A stretch of DNA of 64,000 bases from Octopus vulgaris (lineage: Eukaryota): positions 75,454,001 to 75,518,000 of the forward strand of contig OX597818.1 in NCBI GenBank assembly GCA_951406725.2, read 5' to 3'. Shown in pieces: positions 1 through 64,000 of the stretch; the first letter of the stretch is position 1; each line of letters begins with the position of its first letter. The position numbers and the translations under genes were made by a program. The notes under the pieces were generated by a model. It ran no database searches. It had not been told where the DNA came from and saw only the letters and a program-made list of their open reading frames with translations.

Positions 1-139
1 TAAATGGCAGCACCTCAGGTGACGTATATTAAACCTTCCTACGCATATTCCTCACCTCCTACATTTAAATATAATATACATATGCATGTGTGCAGGTACA
101 CATATACGTATATATGTATGAATATACATGTCTTTGTGA

Positions 140-210
<71 letters not shown>

Positions 211-818
211 CGTGTGCGTGTGTGTGTGTATTTACGACTGTGGAAGTGTAATTCTAGTCATTTAATGAAGCAAAAATTGTCCGTTCAAACCAAAACCACT
301 GATTCGTGAATTTGAAATTAAATGTATTTCATGACACGTCAAAACTTTTTCGTCTCAAAACTACGACAGAGTCATTGACACAGTTCCACTACAAACAACG
401 AAATAGATTTAAGTGAAATTAACAGCTTTATGCGTTATTAAGTTGATGAAGATGGTCTTACATGATGCAGCTGTTTTAGTTTGAAAGTACAGCTTCAGTT
501 GCAGTCACCTGCTAGTTAAGAATAACCCTGAATACGCGCGCGTGCAAGCACATGCACGCACACACACACACACACACAAACACACACATATAATAATAAA
601 CAGGAAATGAAAGCATAATTTGAGTATTACTATAGGCGTTTCATTGGCAAATATATTATTAACACATTGCGTCGTACAAACTGTCATGCAATAACATGCG
701 AGGTTATATAAGATTATGCAAACAAGTTGTTTATGCAAAGTTACCACATCGTCAGGTATATATATATAAATTCTAATGGAATATTTACCTGACGATGTGG
801 CAATGTTACGCAAAACCT

Positions 819-852
<34 letters not shown>

Positions 853-856
<4 letters not shown>

Positions 857-1048
857 AATGTGACCCTGTGTGTACTGTTGGCGATTTTTTTCCTCCGTCT
901 TCCCTTCTTTGGATCTTTCCTTTTCCTATGTTTCTGACGAAGAGCTCCGCTCGAAACGTTAAACTCTCCTTCTTTCCTTCTTTCCTAAGCATCCAATAAT
1001 ACTATACTTGTTCCACGTCCTCGCGTTGTTGTGTTTTCTTGTTTGGAT

Positions 1049-1052
<4 letters not shown>
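853..1052 (+). mobile_element. Short PLE pseudo-LTR / retrozyme-like element carrying a hammerhead motif, flanked on both sides by (TA)n
   Basis: ~200-bp unique module between TA tracts. A second copy at ~37530-37666 shares the sequence from ATGTTTCTGACGAAGAGC to TTTGGATTAAC(TA)n. Confidence 0.7.
930..964 (+). ncRNA. Minimal type I hammerhead ribozyme motif
   Basis: GUUU-CUGACGA-a-GAGC(ucc)GCUC-GAA-ACGU-U^-AAAC. Conserved CUGANGA and GAAA boxes, 4-bp stem II, loopless palindromic stem III (ACGU), stem I GUUU/AAAC. Confidence 0.75.
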
Positions 1053-1132
<80 letters not shown>

Positions 1133-1133
1133 T

Positions 1134-1356
1134 TGTTTCTGTAGAATTTTATTTAATTTAGTCGTAAAAGATTACATCATAATATACAGTCCACCCACAT
1201 CAGGTAAAGTTTTAAAAAAGTAAATATTTTTTATATGTTGGCTATGTCCCAGTCAAATGCATAAAATCTGACTTTTTTAAACTGTACCTGATGATAGAGA
1301 TTATATTTTATGATGTAATCTGTTATGACTACCTTAAATAAAATTCTACAGAAACA
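1134..1356. repeat. Fold-back (MITE-like or inverted pLTR) element in (TA)n
   Basis: 23-bp perfect terminal IR TGTTTCTGTAGAATTTTATTTAA / TTAAATAAAATTCTACAGAAACA. Imperfect pairing continues for ~85 bp. Both flanks are TA tracts. Confidence 0.8.
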
Positions 1357-1380
1357 CCCTATATATATCGATATATATAT

Positions 1381-1420
<40 letters not shown>

Positions 1421-1680
1421 CGATATATATATATATGAATAGCCTTCGCGTAAACCAGTGGTTCGTTTTGTTCTCTTACTTTATTATCATCTTATAATCA
1501 TCTCATAATAATGACTTTTATGACTCGTATTACTACCTCAGTCAATCTAAATGTATATATTTGTCACTACCTGTCATAAATAGCCTTTTTTCTATTTGCA
1601 ATATGCATTTTCGTTGATTTTTCATATTTTACCCTTACATTTCCACGTGTATTTTATATTTTCTTTTCGTAACTTATTTC

Positions 1681-1717
<37 letters not shown>

Positions 1718-1924
1718 TCCATATGTTAGAAAGAAGCATACTTAATATGAACAATACAACAGTTACGTTTTTATATATAGCCGAGTAGTATATTAGGTAT
1801 ACTAACCATTCAAACATACTGACCAAAGAGTCGTCAATAAGCGCAAAAGTTATCGCGAAACTGATGGTAACATTGTGCCCAGTTATTGCCATATACAGTA
1901 ATATACTGCTCGACATTATATATA

Positions 1925-2140
<216 letters not shown>

Positions 2141-2315
2141 ATATATATACATAAAAGTAAATAAATGGCACAACGAAGCACCGATATTTACTGGAAAATA
2201 GCGAGGTAAAATTATACATAAAAGTTGTGCCATTTATTTACTTTTATGTATAATTTTACCCTCACGGGCTATCCTTTACTGGAAAGCAATACTCTCGTAT
2301 TACATTACTATTTTC

Positions 2316-2412
<97 letters not shown>

Positions 2413-3015
2413 GATAAGTGCACAGAGTAAGTGAATCCAAATAAAGGTGTGTGCATTCAATTTTACTTTTGACATGCTCTTGTACACCAATGAAAACCAT
2501 TCACTGCAAGATTGTTTGTAATGAAGAAAATATCTTCTTTTTAGACACACAAAATCTTTTAAAAAGAATTTTATCTCAGAGACAACATACCGCAGTGAAT
2601 GCCTTTCATGTTGTAGTGTACAAGAGCCGGTTAAAAATCAATATACAGGTCCCTATTAAATGCGTAGACATATGCACACACACAAACACACATGCATATA
2701 CATATATATACTCACGCATACACATTTATGTATATATATATGCGTGTATGTATGTGTTTATGTATGTACATATAAGTTGTATGTCTGTATTTGTGTGTGT
2801 GTTTGTGTATATATGCTTGTAAACCCGGAACGATATATGTGTGTCTGTGTGTGTAGTTCTGGGTTCAGTCTCACTGCGTGGCACCTTGGGCCGACCTAAA
2901 CTTTGTGATTCGATTTGGGTAGACGGAAACTGGAAGTCGGTCATATCTATCTATCGATCTATCTATGTATATATATATAAATATGTGTGTGTATGTATGT
3001 ATGTCTGTATATATG

Positions 3016-3049
<34 letters not shown>

Positions 3050-3052
<3 letters not shown>

Positions 3053-3270
3053 CTTTACTACCCACAAGGGGCTAAACATAGAGGGGACAAACAAGGACAG
3101 ACAAACCGATTAAGTCGATTACACCGACCCCAGTGAGTAACTGGTACTTAATTTATCGACCCCGAAGGGATGAAAGGCAAAGTCGACCTCGGCGGAATTT
3201 GTACCCAGAACGTACCGACAGACGAAATACCGCTGAGCATTTCGCCCGGCGTGCTAACGTTTCTGCCAGC
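3050..3270 (-). mobile_element. tRNA-derived SINE, family B (GTCGACTTTGCCTTTCATCC core)
   Basis: Reverse complement matches the copy at 44039-44270, including the CCCCTTGTGGGTA(G/A)TAAAGAAAT tail. Confidence 0.85.
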
Positions 3271-3277
3271 TATGCAT

Positions 3278-3860
3278 ATATGGGTAGGACGTCACCAACA
3301 GTGCAAATAACATGAAATACGCAAACAAACGAGTTAAATACGTAAACAATGTGAAAAATGGAGAACAAGACAAGTAAACACAGAAAAAGGACCCCTCATC
3401 AGTTGTCGACTGTCTGTCTGCTCCTCATTTCGAGCATTCAATGACAACTACTCCCATAAATTCTAAAATAAAATTTAGGATTTATGAAGGGTCAAATTTG
3501 GGAACAAAAGTATGACAGTGGAGACATACAAGAAAACCGAGCGAAACCTGGAGGGTCGTTAGACCAGAACGAGAAGAAAATAGTGAACGCCGAGAGAAAC
3601 ATTTTTTTGAAAAGAGAAAGGATAGAAGAGAGAAAAAATACATCCGTTTCTTTGAACGTCCGTGCAAGAAAAGAAAGATGGTCCCGTGAGGGAAAAAGAG
3701 GGACATTGGTCACGTGTAAGCAACGTGAGAAAGAGAGAGAGAAAGAGAAAGGGAGGAGAGAGACAGATAGAAAATGGTGAAGGAAGGAGACGAGAAAAGG
3801 GAATTAATGAAGGATAGAGGAGGAAAACAGTTTAGAGTAGAGTCGCATCAAAAAAAGTGA
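3278..3860. repeat. Interspersed repeat, probably PLE-derived, with a second partial copy at ~4112-4208
   Basis: TATGGGTA..GTCACCAAC(A/G)GTGCAAATAACATGAAAT..AAACAAACGAG is shared by 3278 and 4112. Both copies adjoin TA-rich microsatellites. Confidence 0.5.
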
Positions 3861-3929
3861 AGATAGACTTACTTGGAAATGGAAGCGTCGCATTCAATTA
3901 AATAATAAATACTATATAATATTATATTA

Positions 3930-4041
<112 letters not shown>

Positions 4042-4206
4042 TTATATTTATATTTATATTTATATTTATATTTATATTTATATATATATATAATATCTAC
4101 GTATACATACATATATGGGTACAGGGTGTCACCAACGGTGCAAATAACATGAAATCCGTAAACAAACGAGTCAAATACGTAAGTAACGAGAGAAAAAGAA
4201 ACAGGA

Positions 4207-4207
<1 letters not shown>

Positions 4208-4286
<79 letters not shown>

Positions 4287-4390
4287 TTCAGCATTTGATA
4301 GATTCAAGCAAATTTCTGCTGCATAACTTGCTACACCTCCGTGTTGTTGGGGTGTGTGCAACATTGTGTGTTCTTTATTGTTGTTGCTAC

Positions 4391-4450
<60 letters not shown>

Positions 4451-4496
4451 CATCATCATCATCATCATCGTCGTCGTCGTCGTCGTCTTGTTATTG

Positions 4497-4558
<62 letters not shown>

Positions 4559-4560
4559 TT
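4208..4560 (+). repeat. Compound trinucleotide microsatellites (GTA)n/(ATT)n/(CAT)n/(CGT)n
   Basis: Direct inspection. Confidence 0.95.
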
Positions 4561-4924
4561 CACATTCCTTCTCCGAGTGCATTATTCCGCTGATGTCCTC
4601 TGTAGAGCATTTACTATATTCTCTAAGTAAAAACTTTGGGTCGTACTTTAAAAAAATGCACAAAATTGACAGAAATAAACATTGACAAAGGATTAGCTTC
4701 ATGGTTTGTGAAAACAGAACAACATGTCGTTAGCTACTAATCGTGTTGTTATATGTAAAAATAGTTTCAGAAACACTTTGGGTGGTGTGGTCGGCAGCAT
4801 TTGTTGTTCATTTGGCGAATAAAAAATACTTCTGTCCTCGACATTGCACAGATATAAACAGAGTCACCTGCATACAAATATTGATATGAATATGTATGTG
4901 TGGATATTCATTTAATATCATGTG

Positions 4925-5618
<694 letters not shown>

Positions 5619-5631
5619 ATCATTATTATTA

Positions 5632-6387
5632 TTATTGTGTCTGGGGAGAGTCATTCTCTTTTAGTACCTTATTAATTTAACACACTCACTGGTCTGATTT
5701 CCACTCATTTAGTTATTATTTTTTACTAAAATTTTCGTTGCGACTTGCAACCTTTTCAAAAGTCGTTGATTCTGTCCATTATCGGAATTGCGTCTTTTTT
5801 TTGTACGCATGTGTGTGCGTCAGTGTGCGTGCGCATACATATATGTATGTATGTGTGTATGTATGTACGTGTGTATGCATGTATGTGTGCATACATGTAT
5901 ATATTATGCACGTGTGCACATTTGTATGTATGTGCTCTGCGTGTATGTTTGTATGCATTATGGTGTGTGTGTGTATGCATATATACACTGTGTGCACGTT
6001 TGTAAGTATGCATGCCTTCTGCATATCCATGTGCTTGTGTGTTCATGTTTGTGTGTTTATGTGTTTGTGTTTGTGTGTTTGTATGTGTGTGTGTCTGTAT
6101 ATGTGTGTGTATTTATGCGTGTACCTCTGTCTCCTTATGTGTGCATGTTTGAGCGTGTCTGTGTATCGGTTTATGTGACTATGTATGTGCGTCTGTTATG
6201 TATCGATGTGTGCCTTCATACGTGTCCTTGTGCAGAGTGTGCGTGTGTGTATATAGTTATGTGCTTCAGTCTTTATTTGTATGTATGTGTATGTGTACTC
6301 GTCTGTCCATATTACCTATGTACCTATCTATCTCTATATATCTATCTGTCCATATACGTATCCACATATATATACACACATACATAT

Positions 6388-6456
<69 letters not shown>

Positions 6457-7342
6457 CACACGCCCACATAACGGCCTACTACAACACGTCTGTCAATTTA
6501 TAAACTGTAAGTGTTGGGGTATGACGCCTTGTATTTATATTTCCTATTTAGTACTGGAGATGTATACAGGGGTGCTAGAAAGAAGTTAGAGAGCATTATA
6601 GGTAATGAAACATATGGTACCTGCCCTAGATATAGAAGTAAAGACTGGAATAGGATACAAAGAGTTTGTAACAAAGAGAACAGGGTGAAAACGTGGTACA
6701 AGACCGACAAATATCAAGGAGTGATGTATGTACAGGCCACAGCCTATGGAGAACTAGCCCGTAGATATAGGAAAGCTCTAAAGGAGACTAAACTCAACTT
6801 TAAGATCGCTGAAAAGCCAGGGAGTTCCATTAGACCACAACTGTGCAGGACGTATCCCTCTGAGAATACCACATGCACCAATGATAACTAGAAGTGTAAT
6901 CTATAGCAATAGGTGCATAGAGGGTGCTTATAAAGACAAGAACATGATATACATAGGTGAGACATCTAGGAGCATTGTGGTGAGACTAAGTGACTATCTA
7001 AGACAATATGACGTCAAAAAACAATCCTCCATATTCTGCCAACAAACCAAAAACCAAAATTGAGGCACACTGGGTCAACTTGACATCTGCATTTTATTCA
7101 AGCACCTGAAGGAGCCGACACTCAGACAAGTACCAGAGTATGTCCTCATTAATGAAATATCTCCAGTACTAAATAGGAAATATACATAGAAGGCGTCATA
7201 CCACAATACCCACAGTTTATATATACGCAGTGTTGTTAGTGGGCCGTTATGTAGGCGTGTGTGTGTCTGGGTGTGCCTGTGTGTATGTATAAATATATAT
7301 ACTTGGAAATGCATGCGTGGTGTTCAATTAAATAATAATATA

Positions 7343-7425
<83 letters not shown>

Positions 7426-7513
7426 TATATATGTATGTATATGTATATATATGTGGATACGTATCTGCACAGATAGACATACAGATAGGTACATAGGTAA
7501 TATGGACAGACAG

Positions 7514-7570
<57 letters not shown>

Positions 7571-7783
7571 TGCATACATACATACATACATATGTGTATG
7601 CGGTCGCACACTGACGCACACGCATGTGTAAAAAAAAGAGAAAGCGAAATTCCGATAACGGACAGAATCAACGACTATTGAAAAGGTTGCAAGTCGCAAA
7701 ATAGGTAAATGAGTGGAAATCAGACTGATGAGTGTGTTAAATTAATAAGTCACTAAAGGAGAATGACTCTTCAGACACAATAA
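5632..7783 (+). mobile_element. 5'-truncated Penelope-like element with an inverted pseudo-LTR at the 5' end
   Basis: Left arm 5632-6561 is the reverse complement of right arm 7159-7783. Between them lies a decayed GIY-YIG coding segment whose last codons (EISPVLNRKY) fall inside the repeated arm. Confidence 0.85.
6566..7187 (+). pseudogene. Penelope-like ORF C-terminus (linker + GIY-YIG endonuclease), frameshifted
   Basis: VMYVQATAYGELA...AEKPGSSIRPQL, then VIYSNRCIEG..MIYIGETSRSIVVRL (GIY-YIG) and LRQVPEYVLINEISPVLNRK across frames. Confidence 0.85.
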
Positions 7784-7840
7784 AATATGTTTCAACACAT
7801 GAATTCACAAAAAGAATATTGCAAGCCACATACAAAAACG

Positions 7841-7919
<79 letters not shown>

Positions 7920-7987
7920 ATACATATACATGCACACACACGCCCTTATATATTTTGTTTTCATAATAATTTTATAAGGAAAAATTT

Positions 7988-8025
7988 GACTATGACTTCG
8001 AAGTTTCGACTTTCGTCAAACAGTC
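7988..8025 (-). ncRNA. Minimal hammerhead-like motif with one core substitution
   Basis: Minus strand GACUGU-UUGACGA-AAGUC-GAA-ACUUCGAAGU-C^-AUAGUC. 6-bp stem I, palindromic stem III, GUC site, C3 replaced by U, stem II vestigial. Confidence 0.55.
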
Positions 8026-8249
8026 TCACAAATGATGACGACTAAACCAAATTTTTAAAGTTTTAAAGTCACACCCAACTCTTTTTCTTTTTTTCTTTTT
8101 TTTTTTCTTTTGCTTTTATGGATGGGGATTGTAATAGCAAAATACATATACAAAAGGTAGAACACATGCTGAGTATGTCAGACATACCTCTGACTTTACA
8201 TGTCTACCCTAATGCATAGGTCAAAGAAATACATAAGTGACAGAATCAT

Positions 8250-8700
8250 CGGAAATGACACAGATCCATTGCTAGCAGTGACGTATGAATTTGCAATATG
8301 AAAGTGTAATCAAAATAGGGATAACAGGTGATATGTGGTCAGGGGACGCCAGAATGGATTTGCAAGTTCAAGAGACACTCAGCAGTCATAGAGTCATGCT
8401 TGAACTGTTCCCAGTGGAAGGTGCCAAGACAAAGAGCACGAGATGAACGATAAAGACCAAAACATCGAATCGCTACTTTTGTCAGAGTAAAGCTAACATT
8501 AAGGCTGAATGCTCGGAAGAACTGGAAATATTAAGCAAAAAATGAGAAAAACGAAAATATGGAAGATCCACTAACACTAAAAGACCTCCAGTTTCCAGAG
8601 CACCGCCTACCAAAACTCTGGGGGTGGTACATGAATGCCTTTCTGCCCACTTCAGGAAATAGATAAATCCTTTATCCCGTAACAATGCCAACATGTAGTA
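8250..8700 (+). pseudogene. Possible decayed LINE ORF1 (gag-like zinc knuckle) relic
   Basis: 8471-8512 reads RYFCQSKANIKAEC, resembling a degenerate CX2CX4HX4C. The rest is not convincingly alignable by eye. Confidence 0.3.
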
Positions 8701-9420
8701 CTACACTATCATTGTGTGGCGAAGAGAAATAATACTTGCAAACGGAAATCGAGTAATTGTCGGCGAAAATACTAAAGAAAAAAGGGAGAAACTACAGCAA
8801 AGGATATTCAACATATACCAACAAAAATGGGTGAGACGGAAACTTTTATTCAAAGCGATGTAGACACTCCTGTCCAAGGAAAATAGAATAAAATGAAGAG
8901 GATATAAATGAACGAAGCTTTGCTGCTCTTCAAAATTGAAAGAAATAGTTCATAGACAAAATTACGCATCCCTGGTGTTACAAACCTACCGAAGGGTCTT
9001 ATGACACAAAAATAAATTCAAAACATAAACATGCAAAAAATAAACTAATGAAACTAAGATCAATGAGTTATACTGAAATTAAAAGAGAATACCTTCGAAA
9101 CGTTGGATTTTTTGACACCAAATGGCTCAAATGATGTTTACCGGAGCATTTGGTTGCATTATACGCAGTTTGAGAATCGGTTAAACGAATAGGACAGAGA
9201 GCCCCAAATCAACCTATCTGTATCCTTTCATATATTATTTTCTTTTCTTTATATCTTGCTTATATTATTGCATGTTTTAGTGTACTTTCTTATTTCTGTG
9301 CATAAATGTGTATGTACGATTGGATGCTGAAAACTTCCTGGCTTTGTGGAAAAGAAAATACAGGAGGATCAGGTAATTATGATTTGATTCAACATATTCC
9401 CCTCGTGAGTGTGTATATGC

Positions 9421-9508
<88 letters not shown>

Positions 9509-10525
9509 GCAGCTGCTCTATTCGTACATGATATATGAACTGTACTTTAATAAGAAATCTCACAAGTGCCTCCTACATGTTGGGAAAGGATTTTCTTCAT
9601 CCCGAAGACAAAGCCAAAAATCTGTATAGAAATGGTATGATATTGCTAAATAGCACCTACTTTCTCCTGACAAATGGTTTTGGATTTAGTGAAAAACAAA
9701 GTGTCAAATTTTGTTATTTTGTTTCATTTTGGTTCGTTTCGTTTTCTTTTCTATTGTTGGGTTTTTAATCTTTGTTTCTCTTGTTTTGTTTTCTTACTCG
9801 GACAAACTGTTCAAATGTTCTCTCAACTTCTTTTATCAACAAAAAGCTTCTGGGTGTCTTTACTCTTTGATGTTTTCATTCTCATTGCTGTCTCTTTCCC
9901 CTTTTTCTTGCTCTGGCTATAGATTTATGTTTTACTATTATATATCTGTGTATTTCTTTATTTTAGATGTTTATTTGGTATGCTTTTTTTCCAACTTTTT
10001 GCTTGGTTATGTTTGGTTCTCAAGCTGACATGTGTTAACTCTTTTAGCATTTCAACAGTAATACCAAAGATAATCTCGAAATAGGCTGAATGCACATGTC
10101 TATAAATTCATACGCATACATACATAGCCACATAAATACATACATACATACATACATACATGCGTACATACATAAATATAAACACATCCACACGTTAATG
10201 TGTCTGTGCGTGTGGTATGTGTTGTGTAGGTGTATGTTGTGTGTTGCGCTTGTGCATGTGTGTACAAGTGTATGTACGTGTGTCCGTGTGTGTGTATGTG
10301 TGTGTGTGCGTGTTTGTGTGTGTCACGATGAGTCCAGCTACTTGTTCATTTATATACGTATATACTGTACCTTAATGTATATACATGCACAATACAAGTG
10401 TACATATGCATTTAGTCATGTTTGCAAATTTACGTAAGTAGAAATACAAAAACAATCTAATAAAAATGTGTGACCAAATATATATAAATATATACATACA
10501 TATACACATATACATATATATGTGC

Positions 10526-10588
<63 letters not shown>

Positions 10589-11552
10589 TACATATATACA
10601 TATGTGTGTATACACATGTATATATACACAGACACAAACACACATACACGTATATATATATATATATATTGTATATATATGTGTGTGTATGTATATCTAT
10701 ACTTATAAATATATGTATATATGTGTGAATGTATGCATGTATATATAAGTATATGTATTTATGCTTATGTACGCATTTACATATGTAAATACATATATAT
10801 GTGTGTGTGCATATATGTGTGTGTGCATATATGTGTGTGTGCATATATGTGTGCGTATGTTTGTATGAATGTATATATGTATGCATGTATGTATTTATGT
10901 ATTATGTATACATGTATTACATATACGTATATTCTGTAGCTGTGGATATTTCTCCGACAAATATTCTATCTGTTAAGACAAGATTGACGTGAAAGCATTT
11001 CCGAAATCGGATTAACCCTCACCCCTACACCCACTATCCAAACAAGCAGATTATCCACCTAAAAGTTTTACCTAAATGTATGTTTATGTATGTCTATATA
11101 TATACACACACACACATATATATGTATATACACGTAAGTATGTGTTTGTTGCGTAAGTACCAACTAAACTTTTCCCCAGCTACATATTCAGTTTTCTTCA
11201 GATATTCTTTGTTGAATTGCTCTTGTTGTTGTTGTTGCTGCTTCTGCTGCTGTTGTTGTTGTTGTTGCCCTTTGTTTTTATTTTTTTCTGCTACCTAATG
11301 CTGTCGTATTACACCATATCACCAGAACCAGCTGCTTTGATCTCATATATATATGCATATATACATTATATATATAAACATATATACATACATATATATA
11401 AATATATATGTGTATGTGTGTATATATATATATATACATTATATATATAAACATATATATATAAATATATATGTGTATGTATATATATATATATATATAT
11501 ATACATTATATATATAAACATATATACATACATATATATAAATAGGTATGTG

Positions 11553-11616
<64 letters not shown>

Positions 11617-13285
11617 TGTATGTATGTATGTATGTATGTATGTATGTTCTAGGCATGCTACTTCTCATTACTCACGGTTTCATGCTCGATACAATCTTCC
11701 AGCGGAACAGACTCTGATAGATATAAGTCCTGTAGTCTGTTGTGGGACAGCAAGTTGGAGTCTTCTGATTGGTGACATCTGAGATAGCTGTTAATAACCG
11801 TCCGCCATCCTCTATGACTGCTGAATGTGAGACTCTAGCCTTTGTTAAAGAATATGTACAGTAACAGGAACTTCTGTGACTAAAACTACACCGGTAGGTG
11901 ACCCGGATTCGGTATACTTGGAAGGCACTCAGGGAAGGACAACTCGGAGCATAAACCATAACGCTTTTACTACAGAAATCAAGCATATCGCCTCAAAATT
12001 TTATTAGTCTTAACTGCATTAGTCTTATGTAAGAGTCTATCTTTCGTTGAGAAATGTCATGTTCGAAACTATATTTTGTTAAGAAATTTTGAGTATATAG
12101 AGACAACGTACGAATTTTGATAGATATTTGACATAATTACTGGAATTACCATGAAATTTAATTTCGCAGTTGAAGGGTTAAAGTATCACACCCTCTTTAC
12201 TTTGGGGGTAGAATAGCTTCGATAACGTCATTAAACGGTCCCAAAATTATTTTCAAACGAAAATTCAGAATTTAGAATGATAATACTGAAAATATCAAAT
12301 ATCAGCCAAAGCGCCACGCTTTAATGATAAAAGTTGTATAATGGAAAACAGGAGATAATAATATTATGCTGGAAATCTTTATTTCAATTGAAATGACCAT
12401 CAACATCAATAGCAACAACGAGATTACATTTTTTGCAAATGTTGTAGGTCACAGCCAGCTCTTCGTCGTAGGCCGAGAAAAAGGAGAGGAGAGTAAGCGA
12501 GAGATGTCACCAAAAACACTGCTTATTTTCTCAACAAAGTTATCTCGAAAAGGGAGAGCGAAAGATGACATGTTTTTGTTCTACTTTTGAAAAACTGAAA
12601 ATACTTGTATATGCCCTCGGAAGAGAAGTTTCAGGAAGCTCTGGGCGATGTGTGATAGTAATTTTGCTCCATCGACCGGAGCAGAACATATAAAAGCATG
12701 TGTCTGATCTTTAAGACAATATACTGGTGCTGCAATACATGAGGAAATACGACTAGAGATACTGAAATGGCATGGACCCTTGACTTTTGGAGCTCAGTTC
12801 GGGAGAGGGAGTCACCTGTTACAATGTGTGGTTCGGAATTTACATGATATTTATTTTTACCTTTTTTTATCTCTAAATGAAAATCTGAGTTGCTTTTCTT
12901 GTTTGTTTATTTCTTTTGTTGCGGTTGCTGTTATTTCTTTATTTTTAACATCATTTTCTTCCTATTATTTATCTTGTTTTTTGTTTTGTTTTGTTTGGGG
13001 GCGGGTGTCCAAAAAGTTTGTTAATTGTTATGATTTTAGAAAGTTTATCAATATTCTTGAACAGTTTATATAACTTCTTTCATTGATATTGGCTAGATAG
13101 CAAATACCTACCGAATGACAACCAGTAACTTGTAGCGGGCATTGTAGTGTAATGTTATTGTTCAATACAGCTTCTGGCCTTGTTGAGTTTTCATTCTTGG
13201 TTCAAATGATAACAAGAAGAGAAGAAAAATTGACAAAATATAGATTACGAGAACAGGAACTTATGTAGAGTGTGAGCCGTATTGT

Positions 13286-13619
13286 TGCCTCCTCCTTAGC
13301 GAAGGCGGTGGTATTGTTTTCAGTCGCGTTTGTTCATTTGTCCGTAGACAAAATATCTCAAGAACCGCTGGATGGATTCGGATAAAACTTTCAGGGATGT
13401 TTGGCCGCACGTCTGGTACCGGACAAGAATTCTGTACTATTTTTCTGGAGTCTTTTACTTAATTTTGGAGAGCGTGCAGGTTCATTTTTAGTATTCTCGT
13501 TTGTGAGAGCAGTCGAGTTTATTTCAGATATACTCATTTTAAAAATTATCTCCAGCTAATCGCTGAGAGGACGTTGGTGTTGCCTTGGCGGAGGTTTGCG
13601 TTCTCTGGGTGCTCTTGTT
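13286..13619 (+). mobile_element. Non-autonomous Helentron-type element (HINE/DINE-like)
   Basis: 5' CCTCCTCCTTAG..GAAGGCGGTGGTATTGTTTTC and 3' sub-TIR CCTTGGCGGAGG followed by a short hairpin GCGTTCTCTGGGTGC. Typical internal text AAAATATCTCAAGAACCGCTGGATGGATT..AAACTT. Confidence 0.65.
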
Positions 13620-13667
13620 CGGTATTATTTTCTAGATTTCACATATTCAGGCGAAGATGTTAAGCAG

Positions 13668-14172
13668 GAGGAGAGGGAAGAGGAGGAGAAGAAGAAGAAG
13701 AAGAAGAAGAAGAAGAAGAAGAAGAAGAAGAAGGAAGGAGGAGAAGAAGAAGAAGAAGAAGAAGAAGAAGAAGAAGAAGAAGGGGGGGAGGAGGTTGTGG
13801 TGGTGGGGGAGGGGGATAGTATGGTGAAGAGGAGGAGGAGGAGGAGGTTGTGGTGGTGGTGGAGGGGGAGGAGAGGAGGAGGAGGAGGAGGAGGAGGAGG
13901 TGGTGGTGGTGGTGGGGAGGAGAGTATGATGAAGAGGAGGGGAGGAGGAGAGTATGATGAAGAGGAGGACGAGGAGGAGGAGGGTAGTGGTAGTGGTCGT
14001 CGTAGTCATCGTCGTTATAATGACGATGGTAATTATGGTGATGAGGATGAGTGGCATAAGTATCATCATTATCATAATCATCATCATTATCATTCTCATC
14101 ATCATTGACATTATCGTCGTCGTTGTCGTCATCATCATCATTATCATCATTATTATCATCGTCATCGCCATT
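13668..14172 (+). repeat. Compound (GAA)n/(GGA)n/(GGT)n/(CAT)n microsatellite
   Basis: Direct inspection. It explains the poly-K/E/G/H ORFs. Confidence 0.95.
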
Positions 14173-14483
14173 ATCTACATTACTTTGTCTCCTACGATTT
14201 ATATATGCGTCTTTTACATGTTCGGGAATTTCTAAAAACCAATGGAATTGCTTTCCAAATATTTTTCTTTTTTCTTTTTTTTTCTTTCTTTCTTTTTGTC
14301 GTATTCGTACGTTCTCCTGTAGCATGGAGAGGGCTTGGTGTAGGTGAGAAAAATCTTCACCTTTCTAAAACAAAGGTCAAATGACTGAAACAAGTAAAAG
14401 AATAAACATTGTATCCACTAAGGTAGCGATAGGATAAGGCCACCCCATTAAAGTACTTACAACATTTGATTGAAGGTAAACAT

Positions 14484-14885
14484 AGGCGTAGGAGTGGCTG
14501 TGTGGCAAGTAGCTTGCTTACCAACCACATGGTTCCGGGTTCAGTCCCACGGCGTGGCACCTTGGGCAAGTGTCGTGTCTTCTACTATAGCCTCGGGCTG
14601 ACCAAAGCCTTGTGAGTGGATTTGATAGGCAGAAACTGAAAGAAGCCCATCGTATGTGTGTGTGTGTGTGCGTGTATATTTGTGTGCCTGTATTTGCCCC
14701 CCAACATCGCTTGACAACCGATACTGGTGTGTTTACGTCCCCGTAACTTGGCGGTTCGGCAAAAGAGACCGATAGAATAAGTACTAGCCTTACAAAGAAT
14801 AAGTCATGGGGGTCGATTTGCTCGACTAAAGGCGGTGCTCCAGCATGGCCACAGTTAAATTACTGAAACAAGTAAAAGAGTAAAG
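14484..14885 (+). mobile_element. tRNA-derived SINE, family A (AGGCGCAGGAGTGGCTGTGTGG head, internal GT microsatellite, GACTGAAACAAGTAAAAGAG tail)
   Basis: A-box-like TGGCTGTGTGG and B-box-like GGTTCAGTCCC. Multiple homologous copies in the window. Confidence 0.9.
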
Positions 14886-15533
14886 AGAGAGAAGTAAAAT
14901 TGCATTTTTGCAAAAGCAAATATTTTTAGGAATAGCTTTGCTAGTGTGGCAAGTCAGGAAGAATCGCTAGTCATCGGCTGATTTAAGAAAGGACGAAAAA
15001 TGTAGGAGAGAGATGTGCTACGGGGGACACTGAATTCATACATGAGAAACACATCCAGAAACGGGTGAAGACGAAAATTAACATACGCGTACCACGTCTT
15101 GCCAAAAATGTTGGGGATTTATATAACAACAAACAATTGAAAGAAAGCCGCTCTGATATGTCAAACAATCTCGTTTCACATATATACTAGTGTTGTAGAA
15201 CAAAAAAGGTAACTCATTTGAGACAGCTCAAGGGGCAAATGAATAGGCAAGGTATGTCACAAACAATTTGGTCGACGAATTTCATATTCTTGATCTCAAT
15301 CTGCTACTCTTCATCAATTTTACTTATATTTCTATGCAAACAAAACCATCCCATTTTCTTTCAACGCTATTCACTTGCACATCCTTTCTTCACTTCCTCA
15401 CTGCTTTACTTTAAGCAGCCTTTTCTTCGTTTTCCCACTCTTCTCTCTCTCTCTCTCTCTATCTCTTTTTCTCTCTCTCTCTATCTCTCTCTCTCTCTCT
15501 CTCACTCACTCACTCACTCAATATCTGTATATA

Positions 15534-16813
15534 CGAGGGATGTTCAATAAGTAATGCCTCTGACCCACTTGCAGTTATTTGATCTAGCTGAAATTTTGCA
15601 TGTGCAATTATTCATATCTCTATAGATTAAGTGGCAAATCACAGCTCTGAACTAATTGTAGTTTCTGATTTACAGGTTTTTGAACTGAGTCAAGTGTGAA
15701 ATAGAGCCTGTTGAGTGTCGAGCAGTGATCCGGTTTTTGTATTTGAAAGGACGCACACCACGGGAGACTTTTGATGAAATGAAAGTAACTTATGGTGATG
15801 ATGCCCCATCATATGACCTTGTAAAACGCTGGCATCGTGAATTCAAACATGGTCGGAACTCTGTGGAAACAACTCCCAGATCTGGTCGCCCCCTTCTGCT
15901 ATTGATGAGGCATCTGTCCGTCAAGTTGAGGCTGCCATTTTGGAAGATCGACGCATAACTATTCGCCAAATAGTCCATGAGATCAAGATTAGTACCGGGT
16001 CTGTGGAAACTATCATTCATGACCATTTGCATATGCAAAAGGTGTCTGCTAGATGGATTCCCAGGTTGCTCACACCTTTCCAGAAGCAAGAACGCGTCGA
16101 GTGCTCGAGGATGAATTTGGAGATGTGCCAAGTAGATGAGTCAAAATTTTTCAAAAGACTGATTACACAGGATGAAACCTGGGTCCATCCCTATGATCCA
16201 GAGACCAAAGCCCAGTCAATGCAGTGGAAGCACCATGACTCACCTCCTCTAAAGAAGGCAAAGGTGCAGCTCTCCGCTGGCAAGGTCATGCTCACAGTCT
16301 TCTGGGACCAGGACGGAGTAGTGATGACAGATTTCCTGGAAAAGGGTACCACAATTACAGGAGCCTATTATGCTTCACTTTTGCAGAAATTAAGAGAAGC
16401 TATCAAAATCAAGAGGCGGGGCAAGATCAGCAAAGGCATCGACAACGCTCCGGTCCACAACTCGCGTGTCGCCAGATCAGAAGCACAGGCGTGCGGCTAT
16501 GAACCCCTCTCCCATCCCCCCTACTCTCCTGACCTTGCACCCTCTGATTTTCTCCTCTTTCTAGCCATGAAGTTGTTTTTGAAAGGAAAGCATTTCCCAG
16601 ATGATGCAGCCTTGATTTCTGAAGTCACGTCGTGGTTGGAGGACCAAGCTGGGGTCTTCTACAAAAACGGTCTCCAGAGCTGCATCAAATGATGGGAGAA
16701 ATGCGTACCTCTTGGTGGTTCCTATGTAGAAAAAGACTAATAACTGTGCCAAGTTTCGTTGCTCTACTGCTATGGGAAGTAGGTCAGGGGCATTACTTAT
16801 TGAACGCCCCTCG
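15534..16813 (+). mobile_element. Full-length mariner transposon (1280 bp), irritans-like
   Basis: TA target-site duplications. 32-bp TIRs CGAGGGATGTTCAATAAGTAATGCCTCTGACC versus reverse-complemented CGAGGGGCGTTCAATAAGTAATGCCCCTGACC (3 mismatches). Confidence 0.97.
15701..16740 (+). pseudogene. Mariner D,D34D transposase, inactivated
   Basis: Motifs WIPRLL, ITQDETWV, DNAPVH...YSPDLAPSD (34-residue spacing). Start ATG appears as ATA, frameshift near 15893, short in-frame deletion before DNA, premature TGA at 16690 before WEKCV..GSYVEKD*. Confidence 0.95.
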
Positions 16814-16974
16814 TATCATATTTTCCTAATTTAGAAGCGCTAACCACATATATATTGAAGTCTTTCCATCAATTTCTTTATATTTTGAAATGCTTTCACT
16901 GAGGTAGATTTACCTAATGGGTGTTATATATTAAATAAACCTAAAATGTACGTATTAAATGATTTCAAAATATT

Positions 16975-17160
16975 GGTTGCAAATTTTGGTACAAGGCCAG
17001 CAATTTCATGACAGAGATAGCTTGATTACAGTATTCAACTCGTGCTTATTCTATCGACCCCGAAAAACTGAAAAGCAAAATCGAAATTGGCGGAATTTGA
17101 ACTTAGGACATAAAGATGGATGAAATGCTGCTAAACATTTTTCCGGAATGCTAACGATTC
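16975..17160 (-). mobile_element. SINE family B (GGCCTTGTGCCAAAATTTGAAACC-tail subfamily), diverged
   Basis: AAATTTTGGTACAAGGCCAGCAATTT...TCGACCCCGAAA...GGCGGAATTTGAACT...GCTAACGATTC. Confidence 0.75.
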
Positions 17161-17454
17161 ATTACCACCACCACAACCACCACCACATCCTCCTCCACTA
17201 CCACCAGTACAACCCATATAATAACCACTACCACCACAATCATCACAACCACTACCGCAACCGGCATCACTAAGACCACGCCCACAATCACCAACACAAC
17301 GACTGCCCCATCTTCACCACCACCACTACAACAACCACCACAACTCCTACCACAATCACAACCACGACCACCGCCACCATTGTAAATATGGAGATATTAA
17401 AGTGAAATTACTGTAAATATTGATAAAATCAATTAGGGTCTACTGGAGTAGAAC

Positions 17455-20345
<2,891 letters not shown>

Positions 20346-20346
20346 G

Positions 20347-20405
<59 letters not shown>

Positions 20406-20466
20406 ATTACGTTTACATATATGTATATACATATATATGCATATGTATGCTTGTGTATGTCAGTCA

Positions 20467-20866
<400 letters not shown>

Positions 20867-20911
20867 TATGGAGCAGTTACTGTCTATATCTCGTTTAGAG
20901 AATTATTATTG

Positions 20912-20964
<53 letters not shown>

Positions 20965-20998
20965 TTACGGAGATGTACTCGCATAGCAAGTATAAACA

Positions 20999-21384
20999 TT
21001 CTTTTACTCTTTTACTTGTTTCAGTCATTTGACTGTGGCCATGCTGGAGCACCGCCTTTAGTCGAACAAATCGACCCCAGGACTTATTCTTTGTAAGCCT
21101 TGTACTTATTCTATCGGTCTCTTTTGCCGAACCGCTAGATTATGGAGACGTAAGCACACCAGCATCGGTTGGGGGACAAACATAGACATACAGACATATA
21201 CACATACACACATATACGTATATACAACGGGCGTCTTTCAGTTTCCCTCTACCAAATCCACTCACAAGGCTTTGGTCAGCCTGAAGCTATAGTGGAAGAC
21301 TCTTGCCCAAGGTGCCACGCAATGGGACTGAATCCGGAACCATGTGGTTCGTAAGCTACTTACCACACAGCCACTCCTACGCCT
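20999..21384 (-). mobile_element. SINE family A
   Basis: Reverse complement of the family A sequence, full length. Confidence 0.9.
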
Positions 21385-21506
21385 ATATATGTATAAATAT
21401 TTATATATATATATATATATATATAAATATTTATACATATATATATATATATATATACATATATACACATATATATGCGTATATTTACGTATGTATGTGC
21501 GTGTGG

Positions 21507-21553
<47 letters not shown>

Positions 21554-21689
21554 AATGTATGTATGTATGTATGTATGTATGTACAGCTTGCGAAGTGCAT
21601 CGCCATTACTTTGATACGTTCTATTCACAGTACTGAAAAAAGTGTCGAACGTGAGAGAGCGGGGAAGAGAGAGAGAAAGACATATAAAC

Positions 21690-22088
21690 ATACACATACA
21701 TACATACATACATACATACATACATACATACATACATACATACATACATACATACATACATACGTACGTCCATTCGTACGTACATACATACATATATACA
21801 TACATACATACACATACACACATACATACATACATACACACACACAGACACACAGAGACACACACATACACACATACATACATACATACATACATACATA
21901 CATACATACATACATACATACATACATACATACATACATACATACATACATACATACATACATACATACATACATACATACATACATACATACATACATA
22001 CATACATACATACATACATACATACATACATACATACATACATACATACATACATACATACATACATACACATACATATATACATACA
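21690..22088 (+). repeat. (CATA)n microsatellite
   Basis: Direct inspection. Similar tract at 40321-40515, which grades into (TACT)n. Confidence 0.95.
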
Positions 22089-22371
22089 TGAAAAGAATTC
22101 GTTATAAGAACCATGGTATATTCACAAATCAACAACTGAGATACATATTAAAGAAAGGATTTATATAAGTATTTCCATTTATCTTTAGTTTTCAGCTTTT
22201 CCTGACGACACTGGTCGACGTTCGGCCGTAACTGGAATCCTGAGCAAGAGATAAGTCAAAATCCTTCTATAAATGTTTTATATTTTTCGCCTGTTAATTT
22301 GTGAATTTAGCATACTTTGTATAAAGATTTATAAATGTATACATACATACATATTTACATATATACGTATG

Positions 22372-22414
<43 letters not shown>

Positions 22415-22575
22415 GCATGCATGTGTGTACACGTATGTATATTTGTGTAAATGCCAGTAAGTATGTAAGCACAAACATAAATGCACATACAAACAAGTAT
22501 ACATTGTATATACGTATATTTGTTGTATAATATATATATATATTTATGTATGTGTATGTATGTATACATATACAT

Positions 22576-22624
<49 letters not shown>

Positions 22625-22681
22625 ATATAAAGATATATATATATATATGCATGTATGTATATATGTGTGTGTGTGTGTGTA

Positions 22682-23400
22682 TTAATTTTTTCACGAAAAC
22701 GTTGATACAGGGATTTCGTAGTTTCGGCTTACTAATCGTCATCAGTCTGTAGTTTATTTAGGTCTGTCTAACTCTATAGGTAGGAATTTTCCTTGATTGG
22801 TGGAGTATTGTGAATGCGAACAGGTGACGTTTAAGTACACAGGAGAAGTGGTCGTATACGAAGTGACGAATGGAGACGAATAAGAAACAAATGCGTGTTT
22901 GTTGAGTTAAACGGATGACGGAGGCAATTATTCTCGTTTGATAGGGGAATATATTTTTATTTGGAGTGTTATATTCAGGTCACAATATGTATTGATTGAA
23001 ATAATAATTATTTTATGGTATTTTGCAGTGCAGTACACAAAAAATGTTATTCAATGGGACAGAATTGATCAGGGGACATAACGTCTGTTATAAGAGGAAA
23101 TTTCTTATTAAGATATTGGTGGCTTGTATTCGTGGATTAGCTGTTTGTCCAATGCCTGTTTGTTTATGCAGAGTGTGTGTATGTGCTTGTGTAGTTAGTG
23201 TACATACTCCGTACAATTATCATTCTTGCATACTCTGTACTATTATCTTTCTTGGTTTAGGCTTATGTATGTATGAGTGTGCGTAGAATTAATTTTACGT
23301 ACCTGGTTAATATTTTAATAAGAAATTTTCACTTAAATATATGGGAAGTCATGCCCTCTAATCAATTCTGTCCCTTTGAATGACATACGTTCAAGCTGAC
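22682..23400 (-). mobile_element. Decayed Penelope-like 3' region with a hammerhead-like motif in its pseudo-LTR
   Basis: Minus strand 22706-22751 UACAGA-CUGAUGA-CGAUUAGUAAGCC-GAA-ACUACGAAAU-C^-CCUGUA (stem I UACAG/CUGUA). Upstream fragments (VKISY, ISSYN, CPI) weakly resemble the PLE linker and GIY-YIG region. Confidence 0.5.
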
Positions 23401-23520
23401 GACGCCATCTTATTTGTGACTGATAAGAGATCCATAAGAAACGTAGGCATTTAATCATTGTCTACAAATATGGATTTCGAAGACTAAGGTATCCCTAATT
23501 GCGCCAGTAGGTTATATTAC

Positions 23521-23709
23521 GAAGAAGAAGAAGTAGAAGAAGAAGAAGAAGAAGAAGAAGAAGAAGAAGAAGAAGAAGAAGAAGAAGAAGAAGAAGAAGA
23601 AGAAGAAGAAGAAGAAGAAGAAGAAGAAGAAGAAGAAGAAGAAGAAGAAGAAGAAGAAGAAGAAGAAGAAGAAGAAGAAGAAGAAGAAGAAGAAGAAGAA
23701 GAAGAAGAA
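23521..23709 (+). repeat. (GAA)n microsatellite
   Basis: About 60 tandem GAA units. Confidence 0.97.
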
Positions 23710-23710
23710 T

Positions 23711-23925
23711 GGAAAGTGCCTGCTGTCCACAGCCAGCAGACTAATGTGACGGCTGTTTACTGGTCTGTTTCAAGAACCCTGCGAAGAACTCTTGCAGTTC
23801 CAATCAATGCAGATTTTTGTAGGTGTTCTACCTTCATACCGGCACCAATCTTTTTCAGCCGTGTTGGTAATTGAGTGCTGATACTTCTAAGTGCACCAAT
23901 TACTATTGGTATCATGTCTACTCTC

Positions 23926-23929
<4 letters not shown>
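23711..23929 (-). mobile_element. R4/Dong-like non-LTR retrotransposon, 3' fragment (restriction-like endonuclease C-terminus)
   Basis: VDMIPIVIGALRSI...LKKIGAGMKVEHLQKSALIGTARVLRRVL. Bounded by (ATT)n and (GAA)n tracts. Confidence 0.8.
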
Positions 23930-24014
<85 letters not shown>

Positions 24015-24594
24015 CATTATTATTTTTATTATTAACTTTTGTATATACTCTGAAATAAACAAACTTCCGACGCGAACACTTTATGTTAAAGACAGCAAGG
24101 TAGCCATGACTTGTTTAGTCCATCTGCTAGAAATAGCAACCAACTATTCCTCAATTTCCGAATTTGTTGATCTAAAATAAAAGTACAAGAACATTGTATA
24201 TTGTAGTAATTGATAGCAATACATATACTTAGATTTACTTACGCTATGTCTGAGGAGAAGACAAGTTGGTCATGATTTAAATGTTTTTGGTCATACATGT
24301 GCTAGAACAGGATTGACCTAGGGTTAAACAACAATAATGACAGCAATATATCAGCATACATCAAATGAAATGCAATTTATTGTTAGCTGACCTAACATTG
24401 AACTCTGTTCAATCAATAAATTTAATTTCAGTTCTTAGTATTTATAGAAACTGAAAATAATAAAAACAGATTTCATTAAATTATTTGATTTCAAACACCA
24501 CACATTGGTGAGGTGGTATATTACATCAACCCCAACAAATTACTAATTTTGTTGGCCCTGTATTAGGAAAACGAAAAGTGTTAGATTACTATGA

Positions 24595-25400
24595 GGCAAG
24601 GGGTAGATTGATGAAAGATGGGGAGTAGATGAAAGATGAAGACATAGAGTAATGAAAGATAAGAAGTAAGCTGATGATAGGTGAGTGGGTAGATTGAAAT
24701 GTGAAGAATAGCTTGGTGAAAGGTAAAGGGGTTGACTAATGGAAAGTAAGGAGTAGATTAATAAAAGGTGAGAGTTGACTGATGAAAAGAGAGGGGTGGA
24801 TTAATGGAAGGCAAAGAGTAGATTGATGCCAAGCAAAGGGTAGAATAATGAAAGATGAGGGGCAGATTGATAAAAGAATAAGGGGTACATTGATGGAAAG
24901 TAAGGCGTAGATTAATAAAAAAGCGAGGTGGTTGATCGATGAAAGATGAGAGATAACTTAATGGAAGGTAAAGGGGTGAACTGATGTAAGATGAGGAATA
25001 CATTGATGAAAGGTAAAGAGGTAGATTGACGAAAAATAAAAAGGTAAGGTGATAAGATATAAAAGGTTAAATTGATGACAGATGAGAGATCGATTGATGT
25101 AAGATAGAGGGCTAGATTAATGAAAGATAAAAGGTGTTGATTGACAGAATGTAAGGGAAGATTGAGGAAATATGATGCGGTTAGATTGTAAATCGTTTCA
25201 TTGATGAAACGTAGGGGTAGATTAATGGAAGGTATGATTAATGGAAAGCTAAGGGTATATTCCATTATATCAACTCTACTTCTTGACTGCTGTTTCTTTG
25301 ACAGACATGGGCTAAATTAATAACAGGTATGGAGAATATTAATGAAAATATAAGAGTATATTCCATTGTATCAACCCCACTTCTTGACCAGTACTTACTT
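24595..25400 (+). repeat. Degenerate ~20-bp minisatellite (consensus ~GGGTAGATTGATGAAAGATG)
   Basis: About 30 diverged units with recurring TAGATT(G/A)AT(G)AAAG(A/G)T. Confidence 0.8.
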
Positions 25401-25582
25401 CCTTGACTCTGGTTTGACAAAAAGCAAAACCAATACCAGCATGATTTGAATTTGGAGCATAAAGTTCATGTGACTAAATACTGCAAGACATATTATAGAA
25501 TTTCTCTACAAATTCTGTCACCCATCATTCCAAAAATTACCTGACCCAGCACATGAAGTGTCACCACTGTCATCTACTTGGT

Positions 25583-25795
25583 CAAATTTTGGCGCAAGGC
25601 CAGTAGGTTTAGGGAAGGCATTAAGTCGATTACATCGATCCCCCAGTGTTCAACTGGTACTTATTTAATCGACCACCGAAAGGGTTGAAAAACAAAGTCG
25701 GCCTCTGCTGAATTTGAACTCAGAACGTAAAGACAGATGAAATGTCGCTAAGCATTTTGCCTGGCGTGCTAACGATTCTACCAGCTCACCGCCTT
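25583..25795 (-). mobile_element. SINE family B
   Basis: Full-length copy. Flanks TACTTGGTCAAAT and TACCTGGTTAAAT resemble a TSD. Confidence 0.85.
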
Positions 25796-26211
25796 TACCT
25801 GGTTAAATGTTATTTAACATATAATAAAGAAGAGATTTCACAAATTTAGTCAAAGTCAAATCAAAATTCACACAAGATATGAAGTGTATATGAGCTAGCA
25901 CTCAAAATAAACTCTCAAAATTTGACATCTGCTTCAAGTAGGAAGATATTAATGAGAGGTCTGGGTTCTGCTGGGGTCATTTAGTCAACAACAGTTTCGG
26001 TGACCAACCACCACTGTTCCGGAGTTTCTAGGTTTCTTTTTATTTTGCTTTTTGTTTTCTTTTTTTTTTCTTTTTTTACTATCTGCAATACTTTAGACTT
26101 ATTGCTATTAAAGATAGTGCAAACCGGAGATGAAAAAACTTGCCTCAATGAGGGTTACATGAACATTTGTATGGTGGGCCGTATACTAAAAGAACTAAAA
26201 TGACTAAATAA

Positions 26212-26900
26212 TGGGTTTTGATTTAGGTACATGGTTAGTAATTTTAAAAGAGAAAACTGGTTGATATCATCGGCCACAGTGCTTAACTAATACTTTATTT
26301 TATTGACCCTTGAGAGATAAAAGGAAAGGTTCACCTTAATATAATTTGAACTCAGAACGTAAAGAGCCGGAACAAATACTCCGACGCATTACTCCGACGC
26401 TCTAACGATTCTACTAATCCAACGCCTAAAACATTGACTAAACAATGATTTCTGATTTACATGAAAATCAGCAATTTTAATTAAGGCAGGTTGGGGGTAT
26501 TAATCGATACCATCGACTCCAATAATTGATTGGTATTTTAATTTATCAACGCCCAAAAGGATGAAAGGCCAAATTGGTTTCGGTGGAATTTGTATTCATA
26601 GCGTAAAGAGCCAGCACAAATCCTGGTTTTAAATTTATGGCACGCCAGCAAGTTCAGTAGATGGGGTAAGTCTATTACATCAACCCCAGGGTTCAACTGG
26701 TACTTATTTTATCGATTTCGAAAGGATGAAATGCAAAGTCGACCTTGGCGACATTTGAACTCAGAACGTAAAGACGGACGAAATGCCGCTAAGCATTTTT
26801 CCCGATGTGCTAACGATTCTGCCAGCTCACCGCCTTGTCCAGAACAAATATTGCAAAGCATTTTGTCCGATGTTCGATGGGATTTTGTCAATCCACTACC
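26212..26900 (-). mobile_element. Cluster of three family B SINEs, one nested in another
   Basis: Copies at ~26212-26430 (TSD-like TGACTAAA(T/C)AATG) and ~26445-26900. The latter is interrupted by a younger copy at ~26625-26836 with flanks CCAGCACAAATCCTG and CCAGAACAAATATTG. Confidence 0.75.
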
Positions 26901-27099
26901 CTAAATAATTACTAATAGAACACAATCATTTTGTTGTTGTTTTATTATTATTATTATTGGTTAAGGCCAAACGACTGACAAGCAAATATGTGGTATTGAG
27001 CAGAATATTTGCTGTAGCCCATCTTTTATACCAAGACAAAACACTTCCAGTCAGTAAAGATCAGAAGTCATGATAACCTGTGCCTTTATTATTAATATG

Positions 27100-28185
27100 T
27101 TTATTATTCAGTAGTCTTATTTTTATAACGTGCTTTCACTGCACTACCGAGCGCAGCTCTGTGTGCCTTGGGTATGTGCTGTGGTTTGCTGTGATGCTCT
27201 TATACTTACTGTTTTGAAAGTGTTTTACGTAGGATGTGTGCAGTGCCTAGTAGTGCTATTTTCTGTGTGTTATTATATTTGTTAGTCCTGGTGTTTTTGT
27301 TATGTATTTGTCTGAATATTTTTATCAGACCTAATGCACCCACTATGATAGGAGTTGTTTCTGTTTTTAGACTCTACATTCGAGTCACCTCTATTTCCAT
27401 GTCTTTGTATTTGGATGGCTAGAATGCTGATACCTATTATCTTGTTTTTCACATTGAGCTCTGTTTTCAGTATTAATCTAACTCGTCTATAGTATTCTTT
27501 TTTTATTTTCTCTTTCATTTGTGTGTGTTGTATCATATCTAGTTCACTGATTCCTAAATATTTATTTGTCTGGCTTTGGTCTAATTCTCTTATTCCATTT
27601 GCTTTATCTAGTGTGATGTTACTACTCTTAACTAGTTTTCCTCTTTTCAAGGTTGCTTTGGCACATTTTTCTAAGCTAAATTTCATATTTATTTCTTTGG
27701 TAAATCTATGTACTGTCTGCAGTAATGTTTCCAGCTGTTTATCATTTGTAGCGTACAGTTTTAAGTCATCCATATATAAGAGGTGGTTGATTGTTTTGCC
27801 TTAACATTTGTATCCGCATCCAGTTCTGTTTAGCATGTCAGATAAAGGTGTCAGTGACAAGCAGAAAAGGAGTGGAGAGAGCATGTTTCCCTGGAATATT
27901 CCTCTTCTAATGGGGATGGTTTTGGTTTTTATGAGTTCCTCTTTCGTTTGGAGCTGTAGCACTGTCTGCCATTTATTCACAGGGTGTCTGTTGATGGCTA
28001 GTGTTTCTAGGATCCATGTGTGTGGAATGATATCAAAAGCCTTTCGGTAGTCGATCCAGGCCATACTTAGGCCTTTCTTCTTTCTGCAGTTGTCTTCAGT
28101 TATGGCTTTATTGATCATTAGTTGTTCTTTACAGCTGTCTGAGCCCTTACAGCATCCCTTTTGCTCTTCTGGAAACATGTTGTTT
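27100..28185 (-). mobile_element. R4/Dong-like LINE: reverse transcriptase plus endonuclease 3' end, internally deleted pseudogene
   Basis: PEEQKGC..CKEQLMI..AWIDYRKAFD, RGIFQG..LSPLLFC, HLLYMDDLKLYA, then a jump to PIIVGALG and KIALLGTAHILRK. The 5' end abuts (TAA)/(TGA)n. Confidence 0.9.
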
Positions 28186-28192
28186 TTCTTAA

Positions 28193-28214
28193 TATTATTA
28201 TTATTATTATTATT

Positions 28215-28312
<98 letters not shown>

Positions 28313-28352
28313 CATCATTATTATCATCATTATTATCATTATCATCATCATT

Positions 28353-28385
<33 letters not shown>

Positions 28386-28642
28386 TTCATCATCATCATA
28401 ATTATCATTATCATTATTATTATTATCATTATTATTATTATCATTATTATTATTATTATTATTATCATTATTACTATTATTATTATTATCATTATTATTG
28501 TATTATTATTATTGTTATTGTTATTATTGTTATTGTTATTATTATTAGTATTATTATTATTATTACCATCATCATCGTCATCATCACCACCATCATCATC
28601 GTCATCATCACCACCATCATCATCATCATTGTTATTATCATG

Positions 28643-28707
<65 letters not shown>
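28193..28707 (+). repeat. (ATT)n/(ATC)n compound microsatellite
   Basis: Direct inspection. Confidence 0.95.
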
Positions 28708-28708
<1 letters not shown>

Positions 28709-28988
28709 CAGCTGGATTATTTGGTACCCAAAGATGAAATGAAAGACGTGACTGAATTTAATGTTATGTTACTTCATAAATCTTGTTCAACAGTTCTTAA
28801 CGAGGTTTATGCAGTTGTGTACAATCCTACGCATGTTTGCTGTAGTCAGGATACAATATGCATTTAGTTGTGCGCTAGATAAAAGGCCAGAAAGTTTCTG
28901 AACATGCTTTTCGATTTTGCTTTTAAAATGGCGAATTCTAACCGTAGTCTTGTGAAGCTCATTATTCTCTCAAAAATGTCTCCTAACT

Positions 28989-29174
28989 GCCGCAGGAGTG
29001 GTTAAGCAGCTCGCTTTACAACCACATAGTTTTGGGTTCAGTTCCACTGCGCGCCACCTTGAGCAAGTGTCTTTTGTTGTATCCTCGGGCCGACTAATGC
29101 CTTGTGAGTGAATTTTGTTGACGGAAACTATGTGGAAGCCTGCCATAGATACACACACACACACACACACACTC

Positions 29175-29229
<55 letters not shown>

Positions 29230-29433
29230 CATGTACACGCACACATGCATATGTCATTGTTTTTCGCCCACCACTATCGCCGCTTGACACCTGTAACTTA
29301 GCGGTTCGGCAAAAGAAACCGATGAGATAAGTACCAAACTTAAAATAATATGTACTGGGGTCAATTTGTTCGACCAAACCCTTCAAGGCGGTGTCCCACC
29401 ATGGCCGCAGTCCAATGACTGAAAAAAGTAAAA
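28989..29433 (+). mobile_element. SINE family A, older subfamily
   Basis: GTGGTTAAG..GGGTTCAGTTCCACTGCG..CACCTTG; tail CCTTCAAGGCGGTG..CATGGCCGCAGTCCAATGACTGAAA. Confidence 0.85.
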
Positions 29434-29761
29434 TATCAAAAATTCGCGAGAACGTTTACGGACCAAATGAAGCATGTGGAAATTTTTCCATCGCCGTAAA
29501 TGATGATTGTACATCTAAAGTTGGCCTCCACGTTGTTGAACGTTTATTAGAATTTGAATCCAGTCAGAAAAATGGTTCTTAATAAAGAAGTAGCAGTTTT
29601 TAGCAAGTTGTTGTCTATAGTATTCTGTTTATATTGCCTTCCTTAGATTTTAGGATAGCTATCTGCTGTACCCTGCACCCTTACTGGGGCAGCTATGTTG
29701 CCCCTGAGAGCCTACTTTGATTATATGAAGTCAGTAGTTGAATATTGTGCGTGTATATTTA

Positions 29762-29863
<102 letters not shown>

Positions 29864-30189
29864 ATGGGAAAGACAACGAGGGAGAAAATCGATCGCACGT
29901 CGGATAAAATGCTTAGCGGCATTTCTTCTGGCTTTTTATGGTTTAAGTCCAAACTTCACCGAAGCTAACTTTGGCTTTCATCCCTTCATCATTGATATAA
30001 TAAAACTACCAGTCAAGTTCTTGGATCGATGTAATCGACTTGCCCCCCACATACACACACACACAGACACCTCAGTATTGCTTGCCTTGAACCGGTATCC
30101 TGTTCAGAGTGGAAGGTTGTGATCTCGGTCGCTTATAGGCCATGGAAACCGGGTAACAAGCTTTATGGTTCCTCGGGCTCAAGAAAAAT

Positions 30190-30790
30190 AAACAAAAAAT
30201 ATAGAATGGGTTCTGAATGTCTCATGTATATTAAAGATTAGCTTCACCACATCATCGAATACGTATGGTTTAGACAAGTTTACTTTAACTGTTAACCACT
30301 GTTGAAATACGGTGAATATTGCTGTTTCGTTTACTGAGACTATAATTCCAAGCTTATAATCAAAAATGTTCGGGAAGTTCAAACAATCTCGACATTTATT
30401 CGAACTTCATATCTAATAGTACATAATCCAAACTTTTCGGGCGGTAGAGTATGATCTTGAGATGAAATTGGCTGGGGTTTTTTTCCAGCACATGAAGAAT
30501 CGCTTTTGAGTCGTTATAAACTTATTATTTCTGTTTGAGATTTGGTTACTATTCCTACCAAATCGTGTGACCACATGGCTGTCATTATTTCTGAATGGTT
30601 CCATATTGTTACTCTCCAATATCATTGTATGTTATTAAGATGAATAGACCTTCTCGTAAACGCCGACATTGACGAAATTACTGATTGGTGATATCGTCTG
30701 CGTTCTCATACATATATTATCAGAGCAGATGACCTCTTCTGGAGTGTAGTTAAAAAATTTTACTTCTCTTATATATGTCCACTTGTCAAG
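30190..30790 (-). pseudogene. Possible highly decayed Penelope-like RT relic
   Basis: Minus-strand fragments IFDYKLGIIVSVNE and VNVGVYE weakly parallel PLE RT motifs. Many stops. Confidence 0.3.
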
Positions 30791-31156
30791 ATAATTTGGT
30801 ATATAACTATAAATCTAATTAAAAACTGAATATGAGCTATGGGCTCCTGAATAAGGGCATTTACTACCCTTGATTTAGAAATCAAGGTTTTAGGCTCAAA
30901 TCCAGAAATATGCCACCTAATGATGATGAACAGAAATCAAACCCATTTAAGCGTGTAAATACATATAGTTGTAAATATTGAAATAATGCTTCGTATTTTA
31001 AAATTGGGGTTAATCTTCCAACCAAATTGAAATCTTTTTAATTATAACGCTGCATAGAGCGGCCTTGTTACGATTCAACAAACTGTGCCGGTTAAGTGAT
31101 GGTGTTGACAGGAACAGAGGTGCCTGTTATGGTGATGATGTTCTTGCTATTTTTGA

Positions 31157-31358
31157 TGGTGGTGGTGGTGGCGGCGGCGGTGACGGCGGAGGCGGCGGTG
31201 ACGGCGGAGGCGGCGGTGACGGCGGAGGCGGCGGTGACGGCGGAGGCGGCGGTGACGGCGGAGGCGGCGGTGACGGCGGAGGCGGCGGAGGCGGCGGTGA
31301 CGGCGGAGGCGGCGGCGGCGGCGGCGGCGGTGGTAGCGGCGGTGGCGGCAGTGGTGGT
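31157..31358 (+). repeat. GC-rich 18-bp minisatellite (GGTGACGGCGGAGGCGGC)n embedded in (GGC/GGT)n
   Basis: About 6 near-identical units. A related (GGT)n(GGC)n tract lies at 31875-31985. Confidence 0.9.
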
Positions 31359-32089
31359 GAAGAACAAAATGGTAATGGCATTGTGTGTGGTAATGAAAAA
31401 TGAATATATGAAGAAAAAGCAAAATAAGGTAGTAGTAGTCTCTCTTTCTCTGTGTGTGTGTGTGTGTGTGTGCGCGCGAGCGTTTGTGTGTGTATGTGTG
31501 TGTGTGTATGTGTGTGCATGTGCGTGTGCGTTTGTATGTGTCTGTGAGTGGGGGGGTTACGTGTGAAAGAAATCCCTGTGTGTTTCGCCAGTTGATTTCA
31601 TGCTTGATTGAACCAAGTCAGGTGGAAGTGTTGTGACTTGATAAGACAAGGTCTACTGACTGTGAAGTAGCGCAGGGTTGTACAAGTATAAGGGTGTATG
31701 GGTGAGAGCTATTATGTGAGAGTTTAGGGTGTAGTGGTGTATGGATGCATCGGTACAATGGTGTGGGGTACGTAGAAGTGTAAGCGGTGCAATCTAATTA
31801 ATGAAATTATAATTAAATCGATGTTTGCAAAGTCAAAGATAAGGAGAATATGGCATTATGTGTTACTAAATCTGTGGTGGTTGTGGTGGTGGTGGTGGTG
31901 GTGGTGGTGGTGGTGGTGGTGGTGGCGGCGGCGGTGGCAGCGGCGGTGGCAGCGGCGGCGGCGGCGGCGGTGGCAGCGGCGGTTTTTGGTAGTGGTGATA
32001 ATGGAGCGGTGATTGTGATGGCGGCAGTAGCATCAGCATCGGCATAGAAGAGCATCGGAGGTGATGGAGTCTCGGCGGCATAGGACATC

Positions 32090-33130
32090 GATGTTCCCTA
32101 ATCTAGATACAAGACCAGCAGGTTTGATCGGAAAGGTCAGTCGATACTATCAACCCCTATACATGACTGGTATTTTATCACATAGACCCCGAAAGGATGT
32201 AAAGTTGACTTCGGTGATATTTGAACTCAAGACGTAAAGAATCGGAAGAAATACTGCGAAGTATTTTCACTGATGTTTTAACGATCCTGCCATTTCCCTA
32301 CTCCTTACATAATCCATTCTACTTATATTCTTTTACTTGATTCTGTAGTTGGACTCTGGCCATAGTGGGGCACCGCTTTGAAGTACTTGGGCGAATATAT
32401 TGACTGTTCATAAGAGTTGGTCGATAATGAGGAACCACTTCAATACGCTATCAATTTCACCTCTAAGAGAGTTGAATGACAAAAACAAAATATAATATCG
32501 GATTAATTTCTAACCGTTGACAGAACATCGTAAATTATACTTTCAGTTTATTGTTCCGATTCTCTTGGTCTGGATTAAAATCCCAACGAGGTCAACTTTA
32601 AATTTCTTTCACCAATTAACTTAGCCTGAAATTTTGGAGGCGAGGGCTAGTCAATTACGTCGCCCCCAGTGCTCAAATGGTACTTATTTCATCGACCCTG
32701 AATAATAATTCTTTCTAATTTATTAGTGAGGGCAGAGCCTGCAATTTTTATGGGAGGTAATTAATTGATGCAATCAATTGTTGAACTTTGTTTGGTTGTC
32801 CGATTTATATTTTTAGTTTAATTCCCACCAAGGTCAACCTTGCTTTTTATACTTTTAAAATCGGTTGGTTAAATCAACAACCAAACAAAATACAGCGCGA
32901 TAATGATTTTGCAACTCGAATAGTAATAATGGTAACGATGATGATGATTCTTTCAAGTTTTGGCACAAGGGTAGCAATTTTGAGGGGATGGGTAAGTCGA
33001 TCACATCGACCATTGTACTTAATTGGGACTTTATTTTATCGATCCTAGAGGAATGAAAAACCAAATTAACTTCGGTGGAATGTGAACTCAGACCGTAAAG
33101 AGCCGGAAGAAATAACGTTAAGCATCACGT
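32090..33130. mobile_element. Patch of old SINE fragments (family B and family A tail) in both orientations
   Basis: Family B cores at ~32110-32300 (-), 32625-32700 (-), 32810-32860 (+) and 32955-33125 (-). Family A tail at ~32325-32400 (-). Confidence 0.65.
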
Positions 33131-33169
33131 CTAGATTTCAAGATTACACACAATTTTCGCAAATTTCCT

Positions 33170-34665
33170 CATTTTTCAGAAAAATACATTGTTTACCTGT
33201 AAAATTTAATAAAAAGCATCGCGCACTTGATAACTGGGAAATATCAACCGAGCCCGAGGAAGTCACAGATAATCCGGATTACTTCGGCACAAACTCATCA
33301 GATCCACAGCTATTTGATCAAATTGAAGTCAGTGGTTTGTTATCGGACTTACACTATCAAAAGAATCTGCAGAAGTTCTTGCGGCTCGATTAAAGGAAGA
33401 AAGCCTCCTCAAAAAGGGAATCAAAATCACCTTCTACCGCACTAAGGATACTGAATTTGTTCCGTTCTTCACAGAAAATGATTAGCTAGTGCATTGCATA
33501 AACACCGAGAGACTACTTCAGAGGAGGTAATTAGCGGAAAATGATGCAAGTGATGCACACCTTTATATTGATAGCTCGAAAAATAGTTTGAAATGTGTTC
33601 TGCTTCATAAGAGAAAATATTGGCCTCTGTTCCAGTTGTACTCTCTACAAACCCAGCAGAGAAATATGAACTTGTGAAAACAGTGCTAGAGAAATTTAAG
33701 TACCACAATCATCAGTAGATGATATGCGTGGACTTTAAGATGGTCAATTTTATCCTGAGGCAACAAAGTGGATACATCGAATATCCATGCATTTTTATGT
33801 ATGAGAGAGCCAGGAGAAAACATTGGGGGATCAAAGGATGGCCACAAAGAACATCAGTTCCAGGGTTATTTAATGTAGTTGAAGAGCCTTTAGTTCAACT
33901 GGCTAAAATCATCCAACCTCCTGTCCCTATCTAACTTGGCATAGATAAACGATTCTTTCACTATATCTATTTCCCAGTTTGAGCAGTGAAAACATAAAAG
34001 CTGGAGTATTTGACGGGCCTCAAATCAGAAAATTTATGAAAGATGGAAACTTTGTAAATTCAATTAAATAAATTGAAACAGATGCATAGAATTCATTTGT
34101 AAAAGTTGTATATGACTTTCTTGGCAACAAGAAAGCAACTATGAAGAAAAAGTTGAAAACATACTGGAGAACTTTTAAAAGTTGGGAGCAAATATGAGAA
34201 TAAAGTGATCACGTGATATCTACAGTTACTTTGCTATATTCCCTGAAAATCCTGGTAATACAAGTAATGAGCAGCGATGTTTCCATCAAGACATGAAATC
34301 AATGAAACAAAGTATCAAGGCAAAATAGAACTTGCATATGATGGCAAACTATTGCTGGTACTTGTCTCGTGATCTTCCTGAAGTTCGGCACTCAAGACAA
34401 TCATCCAAACGCAAACTCATGGGAAATTAAACATAAACAATTATATAATTTGTCTCTAGAAATTTTAAGATTTGTAACTAGTCTTTCAATAGAATGTCTT
34501 TAGAAAACATTCTGATTTTGAAGAAAAACCAATTTTTAATGTTTGTTTGTATGTTATACCTCGTTCCTCATAAACAGTTTTATCGAGAAAAAAAAACAAT
34601 GGAATTCTATGGATCCGGTGATTATAATACATGGGTGTCATTTTCGGATTCTGTGTTTAAAAAAG
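33170..34665 (+). mobile_element. Decayed CMC-superfamily (Chapaev3-like) DNA transposase
   Basis: Across frames: PQLFDQ..LSKESAEVLAARLKE, YIDSSKNSLKCVLLH, ICVDFKMV..QQSGY..YPC, PLV..IIQPPVPI.LG, IKAGVFDGPQIRKFMKD, EQ..FHQDMK, MMANYCW. Family assignment is from memory of this motif series. Confidence 0.75.
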
Positions 34666-34674
34666 CCTCTAGTT

Positions 34675-35385
34675 CAGGTCCAAGTCTTTTGACAATAAAG
34701 AAAATTTTATTGATGGCCAGAGCTATAGCTACTCATGAACAAGCCATTAAGACGAATATGGTAAAGGCAAAGATCGTCAAAACTCAATCATATGGCAAAT
34801 ATAGAATCTGCAGGAAAAGAGATGTAAGTATCATTCCTCTCTTGAGTGAGCGCAGCAAGCTAGCACAAAAAGAGTATAAGAGTTGGCATAACTGTGTAGG
34901 TACGAGTGCATTGGGCTGTTAGCCAACCGTGTGGCTTCGAAATAACAGTGAAGTGACATGAACACAACCAGAGGCTGTAGCAGAGAATGAGTATAACAGG
35001 GTTTTATGGACTGCCACATAAAGACTATTTAAGCAAGACCAGGTATGATTACAAAGACAAAATAAACAGTGTAATATTATAGACTTTGAAAATCGCTGTG
35101 ATAGCAGATTCGATATCAAAGAACTTGAAAAATTAAGAAACACCAGGATCTAACCAGAAAGCTAAAGACACTGTGGAAGACTAAGACAACAACTCTTCCT
35201 GTAGTAATTGGTGTACTTGGCACAACACCCAAGAATTGGAATTGAAACTCGCATTGTCGACTGCAGAAAAGAACCAGCCTGTATTCTGCAAGAATCCTAC
35301 GAATGATTCTTGAGATTTGGTGGGAGAATTGTTGTCACCAAACCTTAAGACAATATTCCTGTTAATTGAATTAGCATGTACTATC
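34675..35385 (+). mobile_element. R4/Dong-like LINE 3' part (CCHC knuckle + restriction-like endonuclease), decayed
   Basis: HEQAIKTNMVKAKIVKTQ..KYRICRKRD...SKLAQKEYK.WH; RPGMI..CNIIDF; LPVVIGVLG; SARILRMIL. Ends at a (GAT)n tract. Confidence 0.8.
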
Positions 35386-35386
35386 T

Positions 35387-35415
<29 letters not shown>

Positions 35416-35419
<4 letters not shown>

Positions 35420-35945
35420 CTTTTATTTGCCACGGGGATATCGAATGAGGAGTGCATTACATAAAAGATGAGGAGAGAGAAAGAGAGGGGGTAAAATTAG
35501 ATAAATGTATACATAATATACAAAGTATGAGCCCACATGAATGATACAGTCCTCCTGTTGCAGGAGAACCTTGGGCTGTTGCTAATCAGACAACCCCACA
35601 GTTCCAGAATTAGCCTGGAGCCCTTGCCCACTGTTTTTTTCCAATCCTCAAACGCATGCTTAGAGTATGTCCATTCACCCTAACCATTTCTAGCAATAGG
35701 AGAGAGTACTTCCCTCACCACTCACACTTTTCTTTCTAAATTGAACTTTAAAAAGCCTCAGCGAAGGGGAAAGTGTCTTTCCTCAATCCTTTCAGCTTCG
35801 TCCAGCGTACAACCTCTTTCGCCACAGCCTCGACAAAGAAATACCACCTGCCCTGCCTTGTTAAAGGTAAGTGGTTGCGGGGTGATCCTCCCAATGGACT
35901 CGGCCGATACAACACAACAGTTTTTAAACACGCGGCATGCCTCGG
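35416..35945 (-). mobile_element. L1/Tx1-like LINE ORF2 C-terminus and 3' UTR
   Basis: AVAKEVVRWTKLKG...FLKFNLERKV..VREVLS on the minus strand. 3' tail CCCCGTGGCAAATAAAAGAAAT ends at (ATC)n. Confidence 0.6.
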
Positions 35946-36061
35946 TGGCGAGTTTTTGTAGATAATCATTTCTAGATAATTCTTGGCGAATAATGATATT
36001 GATGATATTGAGGATTGTGATGATGATGTTCGAGGTGGCCGTGTTGTTGTTATTGTTGCTG

Positions 36062-36093
<32 letters not shown>

Positions 36094-36627
36094 GGTGGTG
36101 GTGGTGGTGGTGTTGGTGGTGGTGGTGGTGGTGGTAGTGGTGGTTGTGACAGTTATGGTGGTGGTAGGGGTGTTTGTGATGATAATTTCAAAAGAAAATG
36201 GCTACAAAACACCCACTTTTACAAAGTAGTTATTTACACGAGACAGAAGCTATAATTTATTTGTGAATGTCATATTAGCGTGTAACTGGTGTGTATATAT
36301 ATATGAAAGCTCAGTAATTTGCTATTTTGTCGTTCTTATTAACAAACCGCCATTTTCAAGTATAATATTGCCGGTTTTTGTTTTTGATTTTTTTTTCGAA
36401 CCTTTTCTTGCTTTTGTTTTGAGTTGTTTGGAATGTTTTATGAATATTTTCTTTTTTTTTTTGCCTTTTCTTCATTGTTAAATTTTAGATCAGATAATTT
36501 TCTTTTAAATTACTCTCAGGAGGTGTGCATATTTTACATACAAACACACGCACTCACACACATATGTATTATATATATATATATGGATATATGTGCGTGT
36601 GTGTGTACACAGACAGATAGATAACTT

Positions 36628-36700
<73 letters not shown>

Positions 36701-36713
36701 GTAGGTAGGTAGG

Positions 36714-36781
<68 letters not shown>

Positions 36782-36846
36782 CACACAGACAAATAAATAG
36801 ACAGACACACAGACAGACAAATAGACAGACAGACAGACAGACAGAC

Positions 36847-36991
<145 letters not shown>

Positions 36992-37239
36992 TACTTGTGT
37001 GTGTGTTATTCGTGTTATTTGTTCCGACTCTTAGTGTTCTGAGTTCAATCCCGACATGGTCGACTTATGTGGTAGATTTCATACGTCGCCTAACTTAACA
37101 GACCACACCACCCGGCATCTTGTATATATTTTACCCGGAGCTTTCTATATATCAAGCATTTGAGCCATGTTTCAAGTTTGGAAGCAACGAATCATAGGCA
37201 CTGCCTTCTCTTTCGACTAAAAGATAAAATAGTGGGGGG

Positions 37240-37500
37240 GGGCTGCATGACTTTGCTGTTAGGGTGCTGTACTCAGGATCGCAAGATCATGGCTTCAATT
37301 CCCGGATCGGGCGGTGCATCGTGTTCTTGCACAAAACACTATATCTCATGTTGCTCTGCAATCACTTCGACAGTTGGCATATGGTACACCATGCACCTGT
37401 TCAAGCAACGTCAATTTGATGGAGGGAGTGAACTAATGTACAGTACATACATTTAATCACTATAAACAAATCGTTTGTGCAGGTTATTCAAAAAGAAAAT
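37240..37500 (+). mobile_element. tRNA-derived SINE, family C, diverged
   Basis: GTTAGGGTGCTGTACTCAGGATCGCAAGATCATGGCTTCAATTCCCGGATCGGGCGG head, homologous to the copy at 43663. Confidence 0.7.
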
Positions 37501-37529
37501 ACAGAGCTATTAGAGATTACCATATATTT

Positions 37530-37662
37530 CGATGTTTCTGACGAAGAGCTCCGCTCGAAACGTTAAATCCTCCTTCTTTCTTTCCTTTCCTGAGCATCCA
37601 GTAACACTATACTTGTTACACGTCCTCGCGTTGTTGTGTTTTCTCTTTGTTCATGTTTGGAT

Positions 37663-37666
<4 letters not shown>
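37530..37666 (+). mobile_element. Second, 5'-truncated copy of the hammerhead-bearing element (motif at 37534-37568)
   Basis: GTTTCTGACGAAGAGCTCCGCTCGAAACGTTAAA is identical to 930-963. Same 3' end followed by (TA)n. Confidence 0.75.
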
Positions 37667-37699
<33 letters not shown>

Positions 37700-37701
<2 letters not shown>

Positions 37702-37880
37702 CTTTTATTTCTTTTACTTGTTACTGGAGCACCGCCTTTAGTCGAACAAATCGACTCCAGAATTTATTCTTTGTAAGGCTAGTACTTATTTTATCGACTC
37801 ATTTGCTGAACCGCTACGTTACGGGGATATAAACACGCCAACATCGGTTTACAAGCGATGGTGGGGGACAAAAACAAACA
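37700..37880 (-). mobile_element. SINE family A, 3' half
   Basis: CTTTTACTTGTT..GGAGCACCGCCTTTAGTCGAACAAATCGAC.. Confidence 0.85.
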
Positions 37881-37934
37881 TACAAATACAAGCATATATA
37901 TGTGTATATACATATATATGTTTGTGTGTGTATA

Positions 37935-37973
<39 letters not shown>

Positions 37974-38039
37974 TATATATGTATATGTGTATATGTATAT
38001 GTGTATATATGTGTGTGTGTGTGTGTAGTCGGTCCATTA

Positions 38040-38180
38040 TCGATTTTTATTAAAATTCAATTAGCCTATAATTGAACTGGATGTTAGTTCAACATGTATA
38101 CAAAGTTTGGTGAGGATTGGTTCCCTTTTTGGGCACAAGACAGACGGACTGACAGTAAGAAATTGCCGTTTATATATACA
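38040..38180 (-). mobile_element. Non-autonomous Helitron-like 5' fragment
   Basis: Minus strand TATATATAAACGGCAATT..CTGTCAGTCCGTCTGTC..CCAATCCTCACCAAACTTT resembles common Helitron 5' ends. Confidence 0.45.
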
Positions 38181-40458
38181 TACAAACACACACACACACA
38201 TAAATGTTTGAACATATACACACATATATATACATGCATACATACCTGCCCACACATACACATACACGCTTGCACACACAGACACACATACACACACGCG
38301 ATTGCTATGAGGAGTTACTCGTTGTTCTACGACCTTAAGTATATTTTTTTATTGATATTTATATGGAGAACAGGGAAATCTCGTCGTGTAATCTCACTTC
38401 TGCTAGCTTGGTCAATAACTAACACAGGATAATAAAGTGACAGACCATTAAAAAGTCATTCTGTACAACCAATTCCATTCTTGGAAGTTACAAAGAGGAG
38501 AACTCTCAGATATAAAAAAAATAAGGTGAAGATAACTATAAACATTTTAACATCTGTTTCATAATGATCCGATGATTATCATGTTAGTCATGCGAAATTG
38601 GAAGCATACATGCATGTATAACTAGAGAATTGGAAGATAAATGGGAAGAACTTGCTAGTTTTATGTGCAAAATACGTAAAATTAATGCTTAAAACAGCGT
38701 CATAAAACAATAATCAAATAATCATTGTTCCGATTTCCAAAGCCTCATTTTTCAAATGGCACGTTGGAATCTTAATCTTTTTTTCTTTTTTTTTTTCATT
38801 ATTAATCCTATTGTTATTTGAGTGTCGTGTGTTCACATGAATTTTAGTTAGAGGTAAATGCTTCGAGAAAGTGATCTATTTTTCTTCTGCATATTTTTAT
38901 AACGAGGTGTTTGATAAAATATAATTTGAAATTTCAAAAACTACATTTATAAAACTAGTATGATAAAATAAATTTAAAAAGTGAACTTTAATTACATGGT
39001 TATTATCAAGTTCGCAGAAACACGGGCTTTCGGTGGAAGGAATGTAACCCTTATAGTTTAATGCTTTGTATCCAGCACTCAAACAATTGCACATTCTGTT
39101 TCTTGTTCAATATTATAGAATTTGTAACTGAAAAAATGTTTTAACTGAATAAGGTGATGAAAAAAGGCTGAGGAGCGATTTAGCAAGAATTTTATTAAGG
39201 ACCTGAATGTTAACCGTACAACTAGAAAGAGTGGTTACTGATTTAGACACATGACCTGAATTTTAAGGGGAAGAAGTAAGTCGATACTAACTCCGAATGT
39301 ATGAAAAGTAAAGTTGGCCTCAACGGGATTCGAACTCAGAGCGTAACAGCCTGAACAAATACTGCAACAGCATTTTTGCCGACGCTCTAATGGTTCAGCA
39401 ACAATTCATTCTCTAGCATAGTATTCATGGCAAGAATTGGATTTAAATCTACGTAAAATGAAACATGAACACTGGAGTATTATCAGTACATCTCATTGAT
39501 GTTTGGCCCATTTAATTTCTGTACCTCTCCGTTGTGATAGCCAGTGCTGCATTGTGATGTCTCACTCAGTACTTCCCTCAGCGCTGTTTACCGACTTTTT
39601 TGCCAACATATACCAAACTTCTACTATCAAACAAACCTACAATAAATCCTCAGACTTTGAACTTCTGAGAGTGAAAAAGTGAATTTTCTGGTAACACACA
39701 ATATATTCTTTCACCATCTACTCCAAAATTTTCTTCCAGACTAAGGATAATCTCAAAGCTACTTCCAAATCTTTTTACTAATTTTTTTTTTTTTTTCTGC
39801 TTAAATTATGTAAAATCTAAGCGAATCTACTCATAACACCTCAGAATCACATCACATGACAAGACATAATTCGTAATTCTTACAAACTCAAATGCGATTT
39901 AATACTTTTGTAAATGACTCCTGATCATACATCGCCCATTGATTAACTGGGGGCGGGTTTAGTCAATCGGGAAACTATTAGTAATGTTGCGTTGGTTCAC
40001 GCATTGACTATACCGATATATTCTTGATCGTCACTCGCAATTGAGAATGACTTGGTTGCAAGTATCATGTTTTCGCTAATTGTACTTATGCTCATGTTGC
40101 CGTGTGCTAATACTATCGCTTCTCCGACACTTAACCCAGTAGAACATCCAAGATATAACTCCTGGAGTGAGAGAGTGTTCGTCAGTACTGAACTAGTATC
40201 TTATTTATCTGTTCAGAAAGGATGAAAGGCAAAGATTGTCTTAACGGGATTTAAACTCTGACTGCAGAGAGCTAGAACACAAATTACAACCACATACATG
40301 CTTGTCTACAAGCTTGCTTGCATGCATGCATACATACATACATACATGCATACATACATACATACATACATACATACATACATACATACATACATACATA
40401 CATACATACATACATACATACATACATACATACATACATACATACATACATACTTACA

Positions 40459-40516
<58 letters not shown>

Positions 40517-41102
40517 TAGGAGCGTGTGAGAGCCCATATTTGTTTTTTGGCTGAATGCTATGGGAACGAAAGTTCTTAGACAGCTCTGAAATGACCTGGC
40601 ATGTCCGTGAAGGTAAAATTAAGTGGAAACACTGGGTATAACGGTCCTGCGGCGTTTGGAGTTTGCTGTCTTTCACAAAATCGCTAAAGAGAATCCTACA
40701 ACTTGCACCGTTCTACGTTTATAAATGATGCATATAATTTATATAAGCACACACTTTATTAATCCTTCATTTAATTTTTTTAAATAAGTAATTCTCTTAT
40801 ATCTTCAAACTCACTCATTACATTTATATTCTTTTCCCTTACACACACACACACTTCCAAATTAGAATTTTATTGCAATACAACTGGCTATTTCCAATAA
40901 CCGTTACTTATAACAGCTTCATTTATATATATTTTTTTAATTTTTCATTATCTTCTCGTGTCATCTTTAAATGTTTCCTCACTAAAACACCCCGTTACTG
41001 CCCTATATAAAAAGCTTCTTCTCTATCCTACGTAATAATATGTTCTTTATTATTTACATTATTTACATTCGACGGATATTTGTCCTCATCTTGTTTGTTG
41101 TT

Positions 41103-41148
41103 AACACAACATTTTGGCTGATATACCCTTCAGCCTTCTTCAGGTGTC
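41103..41148 (-). ncRNA. Hammerhead-like motif, CpG-decayed, in a PLE pseudo-LTR-like repeat (~41045-41200)
   Basis: GACAC-CUGAAGA-a-GGCUGA(aggguaua)UCAGCC-AAAAUGU-U^-GUGUU. Stems I and II are intact. GAAACGUU appears as AAAAUGUU, explicable by two CpG transitions. Confidence 0.65.
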
Positions 41149-41195
41149 TTGGGGAAATTTCGAACCTGGGTTCTCATTCCTAAGGTATTCTTCGA

Positions 41196-41244
<49 letters not shown>

Positions 41245-41637
41245 GTTCAGGTCACTGCTTGGAAGCGAACTCGGAATCTTGGGGTTAGTAGCCCGCGTTC
41301 TTAACCACTACGCCATATGTAAATAATGTACATAATTCCTTATCTCTTAAATATAGAACTGTAATATGTTCTTTAGTTGCATTGCTTATTATCGATTCGC
41401 TGGTTTAGTATTTCTGTTACAATTCAAGAATATATTATATGGGTTCTTCCACTTCTTTTACATTTCCCTGAAGATGAATTTCAATAGTAGACACAAATTG
41501 TATTTTGCCACAAAACTATATAGATGTTTGTACGTTGTGTGTGTGTGTGTGTCTGTGCGTGTGTGTGTGTCTGAGTATGTGTGTGTGTGAATGTGCGTGT
41601 GTGTGCGCGTGTGTGTGGACGTGTGGACGTGGTGTGT

Positions 41638-41679
<42 letters not shown>

Positions 41680-42088
41680 ATGTGGTGTGTGTACGCGTGG
41701 GTGCGTAATGATGTATATTCTTAACGCTTCTGCTGTCATATTTGGTCATCGGAAAATGATGTACGTAAACATTTTCTCTCGTGTCATTAGTGGACTCTCA
41801 AACGCCTGTGTTTCGGTATGGTTGACCCCATTCAATGATGGACATCGCTCAAAAACAAGCGCTTTTATTTATAGAGAAAACCAACATAACATTTGCTGGA
41901 ATGTGCTAATGTAAAATAACATCTTTTAGCTATCCCTACGCGCTTATATTATTTATAATTATACCAAGACGTATGCCTGTATAGCTATATAGCTATATCA
42001 ATGGAGCTAATTGTAACTCTACATGAAATTATTGTCTACTTATAGATATATATTTGTAGCTGTAATTATGTACATACATATACATACA

Positions 42089-42173
<85 letters not shown>

Positions 42174-42653
42174 GTATGTATGTATATATGTAAATAATTA
42201 TATATGTAAATATATATCAATGTATGCATTTGTATATATGTGCGCATGTATACAAATATTTGTGTATATATGTAGATATGTATGTTGTTGTAGTTATATA
42301 TAGTTACTACTAAATGTAGCCACAACACTATATATATTTTATTTTTATTTTCTTACCTCTCACCCGTCTTCTCTTTAATTCATTCTATTTACTTAGTGTC
42401 TTCACAATATCTTACCCTAATTACATAATGTCCCTCACAACCCCAAACCGTCTATATTCTTTTTAAATGATTACATAATATCCCTCAATACCTATAACCG
42501 TCTATTTTTCAAACCATCATAGTCTTTTAGCATGATTTGATTAGCTTAATACCTACCCCTACTACCCCCTTGGACGTCCCATTTTTTTCTAACTTAATGT
42601 TTACATTAATTAGATATATGAATAAGCTCTCCTCATCTATCTTATTCAGTGCG

Positions 42654-42713
<60 letters not shown>

Positions 42714-43662
42714 GGCGTGCGCAATCATTCATTTTTTATATAAATCAAAAATAAATTTAGCAAAGCAATCTTATTTGTAACTACGTCAAAAAGTCTTCAA
42801 AATCATTGAAAACGAAACTAACTGGTTAATTTGCTTCGAAAAAGACTGTCATTATTGAAAACACCTCTAGATCCCGTTAAAAATAGCTTCGAAGTCATCC
42901 TTTTGTTAGTTCTTTCTAATTGGTGTCGCTGAAGACTGACCACACGGTTGAATGGATTTGACCGTTTGACATCAGTCTAAAAATAAAAGCCCTTCGAAAA
43001 TTCTTTGAAAATCAGATCGGCTCTGCCATTCAGGACCAAAGTTTTGCCAACGAGAACAAAATTATTTATTCTCTCTTTGATATTTAATTTATTGTTACAT
43101 TGCTGGACTTTTTTTCATTTGTCCCATGTAAGTTGAAATTTCTCCTTTTTGACCAATATTTTTCGTTGCTTCATTGATTTATCAAGATTATTTTGTTTTA
43201 TTCAGACTGACTTTTTAATTCGCATATTTTAATTCGCATATTTCTTTTATAAAACCTTTTGAACTTATGTCAATCGTATGTCAATTGAAAAAAGAGTTAC
43301 TTCAACAATTGATTAAAACAGAAGATTTCTGTGACAATATAATAAATATATTTGCCCTGAAAGATCGAAGAACTGAATTAATTTATAAATGAGTTATGTT
43401 AATAATTTTTTGTACATCTTTCTTAAAATTTTTAAAATCATTAAAACAGCGACCATCATGGGCTCGTTACGAAACTAATTTGGTTCTCTTGATTAAACAA
43501 TTTTAAAAAATAATCAGCTCAACCAATAAGTACGAGGGTGGGTTGAAACGTTCATAGGCTGACTATGAAGAAGTAATGCTAGAAATTTTGCATGCATTCA
43601 TTTCAACTCTACATATTAATAACTGCATTGTTTCCTTTGAGATAAACTAACATCTCACAGTT

Positions 43663-44444
43663 GTGGAGGCGCGTGGCTTAGTGGTTAGGGTGTCAGCATC
43701 ATGATCGTGGTTTCGATTCCTGGACCGGGCGACGCGTTGTGTTCTTGAGCAAAACACTTCATTTCACGTTGCTCCAGTCCGCTCAGCTGGCAAAAATGAG
43801 TAACGCTGCGATGGACTGGGGAACACATCCGCCATAGAAACCGGGAAATCGGGACCATGAGCCTGGCTAGGCTTTTAAAAGGGCGCATTTAGTTTGTGGA
43901 GGCACATGGCCTAGTGGTTAGAGCAGCGGACTCGCGATCAAGGAATCGCGGGATCGAATCTCAGGCCGGGCGATGTGTGTGTTTATGAGCGAAACACCTA
44001 AGCTCCACGCGGCTCCGGCAGATGGTAATGGCGAACTTAAGGCGGTGAGCTGGCAGAAACGTTAGCACGCCGGGTGAAATGCTTAGCGGTATTTCGTCTG
44101 CGTTACACTCTGAGTTCAAATTCCGCCGAGGTCGACTTTGCCTTTCATCCTTTCGGGGTCGATAAATTAAGTACCAGTTACGCACTGGGGTCGATGTAAT
44201 CGACTTAATACCTATGTCTGTCCTTGTTTGTCCCCTCTGTGTTTAGCCCCTTGTGGGTAATAAAGAAATAGGTAATGGCGAACTTCTGCTGACTCTTTCG
44301 CTACAACTTTCTCTCACCCTTTCCTCCTGCCTCTTGTAGCTCATCTGCGACAGACCGGCGTCCCGTCCAGGTGGGGAACCTATACGCCAAGGAAACCGGG
44401 AAACCGGCCATTATGAGCCAGGCATGGCTCGAGAAGGAACAAAC
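43663..44444 (+). mobile_element. Head-to-tail pair of family C SINEs (43663-~43890 and ~43895-44444) within one 14-bp TSD
   Basis: AACATCTCACAGTT (43649-43662) and AACATCTGACAGTT (44445-44458). Both units start GTGGAGGC(G/A)C(G/A)TGGC(T/C)TAGTGGTTAG. Confidence 0.85.
44039..44270 (+). mobile_element. Young SINE family B nested in a family C SINE
   Basis: Perfect 15-bp TSD GGTAATGGCGAACTT at 44024-44038 and 44271-44285. Confidence 0.95.
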
Positions 44445-45494
44445 AACATCTGACAGTTCAATGAAGACTTTAGCATCGGGGTGTTATCACGTATCTTCTG
44501 AAAGAAGCTTTAACCCACAGGGACGCTGACATGGTTGCTATATTACAGGATGATGCTCCAGCATCTTGAAAATGACCCAATGTCTGGACGTCCCACAGCT
44601 TTCATCATCGAGGAAAATACCGATCGTGTTCACCACATGTTGATGGATAACAGGCGACTGACTATAAATCGAATAGCCAATGTTATTAGCATATCCTGTG
44701 AGAGAGTTGAGAATATTCTGCACAAGGAACTTGGTATGACGAAGGTTCATGCTCGATGGGTGCCACGTTCTCTGACACCTGATAAATGCACCAAGTTGGT
44801 CACATAACGGGAAAATCTGACATTGCTTGGGGCAGATCCTAACCCGTGGTGGGTATTAGGTTCACCACTTTTAGCCAGAGACAAGCCATGCAGTGGAAAT
44901 ACTCCTCTTCACCTGCTCGAAAGAAAACCAAGGTCGTTTCATCTGCAGGGAAGTTGATGGCCTTAGTCATTTGGTATGCAAAAGGCATTGTATTTATTGA
45001 CTATCTTCAAAAGGGCCACATCATCAATGGAATGCACTATGCCAACATGCTGAGGTATTTACCAAATGCCTGCAAAACTGACGAAATGGGTCTTCTTTCA
45101 TCAAGACAAGGCTCCAGCACAAATGTCTTTAGTTTCAATGGCTTCTATGCACGGTTGTAGCTTTGAACTATATGATCACCATCCCTATTCTCTTGATCTG
45201 GCCCTGATCTAGTGTACAATCATTTGTACACTAACATAAAAAAACACTTGGCTGGGAACCAGTATCGCAGTGATGATGACGTCGTATCTACTGCCGATAA
45301 CTTTTTTGGCCGACAGGACGAAAGCTTCTTCACCGATGGGCTCCAAACACTGGAACATCAATGGAAAATGTGTGTTGACTGCAAGTGGGGTCTATGTTGA
45401 AAAATAAACCTCATTTATCACATTTCATCTTTTCAATTGACCCTCGTATTTATTGCATGACCAACCTCAAAAGTCACCGCACGCCACTGATATA

Positions 45495-45536
<42 letters not shown>

Positions 45537-45680
45537 CGTATGTATGTATGTACGTATGTATGTATGTATGTATATGTGTAAGTATGTATAAAGGGAGAGA
45601 AAGCGGCGGAATAGGAGATAAATATGCACAAATCCGAAAAAGGAATTACTCTCTAAGTTATAGAGCAGTATATAATAAAC

Positions 45681-45785
45681 TTAGATAAGGCCGGTTTATG
45701 GAATCACCTTAGGTTTCACTTCCATAAAACTAAGCCCTTTATGGACGTGAAACCTTAGGTAATCCCGTAAACCGGCCTTATCTAA
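45681..45785. repeat. 105-bp hairpin (mini fold-back) abutting (TA)n
   Basis: 48-bp arms TTAGATAAGGCCGGTTTA...TCCATAAA and TTTATGGA...TAAACCGGCCTTATCTAA, about 5 mismatches, 9-nt loop. Confidence 0.85.
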
Positions 45786-45786
45786 C

Positions 45787-45850
<64 letters not shown>

Positions 45851-46039
45851 AATTTGAGAAGAGAAGAGTGGTTGTTTTACGTTTCAAACATAGCTCTTCT
45901 TCGGAAACAGCTGACATAGGAAAGTCCAAGAGGAAAGGAAGAAGGAAGAAAAAATCGCCAACAATGCACGTGTAGGTACATTTTGGAAAAATATATATAT
46001 AATAATGGCTAAAGATTTTACCCGAGTCATATAGACTGA

Positions 46040-46245
46040 CTCAAAGGGAAGGTTTCCTGGTTCCGTAGAGCATACATTCCCAACCAGTACGGGACGCCGG
46101 TTCGGCACAGGATTACTCATAATTGCCTGCGGATTGGAGCAACGTGAATCAAGTGTTTTGCTCAAGAACGTTACACGTCGCCCGGTCGAGGAATGGAAAC
46201 TACAATCTTAGTATTCATGAATCCAACACCCTAGCCAATGCGCCA
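46040..46245 (-). mobile_element. Family C-like SINE, diverged
   Basis: Minus-strand head GCGCATTGGCTAGGGTGTTGGATTCATG..GTTTCCATTCCTCGACCGGGCG..TTCTTGAGCAAAACACTT. Confidence 0.65.
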
Positions 46246-46570
46246 AGCGCCTCCGCTTGTGTGCGAGCGTGTGTGTGTGTATGTGTGTATTTGTGTGTGT
46301 GTAAAGAGAGAGAATGAGAGAGAGAGAGCTATACTTATTTATATGTATGTATGTATGCATGCATGTATGTACGTATGTACGGATTACGTATGCATGTATA
46401 TATGTATGTGTATGCATGTATGTATATATGTGTGTGTGTGTGCATATATATGTATACACATATGCGTATATATATATATTTGTTTATGTATGTGCATATA
46501 TATACATATGTATATATATATGTTTATGAATGTACATATATATATTCATATATATACATATATATACGTA

Positions 46571-46742
<172 letters not shown>

Positions 46743-47283
46743 CGTATATATTTCAACCATGACTATGTGTGTCTGTATTTTATAACCAGCTTTTACAGAT
46801 CTCACTGCAACATACGTCAATAAGATAATAGATAAACAAAACAAAACAAAAACAATAATAAAAAATAAGATAAAACGTATAAAATCAAACAAATGAAACG
46901 TAAAAACGTCTTGTGCTGACCTAGCTTAGAAGGAATGGTCTAATAAGAAACAAGATTCTATCATGGACATGGAATTCTTTGTAAGCCCTCAATCTGTCTG
47001 GAAGTAGAGAGGAATGTTATTTTTTGCCTGTTTGTCATTTAATCAATATGATCAGGACTTGCATCATGTCCGCTGAAAGTAGTAAAGTAATCACAAGACG
47101 ACAGACCGTCCACAATGGCTTACTGAGGTGGTTTATTAATTCTATTCACGGTCAACTTATAGCAGTAGTGGAGATTTCTATCACCTGTGATCAATATGTG
47201 GAGTGGACTTAAGTGTGTGTGCGTATGTGTGTCTGCCTGTGCATGTACGTTTATGTATGTGTGTGCATGTGTGTATGTGTATA

Positions 47284-47325
<42 letters not shown>

Positions 47326-47518
47326 ATATATGCATATGTATGTATACATACATGAATTTGTGTATATGCGTGTGTGTGTGTGTAGTTATCCATATATATA
47401 TACATGTATATAAATATATAGAGAGTATTTTATACATATGTAAATATATATGTGTGTGTGTATGTATGCATATATATATACGTGTGTGTGTTTATGTATG
47501 CATATATATATGTATATA

Positions 47519-47565
<47 letters not shown>

Positions 47566-47569
<4 letters not shown>

Positions 47570-49260
47570 AAATATTAGGGAATAAATCCAAACTTACAGG
47601 GAAAAATCAGGTTTAGGATTGAATCCAATTTTATAGTAAAATATTATATTATATTAAATTAGAGATAAAACCACTATTAGGCAAATCAAACAATGAAAAA
47701 CTTAAGCCAATACATAAAATTAATTAATTTAGATTATTTTAAATATATATCAAAAGTATTAAAAGTTTAATAAAAGATAATGAGTAAAACACTACGATCG
47801 TTTCATGGTTGTCCAATTCGTAATAATTCGAGTTATGGTTACAGTCAATCTTCAGGTAATTGAAATATCTAAAATATAATCAGAAATATTTAAACAATAT
47901 TTTTAAGATATAAATAATATAATAATTTTACTTATAATAAACTCTATTATCAAACTAGAAACATAGAACTTAACAATTATGATTATATCAAAATTGACTA
48001 TAATGTTAAATATTAATTTTAATTTATAAGGTAAGAAACCCACCCATAATCTAATATCGGTATTAGTCTATATCTAATTACATAAATATTTAAAAATGAC
48101 TAATATATATAAATTATCAATGAAAATATATAAATGTATATAAATATTATAACTAAGATCTAAAATAATCTCTATAAATAAATGTATATGCACATATAAT
48201 AAAAACCTAATAAATTTAATTTTTCATATTTAAAGATGAAATAGCTAATTTCAAAATACAAATAAACAAACTCAAACAAACTTTCGGAAATCTTATGTAA
48301 AATACTTATAGAAATAATCAATTTGTAGTAATATAGTATCGAATAAATACTATAAATACTATAAATATAATTATCAATGGGAATAACTAGCGAATATCAA
48401 TTTAAAGAAATAACTAAGTTACGCTATTAAATTAGACAAGGCCTGGACCAATCTTTAGTCGAAACATATCTAAGTTTATCAAAGTTTATCTAATTTAATT
48501 ATAAATTTAAAACTACAATTAATACTATTAAAACATGTATATACAAAAGCCTAACTTAATACACCTCGTATGCTTGTTATCAAATAACAAATCTATCGCT
48601 AAGTAGTATCTTACGAATAAACTTAACTTAAATTTAATATCTAATAAGATAGAAAATTACGATAATTAGATCATTACATAAACAACGATATTTACATAAG
48701 GAGAATATTATTACTCCAAATACTTATACAATATTAAAATTTACAATTTGAAGATCTTAAATAAATACATACTTATCTTAGCGAGGTTTAGCAATGAACT
48801 AAAATTTTGAATCGGAAAACGTCTTTACAGCGTTTATAAGAATACTCGTGGAATTACGTTATTAGCAAAAAAAAGAATAAATTGTTGAAGAATTCATTAC
48901 GCGTGAGGAACCTACGTTTTATTAATGATTGTGAATGGGAAAATTATTTGTTTATCATTGTAAATAGAATGAAGTCACAAATAAAGAATAAAATCTCTCT
49001 ATACTATAATATTTATTAATAAAATAACTATGATAAATGAAACTTAATACAAAATAAATTAAATGATTTAAATGATTAAAAACCACTAATTATTAAATAT
49101 ATTCTAAAAAATCTTATAAGATTAATAAATATATAAAAATTTATTTATATAGTAACCCCTCAACATACTATAAAGTCTTTCCCATGCCCTTATAATTATA
49201 AGCTAAAATTAGTGATCATAACCAAATCTATAAATACTTATCAAAATTTGTAGTATAACT
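47566..49260. other. Very AT-rich ~1.7-kb non-microsatellite block between TA/CA tracts, with a hammerhead-like motif near its left end
   Basis: No ORFs. Minus strand 47790-47862 reads AUUAC-CUGAAGA-(long stem II)-GAAACGAUC^-GUAGU. Confidence 0.5.
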
Positions 49261-49887
49261 ATACATACGTATACATAAATATATAAAAAATATACATACA
49301 TATACATATATATATGCATATATATATATACATATATATATACATATATATACATATACATATACATACACATATACACATACATACACACATACATACA
49401 TATACATATATACACACACATACACACATACACATATGTACACTCATACATACATGTACATACATACAATACTCAATATATACACTTACACCTATATATA
49501 CACACCCACACACATACCCATAAATAAATGTATATACATATACATATATATACACACACATCATCATCATACATACATATATACATACACACACAACCAC
49601 ATATATCATATAATAAATACATATATAAATGTCTATAATCATACTACAATACAAAATAAAGGTAAATATTAAGTTAAATCTAAATAATTAATCTACTAAT
49701 CTATACTTCTATATTAAATAAAATAGATTAAATAAACAACTAAATAAATATATTTCAAATATAAAGAGATTACATACAAATAGATTAATATAACAAAAAT
49801 TATAATTTAACGAAGTTATAACATATATATATATATGAATATATACATATATATATATGTGTGTGTGTATGTATATATATACATATG

Positions 49888-49931
<44 letters not shown>

Positions 49932-50374
49932 TATATACATATATATATATGCATACATACGCGTATATATATAAGTATATATTGATGTATGTGTGAAAAT
50001 GGTTGTATTTATATTTATGTCAATGCGTGTGCGTGTGTTGTATGCGTGTGTGAATGTGTGCATGTGTCGTGTGTGTGTGTGCGTGAGTGTGTGTGTGTAT
50101 CTGAGTGCGTGTGTGTGAAATGCACTTGTATTTACCTGAACAAAGGCCTCCATATATGACATAGAAACATTTTAAATAATAAAATGTTTAGCAGCCATTC
50201 CAAAGTTTCACCAAAATATGTTTTTTTCAAACTCTGTAAAATATTTGAAATTGGACATATAAATAAATGTAAATGGTTTGGAATGTGGAATGGTTTTCGT
50301 GGAAATCGGAGGGGCTTAATAAGTGTAAGAAAATGAAAATACCAACAAATAGATATACCTGGAATTTGATGGTA

Positions 50375-51954
50375 CAGTAGAACCTTGTAGTACGAGTGCA
50401 CCATTGTGCGAGTAATTTGCTGCTTGAGTGAAAATTGCAGTACAAGCGAGTCTCATACACGCGACCGCTTGTGAGCGTTGAGCTCGCACACACTCTCCCA
50501 ACAAGCGCAGCCTCCGCTCGTTCAGTTCACGTGTTCATCTTGTGGCAACATTCCTGTTGTGTTTTTTCCAGTGTTTTTGTTTTTTTAATTTTTGCGTTTT
50601 TTTTTGTTTTGTTTTTTGCTATTATTTTATAATAATTAGTTGTGTTAGCCATTATTTGTCCTAAGAATGTTAGGACAGTGCTGAGAAGAAAAAGCTGATT
50701 ACGATAGAATTGAAGAAGAAAATTATTGAGAGAGGAGTGCATGTAGTGGACATAGCACGTCAATACGACCAAAGCACATCGACGCTCTGCACCTCCTGAA
50801 GAAAAAGGACGAGATCAAGGCCGTGACAACAGCAAAGTATCTACAGGTTGTGCAGCTGCTTTATTTAATGACACTGCTCTGGCGCATTTTCGTAACATTT
50901 TCAAAGGCAGGGAAAATGTATTGGGTTGTCCGGAAAGTTCGTGTCGATTTATAGTAGCCTACATTTCGACTTATTTTAGAACATGGTTGAGTCCATAAAA
51001 TAGGATTTGACTATACCTCCATTTAGAGCACAGTTTAAGCTATCTTTTCGTAGAAGATTTATGTTTCTACAACCTGTGTTAATTCTGTAACCCTTTAAAA
51101 TGGAAGATAAGAAAGTTCATTTTCGGCACTTGATGATTTGGGAACCAGAAAAAAATTGTTGCAGCCCGGCTGAGATGTGTTACCCCACCCTCCATAATCA
51201 TCAGATATTGTTCCTTTGGATTTCCACTTATTCAGGTCTTTGTAGAATAGTCTTAAAGGTAAAAATTTCAATTCCTTGGATGGCGTAAAAAGATACCTTG
51301 ATGAATTCTTTGTCATGAAACCACTTCAATTCTGGGAAGAGAATATTTTCGAGTTAATGGAAATATGGAGACGTATTGTGCAACAAAATGGTTCATATTT
51401 GGTTGATTAAAAATGTAATGGCAAGTATTTATTGACCTTTTTCGTTCCTTTAAAAATCGGCACGAACTTTCCGGACAACCCAATAACTTCTCGATATATG
51501 TTTCTAATGAAACGATCTGCAAGTGTGAAAAATGAAGAAAGTGTGTCCAAAAAGCCTAAATTTAGCGAAGTGGGAGAGAAAACGCTAAAAATTGTTCTTC
51601 CTCGAGTGTTAATGGAAGGAGATTCTCCTTCCAAACAATACTTCTCCATCTCCCTGCTCCATCGTCTTCCTTGCGCACAATTAGTCCCATCTTTAAGGTA
51701 ATTAGATTAATAAAACCAGTTTATATACTTTGCATTTTCTTTTATCATGTTTTTATAATTGTCATTTTCCTTGTTACCGCACCTTTTCTATTTTAAAACC
51801 CATAAAAAATTAAATTTGGGTGTTTCTTTGGGGCTGGAATGAATTAATTATATTTTAATTAATTTCAATGGGGAAATTTGATTGATTAATCGCGTAAATC
51901 GTAAAATGAGCTCGGTCATGGAACGAACTAAACTCGAACTGCGAGGTATCACTG
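50375..51954 (+). mobile_element. Internally deleted Tigger/pogo element
   Basis: TA TSDs. Imperfect TIRs CAGTAGAACCTTGTAGTACGAGT versus reverse-complemented CAGTGATACCTCGCAGTTCGAGT. CENP-B/psq-type HTH (ITIELKKKII..GVHVVDIARQYDQSTSTL) is joined to the C-terminal LFNDTALAHFRNIFKGR. Confidence 0.85.
50921..51483 (+). mobile_element. Non-autonomous mariner deletion derivative (563 bp), nested in the Tigger element
   Basis: TA-TTGGGTTGTCCGGAAAGTTCGTG ... CACGAACTTTCCGGACAACCCAA-TA. MEDKKVHFRHLM is fused directly to the C-terminal VLPHPP.S.DI.P.DFHLFRSL region. Confidence 0.95.
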
Positions 51955-52613
51955 TATTTAGATTTTGGTTCCAAACGAAGTATATGATACCAAACAGAGG
52001 GTCAAGGTAGTTGCGAGAAATAATGTATATGTATTAGTGGAAAAGATGTACGTGTTTAAAAGGTATAGTACAGCATATACTGTTTTAGTGTTTGGAAGAT
52101 TACAGCGTTATTAAAAATTTGAATAAAGATGTATAAGGATGTCAATTAAAATTAAATTTGTGACGAAGGTTAAAGGTGACGAAGGATAATTTTAGCTAAT
52201 TGGCAATATATTATTTCAAAGATAAATGGTATGGGGAGTTTAGTCGTATAAAAGATAAATAACTAATTAAAACTGTTTTATAGAAATTCATTGATAGTAC
52301 TACCATACTTTTCGACATATAAGTCGAATTTTTCTTACTAAAATTTACAGCCAAATAAAGTAGGTTGACTAATAACCCAAGACAACTTCGGAGGACCAAA
52401 AATTCCAAGTGAAATGCAACAGGATTTGGAAAGCGAGTGTTTACATTGCCACTACATACTACGTCGGCTTGTATGCTGGAGAATACGAGTAAATTAAAAT
52501 AGCTAACTGATATATTGTATTGTTAAGATATTATTTTAATCTTGAATAAGGTTTAGATGACTAAGCAGCTAACCTAAACAAATAGTGCTTTCTATTAATA
52601 TTAATGGTTAAGG

Positions 52614-53161
52614 TATTACGTTCTGAGTTCAAATCTCTCCGCGGTCGACTTTGTCTTTCATCCTTTTGGGGTCGATAAAAATAAGTACCAATTGAACACT
52701 GGAGTAAATGTAATCGACTTCCGTCCTTCCCCGAAATTACTGGCCTTGTGCCAAAATTTAAAACCAATATTATTGGTTAAGGTAAGGCGGCGAGCTGACA
52801 GAATCGTTAGTATGCTGGGCAAAATGCTTAGCGGCATTTCATCCGTCTTTACGTTCTGAGTTGAAATTCCGCCGAGGTCGACTTTGTCTGTTATCCTTTC
52901 GGAGTTGATAAAGTAAGGGCCAGTTGAATACTGGGATCGATTTAATCGAGTTATCCCCTTCCCTCGAAATTGCTGGCCTTGTGCCAAAATTTGATATCGG
53001 TATTAATGGTTGAGTTCAAATTCCGCCGTGGTCGACTTTGCTTTTCATCCATTTGTGGTCGATAAAATAAGTACCAGCTGAACAGGATCGATGTAATTGA
53101 CTTCTCCGCCAACCCCACCCCACCCCACGAAATTACTGGCCTTGTACCAAAATTTGAAACT
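52614..53161 (+). mobile_element. Three head-to-tail family B SINEs separated by copies of one flanking motif
   Basis: AATATTAATGGTTAAG-like sequence at 52597, 52766, 53001 and 53162. Confidence 0.85.
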
Positions 53162-53593
53162 AATATTAATGGTTAAGCTTAATTTAAGATTCTGAATACC
53201 AAACGGGTCAAGGAAAGATAATTTTTTTTATATTTCCTGTCTGCCAATAAACCAGTAAAAGCCTTCATATGACTGCGGAAATTACATCTTAATAATTAAC
53301 TGCAGTTAATTAAAAGGCCTAGCAATGTATTTAAAAATGTAGTTCAATCAAAGTCATGATGGGTCAAGGCTGCTATAGCCGTAGAAAGGAGTATAAAACA
53401 TCAGATGAAGCGGGTTATACAGCTAAAAAATAATGGCATAACCGAAAAATATTTGAACAATTACAATATTCGTTGGAAATATAGTGTAACGGTATGTTAC
53501 TTAGGAAAATATAAAAATGAAGGCAGGGTACCCAATGAATAGATGTAACGCTTTGCATACTGGTCGATGACAACAGAAGAAAAGGTACAAACT

Positions 53594-53688
<95 letters not shown>

Positions 53689-53734
53689 CGTTTATACTGT
53701 ATGGTTATGCTGTATTTTGCTTTTTGCTTCAGTA

Positions 53735-54400
53735 TGTAACTTACCTTATTGTGCTGGTTCTATAGACAATATTTTATCGTTGCAACCACTTCTCCTTAAT
53801 GCTGTACTATAGTATGAAGCAGTTTTATTGAATACATTCTTTTCTGATGATTGGTTGGGCATGCGTTCACTGATAATACCTGTTATGTACTTAATAAATG
53901 TAAACGAGTGGGTAAAGGATTTTATTAATATATATAGTTCCTTCATTTGGCTAATGTATAGCTAGTATTCACCTGCGTATAGCTTTAATGTTATATCTAA
54001 GAAGTTTACTATTTGGGTTAGTGTTTACCGTAATTACTGGATTAAATTCTGACAATACTAGCCATCGTTTTAGATTTTTTTATTTTTTTGTTGTTATCTT
54101 TTCTTTGTTTTTCCCTGTCATGTTTGTTCATATATTATTGTATGAGGTGAGTCTGCCAAATTTGTATAATTCTGAAAGTATTTTACTCTTTTTTTTTTTC
54201 AATGTGCGTAGTATAAATAGACCGACATAATCCGATATTTTCGCCTCCTCATTGCTGCCCATAAATACATCAGAAAGCTCGTCTCCATATTTCTTAACCA
54301 AAAAGGAATTATTGTAAATTAACAAAGGTTTTCTTGTAACCATTATTATGTTCATATCTACAACGCTGATGGTGGTGTACAATTTACCGAAATCTGGTAA
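53735..54400 (-). pseudogene. Penelope-like reverse transcriptase relic
   Basis: DFGKLYTTIS, RKPLL..KK..SDVFMGSNEEAKISDYVGLFIL, ITVNTN, YILIKSFTH..ISER..SSEKNVFN..YSTALRRSG. These parallel PLE RT and thumb motifs (D..MGS.DGAE..D.VGL.IL). Confidence 0.75.
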
Positions 54401-54534
54401 TGAAGTTACAATCAATATTTAGCTTGATGTGTGTACAGTCTGAGGTAAAGCACTGAAATGAGTCTTTGTGTGTGTTTGTAGTTTGTTCTGCTTAGTTTGG
54501 AGAGATTGAGATCTATGCAGAGATGACAACATAT

Positions 54535-55000
54535 TTGATGTCAAGAATGACGACGTAACTGAACTTGGCACGAGACGAGGCGATGCAAGTTGTTGCAGAG
54601 CAAAATAAGCCGAGGCAGAGTAAGACAGCAAGTCGGGACTGGGCAGGACGGAGCGAGGTACGGCAGAGCGCTGTGAGGTTGATAGAGTCGAATGAAGATG
54701 AAGCGAGTTGAAGCGTAACAGAGTGAGGTGTAGTCGGTGGGACGAAACGGGGTGAAGACTGACCAGACAGTCGAATCAAAATTGTCTGAATGAAGTCAAG
54801 TGGGAGAGGTAGATGAAGTGAAGTGAGACGAGATGGGGCGAGACGAAGTAATGTGAGGTGTGACTAAGCAAGGTAGAGCGAAGTCGATGAGGTGAGGTAG
54901 AACGAGGTGTTAAGAGATGAGACGGGGTTATGTGAGGCACGGCAGTGTGAAGTGAGATAGGACGAGGTGATGCAAAGTTAAACAGTACAAGATGACGTAG
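54535..55000 (+). repeat. Degenerate pentanucleotide tandem repeat (units like ACGAG/GTGAG/TGAAG)
   Basis: 5-bp periodic GAG/AAG spacing over ~450 bp. Confidence 0.7.
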
Positions 55001-55002
55001 AA

Positions 55003-55811
55003 CAATGGTTCTCAACTGGGGGCCATATGGTCCTTGGGGATCTATATGAGATTTTTTGTTAAAGTTTATGATCAATATATTGGTTATACTTCTACAATAC
55101 GCTAAATATTTTAGCAATTTTTTATGCAATTCCTAATAATATTGGGTTGTTAAGAAAGTTCGTGCCGATTTTTAAAGGAAAGAAAAAGGTCAATAAATAC
55201 TTGCCATTACATTTTTAATCAACCAAATATGAACCATTTTGTTGCACCATGCGTCTCCATCTTTCCTTAAACTCGAAAATACCCTCTTCCCAGAATTGAG
55301 GTAGTTTCATGGCAAAGAATTCATCAGGGTATCTTTTTACGTCATCCAAGGAATCTAATTTTTTATCATTAAGACTATTCTGCAGAGACCTGAATAAGTG
55401 GAAATCCAAAAGAGCTATCACTGGTGAATATGGAGGGTGGGGTAACACATCCCAGCCGAGCTGCAACAATTTTTGTCTGGTTCCCAAATCATCAAGTGTC
55501 GAAAATGAACTTTCTTATCTTCCATTTTAAAGGGTTACAGAATTAACACAGGTTATAGGAACATAAACCTTCTTCCACTAAAAGATAGCTTAAGCTGTGC
55601 TCTAAATGGAAGTGTAGTCAAATCCCATTTTATGGACTCGGCCATGTTCTAAAATAAGTCGAAATGTAAGCTACTATAAATCGGCACAAAATTTCCGGAC
55701 AACCTAATATCTAATTACAAAAATATAACAGGACTTTTTTTTAACATGGGGTCCAGTAGAGTAAAATAGGAATCAAAGGGCTCCATAGTAAAAGGTGGTT
55801 GTAGACCACTG
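55003..55811 (+). mobile_element. hAT (Charlie/Buster-like) MITE hosting a mariner MITE
   Basis: TIRs CAATGGTTCTCAAC and GTTGTAGACCACTG. 8-bp flanks ACGTAGAA and CTGTAGAA with central TA. Confidence 0.75.
55142..55707 (-). mobile_element. Second copy of the mariner deletion derivative (566 bp), inverted relative to 50921
   Basis: TA-flanked TIRs. Same deletion junction. ORF QKLLQLGWDVLPHPPYSP..DFHLFRSLQNSL..RWRRMVQQNGSYLVD. Confidence 0.95.
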
Positions 55812-56929
55812 CTGTAGAATGAAGCAAAATAAGACAAAATAACCAACAAATATAACTCAGAAATGTAAGGAATTAGGTGTCTGTTTGCAATCTTGAACTC
55901 AATTCCTACTTTTCAGCTTGAAGAAATATAAAAGGGAAAAGAAAATAAACTTCAGTATTATTATGATAAAGGAGAAATGCTGAAATAGAAAAAAGGAGAC
56001 CATACTTTATGTTCTAGTATTGAATAATTTGTTTGGTTGGCAACGTCGTTCCAAGACGGCACAAAATAATGAAGAACATTGTGAGACTGACGGTAAAGGA
56101 TTTTATTTATTGATGTGACTGATTTATTAATATGCGAACTCTATGGTCATAGTTTAAAGGTAGAGACGAATAAAAGACCGGACGTATTGGAATCGGTCAG
56201 TAATTTAGATTCCGTCCAGTAATGGACTTTGTAAGCATTCACGCTTGGTTAAAATTCTATTAATTTCGTCCATCGATAATCTTAGTCGGAATTGATAGCA
56301 TATGTGATTAATGAAATCAAATTAATGATGTCTATATAAGTAATCAATTATTAATTTTTATATTCTTATGTCGTCCTGAACATGTGTGTTTGCGTGTATA
56401 TAAATAATCTATGTGTGTGTATACATGCATACATACATGCATGCATACATTCTTAGTTATATATATATATATATATATATAAAATTTTTTAGTTACACAG
56501 TTGGAATTTTCATAAGATCCAAGCCGTAATTGTTAACTAACTACTTTCGGAAATAGTGATCGTAACCGTCGTTGCCTACAACAAGGAAACAGAAAAAACA
56601 AACTTTGAATGTCGTAGCATCATATCACTTCGACGGCGTCTACAAATACCAATTGTGGAAGTGTATCCATTGATTAATTCTTAATCAATGAAGAAAAACA
56701 ATATCATGGGTGTTGAAAATGAGACCATTAGAAAGAATTCTCTTAAGACCAAATATACACACCCAGAGACGTTGCACAACTCTACTGCAACTGGTCCTTA
56801 GATGAAAGGGTTTTCTGCCTTTAAGTAGGTCGTGCGCGAATATGTTGTCAAAAATTTCGAAGTGACTGTAACATAGATAACCGGAGTTTGGTTTAGAATT
56901 GATGGTCAATAACTGCTAGTTAAAGACAT

Positions 56930-57125
56930 GGAGCTGTCAGAATCGTTAGCGCATCGAAACAAAAGGCTTAGCGGCATTTATTATGCCTCTTTAAGTTCTA
57001 AGTTCAAATCCTGACGAAGCCAACTTTGCTTTTTATCCCTTTGGAGTCAATAAAATAAAAATACCAGTCAAGTACTTGGCTCGATGTAATCGACTTGCCC
57101 ACCCCACTCAAAATTGGTGGCCTCG
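56930..57125 (+). mobile_element. SINE family B, diverged
   Basis: GAGCTGTCAGAATCGTTAGC..AGTTCAAATCC..CTTTGCTTTTTATCCCTTTGGAGTCAATAAAA. Confidence 0.75.
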
Positions 57126-57695
57126 AGCCCTCTGTTCATGAGGAATGTCCTACGGTCATTTACGTATCCCATGGAAACAGCCTAACTGGCTTTATAAGTT
57201 CTAGGGCTCAAAAAAACGTTTTAAAAAACATCGCTGGTTAATAATATTGATTAATATTTGCTGATTAATAATTACTGATTGATCATTGTTAGTCAGAAAT
57301 TGTCGCTTAATTGCTATTTAATAGTGTTTAGTACATAGTGTTCAATAACTATCGCTTAATAATACTTAGTATATAATTAATATTTAAGAAGTGCCGTTTA
57401 ATAATATTAAGTAGATATTTTATATTTGTTGCTTATTAATAGCTGTTGACTACAAATTGCTTTTGTTAGTAATTGTTGGTTAATAGTCTTTGTTTAATAG
57501 CTGTCCTTCTCTGATGATATCTAGTAACTTTGGTCATTGATGATGTCTTCAAACTTAACGCTTAATCAGGGAATATCGAACAGAAATGTTCTGTTTCTGT
57601 TTGACATTAAGGTTCAATTAACCTCTCACAGTTCAAATAATTAATCCACGCTTAATTGGATAGATCTGATTTATCAGAAGAACAGAAAAAAAAAG

Positions 57696-57696
<1 letters not shown>

Positions 57697-57750
<54 letters not shown>

Positions 57751-58188
57751 TAATAATAATAATGATGATGATAATAATAATAATAATGATGATGATAATA
57801 ATAATGATGATGATGATGATGACGATGATGATGATATCAATGATAATGATAATGGTAACAAAGATGATAACAATGATGATAATAATGATGAACATGACGA
57901 TGATAATAATAATGATGATGATTTCAAATTTTGGCTGAAGGCTAGCAAGTTCGGGGGTAAGCCGAATACATCGACTCCAGTATTCAACTGGTATTTATTT
58001 TATCGACCCCAAAATGATGAAAGCATTGTCGACCTCGGCGAAATTTGAACTCAGAAATTAAAGACGGACAAAATGCCGGTAAGCATTTTGCTAGCTCGCT
58101 GTCCTCAATGACGATGATGATCCTTTTTGATTCAAGCATCGGAACAGTAATTTCAGAAGGAAGGGGGTTAATCGATTAAATCGACCCC

Positions 58189-58256
<68 letters not shown>

Positions 58257-58257
58257 T

Positions 58258-58310
<53 letters not shown>

Positions 58311-58316
58311 AAAAAC

Positions 58317-58376
<60 letters not shown>
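57697..58376. repeat. (AAT)n/(GAT)n microsatellites enclosing a minus-strand family B SINE (~57922-58105)
   Basis: Direct inspection. Confidence 0.85.
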
Positions 58377-58621
58377 CAAAAAACGAATAAAAAAGCTGAA
58401 AACATAAAAGTTTATTTCTACTCAGTTTCTGCTAAATTAGTTCGTGGTCTATTGAATGTTAATTAATAAATAAAAGTGAAATTAGTGACGTGTGGCTTTT
58501 AATCAACTTGTAACTCTAACATTAAAATTAATGACATATATCTCTCAAATCACATTCACAATAATCAACAATTGTTGTTGTCGTTGTTGCTTTTGCTGTT
58601 GTTGTTCTTGTTGTTATTATT

Positions 58622-58667
<46 letters not shown>

Positions 58668-58959
58668 GTGGTGGCGGCAACGGCGGTGGCGACGACGACG
58701 ACGGCGACAGTCGTGTGATATTTCTTAAAAACATAAACAAGACTTTATGTTTTTAACTGTTCATCTTTGGATTTTTTTACTGTGTAATAGTAATGGATAC
58801 TTTATTTTAAATTTACATCTTCTATGAGTGTGTGTGTGTGTGTGTGCGTGTGACTGTGTGTGTGTCTGTGAGTGCATGTGTGTGTGTGCACGCGTGTGTG
58901 TGTATACATATGCACATGTATTTGTGCGTATCATAATTATCATCACCATCATCATCATC

Positions 58960-59300
58960 AACGTTTAACGTCCGCCTTCCATGCTGGCATGGGTTGGATG
59001 GTTTGACAGGAGCCGGCTAAGCAGAAGACTGCACCAAACTTCTGTATCTGTTATGACATGGCTTTTACGAATGAATGCTATTCCTAAAACCAGCCAACCC
59101 GCAGAATAGATGGTGTGCTTTTTATGTGACACCAGCACAAGTGAGGTCGGGTTTGGCATGGTTTTTACAGCTAGATGTCCTTCCAAATGTCAACCACTTT
59201 ACAGTGTGGACTGAATGCTTTTTACATGGCATCAGCACTGGCAAGGTCACCAAGTAACTTGCAAGACAAGGAATCTTTGAGAGGGAGGGGCATTAGAGGA
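58960..59300 (-). mobile_element. SINE/LINE fragment with RTE-like 3' tail ending in (GAT)n
   Basis: Minus-strand end CCCATGCCAGCATGGAAGGCGGACGTTAAACGTTGATGATGATG. Confidence 0.6.
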
Positions 59301-59316
59301 GATGTATCGTTATGTG

Positions 59317-59382
<66 letters not shown>

Positions 59383-59394
59383 CATATATATGTG

Positions 59395-59446
<52 letters not shown>

Positions 59447-59487
59447 TATGTGTATGTATATAAATATATATATATACACACACACAT

Positions 59488-59782
59488 ATCACGTGATCAC
59501 GTGACCGACCAGACCATCAGATGTTGTTACACATCGCTGGTCACAATGCGTTCGCATTGTTTTAGCCTTCGAATGACGCCACCCCGCTGGCTAAGCGAGC
59601 AGACCAATAGAAGAAAGAGTGGTGAAAGAGTACAGCGGGGATCACCACCCCCTGCCGGAGACCCGTGGAGCTTTTAGGTGTTTTCGCTCAATAAACACTC
59701 ACAACGCCCGGTCTGAGAATCGAAACCGCGATCCTACGACCGCGAGTCCGCTGCCCTAACCACTGGGCCATTGCGCCTCCAC
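59488..59782 (-). mobile_element. tRNA-derived SINE, family C, well conserved
   Basis: GTGGAGGCGCAATGGCCCAGTGGTTAGGGCAGCGGACTCGCGG..GGTTTCGATTCTCAGACCGGGCG (A and B boxes). Tail TCACGTGATCACGTGA. Confidence 0.9.
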
Positions 59783-59813
59783 ATATATATGTGGAGGTTT
59801 GCACACACACACA

Positions 59814-59885
<72 letters not shown>

Positions 59886-59920
59886 GATATATGTTTGTGT
59901 GTGTGTATATGCATATACAT

Positions 59921-60445
59921 ATCTCAACCTTTTATCTTTCAGCATACCTTTCGCAACTCCAAGTATCTTACTCCCCTCCCTCACTCTGTACCCCACCTCC
60001 TCAGCCAAACCCAACCCCATCCACCGATCCCAGATACTTAAAAACACTTACCTCCTCTAACATCTCACCAATTATACTCACATTCATCCTACTAGCCATC
60101 TCTCGAACATCTCATCACCTTACTCTTAGCTACATTCACTTTCAGTTTCCTCCTCTCACACACTCTTCCAAACTCTACTACCAGTCTCTTCAGTTGCTCT
60201 TCCGAATCCTCTACCAGAGCTGTGTCATCAGCAAACAACAACCGACTCACCAATCATTATCTCTATTTTCTCCCATCATTTGGGCTCCTCAACCAAAGGT
60301 TCTAGCATTTACCTCTCTCACAACACCATCCATATATAGATTAAACAGCCACGGAGACATCACACAACCCTGTCTTAACCCCACCTTCACATCAGACCAC
60401 TCACTTTCTTCACCACCCACCCTAACGCACGCCCTACTTTCTCTG
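59921..60445 (-). pseudogene. RTE-clade LINE reverse transcriptase fragment
   Basis: ACVRVGGEESEW..VKVGLRQGCVMSPWLFNLYMDGVVRE, LFADDTALV.DSEEQLKRLV.EFGRVCERRKLKVNVAKSKVM, FKYLGS. Confidence 0.9.
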
Positions 60446-60539
60446 AAAAGTTCTGAGTTCTTTCAACTATGCATAGCTTACATTCTTTTGATCCGTTAAC
60501 ACATGGATTTTCTAACCATTTTCTACTTTGTCGTATGTA

Positions 60540-60675
60540 GTGTGGCGTTCAACTTCAAACCCCATACGTGGCTGGCCAACTTAGTAGATTTCCCAGTAAA
60601 TCACAGGTACAGGAAAATATTTAACAGTCGCTCAGTGAAATTATCATATAGCTACCCCAATATGAGAAGAATGGG
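60540..60675 (+). pseudogene. Penelope-like linker fragment
   Basis: LVDFPVNHRYRKIFNSRSVKLSYSYPNM matches the PLE pattern FP..H...KIFNR..VKLSYS..PN. Confidence 0.7.
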
Positions 60676-61329
60676 TTCCAGCAATATCTGGGAAGTTAAC
60701 GTTGCGATGGATCAGCGTCCTATTCACGGGCAGGATGTAATCATAGTAACTTACACAAAATGGAAATCGATATAAGCTCAGGCCTTATGAGTCCTATGGC
60801 TCGTGACAGACCTATATCTCATATGTATTATAAGTTGTTAAGTCTCCTTATTGTAAAAGTATAGTCAGCCAACGAGAAAGTGTCGTGCTTTTGTATCCAA
60901 TATATACTGATGCAAGGACTGTGAAGGTCTTGAAATTGCCGGTTTTGTACCTAACATTGAGACAATTATCTTCACAACATATCAACAGCTTTGATTCTGA
61001 TGGTATGGAAAGGTATGGGATAGTAAGGAAAAGTTGGGATGGTATGGAGTGATATAGGTGGTTATGGGAAGTTTATGGTACATTTGCGGCATTTGTTCCG
61101 ACTATCTGCCCAGTAGGTTCAAATCCTACGAAGCTCAAGTTTGTCTTTTATTTTTTCGTGTATCGATAAAAAAAAAGTACCATTCAAGGATGGTGGACTG
61201 ACAGAACTATAAAATCTTCAGATCATATGGCTCTCGATATTTGTTTCGGTTCCTTGTGTTCTAAGTTCTAATTCGACAACAGCTTGCTTGGGTTACAAAC
61301 TAAAGGTACCTAAGAAGTCAGGAGATAGC

Positions 61330-61520
61330 ATCTTGGGTACATTTAGTGGCGTCCATTTTTGTAGGTATTGATGCTAAATCTCCAATTTGGGAATACCTTC
61401 TTCCTTCCTTCAAACCAGTCTCAGAAAACCTGTAAATAGTCATGGGCACTGCCCTCCCTCCAGACTAAAAGACAAAAGTAAATAACAATAGTCACGAACC
61501 ATATTGCCTACCACTGACTA
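61330..61520 (-). pseudogene. Possible PIF/Harbinger transposase relic
   Basis: Minus-strand LFTFVF..W.EGSAHD..VF followed by QIGDLA..KWTP resembles the (W)EGSAHD and LGD.AY..LTP motifs. Frameshifted. Confidence 0.35.
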
Positions 61521-61964
61521 TCTGTCATCGATACTCAATTTCGTTCTTGTTTTATTGATGCAGTGATCTGTTTATTTTTCCGTTCTGTTACCTTGGATAT
61601 TGCTGTTACTGTGAGCTTGCTTTAATATATCAATTACTAGGACAGATTGGACAAATAATCGACCTTCTGACTATGAATGTTCAACTAATCAATCAATGTG
61701 ACGGTGTCACATCTGGCTTTGAGTAGGAATACAGAAATTATTTGAATTTCAAAGATCCAGTCAAGGAATGTGTTATACTGCCTGTAAACTGAATTATATG
61801 AATTTTATTCAGAATAAATTATAAGTCAGTAGCACCGGTGTGTGAAATTATTATGAAAAACAACAAAATATTTAGATAGTGGCGACTACTATCTAAAAGA
61901 TACTCTGATAGATAGCTTCAAAAATAGAACATCTCCAATTCAGATTGTATTGTAAGTGCATAGC

Positions 61965-62506
61965 GTAGGCGTTAAGCACAGACGGGACAATGTGGTTAAA
62001 AATTTGTTCCCGGGTTCAGTCCAACTGCGTAGGACCTTGGACTGGGGTCTTCCGCTATAATGTCGGGCCTTTCAAAGCCCAGTGATTGGTAGATTAAATC
62101 TTCTTGTATTGTAATTTTTTGTATGAATTCTGGGGGTATTGACAGATTTTCACATTTATATCTAGTAAAAGGAGAATTCCTGCTGTATGATAGCATATGA
62201 TGGCCAATAAGCATGGGGAAGCTTTGTAAAGCACGCTATAAGGTTATTACCTAGATGATGTTAAATATATACATATAGATGTATATGTATGTACGTGTGT
62301 GTGTGTCTGTTTGTCCCTACCACACTGCTTGACAACCGGTGTTGGTTTGTTTACATCACCGTAGCTTAGCGATTCAGCAAAAGAGACCGATATAATAGGT
62401 ACCAGACTTTTAAAAAAGATAACTACTGGTGTCAATTTGTTCGACTAAACACTTCAAGGTGGTGCCCCAGCATGGCCGCAATTCAATGACTGAAACAAAT
62501 AGAAGA
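61965..62506 (+). mobile_element. Old family A SINE, split by ~170 bp of unrelated sequence
   Basis: Head 61965-62093 and 3' half 62264-62506 with CTTCAAGGTGGTGCCCCAGCATGGCCGCA..GACTGAAACAA. Confidence 0.75.
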
Positions 62507-62860
62507 AAGACCTATTTGCAAGTGAGTATGACATAGTAACATGTACTATGCTTTCACTAATAGTTTTTGGTGCCTGTGTAGTCACCAACAAACATGAATA
62601 GCCTCTCAGCTCTCCCACTTCTTTACCCTACCCACTTAGCTCTCCTCTACTATTTGACCAAGAAGCGCAGCTGAGGGGTGAGAAGGCTGCACATGACTTC
62701 GTTGGGACTTATTTTCAGTTGAATACAACACAAGAGCAATATAGAGCGCTCTCACCCACCAGTTTGTGAAGCGAACCCACGACCTTTTGGTTGTAAGCTC
62801 AATATTCTAACCATTAGGCCACGTGTCGCAGTTACAATGCGGCTAATATAACTTGAAGTT

Positions 62861-63074
62861 AAGGCGGCAAGCCAGCAGAATTGTCAGCACGCCGGGTAAA
62901 ATGCTTAGCGACATTTCGTCTGTCTTTACGTTCTGAATTCAAATTTCGTCGAGGTAGACTTTGCCTTTCATCCTTTCGAGGTCGATAAAATTATTGCCAG
63001 TTAAGCTCTGGGGTCGATATAACCGACTGATCACCTTCCCAGAAACTTCTAACCTTGTACCAAAATTTGAAACC
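62861..63074 (+). mobile_element. SINE family B
   Basis: 16-bp TSD AATATAACTTGAAGTT (62845-62860) and AATATAACTTGAAATT (63075-63090). Confidence 0.92.
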
Positions 63075-64000
63075 AATATAACTTGAAATTAACTCTCTGA
63101 TTTCGTTTGGTTAGACTCATACACTTGTCTATTACCATCATCAGGGAATTATATGATATAACTTACATCTACTTTTCAATACAACTGTCTATTAGACTCT
63201 CAATGTACTTGACTATTTGCACCATTTTCTATTTTAGCAAATGGGGGTGGTTAAAGAAACCTTTGAAACAGCATGATAAAAGAATAAACAAAAATGTTTA
63301 TCACTAAAATATCAGGCAATAAATAAATCTAATTGAAAGCTTCATTCGTATCTTGTGTATCGCCAACCATGTCTTTCTTTCATGCAGTATCGAAGCCATG
63401 TTAATGTTACACAAATAACACACGAAGACTGGACATCCCCAGACAGAAATAGAACTCAAAGACTTCTCCCACTTCCGATAATAAGGAATACTTACCAGAA
63501 TAGAATAAATCAACACAAAAGAGAAATTGCATTCATTAAATTTTCAATGAAAAGATCTATTTTCGAAACTAAGAATTTTTTTTTTTCCGTGGGCAAATTA
63601 AAGATTTCTTTTTGGTGTTCCATGTATTATTTGTTAAGAGATAACAAGGTACGTTTTCACTATTTGACCCCAATATATTAATGGACATGAATATGACGCA
63701 CAAAGGTAGATATTGAACGTTACAAACTCCTATTTACATTTTCTTATAGCCCCAGGTTTAATGACTAGGCAGTCGTTATTGATTAGAATAAGATATGCTC
63801 CAGGCAAATTAAGTCTATAAAATTGCTTTCATCCTTAGTTGAAGCCATTTCAATTTACTTATGCATGTATTGATATGCCTTCTCCCTTTAAAAGGCCTCT
63901 GATATGTTGAATTTGATATCATGTAGTTCTTGATGAAAGGAATGGTGCGGCCTGGTTCCGATTCTTGGATAACACTATTTCTTTTACTGCAGTTATGTCG

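Follow-up and report, generated by a model that had tools for sequence, protein, structure and literature searches.

We found that an abundant element of about 200 nt in the genome of Octopus vulgaris, which carries a minimal type I hammerhead ribozyme, is, as judged from sequence comparison, a non-coding solo pLTR, the end repeat of a Penelope-like element (PLE) of Neptune type whose insertion target is (TA)n. The copy in focus represents the 3'-terminal ~200 nt of a family-A pLTR and occupies positions 852-1052, on the plus strand, of the window, i.e. the whole 64,000-nt stretch of contig OX597818.1 that was analysed. Our overall model, in which solo Neptune pLTRs arise through a nick in (TA)n, internal priming and copying of the uncut RNA up to its 5' end near 851, is one to which we assign a probability of roughly 0.8.

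The initial annotation had reported the motif GTTT-CTGACGA-A-GAGC-TCC-GCTC-GAAA-CGTT-AAA at two sites, and we found it at both (930-963 and 37534-37567), the copies being without any difference over 36 nt (928-963 and 37532-37567). In copy 1 it forms a minimal type I hammerhead at 930-964 (plus strand), recognized from its sequence and from the consensus of Fig. S3 in the supplement of PMC4209133. Helix I is short (GUUU/AAAC, 930-933/961-964) and helix III, as had been proposed, is a loopless palindrome (ACGU, 956-959); between them lie the core CUGACGA (934-940), an extra A (941), helix II (GAGC/GCUC, 942-945/949-952) with its UCC loop, and GAAA (953-956). H17 is U960, so that the predicted cut after GUU, at 960/961, had been placed correctly. 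In standard numbering, C3-A9 correspond to 934-940, G12-A15.1 to 953-956, C15.2-G16.2-U16.1 to 957-959 and H17 to U960. The description of the hammerhead as intact holds for both window copies but not for the majority of the family, which carries U4C.

Copy 2 (37532-37666, plus strand) is a second solo pLTR of ~135 nt, with a hammerhead at 37534-37568 whose helix I is closed by a G-U pair. Since it is 5'-truncated at ~37532, only copy 1 has the reported size of ~200 nt and the 5' flanks of the two copies are not homologous; the drift described for the flanks is real on the 3' side, with several substitutions and two indels. Both copies share the expected 3' terminus (TTTGGATTAAC; GGATTAAC), followed by (TA)n at 1053-1130 and 37667-37698, respectively. 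A further (TA)n tract (822-851) borders copy 1 on its 5' side, as part of the target microsatellite, and the start of copy 1 at 852 is the commonest 5' boundary of family A in the boundary counts. A loose hammerhead pattern gave 9 matches in the window against 2.2 expected. Rfam returned no match within 860-1050 at E<=10 and no hammerhead among the 150 matches listed for the whole window; the miRNA matches of that scan were microsatellites and were set aside, and the whole-window repeat search was likewise dominated by microsatellites.

No PLE ORF was found in the 64-kb window by tblastn. Pieces of PLE-type frames lie directly upstream of some genomic copies of the unit (L019, L034, L040, L043, L059), and a search with one such piece gave 1,923 candidates, of which 150 were scored, many lying in open frames of 800-1,060 codons. 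Most of the 20 stretches examined showed the order pLTR-ORF-CA-rich UTR-pLTR, and full-length relatives consist of a pLTR, a ~950-aa ORF with RT, zinc linker and GIY-YIG, the CA-rich UTR and a second pLTR. At L081, a 948-aa RT/CxxxxCxxC/GIY-YIG frame lies between two pLTR ends that are identical to each other and separated by 5,898 nt. The hammerhead is found in both pLTRs of L081, L086, L088-L092, L096, L097 and L100, and three-unit tandems with a unit of ~6.2 kb are present at two loci (L082+L083 and L084+L085). This bears out one of the two alternatives of the initial annotation, that of a PLE pLTR, the unit being the terminal repeat of an autonomous, ORF-bearing element. Inverted copies also occur (L025, L226, L230, L239). 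A check for a 30-40-bp 'tail' found an extension of ~26 nt in 1/30 and ~105-130 nt before the TA-rich flank in 5/30.

In Pfam, the frame P0003 matched RVT_1 (E 0.0018) and GIY-YIG (E 0.013), both below the Pfam cut-offs, and the motifs were also read directly; its homologues, which bear no clade names, numbered 1,035 at E<=1e-30, with PF00078 in many and PF01541 also in some. A linker of this kind marks Neptune or Nematis (PMC8557442). The C-x4-CxxC lies ~30 aa ahead of the start of GIY-YIG, a spacing that agrees with the Neptune rows, that of Nematis being short; a CCHH motif is present, and the RT motifs are, by eye, closest to the Neptune1_Ap row of the alignment printed in the supplement of that paper. 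The parent would therefore be of Neptune type, as indicated by linker spacing and RT motifs compared by eye with printed rows. An RT frame beside L005 (P0002) was tried as the parent and rejected, being 31% identical to P0003 and of another family; it belongs to a distant second PLE family (L005:2115-3026, RVT_1 E 2.5e-8).

The L081 type, which we call branch B, is apparently young and its element apparently intact: the ORFs are open and 99.4-99.7% identical, and, of 9 elements compared over 265 nt, 6 have pLTR ends that do not differ at all, a seventh has a single mismatch, and the remaining two gave large mismatch counts without gaps, probably owing to indels. Four branch-B pLTRs spaced ~3 kb apart (G000:C1:119858849-119867914) may be tandem units of an element with an internal deletion. 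Family-A pLTRs flank the same kind of ORF at L097, where it is frameshifted and 86% identical to B in DNA. Copy 1 is 87-88% identical to these pLTRs, and by such comparisons the window copies are members of the older family A.

The genome-wide count upheld the expectation of a very abundant mobile family, with well over 10^4 copies. An exact search for the 26-nt core gave 3,033 matches in the genome (G000) and none for the reversed control, so the core is not a product of chance, and its U4C version gave 7,954. A 24-nt anchor outside the hammerhead matched 7,709 times, and 42 of 90 sampled anchor copies also contained the exact core. The union of core and anchor gives ~15,000 distinct copies, and an estimate of ~20,000 is reached if both marks are independent. 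U4C (CCGACGA) is carried by 58 of the 79 family-A copies spanning position 935, by 16 of 17 branch-B loci (L081 being the sole U4 locus) and by all 24 spanning B copies in the sample. C4 copies are on average younger than U4 copies (divergence 2.2% vs 3.9%), and C4 recurs with otherwise complete cores in other families with other loop-II sequences (923 matches, control 5). A rough pLTR tree (62 rows, 188 columns, copy 1 not among the rows) joined A-U4, A-C4, intermediates and B in one lineage, with the bootstrap not settled, and required 8 changes between U4 and C4, 3 of them forced by well-supported branches.

Core conservation was assessed in 90 copies, the first in a list of 100 anchor matches from contig C1, which had been chosen without the core and in which one near-duplicate pair was kept. 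At non-CpG positions, differences amounted to 1.4% in the core (18 of 1,286 letters) vs 4.9% and 5.1% in the flanks, position 935 (U4), the largest single variant, being left out as a CpG column; over all columns, 935 included, the values were 3.4% vs 4.8% and 5.1%. Rare variants alone gave 1.4% for the core vs 2.8% (Fisher p = 0.003, the sites not being independent), and CpG columns decayed alike (4.3% vs 4.2%). The comparison of core and flanks that had been put forward in the initial annotation thus favoured the core overall, but not position 4. Copy 1 and L081 are identical at 33/33 positions over 927-959 and match at 52/74 and 66/93 (~70%) on the two sides; since L081 is the lone U4 locus in B, the figure for copy 1 against a typical B copy is 32/33. 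H17 was U in 70, A in 8 and gapped in 1 of the 79 spanning family-A copies, never G, and is C in branch B. The extra A941 was kept in 80/80 copies, the G10.1-C11.1 pair corresponds to G942-C952, and other families of the genome show covariation in helices I and II. Core conservation, the absence of G at H17 and helix covariation together indicate that the fold and the core are kept, with position 4 kept as a pyrimidine, and the pattern of substitutions suggests that the hammerhead is likely maintained by selection except at this position.

Further minimal-hammerhead families (GGAC/GUCC, GGCUG/CAGCC, GGAU/AUCC) were found genome-wide (853 matches, control 14). The window also contains, at ~45848-45960 (minus strand), an older relative from the pLTR lineage of the two copies, in which the core reads CCGAAGA and helix II is broken. 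Downstream of the hammerhead, CCTGAGCG follows a pyrimidine tract (985-991, homologous sites) and is kept in families A and B and in older relatives but lost from copy 1; where present, it has the potential to base-pair with the 3' strand of helix II.

Both solo copies in the window are most likely inert, their hammerhead being predicted to be folded shut. In the predicted fold of the monomer, the core strand is paired with the cleavage strand (-7.7 kcal/mol, vs -3.8 for the open form), and a lone copy is unable to close helix III. The ACGU duplex alone contributes -1.7 kcal/mol (ViennaRNA), the dimer would be pseudoknotted, and within the window the closest partner found on the same strand lies at a distance of 36.6 kb. 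A role of U4C in rescuing the RNA from the blocking hairpin was borne out only weakly, the hairpin going from -7.7 to -6.5 in A and from -9.7 to -8.8 in B. A long-range helix (868-881/993-1006) seen in the fold of copy 1 was absent from those of L233 and L088 and was dropped. Published minimal hammerheads showed no cleavage as monomers and weak cleavage as dimers (PMC4209133). In the Poseidon element PAc, RT initiation is internal, and the hammerhead is assisted by protein but not needed for insertion in vitro (PMC11167929).

The copy ends point to how the solos may be made. In the sample, 75/90 copies continue into a TA-type tract. The 3' end is fixed at the TTTATATA motif, and pLTR-TTTATATA-5' UTR junctions were seen in 53 copies; in full-length elements, including those of branch B, the sequence carries on at this point as TTTATATACCGC into the 5' UTR. 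At the other side, the starts of 62/90 copies fall between -95 and -60 from C3, a span of 36 nt around 851 whose edge at ~849-851 is sharp, and 3/90 family-A copies are clearly longer, 7 of 10 apparent long starts being false microsatellite matches that were not counted. Genome-wide, 696 (TA)n junctions were counted at 851, compared with 47 at 927 and 23 at 960/961 (the cut site), rough counts because the three patterns differ in decay rate. These counts show no pile-up of ends at the cut site, which indicates that the templates were copied across an uncut hammerhead. Older related families begin, by eye, at the homologous site, and chimeras with ORF pieces (L019, L034, L040, L043, L045, L059), a sample selected for that pLTR start, share it while their join points differ. 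The TCATTC at the 5' edge resembles an initiator.

We propose that the GIY-YIG/RT protein would nick the (TA)n run. The fixed 3' end at TTTATATA suggests that the nicked (TA)n then serves as an internal primer on the RNA, annealing where the TA-like motif closes the pLTR. The RT would copy the still-uncut hammerhead region and run off at the likely RNA 5' end near 851, which we infer to be the transcription start; the promoter of Drosophila Penelope is located within the pLTR (PMC2377424). If 851 is the transcription start, the solos would be 'strong-stop' products from which occasional jumps take place. Such jumps from run-off cDNA would give rise to mini-tandems, ORF chimeras and full-length copies, and the chimeras above, together with a second pLTR within 600 nt in 16/30 pLTR+UTR copies, are their expected outcome. 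These mini-tandems have the order pLTR-5' UTR piece-pLTR (L223, L224, L237, L245 and 12 more of L221-L250), and their left breakpoints cluster at ~+210-260 in an AC-rich stretch, three of them at the same base. The hammerhead itself would likely act as a weak signal for processing of the full-length RNA, dependent on dimer formation or on protein.

The 5' peak might instead reflect truncation focused by microhomology, an RT pause or short non-autonomous master copies, the solo units still being Neptune pLTRs but 851 not being an RNA end; we regard this as possible, though clearly short of even odds. Because of the TA/TG-like words at the 5' boundary, part of the peak could be due to microhomology with the target. 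The peak is spread across 849-872 with sub-peaks at ATT, ATGTG and GTGTGTA words, and many copies have an inverted GGTCA/TGACC pair across the boundary. Moreover, branch B has no such peak, 21/30 of its copies reaching at least 200 nt upstream and 3/30 stopping at the homologous site. On the other hand, the UTR upstream is rich in CA/TA-like words, yet it is reached by only 3/90 copies, and the better microhomology at 927 (TATG) has far fewer junctions than 851. The boundary also recurs across several subfamilies and older families, and the L233 folds show no strong hairpin at this place (-8.8 kcal/mol over 90 nt).

Weak or relaxed catalysis is a possibility raised by U4C and by the U-U mismatch that branch B has in helix I, and one could go further and see in the hammerhead a vestige, inactivated by U4C in the successful lineage and now kept only as a protein-binding or structural element. 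The excess of exact C4 cores (7,954 vs 3,033), the near-fixation of C4 in B, the mismatch and a blocked fold of B that is ~8 kcal/mol better than the open one all fit this reading, and U4C 'considerably decreases activity in vitro' (PMC3088659). It is nevertheless rather doubtful, since the other core positions, G10.1-C11.1, the palindrome and H17 are kept across ~30% flank divergence and the C4 change is also met in further families whose cores are complete in all other respects. Furthermore, the U4C activity suffices in vivo for viroid infectivity, as reported in the same source. A bolder extension of our own model, in which the ~20,000 solos are fossils of strong-stop cDNA that ran off a capped 5' end, this cDNA either integrates or makes LTR-like jumps, and U4C is kept against CpG reversion, up to the youngest intact branch, as a selected slow ribozyme, is speculative and, in our view, unlikely to hold in full.

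The other alternative of the initial annotation, a self-standing non-autonomous retrozyme family that spreads via small circular RNAs from hammerhead cleavage, fits a non-coding unit of ~200 nt with a type I hammerhead and >10^4 copies, but is very improbable, because the hammerhead is minimal rather than canonical, the unit is the end of an ORF-bearing, autonomous Neptune-type element, copies are not permuted about the cut site and do not end there, and self-pairing of the 200-nt RNA is unremarkable (z = +0.43). The search for tandem copies found a head-to-tail array of the unit at 0/30 loci, with a second piece 700-1,150 nt away at 4/30. Mini-tandems with hammerheads 445-687 nt apart do occur (4/30, both cores matching a loose pattern), but the junctions vary from copy to copy, so none has been amplified as a family. 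With its non-canonical hammerhead, the lack of unit tandems at these loci and a coding parent of its own, the element is not a retrozyme of the type described by Cervera and de la Pena (2020, PMC7229834). Small size, lack of coding capacity, high copy number and a type I hammerhead are shared with those metazoan non-LTR retrozymes; these have canonical hammerheads in tandem repeats of 170-400 nt that are expressed as circles, whereas the octopus unit has a minimal hammerhead, is singly dispersed and is part of an autonomous element.

The closest likeness is to the minimal hammerheads in the pLTRs of metazoan PLEs (Cervera and de la Pena 2014, PMC4209133), which are also of type I, with CUGANGA plus an extra base, G10.1-C11.1, GAAAC-GU-H with a loopless palindrome, a short helix I and a U-rich flank, and occur as thousands of solo copies with few full elements. 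The octopus version differs in having a helix II of just 4 bp with a 3-nt loop, and in that its dominant and youngest lineages are U4C while all 44 of the 44 Fig. S3 motifs examined are U4; U4 was, however, a requirement of the motif search in that paper. Its supplement file 2 holds no octopus entry. Compared with EN+ Neptune PLEs (Neptune1_Ap, Neptune1_Nv; PMC8557442), the octopus element shares the RT with C-terminal GIY-YIG, the CX2-5CxxC linker, the CCHH motif, pLTRs, full tandems, inverted truncated copies and microsatellite targeting, and differs from what is given there in its ~2.6-kb CA-rich 3' UTR (unit ~6.2 kb) and proline-rich N-terminus.

With PAc from Anolis (Frangieh et al. 2024, PMC11167929), our model has in common an internal RT start near the junction of pLTR and downstream sequence, AT-rich targets, an uncut RNA template and the lack of ends at the cut site. 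The ORF of PAc, however, starts within the hammerhead, RT starts 111-118 nt into the ORF and the RT start site is not homologous to the target, whereas the fixed end in octopus is a TA-like motif ~330 nt ahead of the likely start codon. Our literature search returned no report of this hammerhead in a cephalopod, nor of strong-stop copies of PLEs. Thirty recently active Penelope families have been described in an octopus, in a repeat library that may include this one (PMC13282606), and neither 'hammerhead' nor 'ribozyme' occurs in the main text of that paper.

Several other features were noted in the window. Two TA-flanked fold-backs beside copy 1 (742-806 and 1130-1360; -30.7 and -89.8 kcal/mol) each contain CUGAYGA half-cores and are possibly pieces of another Penelope-like family; an 'HHR_half_core' is annotated for one Naiad in the supplement of PMC8557442. 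A mariner-like transposase frame (15841-16689, plus strand) and a non-LTR RT fragment (27303-27800, minus strand) were named by eye from their translations, and a 434-nt inverted pair (51052-51485/55140-55573) is 91% complementary and separated by 3.6 kb.

Taken for what it is, the octopus element is ordinary in kind, PLE pLTRs with minimal hammerheads and thousands of solos having been known since 2014 (PMC4209133). What it adds is a 5' boundary that is fixed and a switch to C4 in those lineages that are youngest and most prolific. For annotation, the element matters because the standard CUGANGA descriptor passes over most of its copies. The genome offers a Neptune-type element that is apparently young and intact, the ribozyme in both its natural U4 and its natural C4 form, and >10^4 insertion ends indicating that copying of the uncut template mostly stopped at one site, and thereby test material for two questions, the function of the PLE hammerhead and the regeneration of the pLTR. 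If the bolder extension of our model were true, the mini-tandems of ~450 nt with two hammerheads would be ready-made retrozyme precursors, and PLEs would have been selected for a deliberately slow ribozyme that spares the template before it is copied.
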